Part shown: positions 1 through 64,000 of the stretch, in pieces
Layout of the letters: each line of letters begins with the position of its first letter
Numbering within the stretch: the first letter of the stretch is position 1
Assembly: GCA_965249725.1 (NCBI GenBank)
Contig: CBDFMQ010000002.1
Coordinates: forward strand, 704,001 to 768,000
Length of the DNA: 64,000 nucleotides
Origin: Longimicrobiales bacterium
Lineage (GTDB): Bacteria; Gemmatimonadota; Gemmatimonadetes; Longimicrobiales; Gaopeijiaceae
Reading direction: 5' to 3'
Notes under the pieces: model-generated
Databases searched by the model: none
What the model was told of the DNA's origin: nothing
What the model saw: the letters and a program-made list of their open reading frames with translations, nothing else
Translations under genes and position numbers: made by a program

Positions 1-2
1 TC

Positions 3-575
3 ATGTCGCAGGCGTTGGCCGAACCGCGCAGCGACCTGTCGCAGTATGCACCGCGCATCGTGTCGATCCAGATCAACCCCTCGAAGATCGGTGATATCAT
101 CGGCCCGAAGGGCAAGACGATTCGTGCCATCCAGGAGGAGTCTGGAGCCAAGATCGATATCGACGATTCCGGCCTCGTGAAGATCGCTGCAGTTTCCGGC
201 GAGGCGGGTGCGAGAGCTCGGGAGATGATCGAAGCGATCGTCCAGGAGCCCGAGGTCGGCCGGATCTATGAGGGGCCCGTGAAGAACACGACTTCTTTCG
301 GGGCGTTCATCGAGATCGTGCCGGGCGTCGAAGGTCTCTGCCACATATCCGAGCTCGAAGAGGGTAGGGTGGAGAGGACCGAGGACGTGTTGAACACGGG
401 TGACATCACTCGAGTGAAGCTACTCTCCATCGACGAGAAGGGTCGCCTACGGCTTTCACGAAAGGCTGCCCTGGCCGAAGATGCCCTTTCGGGCTCCGAC
501 GGTAAGGACTCGGCGGACGACTCGGAGGACGCGGAGTCGAACGAAGACCAAGAGGTCGAGGAAGCACTCAACTGA
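3..575 (+). CDS. pnp: Polyribonucleotide nucleotidyltransferase, C-terminal part (KH + S1 domains); 5'-truncated by window edge
   Basis: YAPRI..IGDIIGPKGKTIRAI KH motif, S1 domain (FGAFIEI..EGLCHISEL), acidic tail. Confidence 0.95.
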   Translation: MSQALAEPRSDLSQYAPRIVSIQINPSKIGDIIGPKGKTIRAIQEESGAKIDIDDSGLVKIAAVSGEAGARAREMIEAIVQEPEVGRIYEGPVKNTTSFGAFIEIVPGVEGLCHISELEEGRVERTEDVLNTGDITRVKLLSIDEKGRLRLSRKAALAEDALSGSDGKDSADDSEDAESNEDQEVEEALN

Positions 576-600
576 CCGGTCGCTACACAGCAGGACTACC

Positions 601-644
601 AGGGGGGCATGGGCTAGGCGTCCATGCCCCCTTGGGCCTTTTTC
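601..644 (+). terminator. Probable intrinsic terminator after pnp
   Basis: GGGGGCATGG...CCATGCCCCC stem followed shortly by CTTTTT. Confidence 0.55.
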
Positions 645-662
645 AGGGGATGTCATTCATCG

Positions 663-1880
663 ATGCGTGAGACGTGTTTGGACAACGGGGTCCGTCTCGT
701 TACGGAGCAGATTCCCGGAGTGCGCTCTGCGGCCGTAGGCGTGTGGCTGAAGCAGGGCTCGGCACATGAAACGCCCGATGTTCTCGGGGTGAGTCATTTC
801 CTCGAGCACCTGGTATTCAAGGGCACCGAACGACGCAGTGCTCACGAAATCGCTCTTTCCCTCGAATCTCTCGGGGGCGGCCTGGACGCCTATACCACTC
901 GGGAGCACACCAGCTATCAGGCGCGCGTCCTCGATGAGCACCTGCCCCAGGCGCTCGACGTGCTGGCCGATCTCGTGCTGCATCCTCGCCTCGATCCGAC
1001 GGATCTGGAGCTCGAGCGAGCCGTAGTGCTGGAGGAGATCGCGGGCGTCGAGGATACACCGGACGACATGGTCTTCGACCTGCACGGTGAGCGGTTCTGG
1101 AACGGTCACCCTTATGGCCAGGCCATCCTGGGCACTCGTGAGACCGTAGGTGCGCTTACCGCCGAGGATGTCCGTCGCCTTCACGCTTCGAGATACCGTG
1201 GCGGCAACCTGGTGGTAGGGTGCGCGGGGAACGTGGATCACGACGTGGTGACCGAACACTTGGCCCGACTCTTCGGTCCGGCTCCCGAGGGTGGCGGCGT
1301 GGCGGACATCGCCACGCCGGCTGGAAATGCCACGGGTCGTGACGCCGTGGTGCGCGACACTACACAGGCCCATGTGGTGGTGGGCAACCGCACGCCGTCC
1401 CATGCGGACCCGGTGCGTGACGCACTGCTCCTGATCTCCAGCGCCTTCGGGGGAGGCATGAGTTCGCGGCTCTTCCAGCGAATTCGGGAGGAGATGGCGC
1501 TCGCCTACTCGGTCTTCTCGTTCCAGTCGTTCTACAGCCGGGCCGGAACCGCGGGCGTGTACGTCGGCACCCGACCTGAGGCTCGAGAGCAGGCCCTCGA
1601 AGCCATTCTCGCCGAGTACCGGTTGCTTCATGCCGAGGGCCTCACGGCCCGGGAGCTGGAGCAGGCCAAGAACCAAAGCAAGGGCCACATGATCTTGTCC
1701 ATGGAGTCGACGGGGGCTCGGCTGATGCGCATGGCGGGCTACGTCCTGCGCGGCGAGCCCTACCGGGATTTGGAGGAGTCGCTGGCCCGGGTCGATTCCG
1801 TCACTCTGGAGGACGTGAACGCCGCGTGTGCGCTCTTTTTCGATCCGGAGGACCAGTACGTTTTGAGTCTGGGTCCATGA
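663..1880 (+). CDS. M16 (pitrilysin-family) zinc peptidase
   Basis: HFLEH inverted zincin motif, GGGMSSRLFQ motif; ATG at 663; usual position after pnp. Confidence 0.9.
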   Translation: MRETCLDNGVRLVTEQIPGVRSAAVGVWLKQGSAHETPDVLGVSHFLEHLVFKGTERRSAHEIALSLESLGGGLDAYTTREHTSYQARVLDEHLPQALDVLADLVLHPRLDPTDLELERAVVLEEIAGVEDTPDDMVFDLHGERFWNGHPYGQAILGTRETVGALTAEDVRRLHASRYRGGNLVVGCAGNVDHDVVTEHLARLFGPAPEGGGVADIATPAGNATGRDAVVRDTTQAHVVVGNRTPSHADPVRDALLLISSAFGGGMSSRLFQRIREEMALAYSVFSFQSFYSRAGTAGVYVGTRPEAREQALEAILAEYRLLHAEGLTARELEQAKNQSKGHMILSMESTGARLMRMAGYVLRGEPYRDLEESLARVDSVTLEDVNAACALFFDPEDQYVLSLGP

Positions 1881-2001
1881 TGTTTTAGTCCCTGCCTGAT
1901 CCGCCGAACATCCCCCTTGCGGAGGGTCGCTTGGGCCGGTTCGATTCGGTAGTTTCTGTCGTTGCCCAGACCCGACATTATCCACACCAACCCCATATAT
2001 C

Positions 2002-3132
2002 ATGCTGATCGGAGTACCGAAGGAAATAAAGCGCGAGGAGTACCGCGTAGCCCTGACTCCGGCGGGCGCCGAAGCGTTGACGCAGGCGGGCCACGAGGTC
2101 TTGATGGAGGCCGGTGCCGGCCAGGGAAGTGGCTTTACGGACGACTTCTACGCCGCTGCCGGGGCCGAGTTGGTCCCGACGTCAGACGAGGTGTGGGCTC
2201 GGGCCGAAATGATCATGAAGGTCAAGGAGCCGATCGAGCCGGAATGGCCGAAGATCCGGCCCGGTCAGCTGCTCTTCACCTACTTCCACTTCGCGTCCTC
2301 CGAACCACTGACCGACGCTCTCATCGCCTCCAAGGCCGTCGCCATCGCGTATGAGACCGTGGAGCTGCCGAGTGGGGAACTGCCCCTTCTGACGCCCATG
2401 AGTGAGGTCGCCGGCCGTATGGCCGTGCAGGAAGGTGCCAAGTACCTGGAGCGTCACTCCGGCGGGGCCGGGGTCCTTCTGGGCGGTGTCCCGGGAGTGC
2501 TGCCCGGGAAGGTGGTCATCCTCGGGGGTGGCATCGTGGGGACGCATGCCGCTCTCATGGCCGCGGGGTTGGGTGCTCGGGTCTCCATTCTGGACGTTTC
2601 ACTCGCTCGTCTCCGGCAGCTCGAAGGCATCATGCCGGCCAACGTGAATCTGCTCTACTCAACGCGATATGCCATTCGGAAGCAGATCGAAGACGCCGAT
2701 CTGGTTGTGGGTGCGGTGCTGCTGCACGGCGCGAAGGCACCCAACCTCATCGTCGAGGACGATCTCAAGGCAATGAAGCCGGGTTCGGTGATCGTGGATG
2801 TGGCGGTGGACCAGGGTGGTTGTGTAGAGACGATCAAACCCACCACCCACGGGGATCCCATCTACATTGTGCACGACGTGATCCACTACGGCGTCGCGAA
2901 CATGCCGGGTGGTGTTCCGAGAACGAGCACGCTCGCTCTGACCAACGCGACGCTTCCGTATGCCATCACGTTGGCGACTCAGGGTTGGCAGGCCGCGTGC
3001 CAGAACGACCCCGCGCTCGCGTTGGGCGTGAACATCGTGGACGGGCATGTGACGTATCCGGGGGTTGCCGACGCATTCGGGCTGGAATGTGCCGACGTCA
3101 ACGACTTCCTCACAGCGGCGTCGCAGGCCTGA
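2002..3132 (+). CDS. ald: Alanine dehydrogenase
   Basis: [42 protein letters not shown]. Confidence 0.95.
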
Positions 3133-3136
3133 CGAA

Positions 3137-3583
3137 TTGGGCGACCTAGTACGCTTCAGGCGTCTTCCGAGCAACCCGGACCTTCCGCTGCCCGCTCGGG
3201 CGACCGAGTATGCCGCCGGATACGACGTGCGTTCTGCCGAGGACGATTTCGTCCTCGAGCCGGGCGAAATCCGGCTGGTTCCTACGGGTCTCAATATGGA
3301 GCTGCCCGAGGGACTGGAATGTCAGGTTCGGCCTCGGTCGGGCCTCGCCCTCCGGCACGGCATCACCCTTCCCAACAGCCCCGGGACGATCGATCCGGAC
3401 TACAGGGGTGAGTTGCGGGTCATCATGCAGAACAACGGAAGTGAAGCGGTACCCATCGAGCGCGGGGATCGGATCGCCCAGTTGGTCTTCCATCATTTCG
3501 CGACGCCCGAGGTCGTGGAGTCAGAGGAACTCGGCGCCACGGCCAGGGGCTCGGACGGCTTCGGCAGCACAGGTCGGGGTTAG
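3137..3583 (+). CDS. dut: dUTP diphosphatase
   Basis: [37 protein letters not shown]; probable TTG start at 3137. Confidence 0.93.
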
Positions 3584-3703
3584 GCGACGGCCCGGATCCT
3601 GCAACTGAAAGTTTGACAATGACTTGACGCCACATTTCTTGTAAGCATCTTGAGGTGGCGGTAGAGCGATACCTTCAAGATCTGATACCAGAGAGAATCC
3701 CCG

Positions 3704-4750
3704 ATAGCCCAGACCTTCAAAGACTGGCTTGAAGCCGGCCGACTGATCCCCGTAAACGACATCGCAGTGGATCTCGGTACGGCGAATACCCTCGTGTATG
3801 TGAAGGGCGAGGGAATCGTCCTCAACGAACCCTCGGTTGTGGCGGTGGACAAGGCGTCCGGTCGCATCATGGGGGTGGGGCTCAAGGCCAAACGGATGCT
3901 GGGTCGTACGCCCGAGGGCATCGAAGCCGTTCGGCCGCTCAAGGACGGGGTCATCGCCGACGTCGACGTGACGGAGATGATGCTCCGCCACTTTCTGAAG
4001 CAAGTGACGGCCAAGCGGGTCTTCCGCATCAAGCCCAGAGTCGTCGTGGGTGTGCCCTCCGGGATCACCGAGCTTGAGCGGCGGGCCGTGCGTTCCAGCG
4101 CGATCTCCGCGGGGGCCAAGGCCGTCTACATGGTCGCGGAGCCGATGGCTGCCGCCATCGGTGTCGGCCTTCCGGTTGAGACCCCTACCGGCAACATGGT
4201 CATCGATATCGGGGGCGGCACGACCGAGATCGCGGTCATAGCGCTGGCCGGAATCGTGTCCAACACGTCGATCCGCGTCGGTGGGGACGAGTTGGACGCC
4301 GCCATCGTCACGTTCCTCCGCAAGAACTACAACCTCTTGATCGGTGAGCCGACCGCGGAGGCCATCAAGATCCAGATCGGCTCCGCGTTCGAGTCCGGTG
4401 AAGAGCGGGAAATGGACGTGAAGGGGAGAGACCTGGTCAGCGGTATCCCCAAGACGGTGCACGTGCATTCACAGGAGATCCGTGAGTGCATCCAGGAGCC
4501 GATTCAGTCCGTGGTTGAGGCGGTGCGGCGGGCACTCGAGATTACGCCCCCCGAGCTGTCCAGTGATATCGTGGATCGGGGCATCGTGATGACGGGTGGC
4601 GGCGTGTTGATCAGGGGTCTGGATCGCCTGTTACAGCACGAGACAAACCTTCCGATCCACGTGGACGAGGAGCCTCTCACCTGCGTGGTCCGAGGCGCGG
4701 GCCGGATCTTGGACGATCTGCAGAAATACCGCACGGTGCTGGCCACGTAG
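3704..4750 (+). CDS. mreB: Rod shape-determining protein MreB; start uncertain (probably ATA at 3704; first canonical start GTG 3767)
   Basis: DIAVDLGTANT, DIGGGTTE, MTGGG actin-like motifs; first gene of mre operon. Confidence 0.93.
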   Translation: MAQTFKDWLEAGRLIPVNDIAVDLGTANTLVYVKGEGIVLNEPSVVAVDKASGRIMGVGLKAKRMLGRTPEGIEAVRPLKDGVIADVDVTEMMLRHFLKQVTAKRVFRIKPRVVVGVPSGITELERRAVRSSAISAGAKAVYMVAEPMAAAIGVGLPVETPTGNMVIDIGGGTTEIAVIALAGIVSNTSIRVGGDELDAAIVTFLRKNYNLLIGEPTAEAIKIQIGSAFESGEEREMDVKGRDLVSGIPKTVHVHSQEIRECIQEPIQSVVEAVRRALEITPPELSSDIVDRGIVMTGGGVLIRGLDRLLQHETNLPIHVDEEPLTCVVRGAGRILDDLQKYRTVLAT

Positions 4751-4826
4751 TGTAGGGGTCTTACACTGACCACCCCACGCGCGCTCCGGCGCGCCCGGTA
4801 CCCGTCTTCAGGGGTTCGGCGGCACT

Positions 4827-5687
4827 ATGCCAACGTACACGACCGAAACCGAAGGGGCTGAACCGAGCCGAAGCGGACTGATCGCCCTCGGGTTCTTCGT
4901 GGCCTCCCTGCTGGTGCTCTACCTTCCCGCCGGCCCCCAACAGCAGTTGGCTTCCATTGTTCGGGGCAGCATTCTTCGCCCCTTCGTCATGACCCAGGAG
5001 GGCCTCGCACGTCGGCTTGTGCACGCCGCCGAGACCGAGGTCCTGCAGCAGCAGCTCGACTCGCTGGCCGCGGTCCTCTCCGATCAGACCACCCTGGGGG
5101 AAGAGAACGACCGGCTCCGGCGCCTGTTGGCGCTCTCCCAGCGACTGTCGGCATCCTACGTGGCAGCCAGCGTGATTCGACCCGGCACTCCGGGTTCCGA
5201 GAGCATGTTCCTGCTGGACGCCGGGGGGCTCGAGGGGGTCGTCGCCAATACCCCCGTGATCATGGGGCGTGGACTGCTCGGCGTGGTACGAGAGTCCCGC
5301 GACAACAACGCCGTCGGCATGGACTGGACCCACCCCGAGTTCCGGGCGAGTGCCATGACGTTGGATGGCAGTGTGTACGGGCTGGTGCAGGCGACGCGGG
5401 GGTTGTTCCGCGAAGCGGATCGACTGCTGCTCGACGGGATTCCCTTTCACGAGGAGCTCGCCCCCGGCACGGTCTTGGTTACGAGCGCGCTCGGCGGTGT
5501 CTACCCTCGAGGGATTCCCATCGGCACCGTGCTCGAAGAGGCCGAGGCCCGGGCAGGCTGGCGGCGCTCCTATTGGCTGCGCCCCTTCGTCTCGCCCGGG
5601 GAGGCCACTCATGTTCTGGTCCTGGTACCCGACGGTGACCTCGAGAACGTGACGGGGATCTGGCCCCGGGAAGAGCCGGGTTCATGA
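4827..5687 (+). CDS. mreC: Rod shape-determining protein MreC
   Basis: N-terminal TM, coiled coil (EENDRLRRLL), VTSALGGVYPRGIPIG; synteny. Confidence 0.9.
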   Translation: MPTYTTETEGAEPSRSGLIALGFFVASLLVLYLPAGPQQQLASIVRGSILRPFVMTQEGLARRLVHAAETEVLQQQLDSLAAVLSDQTTLGEENDRLRRLLALSQRLSASYVAASVIRPGTPGSESMFLLDAGGLEGVVANTPVIMGRGLLGVVRESRDNNAVGMDWTHPEFRASAMTLDGSVYGLVQATRGLFREADRLLLDGIPFHEELAPGTVLVTSALGGVYPRGIPIGTVLEEAEARAGWRRSYWLRPFVSPGEATHVLVLVPDGDLENVTGIWPREEPGS

Positions 5688-6166
5688 GGGGCTCTCTTCG
5701 CGTTTGGGTTGTCGTCGGCCTCTTGGTGGTTCTCCACTTCGGGCTGCACCTCAGCCTCGGGCTCGGTCAGAGTGCCCCGGACCTTCTCGTCGTGGCGCTC
5801 CTCATTGCCGCTCGTGAGGTCGGGGTGGGCGCCGGATCGGGGCTCGGCTTCTTCCTGGGGCTCATGGACGACGCTTTTTCGGTCCTCGCCTTCGGAGCCA
5901 ACGCCTTCGCACTGACGCTCGTGGGAGCGGGAGGTGCCAAGACGAGAGATCTGTTCGTGGGCGATTCTCTCATCTTCATGGTGTCCTATCTCGTCTTCGG
6001 GAAGTGGTGCAGGGATCTCCTGCATTGGGTTGCGGTAGGCGAATCGGTGAGAGAACCTTTCGTCGATACCATGCTTATCAACTCGCCACTGGCGGCGGCG
6101 TACGCCGCCTTGGTAGGACTCGGAGTCGTTGCGATCAGCGGCATCGGGTGGGAGACGGTACGGTGA
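5684..6166 (+). CDS. mreD: Rod shape-determining protein MreD
   Basis: Hydrophobic, PDLL and GFFLGLMDD motifs; between mreC and mrdA. Confidence 0.85.
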   Translation: MRGSLRVWVVVGLLVVLHFGLHLSLGLGQSAPDLLVVALLIAAREVGVGAGSGLGFFLGLMDDAFSVLAFGANAFALTLVGAGGAKTRDLFVGDSLIFMVSYLVFGKWCRDLLHWVAVGESVREPFVDTMLINSPLAAAYAALVGLGVVAISGIGWETVR

Positions 6167-7995
6167 GAGCACAGCACCCCCACCGGAGGAGACTCAGGGC
6201 GCACGGCGCTCTCGGCATCGCCGCGATAGTCCTGGGCGTCCTGGGCCTGCAGTTCTTCAGGGTGCAGGTCCTGCGTTCCAGCGACTACAAGCTGCGCTCC
6301 GAATCGAACCGATTCCGCCCTCTGGCCGTGCCCGCGCCTCGGGGCACCGTGTTCGACCGGTACGGGCGTGTCATCGCCGACAACGTGCCCGGATATGCGG
6401 TCTACGTTTTGAGGGACTCCCGAGAAGCTACGCGAGAAGCCCTGGAACGACTTCGTCCCCACCTGGACCTGTCCGATGAGCGGATCGAAAGCCTCATGGA
6501 GCGTGTTCGTCGCCACGAGCCTCTACTCGTGGATATCGACGCCGACTTCTCGGCCATCTCGGTGCTCGAGGAGCGACGGGAGAGCTTCCCGGGGGTCTAC
6601 ATCGAGATGCGGCCCAAGCGGCGCTACTACGGCGAGGACGCGGTAGCGCACGCGATCGGGTACGTCAGCGAGGTTACCGCTGAGGAATTGGAGTCGGAAC
6701 GTTTCGCCGATTACGAACAGGGGATTCTGGTCGGCAAGGTCGGAATCGAGCGGCAATATGAGGAGAGGCTCCAGGGGCAGCAGGGCATGCGCTATCTGGA
6801 GGTCGACGCCACCGGACGCATCGTCGGACCGCTGGCCGGAATCGAGGAAGATCCCGGCCAGCCGGGCCAAGACCTCGAGTTGACGCTCGACCTGGAGCTG
6901 ATGGAGTGGATCCACAAGATCTTCCCCGACTCGCTTCCCGGTGCGGTGGTTGCGCTGGACCCCGCCGATGGAGGTGTCCTGGCACTCTACTCGGCGCCCA
7001 CGTACGACCCCAACGACTTCGTGGGAGGAATCGACGAGGACGACTGGGAGGCGCTCAGCACCGATCCTCAGAAGCCACTCCTCAACCGGACGGTGATGGG
7101 GCTCTACCCGCCGGCTTCCACCTGGAAGCTCGCCGCCGCGGGTATCGGCCTCGACCTGGGGGTAGTGGGGCCTCACGAGGAAATGCCGATTCCGTGTACA
7201 GGTGGCTTGGTGTACGGGGGCGAGTATCGATCGTGCTGGCTTCCCGAGGGTCACGGTTTCCTCGATCTCGCGGGTGCCATCGCCCAGTCTTGCAACGTGT
7301 ACTTCTATCAGCTGGGCATGCGAATCGGACTGGATCGTATGCTCGAGGCGGGTACGCGCATCGGTTTCGCGGAGCAGTGCGGCATCGACCTGCCCCAAGA
7401 GAGCCGGGGCATCTTCCCCGAAGAACGGGCGTTTTGGGAACGCCGCTTCGGGTATCGGCCCTTGGAGGGTGAGGTGCTCAGCCTCGCGCTCGGACAGGGA
7501 CCCAATTCCCAGACGCCACTCAAGATGGCGCAGTTCTACATGGCACTTGCCCGCGACGGCTCGGCTCCGGCACCGCACCTCTTGGCCGATCCGGATCCGA
7601 CGGAGGGGTGGCGACTCAACCTGTCTCGCGAGAGTATCGAGCAGCTCCGGGAGGGCATGCGTCGGGTCACGTCTCCGGGCGGGACGGCTCACTATCGGGC
7701 CTCGCTCGAGCACTGGGAGATCATCGGCAAGACGGGCAGTGGCCAGAACGCTCAGGACCCCGAACGGGCTCATGCCTGGTTCGCCGGCATGGCGGGTCCT
7801 TGGGGGGGAGAGCCGGAGATCGTGGTCGTCGTCCTCGTAGAATTCGGAGAGAGCGGCTCGGCGATGGCGGCCCCGATCGCCGCAAAGGCCGCTGATTTCT
7901 ACCTGCGACGGAAGTACGGCATTCCGGTGGATTCCATCCAGACCCTCGCCGAACACGTGGAGTCGGGCACACCGGCGCCGTGGGCTCGGTGGTGA
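6163..7995 (+). CDS. mrdA: Penicillin-binding protein 2
   Basis: STWK (SxxK), SCN (SxN), KTG motifs, APRG; GTG at 6163 overlaps mreD stop. Confidence 0.93.
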   Translation: MRAQHPHRRRLRAHGALGIAAIVLGVLGLQFFRVQVLRSSDYKLRSESNRFRPLAVPAPRGTVFDRYGRVIADNVPGYAVYVLRDSREATREALERLRPHLDLSDERIESLMERVRRHEPLLVDIDADFSAISVLEERRESFPGVYIEMRPKRRYYGEDAVAHAIGYVSEVTAEELESERFADYEQGILVGKVGIERQYEERLQGQQGMRYLEVDATGRIVGPLAGIEEDPGQPGQDLELTLDLELMEWIHKIFPDSLPGAVVALDPADGGVLALYSAPTYDPNDFVGGIDEDDWEALSTDPQKPLLNRTVMGLYPPASTWKLAAAGIGLDLGVVGPHEEMPIPCTGGLVYGGEYRSCWLPEGHGFLDLAGAIAQSCNVYFYQLGMRIGLDRMLEAGTRIGFAEQCGIDLPQESRGIFPEERAFWERRFGYRPLEGEVLSLALGQGPNSQTPLKMAQFYMALARDGSAPAPHLLADPDPTEGWRLNLSRESIEQLREGMRRVTSPGGTAHYRASLEHWEIIGKTGSGQNAQDPERAHAWFAGMAGPWGGEPEIVVVVLVEFGESGSAMAAPIAAKAADFYLRRKYGIPVDSIQTLAEHVESGTPAPWARW

Positions 7996-8019
7996 GGCCT
8001 GAGCGCCTCTAGGCCTTGA

Positions 8020-9258
8020 GTGTTTCGTAGAGCCTTCGCCCGCTGGTCGGGTGACTCCGCGCTGGTTCTGGCCGTCCTGCTGATGACCGGCTTCGGCATC
8101 GCCATGATCTACTCGGCGGGTGTCCTCAACATCCCGAGTTCCATCACCGAGGGAGCGTGGATCAGGCAGTCGCGGTGGTTCGTGATCGCCCTTGTGGCGT
8201 TCACGGCGGTGCGCCAGTTGCGATCGCGCTGGTTCGAGTGGATCGCCCTGCCGGCCTATGGTGTGAGCGTGCTGCTGCTCGCCATCACTCTGGTGATCGG
8301 TACGGGCTCGGGTACCGCTGCGGGCGTGAAGAGCTTCCTGGACCTGGGCTTCATTCGATTTCAGCCGGCGGAACTCGCCAAGCTAGCCACCATTCTCGCG
8401 TTGGCTCGGTATCTGGGGACGCGCTCCGAGGACCCCACGACCCTTCGGGCCCTGGTCACCCCGTCGGCCATCGTCGGGGTCCCGCTCGGACTGGTGATCC
8501 TGCAGCCTGATCTCGGCACGGCACTCGCCTTCGTCGGGATCCTTTTCGCGACGTTGTTTTGGGCAGGTGCCCCCATCGGGCTCCTCTTGCTTCTCGCGAG
8601 CCCCGGTGTCTCCCTGGTCCTGAGCTTCGACAACCGCATCTGGGCCGTCTTCTTCGTACTCGTCGTGGGCTCGCTGTACCTCTATCGATACCGCCTGTTT
8701 CTCGTCGAGTCGCTCGCGGTCTTCTTGGCGAATCTCGCGGCAGGTGCCATCGCGCCGCCTCTCTGGAATTCCCTCGCCGAATACCAGCAGAACCGGATCC
8801 TCGTGTTCCTGGATCCGAGCGTCGATCCGCGCGGGGCAGGGTATCACCTGATCCAATCCATGGTCGCCATCGGAAGCGGTGGTCTCAGCGGGAAGGGATT
8901 CACCGAAGGCACTCAGAAGAGGCTGGACTTTCTTCCCGAGCAGCACACCGACTTCATCTTCTCCGTGATCGGTGAGGAGTTGGGATTTCTCGGAACCGGT
9001 TTGGCTCTGAGCCTCTTCGCCTTCATCCTCTACCGTCTCGTGAAGATGGCCGAGGGCGCCTCAGATCCATTTGCGGGGTTGGTCATCTTCGGTATCTTCG
9101 GAGCCTGGTTGGTCCATATTTTCGTGAACGTCGGCATGACCGTGGGTATGGTTCCGGTCACGGGAATACCCCTACCCTTCGTCAGCTACGGCGGCACCTT
9201 TCTCCTCATGTCCTGGATTGCCGTGGCCCTGGCGACGCGGGTCGCATACGACGAGTGA
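8020..9258 (+). CDS. rodA: SEDS peptidoglycan glycosyltransferase RodA
   Basis: FQPAELAK, QPDLGTA, PEQHTDFIF, TGIPLPFVSYGG. Confidence 0.93.
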   Translation: MFRRAFARWSGDSALVLAVLLMTGFGIAMIYSAGVLNIPSSITEGAWIRQSRWFVIALVAFTAVRQLRSRWFEWIALPAYGVSVLLLAITLVIGTGSGTAAGVKSFLDLGFIRFQPAELAKLATILALARYLGTRSEDPTTLRALVTPSAIVGVPLGLVILQPDLGTALAFVGILFATLFWAGAPIGLLLLLASPGVSLVLSFDNRIWAVFFVLVVGSLYLYRYRLFLVESLAVFLANLAAGAIAPPLWNSLAEYQQNRILVFLDPSVDPRGAGYHLIQSMVAIGSGGLSGKGFTEGTQKRLDFLPEQHTDFIFSVIGEELGFLGTGLALSLFAFILYRLVKMAEGASDPFAGLVIFGIFGAWLVHIFVNVGMTVGMVPVTGIPLPFVSYGGTFLLMSWIAVALATRVAYDE

Positions 9259-9281
9259 CAGAGGCCTGTTGAGGGAGTCCG

Positions 9282-10121
9282 ATGGCTTGGTTTCGTAAGG
9301 ACAAACAGCCACTGAAGGCAGACGATCGGCGCGATGTGCCGACCGATGTCTTCGACAAGTGTCGGGGGTGCGGGGAGATTCTCTATGCGGAGAAGCTCGT
9401 CCAAAACCGCCAGGTCTGCCCCGACTGTGGGCATCACTTCCGCGTGTCTGCCGAGAGGTACGTCGAGATCCTCCTCGACGAAGGCTCTTTCGAGGAAATC
9501 GACCGCGATATCGGCAGTGCCGATCCGCTCGGGTTCCAAGATCTCAAGCCCTACACTGAGCGTCTGGCGGCGGCCGAGTCGAAGGTAGGCAGGAAAGAAG
9601 CGGTCCTCTCGGGGACGGGGACGCTCGACGGGATGGGCGTGGTGCTGGCGGTCATGGACTTCCGCTTCGTTGGAGGGTCCATGGGATCGGTGGTGGGGGA
9701 GAAGATCGCCCGCGCAGGCCGCGTCGCGTTGGATCGCAAGGAGCCGCTCATCGTAGTCAGCGCGTCCGGGGGCGCACGCATGCAGGAGGGGATCTACTCT
9801 CTGATGCAGATGGCCAAGACGTCGGCCGTGCTCGCCCGTCTCCATGAGGCGGGACTTCCCTATATCGCCGTGCTCACGGATCCCACGACGGGTGGTGTCA
9901 CGGCGTCTCACGCGATGCTCGGCGACGTGAACCTGGCGGAGCCGGGTGCGCTGATCGGATTCGCCGGCCCCCGGGTCATCGAAGAGACCATCCGCCAGGA
10001 GCTGCCGGACGGGTTCCAGCGGTCCGAGTTCCTGCTCCAACACGGGATGATCGATCGGGTCGTGGATCGCCGGAGGCTGAAGAGCGAGGTGGCCACCCTT
10101 CTACGGCATATGATCGGTTGA
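9282..10121 (+). CDS. accD: Acetyl-CoA carboxylase carboxyltransferase beta subunit
   Basis: C4 zinc finger, GGSMGSVVGEK, SGGARMQEG, PTTGGVTAS. Confidence 0.95.
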   Translation: MAWFRKDKQPLKADDRRDVPTDVFDKCRGCGEILYAEKLVQNRQVCPDCGHHFRVSAERYVEILLDEGSFEEIDRDIGSADPLGFQDLKPYTERLAAAESKVGRKEAVLSGTGTLDGMGVVLAVMDFRFVGGSMGSVVGEKIARAGRVALDRKEPLIVVSASGGARMQEGIYSLMQMAKTSAVLARLHEAGLPYIAVLTDPTTGGVTASHAMLGDVNLAEPGALIGFAGPRVIEETIRQELPDGFQRSEFLLQHGMIDRVVDRRRLKSEVATLLRHMIG

Positions 10122-11398
10122 CGGACGACCTTCTCCTCGAGGAACCGTTCGCCGGGCTGACGCATGGAATCGAGTGGGGCCTCGGGAGAATGGAGGCCTT
10201 CCTGCGGGACACGGGAGACCCTCACCTCTCGTATCCGAGCATCCACGTGGGGGGCACCAACGGCAAGGGGTCGGTGGCCGCGACCGTGGCCTCGGTGCTC
10301 GATCGAGCGGAGATCCGGACCGGGCTCTACACCTCTCCTCATCTTTGCTCGTTCCGCGAACGGTTTCACGTGTCCGGGGAGCCGGTTCGAGAAGGCGAAC
10401 TGCGAGGTATAGCTCGGGACCTGAAGGACGACATCGTCCGCCATGAGCTGACCTTCTTCGAAGCGGCAACCGCGGTGGCGTTCCACCTGTTCGCACGAGA
10501 CCCGGTGGACGTTGCGGTCGTCGAGGTGGGCCTGGGTGGTCGCTTGGATGCCACCAACGTCCTCACACCGCTGCTTACCGCCATCACCAACGTGGCGAAG
10601 GATCACTCCGAATATCTCGGTGAATCCCTCGATGATATCGCGAGAGAGAAGGCGGGGATCATCAAGGCCGGCGTGCCGCTCCTCACGGCGGAGAGCGACG
10701 AGAGGCTGTTGTCGATTCTCGGGGAGGTCTGCGATCGCGCGGGGGCGCCGTTTTGGCCCCTTCGCCCCGATCCGGTGAGGATGGACCTCGAGGTCACGCA
10801 GAGCGGGACGTCGTTCACCGTCGATACCGAGGCATGGGGACGTCTGAGCCTACGCACGCCACTGGTGGGCGAGCATCAAGCCGTGAACGGAGCTTTGTCA
10901 GTGGCCATTCTCGCGGGGCTGCCGGACGCGCTGCGTCCCGAGGCCGAGGCCGTCGTCGAGGGGGTCGCCGGCGTCCGTTGGCCGGGCCGTTCGCAGATCG
11001 CGGTTCTCGACGGTCGGACGTGGTTCTTCGACGTGGCGCACAACGCCGCCGGTGCAGAGACGCTGGCCACGGTGCTCGACGGGTTCGACCTGCCGCGACC
11101 GGTGGTCCTGGTTGCGGCCGTTCTGGGCGACAAAGACTGGCGTGCCATGCTGCCACCGCTTCTGAGTAGGACCGACCACGCTTTGTTCACGCAGGCGCCG
11201 TCGGCCCCCCCCGAGCGGCGATGGGATCCGAATGCGGCTACGGAGGTGGTGGGTGGCGGCGACGTCGAGATCCATGATGCCTTCGATGTGGCGCTGGAGC
11301 GCGCAAAGGAGTTGGCGGGGTCGGGAACCGTCGTGGTGACCGGGTCGAACCACACCGTGGGCGACGCTTTGCAGCGTCTGAATCTGTCGCCGTCCTGA
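10118..11398 (+). CDS. folC: Folylpolyglutamate synthase / dihydrofolate synthase
   Basis: HVGGTNGKGS, YTSPHL, EVGLGGRLDATN, DVAHN. Confidence 0.93.
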   Translation: MTDDLLLEEPFAGLTHGIEWGLGRMEAFLRDTGDPHLSYPSIHVGGTNGKGSVAATVASVLDRAEIRTGLYTSPHLCSFRERFHVSGEPVREGELRGIARDLKDDIVRHELTFFEAATAVAFHLFARDPVDVAVVEVGLGGRLDATNVLTPLLTAITNVAKDHSEYLGESLDDIAREKAGIIKAGVPLLTAESDERLLSILGEVCDRAGAPFWPLRPDPVRMDLEVTQSGTSFTVDTEAWGRLSLRTPLVGEHQAVNGALSVAILAGLPDALRPEAEAVVEGVAGVRWPGRSQIAVLDGRTWFFDVAHNAAGAETLATVLDGFDLPRPVVLVAAVLGDKDWRAMLPPLLSRTDHALFTQAPSAPPERRWDPNAATEVVGGGDVEIHDAFDVALERAKELAGSGTVVVTGSNHTVGDALQRLNLSPS

Positions 11399-11482
11399 TC
11401 GGGCGCCGAAACGCCCGTTTCGACGGGGTTCCAGAACCCTTGGCCACTGTACATTTGAGACGCCTGGTATAGATTCGCCCGC

Positions 11483-12766
11483 ATGTCGAAGCCGATCTTC
11501 GCGCGCCTTCCCGGATTCCGTGATTTTGTCCCGGAAGACTTCGCCTTCCGTGAGCATATCCTGGACGCATGGCGCCGAGTCGCCGTGCGGTATGGCTTCG
11601 CCCAATACGACGGTCCGCCGTTGGAGCCACTCGCCCTCTATGTGGAAAAGAGCGGCGAGGAGATCGTCGGCCAGCTCTACAACTTCGTGGACAAGGGGGA
11701 GCGAGAGGTCTCGTTACGTCCCGAGATGACCCCGTCTTTGGCCCGCATCCTGGCTGAGCACAGTCGCTCGCTCGCGAAGCCGATCCGCTGGTTCTCCACC
11801 CCGCAGTTGTTCCGCTACGAGCGGCAGCAGAGGGGGCGATTGAGGGAGCACTTTCAGTGGAACGTCGACATCGTCGGTGAGGAAGCGATCTCTGCGGATG
11901 TCGAGGTGCTGGCCGTGGGCCTGGACGGGCTGCGCGAACTCGGACTCGGTGCCGAAGACATCGTGGCACGGGTGTCCGATCGGCGCCTTCTGTCTGCGGT
12001 GCTCACGGCCTTCGGGGTGACCGAGGAACGTCTGGCGTCCGCCTACGCCATCATCGACAAGATCGAGCGCGCGGATTCGGACCGGTCCCTCGAGAGACTT
12101 CGGACTGAAGCCGGGCTCAGCGAAGAGAGTGCGAGTTCCGCACTGCAACTGTTCACCGACGGTACGCTGGACGGGGTCGCGTCGCTCATGGGTGAGCGGG
12201 AAGGGGTCGGTGCCGAACTGGAGCGCTTGGAGGACTACTTCGGTCAACTGACGGCGATGGGTCTCGGACCCTATGTGGAGTTCGATCTCAGAATCGTACG
12301 AGGGCTGGCCTACTACACCGGGATCGTGTTCGAACTCTTCGATCGCAAAGGAGAGTTGCGGGCCATCTGCGGAGGCGGACGCTATGACCGGCTTCTGGAG
12401 CTGGTCGGCGGAGACCCGCTGCCCGCTGTGGGGTTCGGCATGGGCGACGTCGTGCTGGGAGAGCTGATCCGCGATCGCGCGCTCATGCCCGAAACGGGTC
12501 CAGAGGTCGACTACTACATCGTGATCATCGGGGAGGAGCACCGAGGGTTGGCGCTTGCCATCGCTCACGCCAACCGGGACCGGGGTCGCAGCGTCCTCTA
12601 CAGCCTGAGAGACCAGTCGGTGCGGAAGCAGTTCACAGCGGCGGGCAACGCCGGTGCGAAGGATGTCATCGTATTGGGCCCCGATGAGGTAGCACGAGGT
12701 CAGGCGGTGGTGCGCAACATGGCCTCGGGACAGGAGCGGGAGGTTCCTCTGGAGGAGCTCGAGTGA
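11483..12766 (+). CDS. hisS: Histidine--tRNA ligase
   Basis: LRPEMT, FRYERQQRGRLREH, RGLAYYTG, GGGRYD. Confidence 0.95.
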   Translation: MSKPIFARLPGFRDFVPEDFAFREHILDAWRRVAVRYGFAQYDGPPLEPLALYVEKSGEEIVGQLYNFVDKGEREVSLRPEMTPSLARILAEHSRSLAKPIRWFSTPQLFRYERQQRGRLREHFQWNVDIVGEEAISADVEVLAVGLDGLRELGLGAEDIVARVSDRRLLSAVLTAFGVTEERLASAYAIIDKIERADSDRSLERLRTEAGLSEESASSALQLFTDGTLDGVASLMGEREGVGAELERLEDYFGQLTAMGLGPYVEFDLRIVRGLAYYTGIVFELFDRKGELRAICGGGRYDRLLELVGGDPLPAVGFGMGDVVLGELIRDRALMPETGPEVDYYIVIIGEEHRGLALAIAHANRDRGRSVLYSLRDQSVRKQFTAAGNAGAKDVIVLGPDEVARGQAVVRNMASGQEREVPLEELE

Positions 12767-13071
12767 CGTCGAGCAACGGCGCCCACCCTGAGACGCGGCG
12801 CATGATGGAGACGGCAATTCGGCGCTTGAACGCGCTCGAGTACCTGATAATCGGGGCGGCGATGGGTTTCGCCTTGGCGGCCGGCGCGCTCACGGCTTGG
12901 ATGCTGGGAACCGCTGTCGGCTTCCCGTTCAGGATCACCTGGATGGTGGCGTCGCTCCTGTTCTTTGCGGTGCCCGGTTCGTTGGTGCTTCTGAAGGAGC
13001 GCCGGTCCCAGTCGCCTCACGATACGAGAGGCCCGAACGACGGGTCCACAACCAAGAGAGATGATGGCTGA
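12763..13071 (+). CDS. Small two-TM hypothetical membrane protein
   Basis: Two hydrophobic segments; overlaps hisS stop and proS start. Confidence 0.65.
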   Translation: MTSSNGAHPETRRMMETAIRRLNALEYLIIGAAMGFALAAGALTAWMLGTAVGFPFRITWMVASLLFFAVPGSLVLLKERRSQSPHDTRGPNDGSTTKRDDG

Positions 13072-14524
13072 CGACAAGAAGTTGACCCCCCGCGACGAGG
13101 ATTTCGCGGCCTGGTACAACGAGCTGGTGCTCAGGTCCGAGCTTGCGGACTACTCCCCGGTCCGGGGATGTATGGTCATTCGCCCGTGGGGATATGGCAT
13201 CTGGGAGAACATGCAGCGGGCCCTGGACGACATGTTCAAGGCCACCGGCCACGAGAACGCGTCATTTCCGCTCCTGATTCCGATGAGCTTCATCGAAAAG
13301 GAAAAGGAGCACATCGAGGGGTTCAAGCCGGAGCTCGCCGTGGTTACCCATGCCGGTGGCAAGGAGCTGGAGGAAGCTCTGGTTATCCGGCCCACTTCCG
13401 AGACCGTCATCATGTCGATGTACGCGAAGTGGATCCAGAGCTACCGCGACCTTCCCCTACTCATCAACCAGTGGGGGAACGTGATGCGCTGGGAGCTGCG
13501 CACCCGGCTCTTCCTGAGGACCTCCGAGTTCCTGTGGCAGGAAGGCCACACGGTGCACGCGACGGCTGAAGAGGCCGAGGAGCACACGCGGCGCATGCTC
13601 GGTGTCTACCGGACGTTCATGGAGGACTGGATGGCCATGCCGCCCGTGACCGGACTCAAGTCGGAGGCCGAGAAGTTCGCCGGCGCGGTACGCAGCTACG
13701 CGTGCGAAGCGATGATGCAGGACAACCGTGCGTTGCAGGCCGGCACTTCGCACTTCCTGGGCCAGAATTTCTCCAAGCAATTCGAGTTGACCTTCCAGAC
13801 GGAGGAGGGCAGGGAGGAGTTCGGCTGGAATACGTCCTGGGGCGTGTCCACCCGGCTTGTGGGCGGGTTGGTCATGACACACGGAGACGATCAAGGACTC
13901 GTGCTCCCGCCGAAGCTGGCGCCGACACAGGTCGTCATCGTTCCGATCCTGAAGGGCGACGACCACGGGCCAGTGCTCGAGAAGGCCGATGCGGTTCGGG
14001 ATGCATTGGTGGCGCAGGGCGTCCGGACCAAGGTCGACGCCCGGGACTATCTCAGCCCGGGCAACAAGTACTACGAGTGGGAGAGGAAGGGTGTCCCCCT
14101 CAGAATGGAGATCGGCCCCAGGGACATGGAGTCCGGACAGGTGGCGCTCGCGAAGCGGCTGCGCTCGGAGGACGAACCTCGCAAGGAGTTCATCCCGGAG
14201 GCCGAGGCCTTGGCGACGATGGGGGATCGCCTCGACGCGCTGCAGGCGCAGCTGTTAGAGACCGCGAAGGCCAGGCGGGAAGAGAACTCCTACAGGGGAG
14301 TGAACGATCTGGGCGAGTTGGCCGAGATCATGAATACCAAGGGTGGCTTCGTCTACACCGGCTGGAGTGGCGACCCAGCCGTGGAGGAGCGCATCAAAGA
14401 GGAGACCAAGGCGACGCTGCGCTGTATTCCCGATGAGGAGTTCCAGTCCGGTGAAGCTCCCGCACGGTGCATCGGCGGAGAAAAGGACTCCACGATGGAG
14501 GTGGTGTGGGCCAAGGCCTACTGA
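13064..14524 (+). CDS. proS: Proline--tRNA ligase (archaeal/eukaryote-like type)
   Basis: IRPTSE, FLRTSEFLWQEGH, QAGTSHFLGQNF, C-terminal AKAY. Confidence 0.95.
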   Translation: MADDKKLTPRDEDFAAWYNELVLRSELADYSPVRGCMVIRPWGYGIWENMQRALDDMFKATGHENASFPLLIPMSFIEKEKEHIEGFKPELAVVTHAGGKELEEALVIRPTSETVIMSMYAKWIQSYRDLPLLINQWGNVMRWELRTRLFLRTSEFLWQEGHTVHATAEEAEEHTRRMLGVYRTFMEDWMAMPPVTGLKSEAEKFAGAVRSYACEAMMQDNRALQAGTSHFLGQNFSKQFELTFQTEEGREEFGWNTSWGVSTRLVGGLVMTHGDDQGLVLPPKLAPTQVVIVPILKGDDHGPVLEKADAVRDALVAQGVRTKVDARDYLSPGNKYYEWERKGVPLRMEIGPRDMESGQVALAKRLRSEDEPRKEFIPEAEALATMGDRLDALQAQLLETAKARREENSYRGVNDLGELAEIMNTKGGFVYTGWSGDPAVEERIKEETKATLRCIPDEEFQSGEAPARCIGGEKDSTMEVVWAKAY

Positions 14525-14546
14525 TGGGCCACCCGGCTGGAGGGGT

Positions 14547-15818
14547 GTGAGCCGCCCCTTTCCCCGTCTCGACGGCGAGCTCCACGTCGGCGAGCATGCC
14601 GTGGCGGAGCTCGCTGCGGAGTTCGGCACGCCTCTGTACGTCTACGACGCGGAGGTCATTGCCTCCGCCTATCGACAGATCGAGTCGGCCTTCGACGGGG
14701 TCGATCTGCTCATGGCCTACTCGGTCAAGGCGAACGGTAATCTCGACATCCTGAGACGCCTCGTCGCTCTGGGAGCCGGCGCCGACATCGTCAGCATCGG
14801 AGAACTCCATCGCTGCCTGGTGGCCGGGGTGCCCCCGGAGCGGATCGTCTTCGCCGGAGTCGGGAAGACTGAGGCCGAGATGGAGGCCGCTCTGACCGCC
14901 GACATCCTGGCCTTCAACATCGAGAGCGAGGGTGAGCTTCGTGTGCTCGACGCGGTCGCGACCCGGATGGGCAAGCGTGCGCCCGTGGCGGTCCGGGTGA
15001 ATCCGGACGTCTTGGCCGATACCCCTCATGAATACACGCGCACTGGGCACGGCGAATCCAAGTTCGGAGTCCCTTTGGATCGCGTTCTCGATCTCTATCG
15101 ATGGGCCGCGGGAAGGCCCGGACTCGAGATCGTGGGCATCGACGTCCACATCGGCTCCCAGATCCTCGAGCCGGACCCCTATCAAAGAGCGCTCGATGAG
15201 ATCCTCGGGCTCGCCGAGACGCTGGCCGGGGAGGGTATTGAACTCCGTTTCGTCGACCTAGGCGGAGGCTACGGCGTGAGCTACGAAGATGAGACGCGCA
15301 TGTCGGTCACCGACCTCGCCAGCCTGGTGCTGCCGCGGGTGAAAGAGGCGGGACTGACCCTCATCCTGGAGCCCGGTCGGTTCATCGTGGGCGAGGCAGG
15401 CCTGCTGGTCACGAAGGTGCTCTATGTAAAGGACGAGGGGCCGAGGACGTTCGTTGTCACGGACGGTGGGATGACCGAGTTGATCAGGCCCAGCCACTAC
15501 CAAGGCTTCCACGACATCGAGCCGGTGTTGTCACGCCCAGACGCGATCCCGACAGTGGTCGACGTGGTCGGCCCCATCTGCGAGAGTGGAGACTTCCTGG
15601 CGCGCGACAGAGAATTGGCTCTTCCGCAGGAGGGGGATCTGCTGGCCGTGCACACCGTGGGCGCCTACGGCTTTGCCATGGCATCCAATTACAACTCGCG
15701 CCCTCGAGCCGCCGAGGTGGTGGTCGACGGGTCGAGCGTGGTTCTGGCTCGCCGCCGGGAGAACCTCGACGACCTGATCCGGGGAGAGCGGCTTCCCGAC
15801 GGGAGCTTGTCCCCGTGA
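14547..15818 (+). CDS. lysA: Diaminopimelate decarboxylase
   Basis: GTPLYVYD, YSVKAN, HIGSQ, EPGRF, GPICESGD, SNYNSRP. Confidence 0.93.
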   Translation: MSRPFPRLDGELHVGEHAVAELAAEFGTPLYVYDAEVIASAYRQIESAFDGVDLLMAYSVKANGNLDILRRLVALGAGADIVSIGELHRCLVAGVPPERIVFAGVGKTEAEMEAALTADILAFNIESEGELRVLDAVATRMGKRAPVAVRVNPDVLADTPHEYTRTGHGESKFGVPLDRVLDLYRWAAGRPGLEIVGIDVHIGSQILEPDPYQRALDEILGLAETLAGEGIELRFVDLGGGYGVSYEDETRMSVTDLASLVLPRVKEAGLTLILEPGRFIVGEAGLLVTKVLYVKDEGPRTFVVTDGGMTELIRPSHYQGFHDIEPVLSRPDAIPTVVDVVGPICESGDFLARDRELALPQEGDLLAVHTVGAYGFAMASNYNSRPRAAEVVVDGSSVVLARRRENLDDLIRGERLPDGSLSP

Positions 15819-15861
15819 GGCTCTGTGACCGATTGAGGCCCTGTTACCCAGCGGAGGCCCT

Positions 15862-17409
15862 ATGACCGAGCACGACCGGATTCTGATTCTCGACTTCGGA
15901 TCCCAGTACACCCAGCTCATCGCCCGCCGAATCCGAGAAGAGCGGGTCTACTCCGAGGTCCATCCGCCCACGCGATCGCTCGACTGGATCCGCGAGTGGA
16001 ACCCGAAGGGGATCATCCTCTCGGGAGGACCCGCTTCGGTGTACGACGAGGGCGTACCCACCGCGGAGCCCGGGCTGTTGGAGCTTGGTGTGCCGGTTCT
16101 GGGCATCTGCTACGGGCTCCACGTCATCGCCCAGATGGAGGGTGCCGAGGTCGTGGTCGGCAAACGCGAGTACGGTCGAGCGGAGTTGACCGTCCGCGAT
16201 CCCGGAGAGCTGTTCGACGGGTTCACGGAGGACGAGCCCACTCAAGTGTGGTGCTCGCACGGTGACCATGTCGATGCACCTCCGCCGGGCTACGAGACCC
16301 TCGCCTCTACCGAGACGCTCTCCGTTGCCGCGTTCAAACATGAGACCCGCCCGATCTATGCCGTGCAGTTCCATCCCGAGGTCGCGCACACCGTCCGAGG
16401 CGAAGAGATCATCTCGAACTTCCTTCTCCGGATCTGTGAATGTCGTCCTACGTGGACGGCCGGGGCGTTCATCGAAGAGTCGGTCGCGGCGATCCGGGAG
16501 ACTGTAGGTGACGGTACCGTTATCTGCGGCCTTTCAGGAGGTGTGGATTCCTCGGTGGCGGCGGCGTTGGTGCACAGAGCCATCGGAGATCGCCTCACGT
16601 GCATCTTCGTCGACAACGGCGTGCTCAGGAAGCACGAACGGGAGAACGTGGAGCGTACCTTCCGAAAGCACATGGGCATTCGACTGATCGTCGTGGACGC
16701 GGCGGCGGACTTCTTGACCGCCTTGGCCGGGGTCGAAGAGCCCGAGGAGAAGAGGAGACGGATCGGACACGTGTTCATCGACGTCTTCAGCCGGGTCGCA
16801 AGCGAGGAAGTGCCCGGCGCCGGTCACTTGGTACAGGGCACCCTCTATCCCGACGTAATCGAATCCCTGTCCACCGGTGGGCCGTCGGAGACCATCAAGA
16901 CGCACCACAACGTGGGCGGATTGCCCGAGGACCTTCCGTTCGAGCTCATCGAACCGCTGCGCGAGCTCTTCAAGGACGAGGTGCGCCAAGTCGGCCGGGA
17001 GCTGAGCCTGCCCGAAGAGTTCATACGCCGGCATCCGTTTCCCGGGCCCGGGCTCGCGATACGTGTTCTCGGGGAGGTGACGGAGGAGAGGCTGGCGGTG
17101 CTCCGCGAGGCCGACACGATCTATCTGGACGAGATCCACGCGGCGGGCCTCTACGACGAGATCTGGCAGGCCTTCGCGGTGCTGCTGCCCGTGCGGGCCG
17201 TGGGTGTCATGGGTGACAACCGGACCTATGAGAACGTGGTGGCGCTCCGTGCCGTCACGTCACGGGACGGGATGACCGCGGATTGGTATCCGTTCCCGCA
17301 CGACGTCCTCAGCAGGATATCGTCTCGCATCAGCAACGAGGTGGTGGGTGTGAACCGGGTCTGCTACGACGTTTCGTCGAAGCCTCCCGGCACCATCGAG
17401 TGGGAGTAG
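15862..17409 (+). CDS. guaA: GMP synthase (glutamine-hydrolysing)
   Basis: [35 protein letters not shown]. Confidence 0.96.
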
Positions 17410-17795
17410 CCGACCACCGCATCCGCCTCGATCTCGATGAGCATGTCCCGGTCGATGAGCCTGCTCACCTCGACCATGGTGGTCGTTGGAGGATGGTCGG
17501 CGAAGGTCGCCTGATGCGCCCGTCCGTATTCCTCCCACCGCTCGATGTCCGTGACGAACATGCGGGTACGCACGATGTCGCTCAGGTCCGCGCCGTGCGC
17601 CGCCAGTGCTTCTCGGATGATCTGGAAGCACCTCAGGGTCTGTGCGTAGCCGTCCCCGACCGCATGGACCCCTCCGCCCTCGGCCACGGGCGCCGTGCCG
17701 GTGACGAAGATCTGGTCTCCGGCCCGCAGAGAACGGCAGTATCCGACCTGTTTCTCCCACGGGGCCCCACTGAAGCTGCGTACGAATTCAGTCAT
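17364..17795 (-). CDS. RidA family protein
   Basis: [34 protein letters not shown]. Confidence 0.88.
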
Positions 17796-18165
17796 TCGTT
17801 TGTGAGCCCTCGTCGGCCATTCGCAGCATCAGCGAGATGCGCGCCTCGGCTTCGTTCCAGATGTCACGCATGTAGTCCGCTTCCGCGTGGTTGACGTCCA
17901 GGAAGAGACGAAAGTCCTCTTCGGAGACCTCGTGCAGGGTGAGCACGCTATCGCGTTCCGCGGCACTCACGTTGCGGGAGGTCTTCCGTAACGCCACGCG
18001 TCGGAGGTCCACGTAGACGTTGATGAACGTCTCGCGATCGATGGTGACCAGGACGGCCGAAGGCGCGTTGTCGCTGCAGGCCAAACCCGCGACCGTGGAG
18101 AGAATCGCTCCGAGAACGATGCCGAATCGGATCGGGCGGGACGTGCGACGCGACGCTTCAGGCAT
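17788..18165 (-). CDS. Hypothetical lipoprotein (possibly DUF4296-like)
   Basis: Signal peptide with lipobox GLAC, helical mature part; ATG at 18165. Confidence 0.6.
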   Translation of the reverse strand: MPEASRRTSRPIRFGIVLGAILSTVAGLACSDNAPSAVLVTIDRETFINVYVDLRRVALRKTSRNVSAAERDSVLTLHEVSEEDFRLFLDVNHAEADYMRDIWNEAEARISLMLRMADEGSQTND

Positions 18166-18330
18166 GTCGACTACGGGCCTCGGCTTGATGGGGAGGAAGA
18201 GGCGGTTTCGGGGCCTCGACCGAGGCCACAATCTAGTATCTTTCGACTGGTCGTCCATCGAGGAGGGCATACCCGGGGGACGCGGTGTCCGATCCCCGCG
18301 TCCGCGGGCACGAAGCGTAGAAGAGGACCC

Positions 18331-19776
18331 ATGATCAGTATGCTCCAACGATGCCGCCTTCCGCTGCTCGTCAGCCTCCTTTCGGTGGCAGGCTGCGCGG
18401 TGAACCCGGCCACGGGTGAGCGCCAGTTCATGCTGTTGAGTGAGAACGACGAGATCGAGATGGGTCGGGACGCCGACGTTCAGGTGACCGAATCGTACGG
18501 GCTGTACGGCTCTCAGGAACTCCAGGATTTCGTTCGCGGGATGGGCGAGGAGCTGGCCGCGGGCTCTGAGCGGCCACAGCTCCCTTGGTCGTTCAAGGTG
18601 GTAGATGACCCTATCGTGAACGCCTTCGCGCTCCCGGGCGGGTTCATCTTTATAACACGGGGCATCCTGGCCAGCCTGAACTCGGAGGCCGAACTCGCCG
18701 GTGTTCTCGGTCACGAGATCGGCCACGTCACGGCCCGACACTCCGCGAGTCAGCTCAGCCGTCAGCAGCTCCAACAGTTCGGCTTGGGGGTGGGGGCGGC
18801 CGTGTCTTCGGACATTGCATCCGCCGCCGGGATGCTCTCCGCCGGGCTGCAGATTCTGAACCTCAGCTACGGCCGTGGTGACGAGTCGCAGTCGGATGAA
18901 CTCGGAGTGCGGTATATGTCCCGGGCCGGCTATGACCCCAACGCGCTCGTCGGTGTCTTCCAGACGCTGGCGCTGGCCGCCGGAGGAGGGGGCAGGCTTC
19001 CCGAGTGGCAGTCGACGCACCCGAATCCCGAGAATAGAGAGGCCAAGATACGCGAGTTGGTGGCGAGTTCGGGGCAGGACTACTCGAGGTACACATCGAG
19101 GAGAGACGAGTACCTGCGTCGCCTCGACGGGATGGTCTACGGTCCGAACCCCCGAGAGGGGTTCTTCGCAGGCAGCCTGTTTCGGCATCTGGACATGGCC
19201 TTCGCCATAGACTTTCCACTCGGCTGGAAGACCGCGAATCAGAAGTCGCAGGTCGTGGCCGTGGCGGAGGACGAGAGCGCCGTTGTCGTGCTTACTCTGG
19301 CTTCGGAGCAGCAGAGCTTGGACGGGGCCATGTCGGGCTTCCTGGCCCAGGACGGGATTTCCGGTGGGGATGTCCGGAGGGTCCCGGTCAATGATCTGGA
19401 TGCCCGCGAATCCCTGTTCGAGGCACAGGCGGACGACGGGACGTTCCGGGGCAGGGTACTCTTCGTGGACCATGACGGCACCATCGTCCGGATTCTCGGC
19501 TACTCGGCTTCAACGAGGTGGCCTGATCACGAAAGCAATGTGGTCAACGCCGCGAGGAGCTTCAGGCCTGAACGCGATGCCGAGGTTCTCGGGGTCGAGC
19601 CTGCTCGACTCGAGATCGTACGGGTTCCGTCCCGGATGACCTTCCTGGAGTTCACGGAGGCCTATCCCTCCACGGTCGACCCCGAGAAGCTGGCCAACCT
19701 CAATCGGCGGACCCTGGATGAGGTGCTGGACGCCGGCACGCTCGTGAAGCGCGTGAACGGAGGGGAGCTTCCCTAG
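18331..19776 (+). CDS. M48 family metalloprotease lipoprotein
   Basis: Lipobox VAGC, NAFALPGG, HEIGH, STHP. Confidence 0.9.
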   Translation: MISMLQRCRLPLLVSLLSVAGCAVNPATGERQFMLLSENDEIEMGRDADVQVTESYGLYGSQELQDFVRGMGEELAAGSERPQLPWSFKVVDDPIVNAFALPGGFIFITRGILASLNSEAELAGVLGHEIGHVTARHSASQLSRQQLQQFGLGVGAAVSSDIASAAGMLSAGLQILNLSYGRGDESQSDELGVRYMSRAGYDPNALVGVFQTLALAAGGGGRLPEWQSTHPNPENREAKIRELVASSGQDYSRYTSRRDEYLRRLDGMVYGPNPREGFFAGSLFRHLDMAFAIDFPLGWKTANQKSQVVAVAEDESAVVVLTLASEQQSLDGAMSGFLAQDGISGGDVRRVPVNDLDARESLFEAQADDGTFRGRVLFVDHDGTIVRILGYSASTRWPDHESNVVNAARSFRPERDAEVLGVEPARLEIVRVPSRMTFLEFTEAYPSTVDPEKLANLNRRTLDEVLDAGTLVKRVNGGELP

Positions 19777-19952
19777 CGTGTGCTACCCTAACGGGGCCGT
19801 ACCGACGGGTCGTGTGGCCCGGATCTTGAAACCTCTATCTGCGGAAACACGAGTTGTAGTGCGTGCAGTCCGCTTGAGGGTCTTGACTCCCCCAGTAGAA
19901 TAGTGTCTGGCGCCGCCCGGCCCTCAGGCAGGTCTCTAAGAAACGGAGTCCA

Positions 19953-20453
19953 ATGGTGAAGCGTACCGCGATCATCCTGCTTCTACTCAGCGTCGTGTGG
20001 GGCTGCTCGAGTAATTCGGTGTCCCGTACCCCCATCGCTGCCGTGGCGCCGTCGCTATCCGTGGAGAGGTTCCTACAGGCGGCGAACACCCGGGATCTCC
20101 CTGCAATGGCCCGTCTGTTCGGGACCCGAAACGGACCGATGGGCGACACGGGGAGTTCGTTCGGTTGCTTCTGGAAGAAGATCGGCGCGGCCTTTGGCGG
20201 GCAGTCCTGCGTGAAATGGAGCGAAGTGGAGCTCCGCATGGACGCCATCGCGGGGATCCTACGCCACGAGGACTACCAGATCGCTGGCGAGCGCACGGTG
20301 GCTGGCACGAACGTCCAGACCATCAGGATCGGGGTCGACATGTCCTTCGCCGGAAGGCGAGAGGTGCCGAATGTCGGGTTCACTGTGGTGCTCGCCGGGG
20401 GAGATCGATGGCTCATCCAGATCATCGAGCTGGAGAGAATCACCGGCAGTTAA
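19953..20453 (+). CDS. Hypothetical lipoprotein
   Basis: Signal peptide ending VWGC, GGAG RBS. Confidence 0.7.
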   Translation: MVKRTAIILLLLSVVWGCSSNSVSRTPIAAVAPSLSVERFLQAANTRDLPAMARLFGTRNGPMGDTGSSFGCFWKKIGAAFGGQSCVKWSEVELRMDAIAGILRHEDYQIAGERTVAGTNVQTIRIGVDMSFAGRREVPNVGFTVVLAGGDRWLIQIIELERITGS

Positions 20454-20530
20454 CAGGCACCTAGCAGGCGCCTACCAGGCCCCTACCAGGCCCCTACCAG
20501 GCCCCTACCAGGCCCCTACCAGGCCCCTAG
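20454..20530. repeat. 11-bp tandem repeat (CAGGCCCCTAC) x7
   Basis: Four perfect central units with degenerate flanking units CAGGCACCTAG, CAGGCGCCTAC, CAGGCCCCTAG. Confidence 0.95.
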
Positions 20531-20656
20531 ACCTGCTCACGCAGGCCGGACTCCCGGGTTCATGTGATGATGAACAATTCACGAGCTTCCTCTTTCTTTT
20601 CCGGGCTGTCCACCCTCCTCGGACACCCCCTTTTACACAATCTTAGTGACACTACC

Positions 20657-21049
20657 CTAGGGGATCTGGACCAGCTCGATCAACACCCCGCCCGTGGTCT
20701 TGGGATGCAGGAAGGCGACTTGGTGCCCACGCGCTCCGGCGCGTGGCTCTTCGTCGATTGGTTGGAACCCTCGTGTCTTTAGTTCTGCGAGGGCGGCAGG
20801 GATGTCCGGGACCCGATAGGCGATATGGTGAAGTCCGGCCCCCTGGCGCTCGAGAAAGCGGGCCACACCGCTTGATTCGGACCGGGGCTCGATGAGTTCG
20901 AGAGCCCCTAGGAAGGCGACGTTGACGCCCTGCGAGGGCAGTTCCTCGAGGGGGGAACAAGCACACCCGGTGACGGGTTCGAAGGTCGCCGCCGATTCTT
21001 GGATGGATCGGACTGCGATGGCGACGTGATCGAGCGGATAGCCGTTCAT
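20657..21049 (-). CDS. mce: Methylmalonyl-CoA epimerase (VOC family)
   Basis: LDHVAIAV, GLHHIAYRV, GARGHQVAFLHPK, GVLIELVQ. Confidence 0.85.
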   Translation of the reverse strand: MNGYPLDHVAIAVRSIQESAATFEPVTGCACSPLEELPSQGVNVAFLGALELIEPRSESSGVARFLERQGAGLHHIAYRVPDIPAALAELKTRGFQPIDEEPRAGARGHQVAFLHPKTTGGVLIELVQIP

Positions 21050-21125
21050 GATTGGATTAGATTGAGTCTATGAGCCTGGACCGGATCGTATGGCCGGTCT
21101 TATGAAGGTACAAGGAGACAACCTG

Positions 21126-21461
21126 ATGAGTGACAACGGGAAGATCGTAGAAGTCACGGACCAGAACTTCGCCGAGACTATTGAGGCGGGTACCGGTCTC
21201 ACCATGGTGGACTTCTGGGCTGCGTGGTGCGGTCCATGCCGAATGGTGGCGCCCATCGTAGAAGAGTTGGCCGAGGAGTACGGCGACGAAGGATTGACGG
21301 TCGGGAAGCTCGATGTGGATGCGAATCCAGAGGTGACCGTGCGGTTCGCCGTGCGCTCCATTCCGAGCATCCTCTTCTTCAAAGATGGAGAGCACGTCGA
21401 CACGGTGGTGGGGGCCGTCCCGCGCCCGACGCTGGAGGCGAAGGTACAGGAACACATGTAA
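21126..21461 (+). CDS. trxA: Thioredoxin
   Basis: DFWAAWCGPC; AGGAG RBS. Confidence 0.95.
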   Translation: MSDNGKIVEVTDQNFAETIEAGTGLTMVDFWAAWCGPCRMVAPIVEELAEEYGDEGLTVGKLDVDANPEVTVRFAVRSIPSILFFKDGEHVDTVVGAVPRPTLEAKVQEHM

Positions 21462-21502
21462 CGAGGCGTTTCGGGTCCGGCACCCGGACTCTGACGAAGC
21501 GA

Positions 21503-21540
21503 GGCTCGGGAGCGAAAGCCCCCGGGCCGTTCGTTTTATT
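21503..21540 (+). terminator. Probable intrinsic terminator after trxA
   Basis: GGCTCGGGAGC-GAAA-GCCCCCGGGCC stem with GAAA loop, then GTTCGTTTTATT. Confidence 0.65.
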
Positions 21541-21584
21541 GGAGGGTGAATCCTGAAGCGCGGTCGAGTGCTATACTGCTTCGC

Positions 21585-22454
21585 ATGAGCACCCTGTACA
21601 TCGTCGCCACGCCCATCGGCAACCTCTCGGACACGTCCGCAAGGGCCGTCGAGATCTTGGGTTCCGTGGACGGAGTGTTGGCCGAGGACACGAGGCGTAC
21701 GAAGATCCTGATGGACCACTTCGGGCTTCGCGTGCCACTCACCTCCCTTCACGAACACAACGAGGCGGCGCGCGCCGAGGGCATCGTCAGTCGCCTGGAT
21801 TCAGGCCAGCGGCTGGCCCTGGTCTCGGATGCCGGCACGCCGCTGGTGTCGGATCCAGGAGAGCGCCTGGTGCGCTCGGTTGTAGAGGCCGGGCATGACG
21901 TCGTGCCCATTCCGGGGCCGTCGGCGATCCTCACTGCGCTGGTCGGTGCCGGCTTCCCGACGGTACCCTTCACCTTCCACGGATTCCTCCCGCGCAAGAA
22001 GGGGCCCAGGACCGAACTCCTGGAGCGGATTGCGGGGGCCGGGGAGACTTCGGTCGTGTTCGAAGCACCCGACCGTCTCGGCGCGCTCCTGCGTGATCTC
22101 GGGGAGCTGGCCGGGGAGGCGCGCCAGGTTGTCGTGGCCAGGGAGATGACCAAGATTCATGAGGAGTTTTTCCGGGGAACAATGGGTGAAGCAGCCCGCT
22201 ACTACGCCGAGGATCGACCCCGCGGAGAAATCACCGTGGTGGTGTCGCCGAAGGCCGAGGAGGAATCCGGACAACGGGTCGACGAGGCGGCGGCGCGAGC
22301 ACTCGCCGAGGCGCTTCTCGCCGAAGGCCTGACACCGAGTCGGGCGGCTCGCGAAGTTGCGGTCCGTTTGAGAATTGCGAAGAACACGGCGTACGAAATC
22401 GTCCACGCACTTCCGGGCACCAGAGGTGCCCCTATAGAAGAGGAATCGAGTTGA
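21585..22454 (+). CDS. rsmI: 16S rRNA (cytidine1402-2'-O)-methyltransferase
   Basis: LYIVATPIGNL, AEDTR, VSDAGTPLVSDPG, AREMTKIHEE. Confidence 0.93.
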   Translation: MSTLYIVATPIGNLSDTSARAVEILGSVDGVLAEDTRRTKILMDHFGLRVPLTSLHEHNEAARAEGIVSRLDSGQRLALVSDAGTPLVSDPGERLVRSVVEAGHDVVPIPGPSAILTALVGAGFPTVPFTFHGFLPRKKGPRTELLERIAGAGETSVVFEAPDRLGALLRDLGELAGEARQVVVAREMTKIHEEFFRGTMGEAARYYAEDRPRGEITVVVSPKAEEESGQRVDEAAARALAEALLAEGLTPSRAAREVAVRLRIAKNTAYEIVHALPGTRGAPIEEESS

Positions 22455-22500
22455 GCGAAGCGATGCACAACGACCTCGCAAACGGAGGTCTCGGAGGATC

Positions 22501-23166
22501 GTGGTAAGCACCGTTCTGCTGTTGGGTGCGCTGGTCTCTGGGAATCCGGGGCCTGCGTCCGACTCCGTCCTGTCGATCGCCCGCCTGCAGTACGAGGGCG
22601 GTGGGGATTGGTACGCCAATCCCTCGTCGCTTCCCAACCTCCTCGCCGCCATCCACGAGCGAACCGGCATGCCTGTGTCGGGTCGCCCGGAGACGGTCCG
22701 CCCGTTGGACCCGTCACTCAAGGACTTCCCCTATCTGTACATGACCGGACACGGGAACGTGCGCTTTTCTGCCGAAGAGCGAGCGGCCCTGCGGGAGTAT
22801 CTGCTGTCCGGTGGATTCCTCCACGCCGACGACAACTACGGCATGGACGAATCCTTCCGAAGAGAGATGACGGAGATCTTCCCGGAATACGAGTTGTCCG
22901 AGCTTCCGCCCGATCATCCGGTCTTCGACGTCATGTACTCCCTTCCGGAGGGGCTGCCGAAGATCCACGAGCACGACGGGCAGCCCCCGCAGGCCTTCGG
23001 CATCTTCCATGGCGGGAGGTTGGTCGTTTTCTATAGCTATGAGTCCGACCTGGGCGACGGCTGGGAGGATCCCGATGTGCACGAAGACACGGAGGATCTC
23101 CGTGAAGCTTCGATCCGCATGGGCGTGAATCTCTACCTCTACGTCCTGAGCCAGATGGTGCCGTGA
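22501..23166 (+). CDS. DUF4159 domain protein
   Basis: GGGDWYANPSSLPNL, YMTGHG, GGFLHADDNYG, DLGDGWE. Confidence 0.8.
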   Translation: MVSTVLLLGALVSGNPGPASDSVLSIARLQYEGGGDWYANPSSLPNLLAAIHERTGMPVSGRPETVRPLDPSLKDFPYLYMTGHGNVRFSAEERAALREYLLSGGFLHADDNYGMDESFRREMTEIFPEYELSELPPDHPVFDVMYSLPEGLPKIHEHDGQPPQAFGIFHGGRLVVFYSYESDLGDGWEDPDVHEDTEDLREASIRMGVNLYLYVLSQMVP

Positions 23167-23197
23167 GCTACGTCGGCCTCCTGCACCAGATAGCGCC

Positions 23198-26100
23198 GTG
23201 AGTCCGGCTCCCGTACGGATCGTCCGCGTCGTGGGGGATGTGAGAGAGCATCTCCTGAAGCGTGCACGTCTGGCCCTCGGCCTGTGGCTCGGCGCGGGTG
23301 TGACGGCGGCGCTGATCTTGGCGTGGCTGGTGGCCGCACCGAATGGCTGGCAACAAGGGACCATACTGCCTTTGACGATCGATCTGGGCCTGCTGTCGCT
23401 CGGCGTTCTGGCTTGGACCGGATACCGGCAGGTCAGGACCCTCTGGCTTCGGGAGCCCAACCTGACGGCGAGCATGGAGGAGAGCGCCGGTCTCGCCCCC
23501 GGAGTGTTGCAGGGCTCCTTGGAGTTGGCCCGCACGCTTCCGCCCGGCGTATCGTCCGCCCTGGCGGCCCAGGCGGCCGAGGAGACCCTGACCGACCTGC
23601 ATGGGCCCAGACCCAGGCTTGCCGGCCGCCTCGGCGGTGAGGCGCAGGGCTGGATACGCCGTGGCACCGTGGGCTTGGCGGTTCTCGTCCCGATGGTGGT
23701 CTTGCTGACGATGGTGTCGCCCACCCGGTCGTTCGCGGCCTGGTCCGGACTGGCGCGGCCGTTCGGCCTTCTGGCGGGTCCTACACTCCCGCCGCTCGAA
23801 GTGACGCCAGGTTCCGCCGAGGTTCTTCGTGGCACGGACGTGCCCCTCACCGTCACTGCGCCGGGGCGCTTGGCGGTCACGGTCCATTGGCAGGCGGCCG
23901 GTGACGTGGCCACGGAAGAGCGCCTCGACGTGATCGCCGACCAGGCCGGCTTGGTCCTCCGCACCGTGTCGGCGCGGACCGAGTACTGGGTCGAGGCTCC
24001 CGACGGCGCCCGCTCCCCGACGTACGAGCTGCAGCCCATCGACCCGCTGCTGGTCAGTGATGTGACCGTCTCGCTCACGTTTCCGCCGCATACGGGTCGA
24101 TTCCCGGAAGAGTACGGGGCCGACCTACCGCCGCTCGACATCCCGGCCGGAAGCCGGTTCGCCATTCAGGGCCGTGCGAGCCGACCGCTCGCTTCGGCCG
24201 GACTGGACGGGCCCCTAGGGGAGGAAGAGGTCCGCCTGGCGGTGTCGGGTCAGGACTTCGAAGGGAACTGGCGGCCACGAGCCAGCGGCGTGTATCCCTG
24301 GCACTTCACCGACACCGAAGGAGATCCCGCCGAAGTGGCGCCTCCTCCGCTGGAGCTGACGCTGGTGCCTGATTCGGCGCCCTACGTGGCGGTCCTGGTG
24401 CCCGGCAAGGACACCCTGTTGCCTGTGTCTCTTCGCCAGCCCTTGGTGCTCGAGGCGGCGGACGACTACGGCCTCGACCGATTGGAGCTGGTGGTCTACC
24501 GGGTGACGGCGTTCGGTGACCGCCTCGAGCCCGTGGTGAATCCGATGCCGGTGGGAGGCACCCGCGGCGCGCTCTTGCGTCCCGTCATCGACCTGACACG
24601 CTGGGAGCTGCTTCCGGGCGACACCGTACGCTACTTCGTTCGTGCCCTGGACAACGCGCCTGATCCCAACGTGAGCGAGACCCCGGAGTACGTGCTCCGG
24701 CCGCCCACCCCGGCCGATCTCCGACGCGAGGCGCAGGAGCGTCTGGATGAAGCGGCCCGAGGCGTACAGGAGTTGGCCGAGCGGGCGGACGAGGAGGCCC
24801 AGGAAGCGCAGGATCTCGAGCGGCAGTTGGAGAATCCGCCCGAACCCGAGCGCAGCCCTCTCAATAATCCGGAAGAGGCCCAGGACCGGATGGACTTCCA
24901 GGAACAGGAGGACATCCGAGGGGCCCTGGAGGACCAGGAAGAGCTCCTCAGCGCGATCGACTCCCTGGAAATGGAGTTGGCTCAGCTCGATCGGGATCTC
25001 GAGGCGGCGGGCTTGGGAGATCCCGAGCTACAGAGAAAGCTCGAGGAACTGCAGCGACTGATGGACGAGTTGGCTCCCGAGGACATGCAGGAGCGTCTCG
25101 AGGAATTGTCCGAACAGGTCGAGGACATGAACTCCAGTGAAGCGGACCAGACGCTGGAGGAGCTCGCGGCCGACCAGGAGGCCCTTCGCGACAAGCTCGA
25201 GGCGGCTCTTGAGGCCTTCAAGCGCGCGGCTATGGAGCAGGACTTCAGAGCGACTGCCGCCGAGGCCGAGGAGCTGGCTCAGCAGGAGGAGGCCCTAGCG
25301 GACGCCATGGCCGAGGGGGATGACCCGGAGCTGCGTGGCGATCAGCAAGAGGTTCTGGAGCAGCAGGCCGAAGCGCTCCAAGAGCGCCTGGACCGACTAC
25401 AGGAGCGCCTCGAGGAGGCGGGTGAGACCGAGGCGAGCGAGGCGGTCGAGCAGGCCTCTCAGCAGGGTGAGCAGGCCCAGCAATCGATGTCCGAGGCGCA
25501 GGAGCAGTCTCGGATGGGCCAGGCGCAGGAGGCCTCGGAGTCCGCACAGGAGGCCGCCGAGTCCATGGAGCAGATGTCGCAGCAGCTCCAACAGGCGCAG
25601 CAGGAGATGGCCGAGCAGATGATGCAGGCCATGCAGGAGGAGATGCAGGAGACGGCCACGGACGCCTTGACCATGGCCCGGGAGCAGACGGATCTGCGGG
25701 AGCAGATGCAAGGGGCTGGGCGCGAGGAGTTGGCCAACATGCGCGGGGACCAGTCCGCACTTCTCCAGGGCCTACGCAACATGGCGGACAATCTCTCCTC
25801 GCAGGACCGCATGGGTCAGGGTGAAGATCGCGACGTCGCCGGTCAGATCGGTCAGGCCATGCAGGCCATGGAGCAGACTCTGGCGGCGCTCGAGGATCAG
25901 CGGGGGCGCACCCCGTCGCCTCTCAACGCGGCAGAACAGGCCGTGGGGGCCTTGAACCAGGTGGCGTTGGCCGCCATGGCCGCCGCCCAGCAGGCCGGCC
26001 AGATGGGCCAGTCCCAGTCGGCGCAGCAGATGATGGAGCAGATGGAGCAGCTGGCCCAGCAGCAAGGGTCGATCAACAGCCAGACGGGACAGCTGACGCC

Positions 26101-26575
26101 CATGCAGCTCGGTGAAGAGGCCATGTCCCAGCAGCTCCAGGACGCGGCCCAGCGGCAGCAGGACGTGGCCGAGGAGCTGCAGGAGGTCGCCCAGAAGCCC
26201 GGTGCTCAGGATGAGGCCCTGGGCGATCTGGAAGCCATGGCCTTGGAGGCGATGGAGCTGGCGGATCGACTGGCGGGCAACCGCCTCGACGCCGAGACCC
26301 TGCAGCGACAGGAGCAGCTCTTCCATCGCATGCTCGATGCGGGACGCAGCCTGGAGAAGGACGAGTTCTCCGAGGAACGTGAGTCGACGGCCCCCGGCGA
26401 GTTCGAGCGAGAGGACGTGGACGCACTCTCGTCCGAGGACTTGGGTGCACTTCGCTTCCAGCTGCCTCCAGCCGAGACCTTACAGCGACTCTCGCCCGCC
26501 CAGCGTCAGATGGTGCTGGACTACTTCGAGCGGTTGAACCGGGCGCAACGTCGCGGGCCGGGGGGGACTCAGTGA
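23198..26575 (+). CDS. Large membrane-anchored coiled-coil protein (DUF4175-like)
   Basis: N-terminal TMs, beta-rich middle with DDYGL, long Q/E/M-rich coiled coil, ending VLDYFERL. Confidence 0.75.
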   Translation: MSPAPVRIVRVVGDVREHLLKRARLALGLWLGAGVTAALILAWLVAAPNGWQQGTILPLTIDLGLLSLGVLAWTGYRQVRTLWLREPNLTASMEESAGLAPGVLQGSLELARTLPPGVSSALAAQAAEETLTDLHGPRPRLAGRLGGEAQGWIRRGTVGLAVLVPMVVLLTMVSPTRSFAAWSGLARPFGLLAGPTLPPLEVTPGSAEVLRGTDVPLTVTAPGRLAVTVHWQAAGDVATEERLDVIADQAGLVLRTVSARTEYWVEAPDGARSPTYELQPIDPLLVSDVTVSLTFPPHTGRFPEEYGADLPPLDIPAGSRFAIQGRASRPLASAGLDGPLGEEEVRLAVSGQDFEGNWRPRASGVYPWHFTDTEGDPAEVAPPPLELTLVPDSAPYVAVLVPGKDTLLPVSLRQPLVLEAADDYGLDRLELVVYRVTAFGDRLEPVVNPMPVGGTRGALLRPVIDLTRWELLPGDTVRYFVRALDNAPDPNVSETPEYVLRPPTPADLRREAQERLDEAARGVQELAERADEEAQEAQDLERQLENPPEPERSPLNNPEEAQDRMDFQEQEDIRGALEDQEELLSAIDSLEMELAQLDRDLEAAGLGDPELQRKLEELQRLMDELAPEDMQERLEELSEQVEDMNSSEADQTLEELAADQEALRDKLEAALEAFKRAAMEQDFRATAAEAEELAQQEEALADAMAEGDDPELRGDQQEVLEQQAEALQERLDRLQERLEEAGETEASEAVEQASQQGEQAQQSMSEAQEQSRMGQAQEASESAQEAAESMEQMSQQLQQAQQEMAEQMMQAMQEEMQETATDALTMAREQTDLREQMQGAGREELANMRGDQSALLQGLRNMADNLSSQDRMGQGEDRDVAGQIGQAMQAMEQTLAALEDQRGRTPSPLNAAEQAVGALNQVALAAMAAAQQAGQMGQSQSAQQMMEQMEQLAQQQGSINSQTGQLTPMQLGEEAMSQQLQDAAQRQQDVAEELQEVAQKPGAQDEALGDLEAMALEAMELADRLAGNRLDAETLQRQEQLFHRMLDAGRSLEKDEFSEERESTAPGEFEREDVDALSSEDLGALRFQLPPAETLQRLSPAQRQMVLDYFERLNRAQRRGPGGTQ

Positions 26576-26605
26576 GGAGCCCAGTGAGGAGCCCAGTGAG
26601 GAGCC
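26570..26605. repeat. 12-bp tandem repeat (CAGTGAGGAGCC) x3 at a gene junction
   Basis: Three perfect copies seen directly. Confidence 0.95.
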
Positions 26606-28368
26606 CGATCACGATGCTCTTGTCCCTGTTCGTGCTGTGTCCAGCCGGCGTGCGAGCCCAGGCCGACGATCCACTTCTCGAGGGGCGATTGCTCCGGACC
26701 TCCGCGAGCCAGGAGTCGCGGGGCAACCTCGATGGGGCGGAGACCATCCTGCGTGACCTCATGGAGCAGAGTCCCACGTCCACCGGAGGGCTGTTCGCGC
26801 TCGAACGCGTGCTCCGCTCTCAAGGGCGCATCGAAGAGATCCTGCCGGTGGCTCATCGGTACCGGGACTCGGAGCCCGATGCGGCTGCTCCCCGGATTCT
26901 GATGCTCAGAGTCTTCACGGAAGTGGACTCCCGGGACGATCTGGTGGAGGCGGCCGAGGCGTGGGTGGAGCAGTCCGGGACGTCGCCGGAACCGTATCGA
27001 GAGGTCAGCCGCATCTTCCAGCGCGTCTTCGGGCCGGAGCGGGCCCTTGCCGTCCTGGAGGACGGGCGAGACGCATTGGGCCAGCCGTCCCTTTTCGCCA
27101 TGGAGATCGGCGATCTGCTTCGAGACGTTGGAAGGATGGAGGAGGCCGTCCTGCAGTGGGCCCGTGTCATCGGGGACGACGGGGCGCAGGTCTCGGCCGT
27201 CATGCGCAGAGTGACCGAAATCGAAAAGGATCGAGCGGAGCTCGTACGACCCCTGGTGGAGCAGCTCTCTCGGTCGCCAACCACGGCCGCCCGACAGCGG
27301 GCAGGCGCGAGGATTGCGGTGGAGGCGGGCCTCGTGGACGAGGCGCGCGAGCTGGCCATGGAGGTGGCCGAGGAGCTGGAAGGACAAGCCAGGAGAGGCT
27401 TCCTCACGGCGTTGGCCCGGCAGGCCGAAGAGGCCGGTGGAGAAGCCGGCGCGGCAGCCGCTCTCACGCTCTGGGCGTACCAGGCGCTGCAGGACGCGGC
27501 GTCGGATGAGAACGAGGCGAGGGCGCTGGATCACCGTATCGCCGATGCGGCATTGGCGGCCGGGGACACGACCACCGCCCTCGCGGCACAGGGGTCGATC
27601 GCTGAGGGTCTCCCCTTGGGGAGCGGGGAGCGACGACGTGCGTTGGCCGAGGTGCTTCGCCTCCGGATCGCGAGAGGGGAGGCGGATGCCCGTATGCGTC
27701 TCGATCGCTTCCGGACCGAGTTTCCCGAGGCAGGAGAGATCGACGAGCTGGCGGTGACCCTGGCGGTGCGTCTGGAAGAGCAGGGGGACGACATGGGAGC
27801 TCGGTCGCTGCTCGCCGGTCTCGATGGACCCAAGAGCCTGCTGGAACGTGGGTATCTCTATTTGGCGTCGGGCGAAGTGGTGCCCGGCCGCATGAACCTG
27901 CGCGAGGCGCTCCCGGGACTCTCTCCCCTCGAGGCGACCGACGTGATCTCCCTCCTGGGCCTCCTGGACGAGCTTCAGGGCGAGGCCCTGGTGGCCGTTA
28001 TGTCCAGCGCGGTGCTCGCACACCGAGGTCGCATCGCTGCGGCGGTCGACGAGGTGGCCTTCGTGATAGACCGGCTTCCGAGAGCGGACCAACCGGCCGT
28101 GCTGGCCCACGGTGCCCGCATCGCGGACGTTGGGGAGTTGGCGTCCGAGGCGGCGGACCTCAGGGCCCGCATCGTTCGGGACCATCCGGATGCGGCCGAG
28201 ACCCCCGAGGCGACGCTTGAGTTGGCCCGATTCAGGGGTGCGTCGTCCGACGGCGTGGAAGAGGCGGTACGACTACTCGAGGACTTGATCCTGAGCCAAC
28301 CTGAAAACGCGATCGTACCCATGGCTCGCCGGGAGCTCCAGAAGCTGAGGGACGGAAGAGGTCCATGA
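26572..28368 (+). CDS. Exported TPR-like helical repeat protein (start uncertain, 26572-26614)
   Basis: Signal peptide (VRA-Q), Ala/Leu-rich helical repeats. Confidence 0.7.
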   Translation: MRSPVRSPVRSPITMLLSLFVLCPAGVRAQADDPLLEGRLLRTSASQESRGNLDGAETILRDLMEQSPTSTGGLFALERVLRSQGRIEEILPVAHRYRDSEPDAAAPRILMLRVFTEVDSRDDLVEAAEAWVEQSGTSPEPYREVSRIFQRVFGPERALAVLEDGRDALGQPSLFAMEIGDLLRDVGRMEEAVLQWARVIGDDGAQVSAVMRRVTEIEKDRAELVRPLVEQLSRSPTTAARQRAGARIAVEAGLVDEARELAMEVAEELEGQARRGFLTALARQAEEAGGEAGAAAALTLWAYQALQDAASDENEARALDHRIADAALAAGDTTTALAAQGSIAEGLPLGSGERRRALAEVLRLRIARGEADARMRLDRFRTEFPEAGEIDELAVTLAVRLEEQGDDMGARSLLAGLDGPKSLLERGYLYLASGEVVPGRMNLREALPGLSPLEATDVISLLGLLDELQGEALVAVMSSAVLAHRGRIAAAVDEVAFVIDRLPRADQPAVLAHGARIADVGELASEAADLRARIVRDHPDAAETPEATLELARFRGASSDGVEEAVRLLEDLILSQPENAIVPMARRELQKLRDGRGP

Positions 28369-29618
28369 GGAGATTTCGTTTGTTGGCGGTGCTGGCCCTG
28401 ATGGCCATGCCGGCCTCTGCCGCGGGGCAGTTCTTGCTCGTGCCGATGGACCGCGCTCAGGTCAATCATCTCAAGGCGTATGGCCTCACCTACTGGACTC
28501 TCGAGCAGTTCGGCCGGTCCGAGTGGTTCCTCAACTATCGGGACGGAGCGTTCCTCCTCCTGGACACGCCGGCCGTGCGCCGACAGGCTGCTTTGCGAGG
28601 GGTCACCGTCGAGGCCGTCGGAGGTGCCGACGTAGCGGCGATCCGTGCAACGATCATGGACTCGAACATGGACGCGGTGGTGCTTGAGAAGGCGCCCAAA
28701 GTGGCGATCTACACACCGCCGAACAGCACGCCGTGGGATGATGCGGTGACCCTGGCCCTCGACTACGCCGAGATCCCATACGAGAAGATCTGGGACGACG
28801 ACGTCATCGACGAGAAGCTCGAGGACTACGAATGGCTACACCTTCACCACGAGGACTTTACTGGTCAGTACTCCAAGTTCTTCATCACGTACGCCGGGTC
28901 GCCCTGGCTGCAGGATGAGGTGGCCCGAAACGAGGAGGTGGCTGGGCGACTCGGGTTCGCCAGCGTTCCAGCCCTGAAGAAGGGCGTCGCCCTGGAGATT
29001 CGGCAGTACGTGGAGGACGGCGGATTCCTTTTCGCCATGTGCTCCGCGACGGAGACTCTGGAGCTGGCGTTGGGGGCGCAGCAAGTCGACATTGCTGCCG
29101 CCTATTCCGATGGCACGCCGGCCGATCCCGACGCCACGAGCAAGATGGACTGGTCGGGCACCATGGGCTTCACCGACGCCGTGGTGCAGGTCGGTCCGTC
29201 GGTGAACGCCTTCAGCGACATCGACGGGCATCAGGTCAACACGCCTTGGCGTCTGCAGCTCGGCGCCTTCACGCTCTTCGACTTCTCGGCCAAGTTCGAT
29301 CCCGTGCCCACGATGCTCACGCAGAATCACCAGGACATCATTCCCGATTTCTACGGACTGACGACTTCCTTCCGCATGGATCGACTGAAGCCCGGGACCA
29401 TTGTGTTGGCCCAGGAGGGCGAAATCGCCAAGTACCTGCACGGGAACTACGGCGAGGGCACCTGGACCTATTTCGGAGGGCATGACCCGGAGGATCCGGA
29501 GCACCAGATCGGCGATCCGCCCACCGACCTGGACCTGCATCCCAACTCACCGTCGTATCGGCTGATCCTTAACAACGTCCTGTTCCCGGCAGCGAAAAAG
29601 AAGAAACTGAAGACCTGA
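28365..29618 (+). CDS. Conserved exported protein, class I amidotransferase-like (family often labelled 'asparagine synthetase B')
   Basis: Signal peptide, NHLKAYG, WLHLHHEDFTGQY, FAMCSA, GGHDPED, YRLILNNVLFPAAKKKKLKT. Confidence 0.7.
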   Translation: MRRFRLLAVLALMAMPASAAGQFLLVPMDRAQVNHLKAYGLTYWTLEQFGRSEWFLNYRDGAFLLLDTPAVRRQAALRGVTVEAVGGADVAAIRATIMDSNMDAVVLEKAPKVAIYTPPNSTPWDDAVTLALDYAEIPYEKIWDDDVIDEKLEDYEWLHLHHEDFTGQYSKFFITYAGSPWLQDEVARNEEVAGRLGFASVPALKKGVALEIRQYVEDGGFLFAMCSATETLELALGAQQVDIAAAYSDGTPADPDATSKMDWSGTMGFTDAVVQVGPSVNAFSDIDGHQVNTPWRLQLGAFTLFDFSAKFDPVPTMLTQNHQDIIPDFYGLTTSFRMDRLKPGTIVLAQEGEIAKYLHGNYGEGTWTYFGGHDPEDPEHQIGDPPTDLDLHPNSPSYRLILNNVLFPAAKKKKLKT

Positions 29619-29629
29619 GGGGCGATCCT

Positions 29630-32230
29630 GTGAATCTCGACCTCTCCAAGGCTTCCTCCGATGCAGTAGTCAACGGTCCCGCCCTCCCCGAGCCGCCCGG
29701 ATCGACGTCCGACCTGCGTCTGTCCGTCCGTGCCGCCGAGATCATCCGCCAGGAGATCGAGAAGGCCGGTGGGCGTGAAGTGTGCTTTCTCGTCCAGGTC
29801 GACGAAGCGCGCGAGCTGATCGAGCCGCGGGCCGTCGCGCGCGGAAACAAGGCTGCGGTCCTCGTCGCGGCGCGCGGGGCGGACGAGGGAGGGGTCGTCA
29901 TCCACAACCATCCCTCGGGCGTGTTGGAACCCTCGGACGCGGACCTGGGCGTAGCGGCTCGACTGTATGAGGAGGGACTCGGCTCAGCGATCACGGACAA
30001 CGCCGCAGAGGGGCTCTACGTGGTCGTCGAACCGCCCGCTCCCAGGCACGTCGAGCCCCTGGACATCGAGGGGTTGGAGGGGTTGATCGGCCCTGGTGGC
30101 CCCCTGGTGGAGAAGCACCCGCGCTATGAGGATCGGCCTGGCCAACGAGCGATGCTCCGGCTGGTTGCCGAACGGTACAACTCAGGCGGAGTGGCCATCG
30201 TCGAGGCTGGCACGGGGACGGGGAAGTCGTTGGCGTATCTCATGCCGGCGGCGGCCTGGGCGCTGCAGAACGGCGAACGAACCGTCATCTCGACCAATAC
30301 GATCAATCTCCAGGAGCAGCTCGACAGCAAGGATCTTCCTCTGGTGCGGGGTCTGGTCGGCGAAGACGTCGACTGGGCGCTCGTGAAGGGGCGCGGGAAC
30401 TACATCTCGATTCGCCGGGCACGACTTGCGGCCGAGTCGGCACCGCTCCTCTTCGAGGACGACCGGGCCGACGAGCTCGACTCGCTCCTGGATTGGATCA
30501 ACGGCACCGAAGACGGCTCGCTCGCCGATCTGACGTTCGTGCCCAGTGACGACGTCTGGGACGAGGTGAGGAGCGATCCCGATATCTGCCTACGGACGCG
30601 GTGTCCGCATTTCCAGGCCTGCTTCTACCAGCGATCGAGGCGCAAGGCAGCGGCTGCGCGCCTCCTGATCGCGAATCATCACCTGCTCTTCACGGATCTT
30701 TCGGTCCGGATGGCAACGCAGAACTACACGGGGTCGGCCGTGCTTCCGGCCTATCGACATCTGATTCTGGACGAGGCGCACAACATCGAAGACGCCGCGA
30801 CGTCCCACCTGGGGCTCGAGGCGACCCGTCTGGGCATGTTCCGGCTCCTGGCACGGTTGGACCGTCGGGGTAGGGGGGTCCTTGCGGCCGTTCAGGAGTC
30901 GCTTACCGGCGCCGGCGACAAGGCGGCCGCGACCGAACTGCGGAGCCGGATCGAGGAGCGCGTACGCCCGGCTGTAGACGAGGCCCGGGCTCAACTCACA
31001 CTCTTCCTGGATGCGATGGAGCCTTTGCTGCCGATCGATGCCGCAGGGGCCGAACGCCTCGGCACGGACGGCTTTCCCGAGCCCGTGGCGCGCCCCGCAG
31101 TCCGGGAACGACTGGATGGGCTGGTAGCTGCGTTCCGGTCCCTGGAGGCCGAGGTGCGCAGCGTCCGTGAGGCGCTCGACCGAGATGAAGCGTTGTCCGA
31201 GGGTCTCCAAGGGCGCGTGCTCGATCTTCAGAGTGCGGAGCGTCGGCTGGGGGGCTCGGTGCGTGCCGTACGCACGGTACTGGATCCGGAGGAAGGCGAG
31301 GATCGGTTCGTCCGTTGGCTGGAGTGGAGGGGACGGCCGAGGAAGGGTCGGAGGAACCTCGTCATGGCGTCCGCGCCCATCGAGTTGGGCGACATGCTGC
31401 GGGAGGGCCTGTTCGAGAAGACCGACACGGTGATCCTCTCCTCGGCGACGCTGGCCACACGGGACTCGTTCGACTTCCTGCGGAGCCGGGTCGGATTGAG
31501 CTCCGAGGCACTCGAGCGATCTGAAGTAAAACAGGAAATAATAGAGGCTATCATACCGTCGCCCTTCGACTTCGAGAATCAGACCATACTGGGTGTGCCG
31601 ACGGATTTGCCCGATGTGAACTCCGCCGGAGGTGAACTCGAAGAGGCCACGGCCCGCATCGTCGCCGAGATGGCGGGGATCTCCGACGGGGGCCTGTTCG
31701 TTCTCTTCACATCGTACCGGGCCCTCCGGAGGGTGGCAGAACTGTTGCGATCGGACGGTGGGGTCCCCTGGCCGCTCTTCGTACAGGGTGAAGACGGCCG
31801 TGCGCGGCTCCTCGAGGGCTTCGTGGAGTCCGGATCGGGGATTCTGCTCGGAACGGCGTCTTTCTGGGAGGGTGTCGACGTGCCGGGCCGCCCGTTGAGA
31901 GGCCTCGTGATTCAGCGCCTGCCATTCCGGGTGCCCACGGAGCCTGTGACGGCGGCTCGCGTGGAGGCGATCGAGAAGCGCGGAGGAAACGCGTTCTGGG
32001 ATTTCGCGTTGCCCTTGGCCGCCCTCCGGCTGAAGCAGGGGTTCGGTCGCCTGGTGCGCTCCCATGACGATCGCGGCAGCGTCGTGATCCTGGACGATCG
32101 TATTCTGCGTAAACGGTATGGGGTCTACCTCCGAGACTCTCTTCCGCCGGCCCCTCTCGCCAAGGGGACGTGGGACGAGGTGGCGCGTATCCTCGCTCTG
32201 TTTCACGGAGAGGATGAGGGGCTCGAATAG
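29630..32230 (+). CDS. DinG/YoaA-family helicase with N-terminal JAB/RadC-like domain
   Basis: HNHPSG..PS..D; EAGTGTGKS, DEAH, SAT, FWEGVD, QGFGRLVR. Confidence 0.88.
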   Translation: MNLDLSKASSDAVVNGPALPEPPGSTSDLRLSVRAAEIIRQEIEKAGGREVCFLVQVDEARELIEPRAVARGNKAAVLVAARGADEGGVVIHNHPSGVLEPSDADLGVAARLYEEGLGSAITDNAAEGLYVVVEPPAPRHVEPLDIEGLEGLIGPGGPLVEKHPRYEDRPGQRAMLRLVAERYNSGGVAIVEAGTGTGKSLAYLMPAAAWALQNGERTVISTNTINLQEQLDSKDLPLVRGLVGEDVDWALVKGRGNYISIRRARLAAESAPLLFEDDRADELDSLLDWINGTEDGSLADLTFVPSDDVWDEVRSDPDICLRTRCPHFQACFYQRSRRKAAAARLLIANHHLLFTDLSVRMATQNYTGSAVLPAYRHLILDEAHNIEDAATSHLGLEATRLGMFRLLARLDRRGRGVLAAVQESLTGAGDKAAATELRSRIEERVRPAVDEARAQLTLFLDAMEPLLPIDAAGAERLGTDGFPEPVARPAVRERLDGLVAAFRSLEAEVRSVREALDRDEALSEGLQGRVLDLQSAERRLGGSVRAVRTVLDPEEGEDRFVRWLEWRGRPRKGRRNLVMASAPIELGDMLREGLFEKTDTVILSSATLATRDSFDFLRSRVGLSSEALERSEVKQEIIEAIIPSPFDFENQTILGVPTDLPDVNSAGGELEEATARIVAEMAGISDGGLFVLFTSYRALRRVAELLRSDGGVPWPLFVQGEDGRARLLEGFVESGSGILLGTASFWEGVDVPGRPLRGLVIQRLPFRVPTEPVTAARVEAIEKRGGNAFWDFALPLAALRLKQGFGRLVRSHDDRGSVVILDDRILRKRYGVYLRDSLPPAPLAKGTWDEVARILALFHGEDEGLE

Positions 32231-32350
32231 CCGCCATTGGGGACCTTGTGGGAGGCGCGGGCCGCGGTAGATTCTGCTGTCGCCCGGGCACTCCCGGCTG
32301 AGAGGCACTCCTTCGGAGGGCCTCCGGATCAACACAAAGGTGGATACGCA

Positions 32351-32551
32351 ATGACTCGCGTTCTCGGCATGCTCGCTGGTGTCGGCATTCTCGTGATGGC
32401 CGGCTTCACCCTCCAGGACTCAGCCGCCGGTTGGGCGGACGGTCACTCCGATATCGGATTTTGGTGGGCGGTCATCACCGTGTTGCTTACCATCGCCGGC
32501 TTCGGCGCCATCATCGGAACCTGGCTCCACACCCAACCGACCGAGGACTGA
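32351..32551 (+). CDS. Small two-TM hypothetical protein
   Basis: AGGTGG RBS, two hydrophobic segments. Confidence 0.6.
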   Translation: MTRVLGMLAGVGILVMAGFTLQDSAAGWADGHSDIGFWWAVITVLLTIAGFGAIIGTWLHTQPTED

Positions 32552-32555
32552 CGTC

Positions 32556-33203
32556 ATCGACACGTCAGCGTTCCCCTCGAGGCCATCCAAGATCGTTTGC
32601 ATCGGGCGCAACTATCACGCCCACGCCGCGGAGCTGGGCAACACGGTCCCCGACGAGCCCCTCATCTTCCTCAAGCCGCCCTCCAGCGTGATCGCGGCCG
32701 GAGAACCCATCGTCGTGCCCACCGGAGTGGGTAGGGTGGACTACGAGGGAGAGATCGGGATTCTGATCGGAACCACCGCCCGACATATGTCCGAGGCGGA
32801 TGCATGGAGCGTCGTGGCAGGGATTCTGCCCTTGAACGACGTGACCGCGAGGGATCTCCAGCGAAAGGACAGCCAGTGGTCCAGGGCCAAGGGGTTCGAC
32901 ACGTTCTGCGCCATCGGGGACGTGGCTCCCTGTGACCCCTCAGGGTTCCTGGATCTGGTGATCGTCACCCGGGTCAACGGGGTCGAGCGTCAGAGGGCTC
33001 CGGCCTCTCAGATGGTGTTCGACGTGCCTTCGTTGATCGCCTACATCTCCCGGATCATGACGCTGGAGCCGGGCGATGTCATCGCCACCGGGACGCCCGA
33101 GGGCATCGGTGGGTTGGAGCCGGGCGACGAAGTCGAGATCGAGATCGAGGGTGTGGGAGTGCTCCGCAACCCGGTGGTAGGGGAAGAGGACGGTGGCGCC
33201 TAA
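32556..33203 (+). CDS. Fumarylacetoacetate hydrolase family protein; probable ATC start
   Basis: PSKIVCIGRNYHAHAAELG, FLKP, DYEGE, NDVTARD, AKGFDTF, TGTPEG. Confidence 0.88.
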   Translation: MDTSAFPSRPSKIVCIGRNYHAHAAELGNTVPDEPLIFLKPPSSVIAAGEPIVVPTGVGRVDYEGEIGILIGTTARHMSEADAWSVVAGILPLNDVTARDLQRKDSQWSRAKGFDTFCAIGDVAPCDPSGFLDLVIVTRVNGVERQRAPASQMVFDVPSLIAYISRIMTLEPGDVIATGTPEGIGGLEPGDEVEIEIEGVGVLRNPVVGEEDGGA

Positions 33204-34362
33204 GAGGAGTCGCGCGTTCTTGAGCCTTCCCGGGTATCCCCTGGCCGGTATTCCCGAGAAACGTCGACGCTTGGCGGCTGAAGGGGTCGATGTCATCGAC
33301 CTGGGAGCGGGCGACGCTGATCTGGACCCGCCCCCTGCCGCCGTGGCCGGACTCGCCGAAGCAGGCGGGCAGCGTGAGATGTCTCGCTATCCATTCCAGC
33401 TCGGACTTCCCGCCTTTCGTGAGTCGGTGGCCGCCTGGATGGAGAAGCGCTTCGGCGTCCAGTTGGATCCGCTCAAAGAGCTCCTGCCCCTACTGGGCTC
33501 TAAAGAGGGAATCGCCAATCTTCCGCTGGCCTTTCTCGACCCCGGGGACGTGGCCGTGATTCCGGATCCGGGCTACCAGGCCTACCGGGGTGGCGTGATC
33601 CTGGCCGGAGGGGAGCCCCATCTGGTGCCGCTTCGCCCGGAGAACGATTTCTTGATTCCATTGGACGGGTTCTCCGAGGACGTGCGGTCCCGGATTCGCA
33701 TGCTCTATCTGAACTACCCGAACAACCCCACGGCCGGCTCGGCACCCCTCGAGTATCTGCACGACGCGGTCGAGTTCTGTCGCGAAAACGATGTCGTGTT
33801 GGTCTATGACCACGCCTACAGCGAGATCGCGTTTAACGGCTATCGGCCGCCGGGCATCTTGGAACTCGAGGGCGCACGGGACGTGGCTCTGGAGTTCCAC
33901 TCTTTCTCGAAGACCTACAACATGACGGGGTGGCGCCTCGGTTGGGTCGCGGGGGGAGCCGAACTCATCGAGTCTCTGTCGAAGGTGAAGACCTTCGTCG
34001 ATACGGGGGTCTTCAAGGCCGTTCAGGCGGCCGGAGTCGCGGCGCTCGATGCCTACGACGAGTGGGTGCCCGGCAACGTGGCTCGCTTCGAGCGTCGAAG
34101 AGACGTGGCCGTGGAGAGCCTGCGGGCGGCGGGCTTCGAGGTGACGGTGCCCAAGGCCACCATGTATCTGTGGGTTCCAGTGCCGGGAGGCGAGCCCTCG
34201 TTGGAGTTCGCGGAGCGAGCCCTGGAAGAGCAGGGGGTGGTGGTCATGCCCGGGCAGGCGCTCGGGGCAGGAGGTGAGGGGTTCTTTAGAGTGGCCCTCA
34301 CGGTCGACGAAGAACGAATCAGAGAGGCGGCGGGTCGGCTGGGAAGGCTCATTCAGGCCTGA
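33193..34362 (+). CDS. Class I/II PLP aminotransferase (LL-diaminopimelate aminotransferase-like)
   Basis: GSKEG, NYPNNPT, DHAY, SFSKTYNMTGWRLG. Confidence 0.85.
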   Translation: MAPKRSRAFLSLPGYPLAGIPEKRRRLAAEGVDVIDLGAGDADLDPPPAAVAGLAEAGGQREMSRYPFQLGLPAFRESVAAWMEKRFGVQLDPLKELLPLLGSKEGIANLPLAFLDPGDVAVIPDPGYQAYRGGVILAGGEPHLVPLRPENDFLIPLDGFSEDVRSRIRMLYLNYPNNPTAGSAPLEYLHDAVEFCRENDVVLVYDHAYSEIAFNGYRPPGILELEGARDVALEFHSFSKTYNMTGWRLGWVAGGAELIESLSKVKTFVDTGVFKAVQAAGVAALDAYDEWVPGNVARFERRRDVAVESLRAAGFEVTVPKATMYLWVPVPGGEPSLEFAERALEEQGVVVMPGQALGAGGEGFFRVALTVDEERIREAAGRLGRLIQA

Positions 34363-34416
34363 ATAGAGCGAGGGCTCCCGGAGGAACCGCCATTCCCAGG
34401 GGGTTTACTAGACCCG

Positions 34417-35289
34417 ATGACAGAGCAGCAGCCCCAGGATCAGCCGTCCAGGCACGGGTTGGTCGACAACCCCCGCGCCTCCCAGCGTCGTGCCATGGCG
34501 CTCGGATTCGGGCTGTCCATCATTCTCCATCTGTTCGTCATCATCCTGTATTCCTTGGGCCCCAGCGAGTGGGGTCCGACCGCGAACACTCTCGGGGTGG
34601 AGTCCGACTCTCGACCGTTCACGGGCATGCGTGTGGTGCAGGTGGTGGAGATCTCTCCGGAAGAAGAAGAGTCTAGCGAGGAAGAGCCGGACGCCGTCCT
34701 CGAGATCATCCCTGCGCGGGAGGTGCCCGTACAGGGACCGGAGCGGGCTGACGGGCCCTCGGATGAAGGCCCGGCCGAAGCAAGGGATGCCGGCGTCGGA
34801 GTAAGGGCCGCCGAGGTGATGAGAGTTCGGAGCTCCGACCACCGGCTGTGGCGCGCAGCCCTGCCCGAGCTCTTCGAGCTGACGGAGGCGGAGAGGCTTC
34901 AGCTGGAGCTGGCAGGGCTCCTGGAGGCCTGGCACGACTCCGTGGCGATAGCGCTCGCGTCCGAGTCGGCCCTTACCGACTGGACCATGACGGATGGCGA
35001 CGGAAACCGTTGGGGCATCTCGCAGGGCAAACTCCATCTCGGAAGCCTCACCCTGCCTCTTCCGGTGTACTTCGGCGGCAACTCGTGGCAACGGGAACGC
35101 GCTACCAGACGGGCCTGGGAGGATGCCGACATCCTCAACAATCTGAATTCACAAGCCGCGCGCGCGAGTTGGGGCGAGAGGGCCAAGGCCATCAGGGAAC
35201 GCAAGGAGAGGCAGCGCCGAGAGGCCGAGCAGCAGCCCGACTTGTTGCCCGACACTTCGCGCACCTCCGGGGGCCGACCTCCGCGTTAA
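34417..35289 (+). CDS. Hypothetical single-pass membrane protein
   Basis: TM with SxxLH (TonB-anchor-like), acidic linker, C-terminal domain DWT..DGNRWGIS. Confidence 0.65.
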   Translation: MTEQQPQDQPSRHGLVDNPRASQRRAMALGFGLSIILHLFVIILYSLGPSEWGPTANTLGVESDSRPFTGMRVVQVVEISPEEEESSEEEPDAVLEIIPAREVPVQGPERADGPSDEGPAEARDAGVGVRAAEVMRVRSSDHRLWRAALPELFELTEAERLQLELAGLLEAWHDSVAIALASESALTDWTMTDGDGNRWGISQGKLHLGSLTLPLPVYFGGNSWQRERATRRAWEDADILNNLNSQAARASWGERAKAIRERKERQRREAEQQPDLLPDTSRTSGGRPPR

Positions 35290-35365
35290 GTCCGTTCATC
35301 CCAACACATAACCCTTTTCCTCCAGGGAACGGGCCGCAATATTCAAATGTTTCCCTAGGCCCGTC

Positions 35366-36739
35366 GTGTTTTCGCTCTTCCGGGTCCGGGGCTCATTGCA
35401 GAGACGGGCATTCGTGGACGAATCGCGCTCAGATCCGGGTCGGGGCATATACGTGGGTCTCTTGGAGGCCCTCGTGCAGGTCATGGGTATGGCCAAAGGC
35501 TACCTGTCCGGTCACGGCCCCCAGGTCGCAATGCTCGCGACGCGCTTGGCCGATCACCTGCAGGTGCCGGTCCGCGAGCGGTCGGAGATCCTGTTCGCCG
35601 CGATCCTCTCGGACATTGGGATGATCGGTCTCGTAGAAGAAGCGTGGGAAAACCCCGTGCTTGTTCTGCCCCCGGCCGCCCGGGCGCGGGTCCTGGAGCA
35701 TCCGGAGCGAAGCGAGCGCAGCATCAGGCAGATCGCGCACCTCAGTTCTCTGGCGCCCCTGGTACGGCACCATCACGAGTGGTGGGACGGCACGGGCTAT
35801 CCCGACGGACTACAGGGTGAACAGATCCCGCTGGGAGCGCAGATCCTGCGCCTGGCGGACACCGCAGTGGCCCTCAGCGCGGCTCGTCCTCAGCGCGGTC
35901 CCCTGGCACAGCACGAAATCGTGGCCGCGGTCGAGGCGGGGGTCAGCGAAGAGTTCGGGCCTATGGTGGTCGAAGCGTATCTCGATCTGGCGCGAAACGG
36001 TCGGTTGCCCGACTTCCACGATACCGTGTTCCACCACGCTTGCATGGACGCGGCTTACGAGTTGATTCCCGAAGAGGTGTCGCCGCTGTCGACCGAGGAG
36101 TTCCTAGACATCGTCGCGACGCTGATCGACGCCAAGGACCCTTACACGGCCGGTCATTCGCGGCGTGTGGCGAATTTGGCGGCGGTGTTGGCCGACCGCA
36201 TGGGCATGCGTTCTCAGATTCGCACGACCACGTGGGAGGCAGGCTACCTTCACGACCTCGGTAAGGTGAGCGTACCCCTCCGAGTGCTTACGAAGGACGG
36301 CCCGCTCGACGACGAGGAAAGAGACAGCATCCAGGGCCATGCGGCCGCCGGTGCAGAGATCTTGGGAGGGATTCCAGGCCTCAGGCACCTCTCACCCGGG
36401 CTTCGCTACCATCACGAGCGCTGGGACGGTAAGGGCTATCCCGAGGGATTGTCCGGCGATCGGATTCCCATGGTCGCCCAGATCCTGGGCGTCTGTGACA
36501 CGTACGACGCGATGACGTCGGGGCGAGTGTACCGATCTGCGTGTTCACACGGCGAGACGGTCGACGAGATCTCGAAGTCGGCGGGCACGCAATTCGGCCC
36601 CAAGGTGGCGGAGCACTTCGTCAAGCTCCCGTCTCACGTCTTCGAGGATCTCTGGAGCCCCGACAAGACGCTGGAGGGGTGGCTGCAACGGACGCTCGGC
36701 AGCCGCCGCAGGTCCGTGGGGCGTTCCACCGCCAGCTGA
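35366..36739 (+). CDS. Tandem HD-GYP domain protein (cyclic dinucleotide phosphodiesterase-like); start uncertain
   Basis: Two HHExWDGxGYP motifs; DPYTAGHS and LHDLGK in domain 2. Confidence 0.85.
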   Translation: MFSLFRVRGSLQRRAFVDESRSDPGRGIYVGLLEALVQVMGMAKGYLSGHGPQVAMLATRLADHLQVPVRERSEILFAAILSDIGMIGLVEEAWENPVLVLPPAARARVLEHPERSERSIRQIAHLSSLAPLVRHHHEWWDGTGYPDGLQGEQIPLGAQILRLADTAVALSAARPQRGPLAQHEIVAAVEAGVSEEFGPMVVEAYLDLARNGRLPDFHDTVFHHACMDAAYELIPEEVSPLSTEEFLDIVATLIDAKDPYTAGHSRRVANLAAVLADRMGMRSQIRTTTWEAGYLHDLGKVSVPLRVLTKDGPLDDEERDSIQGHAAAGAEILGGIPGLRHLSPGLRYHHERWDGKGYPEGLSGDRIPMVAQILGVCDTYDAMTSGRVYRSACSHGETVDEISKSAGTQFGPKVAEHFVKLPSHVFEDLWSPDKTLEGWLQRTLGSRRRSVGRSTAS

Positions 36740-36913
36740 GCCACGGAGCCTAGCGGGGAGCCCCACCGTTGAGGCCCAGCGGCGGTCTTGGCGTGGGCCG
36801 GTACTAACCCTAAGCTAGAGTCCCGGAATCAGCGCAATCGGTCCGCTCGATTTGTACCGAACTCCTGACTCTGACACTAGCTCGACTCTCCAGACTTCCT
36901 GACAGGAGCGACC

Positions 36914-39670
36914 GTGGCCGACGCGTTGCCACCTCGCCTAGATCCGAAGACCATTGAAGGCCCGCTCTACAAACAGTGGAGTGAGCGTGGGTACTTCCAC
37001 ACCCGCCCCGCGGATGTCACCGAAGAGGGGCGGGACCCCTACGTCATCGTGATACCACCCCCGAACGTCACGGCCGTGCTGCACATGGGACATGGCCTGA
37101 ATGCTACGATCCAGGATGTGATGACGCGCTGGAGGCGCATGCAGGGTCGCGCCGCTCTCTGGGTTCCGGGCACGGATCACGCGGGCATCGCCACTCAGAA
37201 TGTCGTCGAGCGGCAGCTCGCGGCGGAGGGGACGTCCAGGCACGACTTAGGCAGGGAGGCGTTCGCCGAGCGTGTCTGGAGCTACGTAAAGGACACCGGC
37301 GGGACCATCCTCGAGCAGCTCAAAGTCCTCGGCTCGAGCTGCGATTGGGAGCGCACGCGTTTCACCTTGGACGACGGGCTCAGCGAGGCCGTTCGAGAGG
37401 TCTTCGTGCGCCTCTACGAGAAGGACCTGATCTACCGCGGTGAGTACATCATCAATTGGTGTCCCCGCTGTCTCACGGCTCTTTCTAATGAAGAGGCCGA
37501 GGGGGAGGAGATGGAGGGCCGGCTGTATCATCTCCGGTATCCGTTCGGCGAGAGTGCCGGCGGGGCGGCCCAGGCCGCCCGAGAGGCGGGGGCGGAGGCG
37601 ATCGGGCAGCTTGCAGACGGCCGGTGGTACCTCACCGTCTCGACCACCCGTCCGGAGACCATGCTCGGTGACACCGCCGTAGCCGTGAGTCCTAAGGATG
37701 AGCGTTATGCGGGATTGGTCGGTGCCGAGGTGGAGCTGCCCCTGACGTCACGCACCATCCCGATCATCTCGGATGAACACGTCGATCCCGAATTCGGGTC
37801 CGGCATGGTGAAGGTCACACCCGCTCACGACCCCAACGACTTCGAGATGGCTCAGCGCTCGGGGATTCCGCTGCTCGACATCATGACCCCCGACGCCCAG
37901 ATGAACGAGAACGCCCCGGAGGCCTATCGCGGTCTGGATCGGTTCGACGCCCGGAAGAAGGTGCTCGCGGACCTCGATGCGCCGGGGCTCGCCGGAGGCG
38001 AGGATCCGTATCCCCATACCGTTCCGCATTGCTACCGCTGCCACACGGTGGTGGAACCGCGCCTGAGCCTGCAGTGGTTCGTACGGATGAAGCCCCTTGC
38101 CGAGCCCGCGCTTCAGGCTTCTCGCGACGGCACCGTCACGTTCACCCCGACGCACTGGAAGAAGGTCTACGAGAACTGGATGGAGAACATCCGGGACTGG
38201 TGCATCTCCCGACAGCTCTGGTGGGGTCACCGGATTCCGGTGTGGTACTGTGGTGACTGTGAGGCAACGACTGTCGCCCGGCAGGACCCCGACCAGTGCG
38301 GGAGTTGCGGCGGAACGGACCTGACCCAGGACCCGGACGTGCTGGACACGTGGTTTTCGTCCTGGCTGTGGCCCTTTTCGGTCTTCGGTTGGCCCGAGGA
38401 GACCGACGACCTGAAGGCGTTCTATCCCACGCACGACATGACCACGGCACCCGAGATCCTCTTCTTCTGGGTGGCCCGCATGATCATGGCCGGGTACGAG
38501 TTCATGGGAGAGACACCCTTCACCCGGGTGTACCTGCACGGGACGGTGCGAGACAAGCAGGGTCGGAAGATGTCGAAGTCCTTGGGCAACGGCATCGATC
38601 CCCTCGAGGTGGCTGATCTGTTCGGTGCGGACGCGCTGCGTTTCACGCTGCTCTCGTCCGCGGGGATCGGGACCGACATCTATCTGGATCCGGAGGACCT
38701 GGAGGCGTCGTTCTCTCCCGGTCGCAATTTTGCCAACAAACTCTGGAATGCCGGGCGGTTCGCACTCATGAGCCTCGGAGAGGATCCCGTGCCGGCGCTG
38801 TCGTCGGTAGAGGCCGCCCTGGAACTCGAGGACCGCTGGATTCTCTCCCGTCTCCAACGGGCGGGCGGCGACGTGACCGAGGACCTGGACCGCTTCCGAC
38901 TCCACGAAGTGTCGGACCGGCTCTACCACTTCGTGTGGGGGGACTTCGCAGACTGGTACCTGGAGTTGATCAAACCGCGCATGCAGGGCGCGTCGGGAGA
39001 CGAGAGCCTGCAGGCTGCCCGCGCCACGCTCGTTGCGGTGCTGGACGGCATTTGTCGACTGCTTCATCCCCTCACGCCCTTCGTGACGTCCGCGCTCTGG
39101 GATCGACTTCCGTCGCCGGAAGGGGCCGAGCGTGCCGAGGCCCTCATGGTTGCCCAATGGCCCGAAGTGGACGAGGCGTTCCTCAATGCGGAAGCAGAGA
39201 CGCGAATCGGAGAGCTTCAAGAGCTGATCACGCAGGTGCGGAGTCTCCGCAAAGAGTACGGTGTGGCGGAGGGAACCCAGGTCACCGTGAAGCTGACCGG
39301 TCTAAGGGACGGATTCCGCACGATGGTCGAAGAACAGGGAACCGCTCTGAAGCGGTTGGCCCGGGTGGGTGTTTGCGAGGTGGACAGCCCCGCCGAGGGC
39401 GTCGGAGCCCACGCGGTTCTGAAGAACGGCGGGGAGGTGTTCGTGCCTCTCGACGGAGTCATTGACATTGAGCGAGAGCGGCAGCGGCTCCAGGCAGAGA
39501 TCCAGCGTCTCGGGGGGCAACTGGACGGATCGCGGAAGAGGATGGCCAACGAGAAGTTCGTTCAGCAAGCCCCCGAAGAGGTCGTCGAGCGTGAGCGCGA
39601 GAAGGCCCGCAGCTTCGAGGAGCAGCTCGACAAGCTCACGAGCAAGCTCGCGACCCTCGCCGACGGCTGA
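36914..39670 (+). CDS. valS: Valine--tRNA ligase
   Basis: PPPNVT..HMGH, DWCISRQLWWGH, KMSKS, C-terminal coiled coil. Confidence 0.96.
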   Translation: MADALPPRLDPKTIEGPLYKQWSERGYFHTRPADVTEEGRDPYVIVIPPPNVTAVLHMGHGLNATIQDVMTRWRRMQGRAALWVPGTDHAGIATQNVVERQLAAEGTSRHDLGREAFAERVWSYVKDTGGTILEQLKVLGSSCDWERTRFTLDDGLSEAVREVFVRLYEKDLIYRGEYIINWCPRCLTALSNEEAEGEEMEGRLYHLRYPFGESAGGAAQAAREAGAEAIGQLADGRWYLTVSTTRPETMLGDTAVAVSPKDERYAGLVGAEVELPLTSRTIPIISDEHVDPEFGSGMVKVTPAHDPNDFEMAQRSGIPLLDIMTPDAQMNENAPEAYRGLDRFDARKKVLADLDAPGLAGGEDPYPHTVPHCYRCHTVVEPRLSLQWFVRMKPLAEPALQASRDGTVTFTPTHWKKVYENWMENIRDWCISRQLWWGHRIPVWYCGDCEATTVARQDPDQCGSCGGTDLTQDPDVLDTWFSSWLWPFSVFGWPEETDDLKAFYPTHDMTTAPEILFFWVARMIMAGYEFMGETPFTRVYLHGTVRDKQGRKMSKSLGNGIDPLEVADLFGADALRFTLLSSAGIGTDIYLDPEDLEASFSPGRNFANKLWNAGRFALMSLGEDPVPALSSVEAALELEDRWILSRLQRAGGDVTEDLDRFRLHEVSDRLYHFVWGDFADWYLELIKPRMQGASGDESLQAARATLVAVLDGICRLLHPLTPFVTSALWDRLPSPEGAERAEALMVAQWPEVDEAFLNAEAETRIGELQELITQVRSLRKEYGVAEGTQVTVKLTGLRDGFRTMVEEQGTALKRLARVGVCEVDSPAEGVGAHAVLKNGGEVFVPLDGVIDIERERQRLQAEIQRLGGQLDGSRKRMANEKFVQQAPEEVVEREREKARSFEEQLDKLTSKLATLADG

Positions 39671-39693
39671 GCGACCGACCGGCGTCCGTGCCC

Positions 39694-41238
39694 ATGCATA
39701 GGTCCGACCGAGTGCTGACCGGCTACGCCGCACGGCTCCTCGCGGTCTGCCTCGTCGCTGCGTGTGCCAGAGCGCAGGCGCCCCGCGGTGGGCCGCGGGA
39801 TCTTTCGGGGCCGCAGGTCGTCAGCACGTGGCCCGAACCGTTCGCGCAGGTCGAGGCATTCGACGACGCGATCCGAATCACGTACAACGAGCGGATCAGC
39901 GAACGGGGTGCGTCGGGTTCGCTGGACCAGGCGGTGCAGATCTCGCCCGAGTCCGGCGAGGTCGAAGTGCGCCACAAGAAGGACGGACTCGAGATCAAGA
40001 TGGAAGGTGGATTTCTGCCCGACATCGTGTATCGGGTCACGGTGCTGCCCACGGTCCAGGATCTCTTTCGAAACGCCATGCCGCAGCCCTTCGAGTTCGT
40101 GTTCTCTACCGGAGCCGAAATGCTGCCGAACGTCATCGCCGGCATGGTGTTCGATCGGCTCACATCCGAGGCGATGGACGGCGTGCGCGTCACCGCGCGA
40201 CATCAGCCTCTCGTCGTGGGCGGGTTGGGAGAGACCCAGGGACCGACCCACGTGGCGATCTCGGACAGCAGCGGTGTCTTCGCGTTTCGCTACCTGCCGC
40301 CGTTGGGCCGATATGTCCTCGAGGCGTTCGAGGATGCGAACCGGAACAAGGAGGCGGACTTCTTCGAGCCGGCCGGCAGCGGCTTTCAGGCCATCAGCGG
40401 ACCGGACACCGTATTTGCCGACCTGACCCTCCTGCGTCCCGATACCATCGCTGCCGTGATCAGCGACGCCGAGGCCGACGACTCCGTGACGGTGGCGGTC
40501 CAGTTCGACGACTACCTCGATCCCGATACGCCCTTGGACGGTGTGACGGCCGCGCTCTCACGCGACTCGGTTCCGGATCGGATCACCGTCTGGCAGCTCC
40601 TCCACGAACGGGAGTACCAGACGCGCGTCGAGGCCATCGAGGACTCTCTGTGGACGGCGGACTCCGTCTTGATCGTCGAGTCGGTGCGGGTGGTCGATTC
40701 GCTCCTGGCGGCCGGTGATACGGCCGCAGCCGATGAGGCACTCGCTGCGCGGCCGACCGTGGTGCCCGCACCTGCGGAGGGCCGAGGCGAGGACCCAGAC
40801 CGAGACCTGCCGAAGCGAACCATCTTCTTGCTCTTGAGTGATACGCTGATCTCCGATGAGACCTACGAGGTCACGGTGTCGGGCGTCATGAATATCAACG
40901 CGATCGCGGGTGGGGGCGGGACGGAGGAGTTCATGCGGGCCTCCCCGCCGGTGGATTCGGTAGCGATTGCGGACTCGATCGCTGCGGCCGACTCCCTGTC
41001 CGTGGCAGATTCTCTTCCTGCGGGGGACTCCCTAACCGCGGCTGACTCCGCCGCGGTGCCCGACTCGATACCGCCGGAGGTCGTGCAGCCGGACACGATC
41101 CGACCCGATACCGCGAGCGGCAATACGGCCGCGCGCGACCCCGTGCCGCCGGATCCACCCGGGTTCCTTCTCATCGGGGCGACGCTGCTCTGGGGGCGTC
41201 CGGACCCTGGCGGATCTGCAGGGGTGGAGGTGACATGA
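39694..41238 (+). CDS. Ig-like (Big_5-type) domain lipoprotein
   Basis: Lipobox VAAC followed by PRGGPRD, beta-rich domains, ADS-repeat tail. Confidence 0.7.
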   Translation: MHRSDRVLTGYAARLLAVCLVAACARAQAPRGGPRDLSGPQVVSTWPEPFAQVEAFDDAIRITYNERISERGASGSLDQAVQISPESGEVEVRHKKDGLEIKMEGGFLPDIVYRVTVLPTVQDLFRNAMPQPFEFVFSTGAEMLPNVIAGMVFDRLTSEAMDGVRVTARHQPLVVGGLGETQGPTHVAISDSSGVFAFRYLPPLGRYVLEAFEDANRNKEADFFEPAGSGFQAISGPDTVFADLTLLRPDTIAAVISDAEADDSVTVAVQFDDYLDPDTPLDGVTAALSRDSVPDRITVWQLLHEREYQTRVEAIEDSLWTADSVLIVESVRVVDSLLAAGDTAAADEALAARPTVVPAPAEGRGEDPDRDLPKRTIFLLLSDTLISDETYEVTVSGVMNINAIAGGGGTEEFMRASPPVDSVAIADSIAAADSLSVADSLPAGDSLTAADSAAVPDSIPPEVVQPDTIRPDTASGNTAARDPVPPDPPGFLLIGATLLWGRPDPGGSAGVEVT

Positions 41239-42620
41239 GCGACGCCCGGCGTCTCATTCCCGCGGTCGAGCAGATTCTCGAGTCACCCGAGTTCGAGGAT
41301 ATCTTGGCGACGCATCCCAGGGGACTCGTCGTGAGCCAACTCCGGGCGGAGGTCGAACGCGTCAGGCGAGATATCGGGGCGGGGAGGACCCCGGAGGACG
41401 TGGAGGTCGTTAGCCGCTTTGCCGAGGCCGTGCTCCGTCGTTTGGACCGAGCCATGACGCCTTCGCTCCGGCCCGTGATCAACGGCACGGGTGTGGTGCT
41501 CCACACCAACCTCGGCCGGGCGCCCTTGGCCCGGGCGGCGATCGAGGCGGTGGAGGGTGCTCTGGGCTACTCGAATCTCGAATACGATTTGGAGGCAGGC
41601 GCGAGGGGGTCTCGCTATGACCACTGTACCGCCCTCCTTCGGGAACTGACGGGGGCCGAGGACGCCGTCGTCGTCAACAACGGGGCCGCCGCCCTGGTTC
41701 TCGCCCTGAGCACGGTCGCCCACGGACGACGTGTGCTGGTATCCAGAGGTGAGCTCGTGGAGATCGGCGGCGGCTTCAGGATTCCAGAGATCATGGAGAG
41801 TTCTGGCGCCATTCTCAGTGAGGTCGGCAGCACCAATCGGACGCGCCTCGAGGACTACCGGGACGCCTTGTCCGAATCAGGGGCCGCGGCACTGATCCTC
41901 AAGGTGCATCGCTCCAATTTCCGCATCACCGGCTTCACCGAGGAGGCGACGCTCGAGGGCCTGGCCGAGCTCGGGAACGAGAAGGGGATCGCAGTGGTCC
42001 ACGATCTCGGTTCGGGGCTCATGATCGATGCGGCAAGCCTCGGCCTGCCGGACGAGCCTCGGCCCACCGAGAGCCTGGCGGCGGGAGTGGATGTGGTCGC
42101 CTTCTCCGGAGACAAGCTGCTGGGTGGTCCGCAGGCGGGGATCCTGATCGGCAAGCGAGACTGGATCGAGCGGATGCGGAAGAACCCGCTTTGCCGAGCA
42201 CTGCGTGTCGACAAGACCACGCTGCTGGCGCTCGAGGCTACGCTCCGGCTGTATCGAGAGCCCGAGCGGGCCATGCAGGAGATCCCGACTCTCGCCATGC
42301 TCTCGGCCGATCCCGAGGTGCTGAAGGCTCGAGCCGAGGCCCTCCGTGAGGGACTATCCGCCGGGGGTGTCGAGGCCGAGGTGGTGAAGATGGCCTCGGT
42401 GGTCGGAGGCGGGACGTTTCCGGGCGTCGAGTTGGCCAGCTACGGGGTCCGTATTCCATCGGGAGCGGTAGGGGCCGACACGATGGCCGGTACCCTCCGC
42501 TCCGCCGTCCCCCCGCTGGTCGGTCGGGTCGAGGACGAGGCACTCTGGATCGATCTGCGGACCGTACTCGATTGGCAAGACGCTTCAGTGCTCAGAATCC
42601 TCTCCGAACACATAGGCTGA
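41235..42620 (+). CDS. selA: L-seryl-tRNA(Sec) selenium transferase
   Basis: INGTGVVLHTNLGRA, SRGELVEIGGGFRIP, VHRSNF, FSGDKLLGGPQAG. Confidence 0.95.
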   Translation: MSDARRLIPAVEQILESPEFEDILATHPRGLVVSQLRAEVERVRRDIGAGRTPEDVEVVSRFAEAVLRRLDRAMTPSLRPVINGTGVVLHTNLGRAPLARAAIEAVEGALGYSNLEYDLEAGARGSRYDHCTALLRELTGAEDAVVVNNGAAALVLALSTVAHGRRVLVSRGELVEIGGGFRIPEIMESSGAILSEVGSTNRTRLEDYRDALSESGAAALILKVHRSNFRITGFTEEATLEGLAELGNEKGIAVVHDLGSGLMIDAASLGLPDEPRPTESLAAGVDVVAFSGDKLLGGPQAGILIGKRDWIERMRKNPLCRALRVDKTTLLALEATLRLYREPERAMQEIPTLAMLSADPEVLKARAEALREGLSAGGVEAEVVKMASVVGGGTFPGVELASYGVRIPSGAVGADTMAGTLRSAVPPLVGRVEDEALWIDLRTVLDWQDASVLRILSEHIG

Positions 42621-43177
42621 TGAGCGACGAGGCACGTCCCGCGGTTTTCCTCGACCGAGACGGCACGCTCATCGAAGAGAGGGTCTACCTGGCGGATCCG
42701 GACGGCGTCGCGGTGTTGTCTCAAACCACAGAGGCACTCCGGGCGCTCCGCGAGGCAGGGTACGCCCTCGTGGTCGTGACCAACCAGTCAGGGATCGCAC
42801 GCGGGCTGTACGGTGAGGGTGAGTATCGGGCCGTCGCCGCCCGGCTCGACTCGCTCCTGGCCGAGGCCGGGGCCGCCGTGGACCTGACCCTACACTGTCC
42901 CCACCACCCCGATTTCGGGGAACCTTGCCCCTGCCGCAAGCCAGGCACCGGGATGCACCGGGACGCCGCGGTGGCACTGGGACTCAGCCTGGCGGATTCC
43001 TACTACGTGGGTGACAAGGTAGCCGACGTGCTGCCCGCTGGAGAGCTCGGAGGACAGGGCGTGCTCGTCCGTACCGGGTACGGAGACGATGAAGCGTCGC
43101 GGGTGCCGGAGGGCGTCGTCGTCGTAGACGACATATTTGCGGTAGCGCGGTTCATTCTCGGGACGGAGGGGCGTTGA
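42620..43177 (+). CDS. gmhB: D-glycero-D-manno-heptose-1,7-bisphosphate phosphatase (HAD IIIA)
   Basis: FLDRDGT, VTNQSG, CPHHP..CPCRKP, VGDK. Confidence 0.85.
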   Translation: MSDEARPAVFLDRDGTLIEERVYLADPDGVAVLSQTTEALRALREAGYALVVVTNQSGIARGLYGEGEYRAVAARLDSLLAEAGAAVDLTLHCPHHPDFGEPCPCRKPGTGMHRDAAVALGLSLADSYYVGDKVADVLPAGELGGQGVLVRTGYGDDEASRVPEGVVVVDDIFAVARFILGTEGR

Positions 43178-43202
43178 CCCCCCCTTGGGCTCCCGGTAGC
43201 TT
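43174..43202 (+). promoter_or_regulatory. Candidate sigma70 promoter for the Fe-S carrier gene
   Basis: TTGACC - 17 bp - TAGCTT. Confidence 0.45.
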
Positions 43203-43288
43203 TTTGGCGTTTCAAGGAAGGCAATTCGCCGGCGATGAGAACGATCCGTGGGCGGTAGGGGTAAGAGATCCCCAGGAGAAGAAATCTT

Positions 43289-43633
43289 ATGGAAGGCATT
43301 GAAACACTGTTGAGCCTCACGCCGGATGCGGTGAGCAAGGTCCAGTCGTTCATTGAAGAGCAGGGAGCCTCGGGAGAGGCCGGTCTGCGCGTCGCGGTTC
43401 TTCCCGGCGGGTGCTCGGGTTTTCAGTACGGCCTGAACATCGAGGACGCCCCGGAGAGCGACGACGAGATCTTCGACCTTTCCGGTGTGAAGATCTTCGT
43501 GGATCCGTTCAGTGTTCAGTACCTGAGCGGTGTCGAGATCGACTATGTAACCAGCATGATGGGATCGGGCTTCACGTTCACGAACCCGAATGCCTCCGGT
43601 GGATGCGGCTGCGGAAGTTCATTCACCGCCTAG
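43289..43633 (+). CDS. A-type Fe-S cluster carrier (ErpA/IscA family)
   Basis: GGCSGFQY, NPNASGGCGCGSSF. Confidence 0.93.
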   Translation: MEGIETLLSLTPDAVSKVQSFIEEQGASGEAGLRVAVLPGGCSGFQYGLNIEDAPESDDEIFDLSGVKIFVDPFSVQYLSGVEIDYVTSMMGSGFTFTNPNASGGCGCGSSFTA

Positions 43634-43660
43634 AGTTCCGAGCACGGATTCGGATGTACC

Positions 43661-43696
43661 GGCTCGTAGGTGAGATTCCTACGGGCCACTCTTTTT
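43661..43696 (+). terminator. Probable intrinsic terminator
   Basis: GGCTCGTAGG...CCTACGGGCC stem, then ACTCTTTTT. Confidence 0.6.
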
Positions 43697-43715
43697 GGGG
43701 TCATGCCTGAATACG

Positions 43716-44366
43716 ATGCGCTTTCAAGCCTTCACAGCCGGGAACTTCGCCGAGAACGGGTACGTCGCGTGGTGTGAGACCACCGGCGAGTGCGTCGTCG
43801 TGGACCCCGGCGCCTGCGCCTCCCAGATGGTCGCCGCGATCGAGGCCGAGGGCAGTGACCTGGTCGCGGTCCTGTTGACGCACGCCCATCTCGATCACGT
43901 AGAGGGTCTGGGCGTCATTCGGGATTTCGCGGACGTACCTACGTACCTGCACCCCGCCGACCGACCCCTCTTCGACGGCGTGCCGGCTCAAGCGGCCATG
44001 TTCGGCCTCCAGGCGCCGGCGTTGGATCCGCCCGAGGAGGAGTTCCAGGACGGGGACACCTACCGCTTCGGTGCATCGGCTTTTCAGGTCATTCACACAC
44101 CCGGGCATTCGCCGGGCCACGTCATCCTCGTGGCCGCCGATGACGACCTGGCGATCGTCGGGGACCTCGTCTTTGCGGGCTCGGTCGGGAGAACCGATCT
44201 TCCGGGTGGTGACTACCACGCTCTCTTCAACAGCATTCGCCGGCACGTCCTGACCATGTCCGATGACACCCGACTCCTGACCGGCCATGGACCCCCGACC
44301 ACCGTTGGGCACGAGCGTGTGGGCAACCCCTTTCTGACCCCGCACTACGGAGGGGAGCTGGCGTGA
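43716..44366 (+). CDS. MBL-fold metallo-hydrolase (glyoxalase II-like)
   Basis: THAHLDH, HTPGHSPG, GRTDLPGG, GHGP. Confidence 0.9.
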   Translation: MRFQAFTAGNFAENGYVAWCETTGECVVVDPGACASQMVAAIEAEGSDLVAVLLTHAHLDHVEGLGVIRDFADVPTYLHPADRPLFDGVPAQAAMFGLQAPALDPPEEEFQDGDTYRFGASAFQVIHTPGHSPGHVILVAADDDLAIVGDLVFAGSVGRTDLPGGDYHALFNSIRRHVLTMSDDTRLLTGHGPPTTVGHERVGNPFLTPHYGGELA

Positions 44367-45037
44367 CGCTTCCTGTTCCCGTGGCCGTGTTTGCGTCGGG
44401 CGGGGGAACGAATCTCCAGGCACTTCTGGATCACGAGGCGGGGAACGAGGCTTACCGGGTCGTGGCAGTCATCGCGGATCGCCCGGATGCCGGGGCGCTC
44501 GATCGGGCCAGGGAAGCCGGCCGGGACGCATCGGTGATCAACCCGAAGGATCGCTCCCAGGAAGAGATCGGGGACGAGATTCTCCGTCACCTCCGGGATC
44601 GCGACGTGCGGGTCATCGCACTGGCCGGGTATCTCAGACTGATCCCGGCGGCCGTTGTGGCGGCCTATCCCAGACGCATCCTCAACATCCATCCCGCGCT
44701 GCTTCCGGCGTTCGGTGGGAAGGGCATGTACGGGGCGCGGGTCCATCAGGCGGTTGTGGCCGAGGGGGCCAAGGTGACCGGAGCGACCGTCCATTATGTC
44801 GATGAGAAGTACGACACCGGAGCCATGGTAGCCCAGTGGCCCGTCCCGGTGCTCCCGGAAGACGATGCCGATGCCGTCGCCGCACGCGTGCTCGAGGTCG
44901 AGCATCTTCTGTATCCCGCCGTGCTCGAACACGTGTGTCGAGCCGTAGCGGAGGGCAGGGATCCCGAGCCGTTCGCCCTGGCCTCCATCGATTCCCATAT
45001 GCATGTCAGGACTGACAACGCAAGAGCAAGCGAATAG
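44363..45037 (+). CDS. purN: Phosphoribosylglycinamide formyltransferase
   Basis: ASGGGTNLQA, LAGY, NIHPALLP, GATVH..DTG. Confidence 0.93.
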   Translation: MTLPVPVAVFASGGGTNLQALLDHEAGNEAYRVVAVIADRPDAGALDRAREAGRDASVINPKDRSQEEIGDEILRHLRDRDVRVIALAGYLRLIPAAVVAAYPRRILNIHPALLPAFGGKGMYGARVHQAVVAEGAKVTGATVHYVDEKYDTGAMVAQWPVPVLPEDDADAVAARVLEVEHLLYPAVLEHVCRAVAEGRDPEPFALASIDSHMHVRTDNARASE

Positions 45038-45054
45038 AGGAGAGCGAGCTAGAC

Positions 45055-46764
45055 ATGAAGCGACGAGCGCTGCTTAGCGTGTCCGATAAATCCGGTATCG
45101 AATCTCTGGCCAGATCACTGGTCGATGCCGGGTGGGAGATCCTGTCGACCGGCGGCACCGCCGGTGCGGTGCGGGACGCCGGTCTGCCCGTGACCGAGGT
45201 AGCTGAGGTGACCGGTCATCCGGAGATGATGGAGGGGCGCGTGAAGACGCTGCATCCCGCCGTTCACGCTGGCCTGCTGGCCCGTCGCGATCGGCCGGAT
45301 GACATGGCCGCCCTCGAGGAACAGGGATACGCACCCATCGACTTGGTGGCCGTGAACCTCTACCCGTTCCGGGAGACCGTGGCTCATGGTGACGTGCCGG
45401 TGGGCGAAGCCATGTCCAAGGTGGACATCGGCGGACCCACCATGATCCGCGCGGCCGCCAAGAGCCATGCAGACGTGCTCGTGATGGTGGATCCCTCGGA
45501 CTACGACCGGGTGCTGAATGCTCTGGCGGAGGGCGACGCCGTGGACGGTGCCCTACGTCGAGAGCTCGCCGCCAAGGTCTTCCGGCACATCAGTGAGTAT
45601 GACGCCACCGTGGCGACCTACCTGGAGGCGGGATCCGACGGAGCCGACGCCGGGACGGATGCCCGAGCGGAGGCCGGGCTGGAGGCCAAGGAGTCCGACG
45701 CCGGCCTACCCGATGCTCTGTCCCTGGATTTCGAGCTGGTGCAAGGCCTGCGGTACGGTGAGAACCCCGGCCAGGATGCCGCCTTCTACCGGAAGCTTGG
45801 TGGGCAGGATGGCCTGGCTGGGCTCGAGCAACTCCACGGCAAGGATCTCTCCTACAACAACCTGCTGGATCTCGACGGCGCACTACTGTCTCTGGCTCCC
45901 TTCGCGTACTCTCCGCGGCCCGCCGTATGCATCGTCAAGCACACGACGCCGTGTGGGCTGGCCGTAGCGGGAACCGTGGTCGAGGCGTACGAACGTGCCC
46001 TGCGAACGGACGGCGTCAGCGCCTTCGGGTCGGTCATCGCGGTAAACCGGCGAATCGACACGGAAACGGCCCAAGCCATGTCAGGGTTGTTCATCGAATG
46101 CGTCGTGGCGCCGGCCTACGACGACGAGGCCATCGAAGTGCTGACGCAGAAGAAGAACGTACGGTTGCTGGTCTGCGGCGGAATCGGCGAGACGATCGAG
46201 GGCGAACCACCCGAGGACTGGTGGGGCAGGGCGCCCGAAGAGGTACGTCGAACCGGTCGCTTCCTAGCGGAGCACGGACGCCGACCTGAAGCTCTCGCCC
46301 TACGAAGCGTATACGGTGGAATGCTGACGCAGACACCACCACCACCACCGTTCTACGGGCTGAGCAACGTGGATTGGTCCGTCGCCACCGACAGGAGTCC
46401 GGACGAGGCCGAATGGGACGATCTCCGGTTCGCCTGGGCCGCCGTGTTCGGCGTGAAGTCCAACGCGATCTTGTTTGCCAGCGGAGGAGCCACGTTGGGG
46501 ATCGGCGCCGGTCAGATGAGCCGAGTGGATTCCTCGCGCATAGCCGTCCAGAAGGCGGCGGATGCCGGCCTGGACCTGACCGGTGCCGTGCTGGCATCCG
46601 ACGCGTTCTTCCCGTTCCGGGACGGTGTGGACGCTGCTGCGGAAGCCGGCGTGCGGGCCATCGTGCAGCCCGGGGGATCGATGCGGGACGATGAGGTCAT
46701 CGAGGCCGCGAACGAACACGGTATGGCGATGGTGTTTACCGGGCAGCGGCTCTTCCGACATTAA
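45055..46764 (+). CDS. purH: Bifunctional AICAR transformylase / IMP cyclohydrolase
   Basis: [46 protein letters not shown]. Confidence 0.95.
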
Positions 46765-46845
46765 TCAAGCCCTCGGTCGGATCACGCGCAGCCTCTTTAC
46801 ACGACGCGTGTGAATCCCTGAGGTTCTTCAAGCCAGAAGCTACCT

Positions 46846-46929
46846 GGAGGGGTGGCAGAGCGGTTCAATGCACCAGTCTTGAAAACTGGCGGGCGCAAGC
46901 CTACGCGGGTTCGAATCCCGCCCCCTCCG
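46846..46929 (+). tRNA. tRNA-Ser (anticodon TGA); CCA not encoded
   Basis: GGAGGGG/CCCCTCC acceptor stem, CCAGT-CTTGAAA-ACTGG anticodon arm, long variable arm, GCGGG-TTCGAAT-CCCGC T-arm. Confidence 0.95.
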
Positions 46930-47267
46930 CTACATAGATTTGTTCGCATTCGAACCCGCGCGCTCTTCAAAGAAGAGCGCCAGCGGGCTCGAGCCGAGCG
47001 GTCAGCCAAGCAGACCGCGCATGCGGCCCTGCCGGTCTCCCGTGAGACGACGTCGAGAAGCGACGTCAATCCCGTCGCCTCCGCTACATAGATTTGTTCG
47101 CATTCGAGCCCGCGACACTCAACTCATCTGGCCTCCGATGAACCCGGGGCGGTTCAAAGAGCGCCAGCGGGCTCGAGTCGAGCGGTCAGCCAAGCAGACC
47201 GCGCATGCGACCCTGCCGGTCTCCCGCGAGACGACGTCGCAAAGCGACGTCAATCCCGTCCCCTCCG
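46914..47267 (+). repeat. Two tandem structured repeat units (periods 154 and 184 bp), each ending in a copy of the tRNA-Ser 3' end
   Basis: AATCCCG(C/T)C(C/G)CCTCCG at 46914, 47068 and 47252; near-identical intervening sequence. Confidence 0.92.
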
Positions 47268-47487
47268 GCTCAGAGTACCGTCCGAACGCAGTCAAACTAA
47301 GTTGAACAGCGCAGTTTAAGACAATATTGGAGCGGCAGGATTACGGATCGGGGAATCTCAGACGTGAAGATTGTCGGGGTATCTGTTGCGTCCGAGGTGG
47401 GATCGTGCCGATGATGGGGCGGTTGGTGAAGTACAACTTGACGAGCAACGTTCACCAAGGGCTGCGGACCGGACCCAGGTGGAGAGG

Positions 47488-47987
47488 TCAGCCCCCGTCT
47501 CCGAGCAGCTCTCGCGCTTCATCTTCGGAAAGCCCCACCTCGGCCACGTCCTCACTGGTCTCGAGCAATTCTCGGTCCTCTGCCCTTCTGGCTAGGGCCA
47601 GCGAACCAGCAGCAGAGCCCGCGCCGGCCACCGCGAAGATGGGGCCCAGGCCCACCAGGTTCCATAAGAAAGCGGGGTCCTCTGCAAGGGCCACGGCCAA
47701 GACGCGGACAGCAGGAACCCCCCAGCGGCCCCCCACCCCGCAAAGCGTGGAAGGGACATCTGATCGAACCGGCGACGACCCTCAACAAGACCCAGGACCC
47801 CTGAGAAGGTGACGCCGGCAACAAAGCCGAAGGCACCAAACAAGAGGGGATAGGGGACGTCGGCGCCGGTACTACCAGTTACCAGCAGAAGCCCCAGCAG
47901 CATGATCATGCCCGCGCCGAACCATGCTGCTGCCCAGGTCAGGCCCGTCCCGATGGCGCCGCGGACGCGTCTCAGCCACTTCTTCAT
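47488..47987 (-). pseudogene. Frameshifted membrane protein gene
   Basis: MKKWLRRVRGAIGTGLTW...FLLSA continues in another frame as VLAVALAEDP...ELLGDGG; shift near 47704. Confidence 0.65.
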
Positions 47988-48147
47988 TACCACCCCCCTC
48001 TGTACTTGGACCTGCTGCAAGCGATGCCGCCGCCGATTCAGCTACAAGTACTTTACGTTACAAAGTAGGCGCCAGGGAAGCGGGGGCCAAGAGGGCGGAC
48101 CGACCAGGTCCGACGATGCCCTAGGTGCCCAGGACGAGAAGGCACCT

Positions 48148-48833
48148 CTACCGCTGCGGCGTGAACAGCGCACGCACAGCACGGGCGAGGCGGCGAGCGG
48201 TAGCGACCCGAGCGACCTGCCACCCGAGTCGCTGCCTGATCAGTTCGTAGGACTGCGATAGCCAGCTGTCGGGCGCGTACGTGACGTGGCTCACGACGGT
48301 CCGGACGAAGGTGCCCCTCAGCCAACGGTTCGCTCCGGCGGGGATCGATCCGTGACGAATGGGCCGGAGACCCGACTGTGAGGAGCGTGGAGCGAGACCG
48401 GCGTAGCTGACCAGGTGGCCCGGCGTGCGAAATCGCTTGATAGGCAATGTCTCGGTGGCGATGAGCAGTGCCCGGTAGGGACCGATGCCCGGGACGGTCT
48501 CGAGCAATGCTACGGCCGGGATCTCTCGGCCCACGTGCTCGACCCTACGATCGAGGGTTTTGATCATCGGTACGATTTGGTCGATGAGAGCTCCAGGGGC
48601 TGATACTGCTGGAGCAGATCATCGAGTCGATCCTCTTGCGTGTTCTTGATCCGGATGGGTCCGGCCACCAGCTGACCCGTATTGCTCACGATGGCGATCA
48701 CCGAATACGTTGCGTGAGCATCGATTCCTGCGACAAACATGGCTGGCCTCCTTGGGTTGAGTGCCGCAGGCCTTTGAGCAAAGTTCAGCGTAACGCTCCG
48801 CTCGAGTGAGGTCAGCCCTTCGCCTTATAAGAT
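48148..48833 (-). mobile_element. Internally deleted IS1111-type (IS110 family) remnant abutting an attC right half
   Basis: ATG at 48740 gives MFVAGIDAHATYSV..PLE, fused out of frame at ~48591 to LIDQIVPMIKT..; same 13-bp IR CCTTCGCCTTATA at 48817-48829. Confidence 0.9.
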
Positions 48834-48854
48834 CAGAATCGCAATCCGTTAGGC
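48834..48854 (+). other. attC right half (L'-R', GTTAGGC)
   Basis: CAGAATCGCAATCCGTTAGGC; GTTRRRY core; complementary to left arm at 49862. Confidence 0.75.
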
Positions 48855-48886
48855 TGCACAAAACGTTCAAGCGCATCGGAGACAAG

Positions 48887-49411
48887 ATGAGGCCAAGGGG
48901 AAGAGTCCCATGCATGACCGCCCTCTTGGGTGGAGTTATCGTGCTGCTAGGTGCTTGCCAAGTCGCACCCCCAGAAAGTACGACGGACCCGCATGTGGAG
49001 GGTGGGACGGATGTGGAGCGGGGTCGATACGTGACCATCATCGGCGGCTGTAACGACCGTCATACGGATGGTTATCTCCAAGCGGAGGGGAATATCCCAG
49101 AGGATCAGTGGCTCCTCGGGTCACCCCTGGGGTGGCGCGGTCCTTGGGGCACTACCTATCCACCGAACCTCCGACTCTCGGTGCAGGGAATGGACGAGAA
49201 TCAGTGGGTCGGAATGCTCCACACACGAACCGCTCTGCCACCGATGCCCTGGATGAACACAAGCCAAATGGCCGAGCCGGACGCACGTGCTCTTTTCCGG
49301 TACATCGTTTCACTCGGGCCTGGAGGAGAGGCGATGCCTCCTGCTCTTCCCCCCGATGTCGAGCCGACGACACCGTATCTATCGTTGCTGCCCATCGTCC
49401 CAGGGAACTGA
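48887..49411 (+). CDS. Cytochrome c-like lipoprotein with broken heme motif (CNDRH); cassette-like gene
   Basis: Lipobox LGAC, ERGRY..GGCNDRHT, GPWGTTYPPNL, PPMPW. Confidence 0.7.
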   Translation: MRPRGRVPCMTALLGGVIVLLGACQVAPPESTTDPHVEGGTDVERGRYVTIIGGCNDRHTDGYLQAEGNIPEDQWLLGSPLGWRGPWGTTYPPNLRLSVQGMDENQWVGMLHTRTALPPMPWMNTSQMAEPDARALFRYIVSLGPGGEAMPPALPPDVEPTTPYLSLLPIVPGN

Positions 49412-49413
49412 TA

Positions 49414-49433
49414 AGAATCGCAATCCGTTAGGC
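49414..49433 (+). other. attC right half (left arm missing)
   Basis: AGAATCGCAATCCGTTAGGC, 20 bp identical to 48835-48854. Confidence 0.75.
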
Positions 49434-49482
49434 ACCGTTATCGTACGCGTGCTGCTCTGGAATCCTCACAAAAGGACCCAAT

Positions 49483-49839
49483 ATGTCATCTGCCGTATCC
49501 TGGAACCTTCGGGTGTCGATCAACGAGGGTCGCTTAGAAGACTTTCGCGCTCTGATGCAAGAAATGGTCGCCTCCACCGAGGGTGAGGCTGGGGCCTTGG
49601 GCTACGAGTGGTTCCTTAGCGAGGACGGAGCTTCCTGTCACATCAACGAGCGCTACACCGATTCAGACGCCGTGATGGCGCATCTGGGCAATTTCGGCGC
49701 GAACTTCGCCGAGCGCTTTCTTGGATGCGTCGCACCGACTTCAATCGATGTCTACGGTGACCCGTCAGATGAGGTCCGAGAGGCTCTCGCCGGCTTCGGC
49801 GCAGTGCATCACGGCCCGTTTGGAGGATTTAGTCGGTAG
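49483..49839 (+). CDS. Antibiotic biosynthesis monooxygenase (ABM) family protein; cassette-like gene
   Basis: E.GALGYEWF, ERYTDSDAVMAHL; AGGA RBS; between R' and next R''. Confidence 0.8.
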   Translation: MSSAVSWNLRVSINEGRLEDFRALMQEMVASTEGEAGALGYEWFLSEDGASCHINERYTDSDAVMAHLGNFGANFAERFLGCVAPTSIDVYGDPSDEVREALAGFGAVHHGPFGGFSR

Positions 49840-49861
49840 GGTCCGCTTGTCGGGCGTAGGT

Positions 49862-49927
49862 GCTTAACAAGCGATTGCTGCAGTCGCGGTAGGCATCCTA
49901 ACCGCCGCCGCTTCGCGTCCCGCGACC
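49862..49927 (+). other. attC left half (R''-L''), right arm lost
   Basis: GCTTAAC (RYYYAAC) followed by AAGCGATTGCTGCAGTCGCGG. Confidence 0.7.
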
Positions 49928-49933
49928 GGGTGG

Positions 49934-50284
49934 CTACTTCCCCGGTCGGGACCCGGCTGCCAGTTCGTACGACTCCTCTAGCCAGTTCTCCCAGACGGCT
50001 TCGGAGAGCGGCTCCTCCGCTGTGAAACGAGTCGTAACCCATCCCGTGGATCCGACTTCAAAGCGGTCCGGATGTGTGGTCGCGAGTTCCCTCGCCTTTG
50101 GCATGGATTGATCGAGCTTGAACATGGCCTTGAAGCCGCGGCCCTTGACGCCCGGTCCGATGTAGAGGAAGGCGCGCTTGCCGACCTTGAAAGCGCTCTG
50201 GTTGCAGGAGGTTCCCGGGGCGACAGCTGGAAACGCGGCAGCCTTGGTCCGAATCGTGTCGGTGGGATCAGAGTCTACAGACAT
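49934..50284 (-). CDS. MmcQ/YjbR-like protein
   Basis: AFKVGKRAFL, MFKL, GWVT, WLEESYEL. Confidence 0.6.
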   Translation of the reverse strand: MSVDSDPTDTIRTKAAAFPAVAPGTSCNQSAFKVGKRAFLYIGPGVKGRGFKAMFKLDQSMPKARELATTHPDRFEVGSTGWVTTRFTAEEPLSEAVWENWLEESYELAAGSRPGK

Positions 50285-50373
50285 GGATACGTTGCCTCCG
50301 AGTTGGGATAGGTCACGATTCCCGGGTAGGCGAGACGGGGCCTCTCTCACCGAGGGTACGCGCGGCGGGGTCC

Positions 50374-50449
50374 CCATAACAAGGAACTGCTGCTGTCGCG
50401 GTAGTCATCTGGCTCGCGCTCTCCGCCTGCGGTCACCATCTTTGCCGCG
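50374..50449 (+). other. attC left part, interrupted by IS1111
   Basis: CCATAAC AAGGAACTGCTGCTGTCGCGG...GCCGCG; joins 51915-51938 to give a ~100-bp imperfect palindrome. Confidence 0.8.
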
Positions 50450-50475
50450 ATCATCTATAAGGCGAAGGAAGTCAA

Positions 50476-50785
50476 TAGGGCGTAGCCCTCCCTTACCCGT
50501 CCGGGGTCCCGGAGGGGTGGCTCGGTCCACTGGGCTGTAGCTCAAGGCCTGCGTGATCATCTTCTAGTTTTCAAGTTCAGTACCGACGTCGCGTCCGATC
50601 TTGGGCGAGTCTCCTCTCACGAGGGCTCAGGCATCTATTCAGGTTTCGTCCCAGACGTGGGGACGTCCGAAGATCTGCTATGCGAGTGGGGGGCTCAGTC
50701 AGCAGAAGCGGGTCGTCTACTTCGAGCGACATGCGCGGCTTGGAGCTCACCCCCGTCGTGGTACGGTGCATCATGGTGTGTGATC
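50476..50785 (-). ncRNA. Candidate bridge/seekRNA of the IS1111 element (boundaries approximate)
   Basis: Target-matching 8-mers at 50732-50739 and 50700-50707 flank a hairpin inside a closing stem; donor-like motifs further 3'. Confidence 0.7.
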
Positions 50786-51823
50786 TCAGTTTAGTTGTGT
50801 CACAGGCTCATCGTGCCAGACCTCACCGGTACGCAGCATCGCGTGCACGGCGCGAGCGAGACGACGAGCGGTGGCGACCCGGGCGACTTGCCAGCCGAGA
50901 CGCCCTTTGATCTGTTCGTAGGACCGCGATAGCCAGCTGTCGGGCGCGTGCGTGACGTGGCTCACGACGGCCCGAACGAAGGTGCCCCTCAGCCAGCGGT
51001 TCGCACCGGCGGGGATCGATCCGTGGCGAATGGGCCGGAGCCCTGACTGTGAAGAGCGTGGAGCGAGACCGGCGTAGCTGACCAGGTGGCCCGGAGTCCG
51101 GAATCGTGTGATGGGCAGTGTCTCTGTCGCGATGAGCAATGCCCGGTAGGGACCGATGCCGGGCACCGTCTCGAGCAGCGCCACGGCCGGGATCTTTTGG
51201 CCCATGTGCCCGACCCTGCGATCGAGCGTTCGGATCATCGGTACGATCTGGTCAATGAGGGCCCACTGCATGTCGATGAACAGACGCCGCTCGGCTCCGA
51301 GCAGGGGCCACGCCACGTCGCGCACCCACTGGCGTCCGTTCTGGGTGAGCAAGCGCCCACGCTCCAGATGAAGCCCGACGTTGTGGATCTGGGCGTGGAT
51401 GCGGTTCACCATCCGGGTACGTTCCCTCACGAGTCTTGCCCGGTTGCGCAGAAGCACCGCTTGCTCCCGCTGCTCGATGCACTTCGGATGGACCTCGGGG
51501 ATGAGGCCTGCCAGCCGCATACGCGCCAACAACTCGGCGTCGATGTCGTCACTCTTGTAGTTGGACTCGGCGATGACGCGGAGCCGCTTGGCGTGGGCGA
51601 GCACGAAGCGGATTCCATTGCCCTGGAGTTGATCGAAGAGCCACGGCCAGGCCGGACTCGTCTCGACGACCACCTCGAGGGGGCGATACTGCTCGAACAG
51701 TTCATCGAGTCGATCCGCTTCCTTGTTATTGATGCGAGCGGGTCCGTGCACGAGCTGACCTTTGTTGCTTACGATAGCGATCACTGAATACGTTGCGTGA
51801 GCATCAATCCCTGCGACAAACAT
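50786..51823 (-). CDS. IS110-family DEDD transposase/recombinase
   Basis: GIDAH, VVETS, KSDDIDA (RuvC-like DEDD); TVPGIG, SYAGLAPRSSQSG (Tnp20 domain). Confidence 0.95.
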   Translation of the reverse strand: MFVAGIDAHATYSVIAIVSNKGQLVHGPARINNKEADRLDELFEQYRPLEVVVETSPAWPWLFDQLQGNGIRFVLAHAKRLRVIAESNYKSDDIDAELLARMRLAGLIPEVHPKCIEQREQAVLLRNRARLVRERTRMVNRIHAQIHNVGLHLERGRLLTQNGRQWVRDVAWPLLGAERRLFIDMQWALIDQIVPMIRTLDRRVGHMGQKIPAVALLETVPGIGPYRALLIATETLPITRFRTPGHLVSYAGLAPRSSQSGLRPIRHGSIPAGANRWLRGTFVRAVVSHVTHAPDSWLSRSYEQIKGRLGWQVARVATARRLARAVHAMLRTGEVWHDEPVTQLN

Positions 51824-51914
51824 GGCTGGCCTCCTTGGGTTGGGTGCCGCAGGCCTTTGAGCAAGTTCAGCGTAACGCCCCGCTCGAGTGAGGTCAGCCT
51901 TCGCCTTATAAGAT

Positions 51915-51938
51915 CAGCAGCATCGCAGTCCGTTAGGC
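51915..51938 (+). other. attC right part after IS1111
   Basis: CAGCAGCATCGCAGTCCGTTAGGC ending in GTTRRRY. Confidence 0.8.
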
Positions 51939-52004
51939 GGAACTGAAGCCACCTGCGGATCATCGATGATGAGTGTCCTCTTCTCTAAGATCGGTTGAGT
52001 TTCG

Positions 52005-52337
52005 ATGCATGTAGTTAAGGCGAGCGAGCTGCCCTTCAAGGGCGTCTCGCGACAATTCGTTGGGGAGGAGAACGGGGATGTCGGAATCTCCATCTACCTC
52101 GTAGACGCACCAAAGGACGCCGGCCCCGGGCTTCACACACATCCCTATGATGAGGTCATCCTCGTACGCCGAGGAGCGGCTCTCTACACTGTGGATGGTG
52201 TCGAGTATGAGGCCGAAGCCGGTGACATCATTGTTGTGAAGGCTGGCGAGGTGCATGGTTTCCGCAGCATCGGGGACGAGCCGCTGGTCCAAGTCGATAT
52301 CCACTTAGGGTCTCGCTTCGGGCAGCACGATCTCTAG
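52005..52337 (+). CDS. Cupin domain protein; cassette-like gene
   Basis: PGLHTHPYDE, GDIIVVKAGEVHGF. Confidence 0.85.
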   Translation: MHVVKASELPFKGVSRQFVGEENGDVGISIYLVDAPKDAGPGLHTHPYDEVILVRRGAALYTVDGVEYEAEAGDIIVVKAGEVHGFRSIGDEPLVQVDIHLGSRFGQHDL

Positions 52338-52404
52338 CGGGAGCTGCTCGCTGAAGTTCTATTCCCTGACAGGCTCTCTTGCAGCGGTGTGAAGAGGAAG
52401 AACG

Positions 52405-53367
52405 ATGATATCTCGACGTGATTGGCTTCGAATCAGCGCCGGCGCCGGCGCGGCGCTTGGTCTGAATCCGCGGATGCTGGAGGCGCTTCAGACAGGAGCG
52501 GTCCTGACCCGCGCGATCCCGTCTACCGGTGAGCAGCTTCCTGTGATCGGGCTGGGCGGCCGATGGATTTCGATGAACTCGAGTGCAGAGGAGCTCGCCG
52601 GCCACCGCGCGGTGCTTCACGCCCTGGCGGAAGGCGCCGAGGGCGTGGGGCGGGTCTTCGATAGCGCAGCTGGCTACGGTGGAGGCGGCTCGGAAACCTA
52701 TGCGGGTCAGTGGGCCCAAGAGGACGGATTCGCCGACGACATCTTCTGGGCCACGAAGGTGAATGTAGCCGGTCGAGGGGGCGGCTCGGCCGACCCTGGG
52801 AGCGTCCGGGCGCAGATCGAGCGGTCGTTTGAACGTCTCGGTGTTCCGGTGATCGATCTGAACCAGGTTCACAACATGGGCGATCCGCCCACCCAGCTGG
52901 GGATTCTTCAGGAATACAAGGAATCCGGTCGGATCCGCCACATCGGAATCACCACCACCAGCGAGACACAATACGGAGCGCTCGCCGGGGTCATGCGCGA
53001 GTACCCCATCGACTTCATCGGCATCGATTACGCCATCGACAACCGGGTGGCTGAAGATCAGATTTTCCCGTTGGCGCAGGACGAGGGGATCGCCGTCATG
53101 GTGTATCTGCCGTTCGGGCGCAGTCGGATGTGGAGTCGGATCGGTGACAGGCCACTCCCCGAGTGGGCGGCGGAGTTCGACGCGCACAGCTGGGCGCAGT
53201 TCATGCTGAAGTTCGTGGTCGCGCAACCCGCGGTCACCGTCGCGGTGCCCGGGACCGGTGACCCACAGCACATGGTGGACAATCTCGGTGGAGGCCGGGG
53301 ACGCCTACCCACGCCGGACCACCTCAAGCGAATGCTCGAACTCGTAGAGAGTCTTCCGGGCGCCTAG
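52405..53367 (+). CDS. Aldo/keto reductase with Tat-like signal
   Basis: SRRDWL; D-Y-K-H tetrad (DSAAGY, ATK, QVHN). Confidence 0.88.
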   Translation: MISRRDWLRISAGAGAALGLNPRMLEALQTGAVLTRAIPSTGEQLPVIGLGGRWISMNSSAEELAGHRAVLHALAEGAEGVGRVFDSAAGYGGGGSETYAGQWAQEDGFADDIFWATKVNVAGRGGGSADPGSVRAQIERSFERLGVPVIDLNQVHNMGDPPTQLGILQEYKESGRIRHIGITTTSETQYGALAGVMREYPIDFIGIDYAIDNRVAEDQIFPLAQDEGIAVMVYLPFGRSRMWSRIGDRPLPEWAAEFDAHSWAQFMLKFVVAQPAVTVAVPGTGDPQHMVDNLGGGRGRLPTPDHLKRMLELVESLPGA

Positions 53368-53387
53368 GCTCCGCACGCGAGGACTTG

Positions 53388-53855
53388 ATGAGTTCTTCAG
53401 CGACGGTTCGACCATCTCTTCCGCCACGAGTGGCGTGGCTGCTTCCGATCGTGCTGCTGTTGCACCAGGCAGAAGAGTGGTTCGGCGGGTTTCCGGAGTG
53501 GACGAGCTTGGCCCTGGGCCGCGGAGTTGAGCCCGAGTCGTTCCTGCTCATCAACGCAGTGGGATTCCTTCTAATTACGTTCTGGACGGTGGTGGCCTTC
53601 CGGGATCGGCGGGGCGCCTGGATCGTTGTGTCGTTCGCCGCCCTCATGGGCCTCAATGCCGTCCTGCACGCGCTTGCCACGGTACTCGTCGGTCGCTATT
53701 CGCCGGGGACCGCGACGGGCCTGTTGCTGTCTCTTCCCCTGAGCATCGCGGTACTGCGATCGTCGGCTGATGGATTGCCCAGACGTCACTTCGTCGTCGC
53801 CGCGATGGCCGGCGTCCTGCTGCACGCCATAGTGACGTTCGTAGCTCTGGGCTAG
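53388..53855 (+). CDS. HXXEE-domain membrane protein
   Basis: LLHQAEE, NAVLH, YSPG. Confidence 0.8.
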   Translation: MSSSATVRPSLPPRVAWLLPIVLLLHQAEEWFGGFPEWTSLALGRGVEPESFLLINAVGFLLITFWTVVAFRDRRGAWIVVSFAALMGLNAVLHALATVLVGRYSPGTATGLLLSLPLSIAVLRSSADGLPRRHFVVAAMAGVLLHAIVTFVALG

Positions 53856-54011
53856 AGGCGGTGCCCGCTCGCGCGCTTCACTTTCAGTCCACATCTTGAT
53901 CGCGTAGCAGAGCCGAGTCGCCGAACTGATTTGGGAGATCGGTTTGCTCTACGCCGAGACCACCGGACGCAGTGAGGTGAATCGCATGTCCGTAATGCGG
54001 GGTGGACCAAT

Positions 54012-55115
54012 ATGAAGACCTCAAGACGACATTTCCTCCAACTTGTCGCAGGCGGCGCTGCCGGAGTGGCCATGCCCGGCATCTTGGGCGCCCAACGCGC
54101 AGACCTGACCTGGCATGACGTGCGCGAGTGGGGTGTCGAAGGCAAAGGCTGGTCCGATACCAAGCGCTACTTTGATCGGTTGCCGGGCAAGGCTGAGGGT
54201 CTTGTTCGGACACCCGTCTGGGACCTCTCCCGGCACTCCGCTGGCATGACGGTGCGTTTTACAACCGATGCGCCTGCCATCCACGTCCGCTACACCCTTC
54301 TTTCCGATCGCCTGGCGATGCCGATCATGCCCGCCACGGGTGTAAGCGGGTTGGATCTCTACGCTACAGACGCACAGGGGGTAGAACGGTGGGCCGGTGT
54401 TGTGCGGCCCACAGCGCAGTCGATCGAGACCGCGATCGCCACCGATCTCCGCGCGGGGGAGCGCCGCTATACGATCTACCTGCCGCTCTACAACGGAGTC
54501 GACTCGTTGGAGATTGGCACAGAGGCCGGCACCGTGTTCGAACCGATCGTCCCGCGCCCGGAACGGCCCATGCTGTTCTATGGCACCTCGATCATGCACG
54601 GCGCCTCCGCCTCAAGGCCCGGCATGGCGATCCCGGCGCTGCTCGGTCGCAGTTTGAACCGCCCGACCATCAACCTCGGCTTCTCCGGTAACGGGCGGAT
54701 GGAGCCCGAAGTCGGCGCTCTGCTCGCCGAGTTGGATCCTTGCGTCTTCGCCATCGATTGCTTGCCCAACATGCAGGAGGCGATGGTCGAGGAACGAGCT
54801 GCGCCGCTCGTACGACAGATCCGCGAGGCGCGTCCGGACACGCCGATCCTACTTGTTGAAGACCGGTCGTTTACCAATACGCGGTTCTTTCCAGCCCGAG
54901 AGGAGCGCCATCGCACAAACCGGGAGGCCTTGCGCCGTGCTTACCGACGGCTGCAGGACGAGGGGGTGGACCATCTGTTCTATCTGCAGGGCGAACAACT
55001 GCTAGGCGATGATGGCGAAGCCGCCACTGATGGCTCCCACCCGAGCGACCTGGGGATGGTTCGGTATGCCGATGCCTATGAGCCGGCGTTGCGCGCGTTG
55101 TTGCAGCAGTACTGA
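54012..55115 (+). CDS. SGNH/GDSL hydrolase with Tat signal
   Basis: SRRHFL; YGTSI, NLGFSGNG, DGSHP. Confidence 0.85.
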   Translation: MKTSRRHFLQLVAGGAAGVAMPGILGAQRADLTWHDVREWGVEGKGWSDTKRYFDRLPGKAEGLVRTPVWDLSRHSAGMTVRFTTDAPAIHVRYTLLSDRLAMPIMPATGVSGLDLYATDAQGVERWAGVVRPTAQSIETAIATDLRAGERRYTIYLPLYNGVDSLEIGTEAGTVFEPIVPRPERPMLFYGTSIMHGASASRPGMAIPALLGRSLNRPTINLGFSGNGRMEPEVGALLAELDPCVFAIDCLPNMQEAMVEERAAPLVRQIREARPDTPILLVEDRSFTNTRFFPAREERHRTNREALRRAYRRLQDEGVDHLFYLQGEQLLGDDGEAATDGSHPSDLGMVRYADAYEPALRALLQQY

Positions 55116-55123
55116 CTATCATC

Positions 55124-56104
55124 TTGGCATCCAGGCGTGATTGGCTCGGGATGACCGCGGGCGCGGTTGCCGCGCTCGGACTGAATCCCCGGCTCCTGGA
55201 GGCCCTTCAAGGGCTCCAGAGTCGGCCGCTCATCCAACGCGCGATTCCCAAGACGGGTGAGTTGCTCCCCGTCATCGGCTTGGGAAGTGCCAACACCTTC
55301 TCGGATATGGCCCTCAGGGAGTCCCGTAGCGAAGAGTACGACACGATTGGCGCGGTCCTTCGTGCTCTTGTCGAAGGGGGCGGCACCGTGTTCGACACGG
55401 CCTACGGATACGGCGCGAGCGAGCAGGTCTCAGGTCAGGTGGCGCAGGAACTCGGTTTCGCCGACCGCGTCTGGTGGGCGACCAAGGTCAACGCCGCACG
55501 CGTGAGTGGCGGGGCCAGTGGTGCGGCCGACCCGGCAGCGACGCGCTATCAGATCCAACGCTCCTTCCTTCGCCTGCGCCTGCGGCAGATCGACCTCCTC
55601 CAGGTCCACAACATGGGCGATCCGCCGACGCAGCTCGCCATCCTGAAGCAGTTGAAGGCCGAGGGGTTCGTCCGCTACATCGGCATCACGACCACCTTCG
55701 AGGGCCAGTACTCGGCGCTCGTCGACGTCATGCGGAGCGAGCCGATCGACTTCATCGGCATCGACTATGCGGTCGACAACCGCGCGGCCGAAGAGGTCAT
55801 CTTTCCCCTCGCGCTCGAACGCGAGATCGGCGTATTGGCCTACCTCCCGTTCGGCAGGGACAGAATGTGGGCACGGATCGGCGACCGTCCGCTCCCGGCT
55901 TGGGCGGCCGACTTCGACGCGCACACTTGGGCGCAGCTCATGCTCAAGTTCGTGATCGCACACCCGGCGGTCACTGTGGCCTGTCCGGGGACGAGCGACC
56001 CCGAGCACATGGCCGACAACCTCGGCGCGGGGCGTGGGCGGACTCCGCACCGTGATCAGCTGGACCGGATGATTCGCCTCGTGGAGGGCCTACCCGCGGG
56101 CTGA
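55124..56104 (+). CDS. Aldo/keto reductase with Tat-like signal (paralog of 52405)
   Basis: SRRDWL; DTAYGY, ATK, QVHN; long identical blocks with the first copy. Confidence 0.85.
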   Translation: MASRRDWLGMTAGAVAALGLNPRLLEALQGLQSRPLIQRAIPKTGELLPVIGLGSANTFSDMALRESRSEEYDTIGAVLRALVEGGGTVFDTAYGYGASEQVSGQVAQELGFADRVWWATKVNAARVSGGASGAADPAATRYQIQRSFLRLRLRQIDLLQVHNMGDPPTQLAILKQLKAEGFVRYIGITTTFEGQYSALVDVMRSEPIDFIGIDYAVDNRAAEEVIFPLALEREIGVLAYLPFGRDRMWARIGDRPLPAWAADFDAHTWAQLMLKFVIAHPAVTVACPGTSDPEHMADNLGAGRGRTPHRDQLDRMIRLVEGLPAG

Positions 56105-56109
56105 GAGTC

Positions 56110-56171
56110 GATTGCTGCAATCGCGGCAGACGTGTGTTCGCGCACTCCGCGCGCGGTCACCATCTTGGCAG
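56110..56171 (+). other. Degenerate attC fragment (L'' + central region)
   Basis: GATTGCTGCAATCGCGGCAG...TCGCGCACTCCGCGCGCGGTCACCATCTT aligns with the attC at 50374. Confidence 0.7.
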
Positions 56172-56208
56172 TGCATACACGATGTCAACCCAACACGGGG
56201 ACCTCAAT

Positions 56209-56389
56209 TATGAATCCGATCGCTGCCTCCAAGGGGACCAATACGGGAGAGGGCGGCCCCGGTGCTCCGACCGGAAACAAGGTCGAGACCGACTACGTCT
56301 ACGTGATGGAGTTCGACGGTGATCGAATCCGCCATATGACGAAGATCTGGAACGACGGCTTCGCCATGCGCCAACTGGACTGGGGTTAG
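56209..56389 (+). pseudogene. C-terminal remnant of a SnoaL/ester-cyclase-like gene
   Basis: GTNTGEGGPGAPTG..TDYVYVMEFDGDRIRHMTKIWND; N-terminal half absent. Confidence 0.55.
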
Positions 56390-56454
56390 TCGGGCACGTG
56401 ACATCGTGAGTGCCCAGGTAGGCGGAGGGGCGTAGTAGGCGAGGCGAGCGCTCC

Positions 56455-56874
56455 CTAGTCTCGACGGGAGGAGATCATCCGAACGGCCCGGACTTCCTCA
56501 CCCCACGGCGCGATGTTGGTCATTTGTAGGACCAACTCGCCTGTCGGCGTCCGCAGACTCAATCCCGTGCGCCAACCCCAGTCAGACTCGGGGCCGTACA
56601 GGCCCTGCACCTGGAACATCCCTGAGGCGTCCCCGAGCGAACGACAGGTCATGGGCTCCGGCTGATGCCAACTGTCTTTGAACTCGGCACCTTCGTCGCT
56701 CAACGTGATGCTGCCCAGGTGGGCTTCCCCCTCGTAGCTCCAGGTGTAGCGAACGACGTGGCCGTCGATGGAAATCGTGCAATCGCTGCGCACGACGTCA
56801 TCGCCGAGTGGGTCGAGCCAGAGCTCCGCCGTACCGGCCCAATGCGTTCCATCGATGTCTGAGAGTGGGTTCAT
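56455..56874 (-). CDS. Hypothetical beta-rich protein (DUF1579-like)
   Basis: W.GT.ELW, YTWSYEG, DSWH, WGWR, MTNI. Confidence 0.6.
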   Translation of the reverse strand: MNPLSDIDGTHWAGTAELWLDPLGDDVVRSDCTISIDGHVVRYTWSYEGEAHLGSITLSDEGAEFKDSWHQPEPMTCRSLGDASGMFQVQGLYGPESDWGWRTGLSLRTPTGELVLQMTNIAPWGEEVRAVRMISSRRD

Positions 56875-57057
56875 GCCCCGATAGTAGTTCTCGCCCACAT
56901 CGGTCGCTACCGTCCGCTAGGCCTCCTGCTCGCGCACGAACACGCTGTTCACTATCTCGAGATCGTAACGAGATTCCCGGGCACGGGAAGATCGCTATCT
57001 ACATCCATGGTGGAGTGGAGCAGGGGCTGTGGCAGGTCCCATGAGCCGTCGGGTTGA

Positions 57058-57768
57058 CTACGACCCCGCTGGCTCATCGACGTCCGAGCGGGCTCCCAGT
57101 TGCTGGAGCGCTGCGGCCCAATCCAACAAGTCTCGCTCTCCCTGTGGCGAAAGCACGTAGTGGCCCTTCTTCACGCGATCGAACCACCCGTAGTGATTGT
57201 CGAGCAGTATCCGCCCGGCCCGCGTTACGCCGGTACGTTCCACTAGCACGCTCACTTTGAGGATGCCCTCATCCGCGAGTTGCCGGGCGCAGCGTAGGGC
57301 GTCCTGGCGGTAGGCGGTCAGCCGCTGTCGAGACGATGAGCCGCCATCCTCAGGATCCCCGACCCGCTCTGCGAACTCCCTGAGCAGGCGCTCGCGGCGG
57401 GCCGCTTGTGTTCTGGGCCGATACGGTGCGGGGTCCAGCACCGGTACGACGTTGCCGCGCGCCGAGACCGTGAGGAGGCCTACACCCAGTCGGCGAAGGA
57501 GGCGGGTGACCTGCTTCTTCCGGGTGCGCCATGAGGCACTGTGGCCCTTCCCGATTCGAAACGCCACGTAGACCGTGTCGGCGAAGGCGAGCCGGTCGAC
57601 CGCCTGTAATATGAGTGCCAGGCTCAGGCGCTCCTTCAACTCCACGACAACCGGCCCTTCATCGCCTCGTACGGCCATGACGTCGCAGGCTCCGATCTCT
57701 CCCTTCACCACGTAGCCCTGTGCCTCCAAGAACAGCTTGATTGGGCCGTAGAGATCGGCTTCAGCCAT
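57058..57768 (-). CDS. DUF2161 putative PD-(D/E)XK phosphodiesterase
   Basis: E.DLY.P, VKGEI..CD, VVELK, LQAVDR, TAYRQDAL, NHYGWF. Confidence 0.85.
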   Translation of the reverse strand: MAEADLYGPIKLFLEAQGYVVKGEIGACDVMAVRGDEGPVVVELKERLSLALILQAVDRLAFADTVYVAFRIGKGHSASWRTRKKQVTRLLRRLGVGLLTVSARGNVVPVLDPAPYRPRTQAARRERLLREFAERVGDPEDGGSSSRQRLTAYRQDALRCARQLADEGILKVSVLVERTGVTRAGRILLDNHYGWFDRVKKGHYVLSPQGERDLLDWAAALQQLGARSDVDEPAGS

Positions 57769-58020
57769 ACGCGTCCATCCTGGGGATCCCTCCTCCAGCG
57801 CTCGTTGCAGGTTCTCGAGTGCACGGATGGCCCGTGCGACCGATGCGTGATTCTACCGGGACACGGAACGTGCAGTCCAGGTTGGCCATGTGCCGACCAC
57901 TGCGAAGCTCCCTGACGAGGGGCCGCTCGAATCGCCCGGGGGACACCCGTCTCGCGCGCTTCGGTCGTGGCCCGCATGTTGGTCGCGGGTGGACGCCACC
58001 GGCTAGCTATGGCCGGGGTA

Positions 58021-58470
58021 CTAGGCCAGCACGCCCCGCTCGACCATCGCCCGTGCATAGAGCCAAAGCCCCAGCGCGAAGACGAAGATCAGCATTGAGA
58101 AAACCAGGCCGAAACCTCCCAGGACCTCGAGTCCGTTGGAGAGAATGAAGTTGTGGATTGAGGTGACGACCATGGACAAGAATGAAACCAGAAGGACGCC
58201 TGCAGCGAGGCGCTTTCGTAGTAGCAGCAGGACTACTCCTAGGACCCCTCCCCAAACGGCCAGGGCCCAGAACGCCACGACCCACGTCGGGAAGCCATAG
58301 AAGAACTCGAGCTGTTCAGGAGTGAACTGGCTCATATAGGACTCGTTCTGGGTCTGTGTCGCGAGATAGTCGAACGCCCCGACGGAGTTCCAGAGGGCCC
58401 CCAGGATCCCGACGACCCAGAGATGCCATGGCCTGTCTGCTTGGTTGGTGGCAACGGTCTCTTCAGACAT
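58021..58470 (-). CDS. Four-TM hypothetical membrane protein
   Basis: PWHLWVVG..LWN..GAFDY; GAGGAGG RBS. Confidence 0.75.
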   Translation of the reverse strand: MSEETVATNQADRPWHLWVVGILGALWNSVGAFDYLATQTQNESYMSQFTPEQLEFFYGFPTWVVAFWALAVWGGVLGVVLLLLRKRLAAGVLLVSFLSMVVTSIHNFILSNGLEVLGGFGLVFSMLIFVFALGLWLYARAMVERGVLA

Positions 58471-58612
58471 CCGGTCCTCCTCGTGAGTGGTAGCGAGCGG
58501 GATAGAGGTGCCCTCCGACTTCCCGGCCCCGTTGTTCGGGGAATCCAGGTCAATCGGGGCAGGGGACCGGTCTCTTGTCAAGAATTGGGCGACCGACGAA
58601 CATGCCTGACCC

Positions 58613-59158
58613 ATGTCTATTCCGACACTTCAGATCCGACGGTTGACCCTGCGTCCCTTCGAGGTAGAGGACGCCCCGGCCGTTCAAGCCCTCGCCGGGG
58701 TCCCCGAGGTCGCCCTCACGACCCAGAACATCCCGTATCCTTATGAGGACGGGATGGCGGAGGCGTGGATCGCCACGCATTCGCCCAACTGGGATTCCCG
58801 CAAGTTCCTCGCGGTCGCCATCTCGTCGGAGTCCGATGGCCTGGTGGGGGCCGTGAGCCTCCACCTCGAGGCTGAGCACCGCAGAGGTGAGTTAGGCTAC
58901 TGGGTCGCCGTGCCCTTCTGGAATCGAGGGTACGCGACCGAGGCTGCGGGTGCGTTGATCGAATACGGCTTCACCGAACTGGACCTGAACCGGATCCAGG
59001 CACGTCACATGACGCGAAACCCGTCTTCGGGCCGGGTGATGGAGAAGCTCGGCATGAAGCTCGAAGGCATCCACAGGCAGCACGTTGTGGCGCATGGGGA
59101 GGTGGAGGACGTGGCCATGTACGCCATCCTCAGGTCGAATTATGACACGACTCGTTGA
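58613..59158 (+). CDS. GNAT N-acetyltransferase (RimJ/RimL family)
   Basis: RLTLRP, ELGYW..FWNRGYATEA, NPSSGRVMEKLG. Confidence 0.9.
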   Translation: MSIPTLQIRRLTLRPFEVEDAPAVQALAGVPEVALTTQNIPYPYEDGMAEAWIATHSPNWDSRKFLAVAISSESDGLVGAVSLHLEAEHRRGELGYWVAVPFWNRGYATEAAGALIEYGFTELDLNRIQARHMTRNPSSGRVMEKLGMKLEGIHRQHVVAHGEVEDVAMYAILRSNYDTTR

Positions 59159-59250
59159 CGTTGCCTTTCGAAGTGGCACCGCGCCGGGACATCATCGGAT
59201 TCCACCGCTAACATCCCAATCGGACCCCAACTGACGAGCGAGTCACCAGC

Positions 59251-59769
59251 ATGTCATCTCCTCTCTCTGCCGACATCGCGCGGTTCCTGCTGCGTGAGCT
59301 GGATGCCCTCCGACGTGAACTCGCAGCGTACCCGGATGAGGAGTTGATCTGGAGTGTGCCTCCGGGCGCCCCCAATTCTGCGGGAACGTTGGCCCTGCAT
59401 ATGGCGGGGAATCTGCAGCACTACATCGGTGCCCTCCTAGGTGACTCGGACTACGTCAGGGATCGAGACGCCGAGTTCGCGACCCGCGACCTCTCCCGGC
59501 AAACCCTGCTGGATCAAGTGGCCGCGGCCGAGGATACCATGGCTGCAGTCCTTCCGGCCCTCGCCGAGTCGAGACTGGAAGAGCCGTTCCCGGAAGCGAT
59601 GCGCGGCGAGACGCTCTCTACGCGGGAGGCCCTACTGCAGTTGGCGCTGCATCTCGCCTATCATCTCGGCCAGGTGGACTACCATCGCCGGCTTCTCACG
59701 GGGGATGGTGCGAGCATCGACGCCCTTTCACCTGTGGCGCTCAGAGCCCCGGACTCGGATGACGTTTAG
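59251..59769 (+). CDS. DinB/DUF1572 family protein
   Basis: NSAGTLALHMAGNL, RDRDAEF, HLAYHLGQ. Confidence 0.85.
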   Translation: MSSPLSADIARFLLRELDALRRELAAYPDEELIWSVPPGAPNSAGTLALHMAGNLQHYIGALLGDSDYVRDRDAEFATRDLSRQTLLDQVAAAEDTMAAVLPALAESRLEEPFPEAMRGETLSTREALLQLALHLAYHLGQVDYHRRLLTGDGASIDALSPVALRAPDSDDV

Positions 59770-60707
59770 GCGCGATTGCGCTTGAAGAGGTCCAACCGCC
59801 GGGCCCACGACATGAACAGGGTCGCCACAATCGCCGTCAAGGCCGCCGCGGCGTCGAAGCCGACGTCGAGCAGATCGTAGACCCGGTTCGGCAGGAACGC
59901 CTGGATCCCCTCGTCCAGCCAGCCGAGAAGAGTGGTGGCCACCACCGCGATCACCGCAGGAACTGGGATCTCACGTCCGTTCTGGCGTCGCTCGGTGAGT
60001 GCCTGATAGATGAGAATGGCCAGAAGGCCGTACTCGAACATGTGGCTGCGCGCTTCGGGGACGGGCATCCGGATCAAGGTCGCCAGATACACGGTGGTGA
60101 CCCCGATCGCCGCCCCGATTTCGAACCGGCCCGGGCGGTTCTTCACCCAGGGCACCGCGAAGAACGCCACGACAAGCAGCAGCACCGCGGTGCTGGAGAC
60201 TCGCAGCAGATTGCGCTCGCGCAGCGCTGCAGCTAGCTCGGCCATCGGCCCCAGGGTAGAGTAGATCGCTATCAAGACGGCCAGAGTCCAAAGCCATAGA
60301 CGGCGCTCGCGGTCGGAAGTGAACCGTGAACCGGGACGTGCGGTGGCGGTGTCTCGCTCAGCGGGCCGAGAGCCTCCGTCCGAGGCGGACCGCGCCATGA
60401 GCCAAGGTACGACCAGCATGACGATGAGGAAGGCGTAGAAGATGACCTGCCCGGCCGCTCCGTCGAGAGGGGGCGTGTCCTCTTCGTCGTCACTCTCCTG
60501 GGCTTGGTCGGCTTCCTGAACCACCGCTTCCTGAACCACTGGGGCCTGAACCACTGGGGCCTGAACCACCGCTGCCTGGCTCACCCACCGGTTCCCCCAG
60601 CGCGTTCCCCACGCGGAGCCCTCGAGATTCGACGCGGGGGCGGCGGGTCCCGGGGCCACCGAACCGAGAAGGGCTAGTACCGCAAAGCACTGGAGTATCA
60701 TCCTCAT
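59766..60707 (-). CDS. VanZ-like membrane protein with extra N-terminal extension
   Basis: HMFEYG, DEGIQAFLPNRVYDLLD; N-terminal signal peptide and VVQAP/VVQEA repeats. Confidence 0.7.
   Translation of the reverse strand: MRMILQCFAVLALLGSVAPGPAAPASNLEGSAWGTRWGNRWVSQAAVVQAPVVQAPVVQEAVVQEADQAQESDDEEDTPPLDGAAGQVIFYAFLIVMLVVPWLMARSASDGGSRPAERDTATARPGSRFTSDRERRLWLWTLAVLIAIYSTLGPMAELAAALRERNLLRVSSTAVLLLVVAFFAVPWVKNRPGRFEIGAAIGVTTVYLATLIRMPVPEARSHMFEYGLLAILIYQALTERRQNGREIPVPAVIAVVATTLLGWLDEGIQAFLPNRVYDLLDVGFDAAAALTAIVATLFMSWARRLDLFKRNRA
60515..60570. repeat. 15-bp tandem repeat (CCTGAACCACYG core) x4 encoding VVQAP/VVQEA
   Basis: Seen directly. Confidence 0.85.
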
Positions 60708-60854
60708 CCTCCGCAGTCTCCGTCACGGCACCACCCGCAGGACACCTGCCAGGTCGACAGGCGCCGCTCGATTCGCGATTGTCTCAGGAGCCATACGGAT
60801 TAGCCCAATCTTCGAGCCAGAGCAACCGATGCATCACCTTCCTCACGACGTTGG

Positions 60855-61166
60855 ATGGCTGCCATGAGACCTGCTTTGATTCAACTCTCTGTTCTTGGGT
60901 TGATCCTCCTCGTTCCTGCATCGGTCGACGCGCAGACGGTCGCCGAGCTCGACGCGTACTGGGCCGAGGTGACCAGGACGGTCGAGGAAGGGGACTTCGA
61001 GGGCTACAGCGGACTCTATCATCCCGATGCGGTGCTCGAGGTGGGCGGGACCGTCCATTTCGACGCGCTGCTCGTGCGCAAGGATGGCGCTTGGTTGATG
61101 ATGATGGAGTACCAAAAACAGCCTGCCACGGGCGCCGAGTGGGATGCCGTGGGAGGTACCCGGTAG
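60855..61166 (+). CDS. Short exported NTF2/DUF4440-like protein, probably internally deleted
   Basis: YW..V.RTVEEGDFEGY..YHPDAVL joined directly to VHFDALLVRKDG.W.M.MEYQK. Confidence 0.55.
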   Translation: MAAMRPALIQLSVLGLILLVPASVDAQTVAELDAYWAEVTRTVEEGDFEGYSGLYHPDAVLEVGGTVHFDALLVRKDGAWLMMMEYQKQPATGAEWDAVGGTR

Positions 61167-61178
61167 GCCCCGAGGAGG

Positions 61179-61577
61179 ATGATCGTCGTGGTGGAGGGTG
61201 TGAGTGCCGCCGGTAAGTCGTCCTGGGCGACTTCACACGGTTTGGCGGGCCTTGTGGACGAGGCGGATCCGCTGGATCCCGCCCTGATCGAAGCGGCGGG
61301 AGAATCGGTCGAGGCCCATCGAGCCGCGTTCGCGACATCATCGCTGGGGATAGCCGACGCGGTCGTCTTCCTCGATCCTCCGGAGGAGGAGGTGCGACAA
61401 CGCCAACGGCACCATGCGGTCAACACCGGTGCTCGTGCTATCCCAGAGAACATCTCTGCGGCCCTCAACGACGTGCCGTTTCGTGGCGGACCACCCACGT
61501 CGCTATGGCTACGGACTCCCATTCAGCTCGTCTTCGTGGCCGCCGTTTGGTGGTCCGCAGTCAGAGAGAACGCCTGA
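61179..61577 (+). pseudogene. Chimeric ORF: P-loop kinase-like N-terminus fused to DoxX-like membrane C-terminus
   Basis: MIVVVEGVSAAGKSSW ... PENISAAL..PPTSLWLRTPIQLVFVAAVWW. Confidence 0.5.
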
Positions 61578-61714
61578 TCCAGTGAGCGGTGGCTGCTCCA
61601 ATGCAGGGAGTGCTTGTGACATGTGAACCGGCCACCGCATAATCACCAACGGTGATTGGACTGCTGAAGGCGGCCGCGTGCTTCGAAGCGCCGGGTGACT
61701 CCTCAAGGGAGAGC

Positions 61715-63001
61715 ATGATGATCGACAGGAACCAGGTCCTTCCGCTTCCGACCGCGCTGTTCGCGTTGGCCTTGTTCACCCAACCGGTCGCGGCTCAGAC
61801 CGTATTTCCCACGGGCACGACCATCTACGATCCCGACGAGGCCTACAGCAGCTATATCCTGATCTCCGACCACAGTGCGGTCAGCAACCATCCCAGCGCG
61901 GCTTTCCGCGCCCGGGCCGGTGGCGGAAGCCCCAGCGACGTTCGCCTCGTCGATATGAACGGCAATGTCGTGCACACCTGGGAGGTGGCCGCCAATTTCA
62001 ACAAGCGTAGCCGACTGCAGCCGAACGGGAATCTGGTCTACGTCGGCCCCGGCAAGACAATCTACGAGTACGATTGGGACGGAAACGAAATCTGGAAGCA
62101 CGAAGGCATCGGTTCGGTCAACGACATGCGCGTACTGCCGAACAACAACCGTCTCTTGATCGCACACGAGCCGATCCCGAAGGAGCTCCAGCGGCAGGTG
62201 AAGGACGTTGAAATCGCGCCGTGGTGGGGACCGCGACTCCGAGGTAATGGCGAGACTCAGTTGGGCGCCGATCTATACGAAATCAACCTAGACGGAGAGG
62301 TCGTCTGGGAGTGGCACGCGCACAACCACATCGATCTGAATCTGTTCTCGCCAGCCACGCCCGAAGGGGATTGGCTGCACGTCAACTCGATCGCCCCTCT
62401 GCCCGAGAACAAGTGGTATGACGCGGGTGATGAGCGGTTCCGGCCCGGCAACATCATGCTCAATGCCAGGAACATCAACATGGTCTACATCATCGACAAG
62501 CAGACCAAGGAGATCGTCTGGGAGGGGACGCATGACTACAAGGGTGGGATGGCCCATGCCCACGAGGCCGAGATGATCGAGAAGGGCCTTCCCGGTGCCG
62601 GCAACGTCATTCTCTTCGACAACGGGCTCTTCACTCGCCATAGGACCCACACCGGCCAGACCTTCATTGTCGAGATGGACCCGACGACCCAGGAAATCGT
62701 GTGGATCTACGAGACGGAGGGATACGCCAACCTGAAGTTCTTCAGCAAGAGCATGGGGACGCAGAAGCGGCTGCCCAACGGCAACACGTATATCGCCGAG
62801 GACAACACGGGACGGCTCTTTCAGGTGAGGCCCGACGGGGAGATCGTGTGGGAATACATGAACCGAGGAGGTACGACACGCCCCTCGGTGGTTCCGTACG
62901 ACTTCACCCCTCAATTGAGAGCGATGCCGAGGCCGGAGGAGCTCACCGTGACGCCGCCGAACAACCTGGAATGGCACATCGCGCCGGATATCCGGAGATA
63001 G
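61715..63001 (+). CDS. Aryl-sulfate sulfotransferase (ASST)-like beta-propeller, exported
   Basis: Signal peptide, TVFPTGTTIYDP, DWLHVNS, FDNG, QKRLPNGNT, repeated GE.VW. Confidence 0.8.
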   Translation: MMIDRNQVLPLPTALFALALFTQPVAAQTVFPTGTTIYDPDEAYSSYILISDHSAVSNHPSAAFRARAGGGSPSDVRLVDMNGNVVHTWEVAANFNKRSRLQPNGNLVYVGPGKTIYEYDWDGNEIWKHEGIGSVNDMRVLPNNNRLLIAHEPIPKELQRQVKDVEIAPWWGPRLRGNGETQLGADLYEINLDGEVVWEWHAHNHIDLNLFSPATPEGDWLHVNSIAPLPENKWYDAGDERFRPGNIMLNARNINMVYIIDKQTKEIVWEGTHDYKGGMAHAHEAEMIEKGLPGAGNVILFDNGLFTRHRTHTGQTFIVEMDPTTQEIVWIYETEGYANLKFFSKSMGTQKRLPNGNTYIAEDNTGRLFQVRPDGEIVWEYMNRGGTTRPSVVPYDFTPQLRAMPRPEELTVTPPNNLEWHIAPDIRR

Positions 63002-63038
63002 ACCGGTGTCCCATCGAGCCGGCGGACGCGTCCGGTAG

Positions 63039-63833
63039 ATGAGGCTACCACGTTCCCTGAGGACGGCCGGTGCCCGGCTGCTCCGTGGAATCCCCTCCCG
63101 AATCGTCTCCGGCCCGAACCAGGGCCTCAAGTGGAGCCTGGCTAGCTCGGGTAGGGGATACCGTTCGGGCCGGTTCGAAGTCAGCCGGCTCGAGGCCCTC
63201 GAGGCCCTCGTGAATCCCGGGGACCACGTGTGGGACATCGGTGCTCATAAGGGATACGTGTCCATGGCGCTTGCTCGGCGAGTCGGCTCTGCTGGGTCGA
63301 TCGTGGCATTCGAGCCGTCCGGTGCCAATCTCTGGTTCCTCCGCAGGCACGTGGACTGGAACGGGCTCTCGAACGTGCGGATTCTCCCGGTGGCCGTGAG
63401 CGACCGTGAGGGTCAGGAACTGTTCGGTGGTCGGGGCTCGTCCATCACGTTCCGGTTGGGGCAGGGGAGTGAGCGGGTGCGCGTTACCACGCTGCACGTC
63501 ATGCAGGCGGAAGAGGCCCTGCACTCTCCCGACATGATCAAGATCGATGTCGAGGGAACCGAGGGCGCCGTCCTACGCGGTGCCGCGGACCTTCTCACGG
63601 AGGAGCTGCTGCTCTTCATCTCGATCCATAACCGCTCGTGCTACGACGAATGCCGGGCCGTGCTATGGGAACGTGGGTTCCGGCTCTATCCCTCCGTCGC
63701 GTTGGCGAACCGGCTTGCCCACCCGGCGCGCGATTGGGGTGCCGACCACGAACTCCTGGCTGTGGGGCCGAACAGCCACTTGAGGGCGGATGTCATACGG
63801 AACCTCGCCCTGTTCGCCACCCAGCCGGACTAG
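63039..63833 (+). CDS. FkbM family methyltransferase
   Basis: WDIGAHKG, AFEP, IKIDVEG.E. Confidence 0.88.
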   Translation: MRLPRSLRTAGARLLRGIPSRIVSGPNQGLKWSLASSGRGYRSGRFEVSRLEALEALVNPGDHVWDIGAHKGYVSMALARRVGSAGSIVAFEPSGANLWFLRRHVDWNGLSNVRILPVAVSDREGQELFGGRGSSITFRLGQGSERVRVTTLHVMQAEEALHSPDMIKIDVEGTEGAVLRGAADLLTEELLLFISIHNRSCYDECRAVLWERGFRLYPSVALANRLAHPARDWGADHELLAVGPNSHLRADVIRNLALFATQPD

Positions 63834-64000
63834 ATGTCGAAGAACTCCTCGCTGGCGCACCCCGGAGGGCCGTTCGCAAACCCCACCCGGAACGCCGCAA
63901 GCCTCTGCTCGGGCGTTCCGTACCGCGACGCGTCGAACCAGGTGCCCGGGGCTTCGTCGATCTGAACCACCTGCCACACGTCCGCATCAGGGTCCTCCAC
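63830..64000 (-). CDS. C-terminal end of a gene running off the window, possibly neutral zinc metallopeptidase-like
   Basis: Open frame ..SRYGTPEQRLAAFRVGFANGPPGCASEEFFDI*; stop overlaps the FkbM stop. Confidence 0.45.
   Translation of the reverse strand: MEDPDADVWQVVQIDEAPGTWFDASRYGTPEQRLAAFRVGFANGPPGCASEEFFDI

Follow-up and report, generated by a model that had tools for sequence, protein, structure and literature searches.

An IS1111-type element of a Gemmatimonadota genome carries a predicted seekRNA/bridge RNA with guides for the integron attC site that it interrupts

Our analysis indicates that an IS1111-type insertion sequence from a Longimicrobiales genome very probably encodes, in its 3' region, a predicted seekRNA/bridge RNA whose two guides specify the integron attC site that the element has interrupted. 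The element is 1.46 kb long and lies on the minus strand at positions 50452-51916 of the analysed stretch of 64,000 nucleotides (the window), where it splits an attC site that belongs to a decayed array of cassettes. Integron parasites and bridge recombinases are not known to have been studied in this phylum, and the case can be read from the sequence alone.

Results

The insertion sequence and its transposase

Together with both copies of the core and the extra AT described below, the insertion sequence covers positions 50450..51916 (minus strand); its body is located at 50454-51914 and the CA cores at 50452-50453 and 51915-51916. Subterminal inverted repeats (CTTATAAGGCGAAGG and CCTTCGCCTTATAG) are set a few bases in from each end and are kept in relatives: in the transposase sense the left end carries ATCTTATAAGGCGAAGG (51898..51914, minus strand) and the right end CCTTCGCCTTATAGA (50454..50468, minus strand). 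The non-coding stretch after the stop codon of the transposase gene is 333 nt long, compared to 91 nt before its start codon.

The transposase gene (50786..51823, minus strand) is intact and encodes an IS110-family RNA-guided DEDD recombinase of 345 aa according to its Pfam and NCBIfam matches: DEDD_Tnp_IS110 (PF01548, 56 bits), Transposase_20 (PF02371, 60 bits) and NF033542 'IS110 family RNA-guided transposase' (196 bits, cut-off 140). Its translation contains AGLAPRSSQSG, which fits the GL-P----SG motif, given as GL-P----S(T)G for the IS1111 group in a passage of PMC11187229. The domains, the motif, the subterminal repeats and the downstream non-coding region thus place the element in the IS1111 group of the IS110 family, as the preliminary description of this DNA had also done when it pointed to a guide loop downstream of the ORF.

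The same description called the lineage little studied, and this is fair, since 34 of the 35 genome loci with related elements belong to Gemmatimonadota MAGs. The best plasmid-borne relatives of the transposase are at most 34% identical to it, enterobacterial IS110-family transposases are about 23-24% identical among the matches listed, and of solved relatives only the ISCro4 transposase turned up by sequence (E 0.0047, C-terminal domain). The value of at most 34%, an identity figure and not a tree, argues against a close kinship with the known attC-targeting clade.

A second, near-identical copy is present in the same genome at C3:2273762-2275225 (common to window 50452-51915). A degenerate relative, about 87-88% identical, was found in the window itself (48166..48836, minus strand); it has an internal deletion, its 3' non-coding region is gone, and it occupies a site shifted by 3 nt (..AAGAT-CA-GAATCGCAATCCGTTAGGC) in a neighbouring attC. 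The interpretation of a further locus, L044, as an insertion into the loop of a resident copy was dropped: this locus has a single transposase gene and an internal duplication of 248 nt, which begins exactly after the sequence described below as guide 2.

The target-binding loop

The predicted target-binding loop of the seekRNA/bridge RNA is encoded at 50688..50754 (minus strand) and consists of a closing stem, two guides and an inner hairpin. The closing stem GGGGG-UGA-GCUC / GAGC-CCCCC encloses GCCGCGCA, then the GUCG..CGAC hairpin and then UUCUGCUG. On the minus strand the 5' side of the stem is read as GGGGG (50754-50750), UGA (50749-50747) and GCUC (50746-50743), and the 3' side as GAGC (50696-50693) and CCCCC (50692-50688), while the inner hairpin occupies 50712..50730 with GUCG at 50730-50727 and CGAC at 50715-50712; its loop is 6 nt longer in the window copy than in most relatives. 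Guide 1 (GCCGCGCA, that is GCCGCG-CA, 50732..50739, minus strand) has the sequence of the right flank and core on the bottom strand and is the equivalent of the RTG in IS621 terms. Guide 2 (UUCUGCUG, that is UUCUGC-UG, 50700..50707, minus strand) has the sequence of the left flank and core on the top strand and is the LTG equivalent. The guides overlap on the CA core (TG in the transposase sense) and jointly spell GCCGCG-CA-GCAGAA.

The pairing of this scaffold was evaluated in an alignment (A1) of 59 distinct loop sequences, drawn from about 110 related elements overall (111 loops; no loop was recovered for L041 and L066). The stems are paired in 99.0% of cells, compared to 40-51% when the partners are slid, and compensatory changes are found in 4 of the 12 pairs (23 cells); the covariation score was reached by none of 500 shuffles. 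In the inner hairpin, for instance, the pair 30-47 of the alignment occurs as U-A (42 sequences) or C-G (17 sequences). The stems also contain G-U pairs, which exist on the transposase (minus) strand only, as the other strand would have A-C mismatches. The tolerance to G-U together with the compensatory pairing is therefore a signature of a single-stranded RNA of minus-strand polarity.

Folding of single sequences was no better than that of shuffles, with z-scores of -1.48 for the loop alone and of -0.38 and -0.47 for longer stretches; a further fold gave -0.69. The guides pair with adjacent sequence when longer stretches are folded. The Rfam scan of positions 49500-52500, with E values up to 1, returned no IS110/IS1111 RNA family and no matching family; its one match was a chance snoRNA-like one on the opposite strand.

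One would argue that the conserved region acts as DNA, either by a short-homology alignment with the target made by the transposase or as a picked-up copy of the target. The contigs assembled from two RNA libraries (X15 and X16) represent relatives that are 90-95% alike and span IS-attC junctions, but as DNA carry-over is possible they give nothing firm on transcription, and the guide-coding DNA itself seems recombinogenic, given the point at which the L044 duplication starts. However, stems that tolerate G-U and keep their pairing via compensatory changes are not what such DNA would display, and co-purification of the RNA as well as reprogramming have been published for the family in the passages concerned of PMC11187229 and PMC11208160. 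We therefore consider a role as DNA very improbable.

Covariation of the guides with the insertion flanks

The relation between the guides and the flanks was tested on 53 guide classes from related elements with 20000 permutations. Guide 1 agrees with the right flank of its own element at 224 of 270 positions, compared to 2.23 of 6 for foreign flanks, and for guide 2 and the left flank of its own element the figure is 181 of 240 (foreign flanks 2.26 of 6); on either side the observed match was reached by 0 of the 20000 permutations. These counts include the low guide-1 scores of L059, L135 and L141, which are register artefacts of 1 nt (RNA CC-U for CA), and the result was the same in an earlier set of 22 guide classes. 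The core is shared as well: among the 111 related loops guide 1 closes in CA 103 times and guide 2 in TG every time, and at the junctions of related elements TG closes 74 of 75 left flanks and opens 84 of 89 right flanks.

Very different guides pair with very different flanks, as in L047 (UUUCACCA-CA with the flank TG-TGGTGAAG) and also in L058. A sister lineage (L033 type, 90% aa identity) carries the guides GCGCAG-CA and GAUUC-UG and is inserted 3 nt further in the same attC; this shift of register is a case of natural retargeting, which stands in here for an experimental reprogramming of the guides.

These data bear on the objection that the likeness of the 8-mers to the flanks is a matter of chance, or of the abundance of GC-rich palindromic attC-like sequence in this genome, and that the structure is an ordinary terminator-like stem-loop after the transposase gene. 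The unremarkable z-scores of the folds agree with such an objection. It is nevertheless refuted by guides and flanks that change together across the 53 classes, and by the different guide pairs that match different flanks, so that we give it practically no credence.

The preliminary description had proposed this comparison of guides and flanks in homologues as a check, together with the folding of the region. The first supported it clearly, while the second did not, as the energies alone do not reveal the loop. Its letters for the stem, the hairpin and both 8-mers on the minus strand were all confirmed at their positions, the arrangement of two guides around a hairpin within a closing stem is supported by the compensatory changes in the stems, and its view of the guides as opposite target strands that overlap on a CA core agrees with the related loops.

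The exact target and the aberrant junctions

On the plus strand the flanks of the window copy read ..GCCGCG AT CA[TCTATAAGG...AAGAT]CA GCAGCATCGCAGTCCGTTAGGC. The inserted segment is therefore 1465 nt long versus the expected 1463, the surplus being an extra AT at 50450-50451, which separates the guide-1 target from the core. Consequently, guide 1 matches the right junction at only 2 of 6 positions in register, but at all 6 after a shift of 2 nt. For guide 2 the match to the left flank (GATGCTGC-TG) outside the core is 5 of 6. Copy 2 occupies a long attC variant, in which it is out of register, with about 1 extra nt and 3 of 8 matches on each side. The canonical junction is thus absent in both copies of this genome.

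The exact target was found in sister copies. The flanks of L079 (95% aa identity, identical loop) read GCGATTCTGC-TG / IS / TG-CGCGGCTAATG and match the guides at 14 of 14 positions; the near-identical copy L153 has the same right flank as L079 (TG-CGCGGC), and the left flank of a copy that is 99% alike (X2) ends in ..TTAGCCGCG (GCCGCG). In addition, a contig of X1 joins 50449 to 51915 and skips 50450-51914, which gives an empty allele with GCCGCG joined directly to CAGCAGC. X1 has an empty allele for copy 2 as well; both alleles are represented by contig ends of 30 letters. This empty allele and the sister copies in GCCGCG-CA-GCAGAA imply that the extra AT is an anomaly of the junction of the window copy and lies outside the target. 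The predicted target GCCGCG-CA-GCAGAA and the 2 extra nt at the left junction, both put forward in the preliminary description, are accordingly borne out, the former exactly in L079 (both flanks) and L153 (right flank).

Empty and filled alleles were present in one run, that is, the insertion is polymorphic in the sampled population. The polymorphism and the two near-identical copies suggest that the element was active recently. This has to be weighed against the possibility that the guide RNA gene is genuine, but that the window copy is a trapped relic in which the extra AT breaks the guide-1 pairing needed for excision. The length of the inserted segment, the poor guide-1 match in register and the likewise non-canonical copy 2 point in this direction; the intact transposase ORF, the near identity of the two copies and the polymorphic insertion point away from it, and the RNA and the protein could also act in trans on other copies. 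We consider a trapped relic rather unlikely. The question bears on the mobility of one copy and not on the identity of the loop.

A perfect match to the 14-mer occurs at 0 sites genome-wide, the attC consensus being GTCGCG and not GCCGCG. Within 1 mismatch there are 18 sites, 16 of which are attC sites (12 flagged by script and 4 recognised by eye as variant L'/R' arms). The reversed 14-mer is likewise matched 18 times at this threshold, and the count alone is therefore no enrichment. This equality and the poor in-register matches of both resident copies, on one or both sides, would again favor chance, but identical loops elsewhere sit in the 14/14 target.

The attC site and the integron context

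An integron attC site is an imperfect palindrome R''(RYYYAAC)-L''...L'-R'(GTTRRRY); such sites form arrays spaced by cassettes in genomes that carry an IntI. In the window the 5' part of the interrupted site, with the R'' and L'' arms and the centre, is located at 50376..50449 (plus strand), where nhmmer with an attC profile made from the same genome gave a match (C3:754376-754449, profile positions 4-77 of 100, E 4.8e-14). The 3' part, with the L' arm and the R' core GTTAGGC, follows at 51917..51938 (plus strand) and contains ATCGCAGTCCGTTAGGC at 51922-51938, a motif with 26 genomic copies within 2 mismatches compared to 0 for the reversed control. The insertion thus separates profile positions 77 and 78 (of 100) and falls within the L' arm, with about 24 nt left to the 3' (R') end of the site.

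The genome has 35 matches to the attC-like repeat, in clusters with a spacing of about 700 bp. Full attC sites (GCCTAAC...GTTAGGC) are about 100 nt long and are clustered, for example, at C3:824054-829471 and 1530708-1533052. An integron integrase at C3:1028977-1029906 (TIGR02249, 335 bits, cut-off 265) adjoins four attC sites. The target is accordingly identified as an integron attC site from the structure of the repeat and the adjoining integrase, as the preliminary description had proposed. The transposase gene is on the minus strand and five cassette genes with Pfam support lie on the plus strand, so the element is antisense to the cassettes. Among related elements, 18 of 51 distinct left flanks have a TAAC (the inverse R' core) that stops 14-18 nt short of the IS end, and at other offsets it is present only 3 times. 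We had also considered the repeated left-flank sequence as the N-terminus of a family of paralogous genes, a view given up after alignment of the full attC sites.

Discussion

The explanation that we favor is that the 3' non-coding region would encode a seekRNA/bridge RNA, the loop of which (50754-50688) presents the two guides. According to passages on the family in PMC11187229 and PMC11208160, and by analogy with it, the region would be transcribed, the RNA would be bound by the transposase and its pairing would direct strand exchange. The TG/CA core is part of both guides; it is there that the DEDD/Ser recombinase would exchange strands. Jointly the guides specify GCCGCG-CA-GCAGAA at the inner edge of the L' arm. 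With such guides the element would home to cassette recombination sites, antisense to the cassette genes.

The IS1111-attC group is a monophyletic group of ISPa21, ISPst6 and relatives, for which Tetu and Holmes 2008 and Post and Hall 2009 are also cited. RNA-guided targeting of attC is already known (seekRNA and bridge RNA, 2024), and no new principle is described here. In the passages of Siddiquee et al. 2024 (PMC11187229), which reports the seekRNAs of the attC-targeting ISKpn4, ISPst6 and ISPa25, these elements and ISPa21 have subterminal repeats and a non-coding region downstream of tnp, as does the window element. By that published description, the IS1111-attC group also shares with it the short loop, the two target matches, the attC target and the placement of the top-strand match first, which corresponds to the guide order given for IS1111 (top-strand match 5' of the bottom-strand match). 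A single passage of PMC3001079 places the group near the 5' end of attC and antisense to cassette genes; the window element has the same orientation, whereas its position close to the 3' (R') end is different. Unlike that group, it has a host from Gemmatimonadota and not from Proteobacteria, and its transposase is very distant from the plasmid-borne relatives.

The resemblance to IS621, as presented in passages of Durrant et al. 2024 (PMC11208160), includes two internal loops, guide pairs for opposite strands, a 2-nt core that takes part in both pairings, and a DEDD recombinase with a C-terminal Ser-Gly motif. In contrast to IS621 as described in these passages, the RNA of the window element is located in the right end after tnp and not in the left end, its target guides are reversed (the RTG equivalent comes first), its core is TG and not CT, and its subterminal inverted repeats are long. 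Among the close relatives the stem is constant, only the letters of the guides differ, and the insertion sites change accordingly, which is also the case for ISEc11 and ISXne4 in a passage of PMC11187229. The series is far larger here, with its 53 guide classes, and, unlike in that passage, it contains a shift of 3 nt within one attC between elements with 90% identical transposases.

What is new here is the very distant lineage, the insertion near the 3' end of attC and the rich series of natural retargeting. It could be that the elements form an independent, deep-branching IS1111-like radiation of Gemmatimonadota specialised on attC, in which the guides co-diversify with the local attC 'dialect' (3-nt shifts, different attC families) and a loose strand exchange leaves +1/+2-nt junctions that trap copies; this would be a second, convergent origin of attC parasitism, which entered the site from the opposite end. 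We offer this as a tentative proposal, somewhat more doubtful than credible. If it is true, the elements would be a natural series of reprogrammings in a recombinase that is a distant relation of all those studied.

The recombinase is very far from those of IS621, ISCro4 and ISEc11, and its scaffold and guides have been mapped by natural covariation. The colonisation of environmental integron attC sites at the 3' arm matters for the reading of cassette arrays and of integrase-less attC clusters in MAGs. The two aberrant junctions and the empty alleles could inform about the strictness of the core register.

A second loop of the RNA, a candidate donor-binding loop (50590..50645, minus strand), is composed of AAUAGA-UG (50639-50632), a hairpin and AAGAUC (50602-50597). 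It probably holds the joined IS ends of a circular donor, although this is uncertain for its 3' half. AAUAGA-UG corresponds to the right IS end plus the core, and 7 of 8 positions agree in 40 of 48 distinct elements; this 5' strand also tracks the last base of the right end in 46 of the 48 (A/A 11, G/G 32, C/C 3), both figures being based on few independent changes. The short 3' GAUC does not vary together with the left end (ATC versus ACC), and it resembles the right-donor pairing of IS621, which is also short (2 bp plus core) in the corresponding passage of PMC11208160.

The element and its relatives

The transposase ORF of the element (345 aa, window 50786-51823, minus strand) matches the Pfam families DEDD_Tnp_IS110 and Transposase_20 and scores 196 bits against the NCBIfam model NF033542, 'IS110 family RNA-guided transposase' (cut-off 140). 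The protein contains the string AGLAPRSSQSG, which is consistent with GL-P----S(T)G, the motif given for IS1111-type transposases (PMC11187229). Subterminal inverted repeats bound the element (left end ATCTTATAAGGCGAAGG and right end CCTTCGCCTTATAGA in the transposase sense), and its non-coding parts measure 333 nt 3' of the stop codon and 91 nt 5' of the start codon. IS1111 elements are described with a short left end, a long right end and long subterminal repeats (PMC11208160), and this is the layout of the window element.

The genome (G000; 4.16 Mb, three contigs, 64% G+C) harbors a near-identical second copy (copy 2, C3:2273762-2275225), and the stretch common to both copies, window 50452-51915, fixes the ends of the element. 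A degenerate relative (~87-88% identical) occupies window 48166-48836, with an internal deletion of ~410 nt and loss of the 3' non-coding region that encodes the guide RNA; at 48836 it lies in a neighbouring attC, at the site shifted by 3 nt. The piece matching this relative is duplicated at C3:4956-5626. Among 72,556 plasmids nothing was more than 34% identical to the transposase, the enterobacterial matches listed and the ISEc11-family match reached ~23-24% identity, and the sole solved relative was the ISCro4 transposase (E 0.0047). Protein-seeded scans yielded 79 loci on metagenome contigs and 35 on genome contigs, the latter at 48-91% aa identity and titled Gemmatimonadota or Longimicrobiales MAGs in 34 cases and 'Deltaproteobacteria' MAG in one. 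At the DNA level, 201 genomes from the window's bacterial family were searched, and 20 of them, G000 included, gave matches.

The target-binding loop

On the minus strand the loop consists of the 5' strand of a closing stem, GGGGG-UGA-GCUC (50754-50743), guide 1, GCCGCGCA (50739-50732), an inner GUCG..CGAC hairpin (50730-50712), guide 2, UUCUGCUG (50707-50700), and the 3' strand of the stem, GAGC-CCCCC (50696-50688). Every loop letter quoted in the preliminary description was found at its position. The closing stem and the hairpin were also recovered when the 71-nt loop was folded, but the fold did not stand out from chance (z -1.48, 19 of 200 shuffles as good), and longer stretches were likewise not better than shuffles. 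Thus thermodynamics is not what carries the case for a guide loop.

A pattern search over the related loci found 111 loops, all with the scaffold [GA]A[GA][CT]UC - guide 1 - UGUCGC..GACGAC - guide 2 - A[CU]UGAGCCCCC, in which both guide stretches vary freely. The structure, three 4-bp helices that we named ourselves, was tested on an alignment of the 59 distinct loops: standard pairs fill 99.0% of 708 cells, compared with 40-51% after a shift of the partners by 1-3 columns. Changes on both sides occur in four of the 12 pairs (23 cells), among them a hairpin pair that 42 sequences form as U-A and 17 as C-G, and the covariation score was reached by none of 500 shuffles. The stems contain G-U pairs, consistent with an RNA of minus-strand polarity.

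It had been proposed to test whether the two 8-mers covary with the insertion flanks across homologues, and the data show that they do. For each loop the six letters before the core in the guide were compared with the six letters beside the core in the flank, the loops being grouped into 53 guide classes with one insertion per class. The reverse complement of guide 1 matches its own right flank at 224 of 270 positions (45 classes; 2.23 of 6 for foreign right flanks), guide 2 matches its own left flank at 181 of 240 (40 classes; 2.26 of 6 for foreign left flanks), and neither self-match was reached in 20000 permutations. The test is conservative, since classes with one guide in common were retained; three 'low' classes, which are 1-nt register artefacts, also stayed in the counts. 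An earlier run with 22 classes gave the same picture. As for the core, the final dinucleotide is CA for guide 1 in 103 of the 111 loops and UG for guide 2 in all 111, while TG ends the left flank in 74 of 75 cases and begins the right flank in 84 of 89. In the terms used for IS621, guide 2 is equivalent to the LTG and guide 1 to the RTG (PMC11208160); their order is the reverse of that in IS621, exactly as reported for IS1111 elements (PMC11187229).

Insertion junctions

The guides were predicted to spell the target GCCGCG-CA-GCAGAA, and natural insertions confirm that this target is real. The plus-strand flanks of the window copy read GCCGCG-AT-CA[IS]CA-GCAGCATCGCAGTCCGTTAGGC. In the metagenome contig L079, whose transposase is 95% identical and whose loop is identical letter for letter, the flanks GCGATTCTGC-TG / IS / TG-CGCGGCTAATG give GCCGCG-CA-GCAGAA, a 14/14 match to the guides, and another genome of the family (L153) has the same loop and right flank as L079. 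Sequencing run X2 holds a 99%-alike copy (14 differences in 1477 nt) with the left flank ..TTAGCCGCG, followed directly by CATCTATAAGG. Window positions 50449 and 51915 are directly adjacent in a 5227-nt contig of run X1, therefore the empty allele of the window's site is ..TTTGCCGCG/CAGCAGCATCGC.., and this pre-insertion site matched guide 1 at 8/8 and guide 2 at 7/8 positions.

The two extra nucleotides noted at the left junction relative to the guide are genuine: the empty allele in X1 lacks the AT, which was added at 50450-51 during insertion or shortly afterwards. The inserted segment measures 1465 nt, against 1463 nt for body plus core, and the same AT comes directly after the core in the joined ends (RE-TG-AT...); we infer an off-register exchange on one strand as their source. 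The junction of copy 2 is also irregular, with one extra base. Here the loose ends of an X1 contig suggest an empty allele ..CTTAGCGGCG-CA-GAGCC.., with insertion ~3 nt left of the nearest CA in a long attC variant, a reading drawn from 30-letter contig ends and the absence of listed indels. Run X1 holds empty alleles of both loci. Junctions are canonical in more than 40 relatives, and both resident copies are non-canonical.

The target as an attC site

The claim that the target is an attC site also holds. The right-flank motif ATCGCARTCCGTTAGGC has 26 genomic copies within 2 mismatches (reversed control 0), and copies of the site without an insertion form imperfect palindromes ~100 nt in length, running from GCCTAAC to GTTAGGC and containing ..TTGGTCGCG-CA-GCAGAATCGCAATCC.. 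A profile from 18 such sites gave 35 matches at E up to 1e-3, many of them clustered with a spacing of ~700 bp. Four attC sites adjoin an integron integrase (C3:1028977-1029906; TIGR02249, 335 bits, cut-off 265), a model for which 0 of 14 control genomes were over the cut-off. At this locus (C3:1022196-1029906) the integrase gene lies on the same strand as the top strands of the four sites and is thus co-directional with the cassettes, not divergent.

Within 1 mismatch of the 14-mer there are 18 genomic sites, of which 16 are attC sites (12 flagged by script, four variant arms recognised by eye); the reversed 14-mer also has 18 matches, so it is the identity of the matching sites that counts and not their number. 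A perfect match is absent from the genome because the attC consensus has GTCGCG. TAAC, which is the R' core inverted, was looked for in 51 distinct left flanks of relatives: in 18 of them it ends at a distance of 14-18 nt ahead of the IS end, and at all other offsets together it occurs only three times.

The window's own cassette array (48800-58000) is decayed, lies 275 kb from the integrase and behaves like an attC cluster without an integrase of its own. The profile search gave partial attC matches at 49863, 50376, 53865 and 56108, and R' halves lie at 48838 and 49417. Among its cassette genes, five plus-strand ORFs pass the Pfam gathering cut-off (ABM monooxygenase, cupin, aldo/keto reductase, HXXEE and GDSL lipase), all on the strand of the attC top strand, to which the transposase is antisense; a further cassette gene, a YjbR-like ORF on the minus strand, has its match just below the cut-off (29.3 vs 30.1). 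The left part of the interrupted attC covers profile positions 4-77 of 100. The insertion point thus falls ~24 nt short of the 3' end, where the L' arm has its inner edge.

Retargeting has occurred in nature. A sister lineage with many copies (L033 type, 90% aa identity) has the guides GCGCGCAG-CA and (A)GAUUC-UG and is inserted 3 nt farther along the same attC arm, in GCGCAG-CA-GAATCGC. Guides matched to different attC families occur in other lineages, e.g. ..GCATTTAAGC-TG.. with TAAC upstream. Soil metagenomes yielded a more distant subfamily (L098-L130, 58-62% aa identity), in which the loop scaffold is retained and the hairpin is GCCG..CGGC; its targets are ..CCTC-TG-CG.. sites without the TAAC motif, apparently non-attC repeats.

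Candidate donor loop and expression

Downstream of the target loop lies a second conserved loop (~50645-50590; ..AAACCUGAAUAGAUG-CCUGAG..hairpin..CUCG-CCCAAGAUCGG..), which, from its sequence, is a candidate for the donor-binding loop. Of 48 distinct elements, 40 have a 5' strand equal to right end plus core at 7/8 positions, and in 46 this strand follows the final right-end base (A/A 11, G/G 32, C/C 3; exceptions L058 and L143). Independent changes among these related sequences are few, thus the support from covariation is modest. If a G-T wobble is allowed, the 3' GAUC could base-pair with the left-end TG-ATC; it is unchanged in the nine elements whose left end begins ACC. In IS621 the right-donor pairing is likewise described as only short (PMC11208160).

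Contigs from RNA libraries of two different studies (X15, X16; 90-95% alike, L033-type flanks) cover the gene and the non-coding region, reveal neither RNA ends nor strand, and may be DNA carry-over. By analogy with the family, the guide region would be transcribed.

Relation to known systems

The non-coding regions of ISEc11, ISPa11, ISKpn4 and ISPst6 are reported to yield seekRNAs of 82-96 nt and longer forms of ~154 nt, which co-purify with the transposase, carry matches to the top and bottom target strands and are reprogrammable; attC is targeted by ISKpn4, ISPst6 and ISPa25 (PMC11187229). Bridge RNAs have been predicted in the right end of 93% of IS1111 elements (PMC11208160). The preliminary description was right about the identity and programming of the region, and the window element is a distant-lineage member of this already described kind. 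The known IS1111-attC elements are described as a monophyletic subgroup inserted near the attC 5' end and antisense to the cassettes (PMC3001079); the window element agrees with them in orientation but differs in its position in attC. Integrons are on record in Gemmatimonadota (PMC8618304), and the literature searched gave no paper on bridge RNA and attC elements of this phylum. What is added here is a natural re-registration by 3 nt, a covariation series of large size, and a pair of aberrant junctions along with the corresponding empty alleles.

Two minor observations concern other loci. In the related locus L044 (2840-3140; the place of L158 in genome G058) the non-coding region carries a tandem duplication of 248 nt, which starts precisely behind guide 2 (..TG|ACTGAGCC) and runs to right end plus TG, beside a single transposase gene; the guide-coding DNA itself appears to have been used as a recombination site. 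Elsewhere in the window, a tandem array of ~8 copies of an 11-nt unit (TA[AC]CAGGC[CG]CC-like) lies at 20440-20529.
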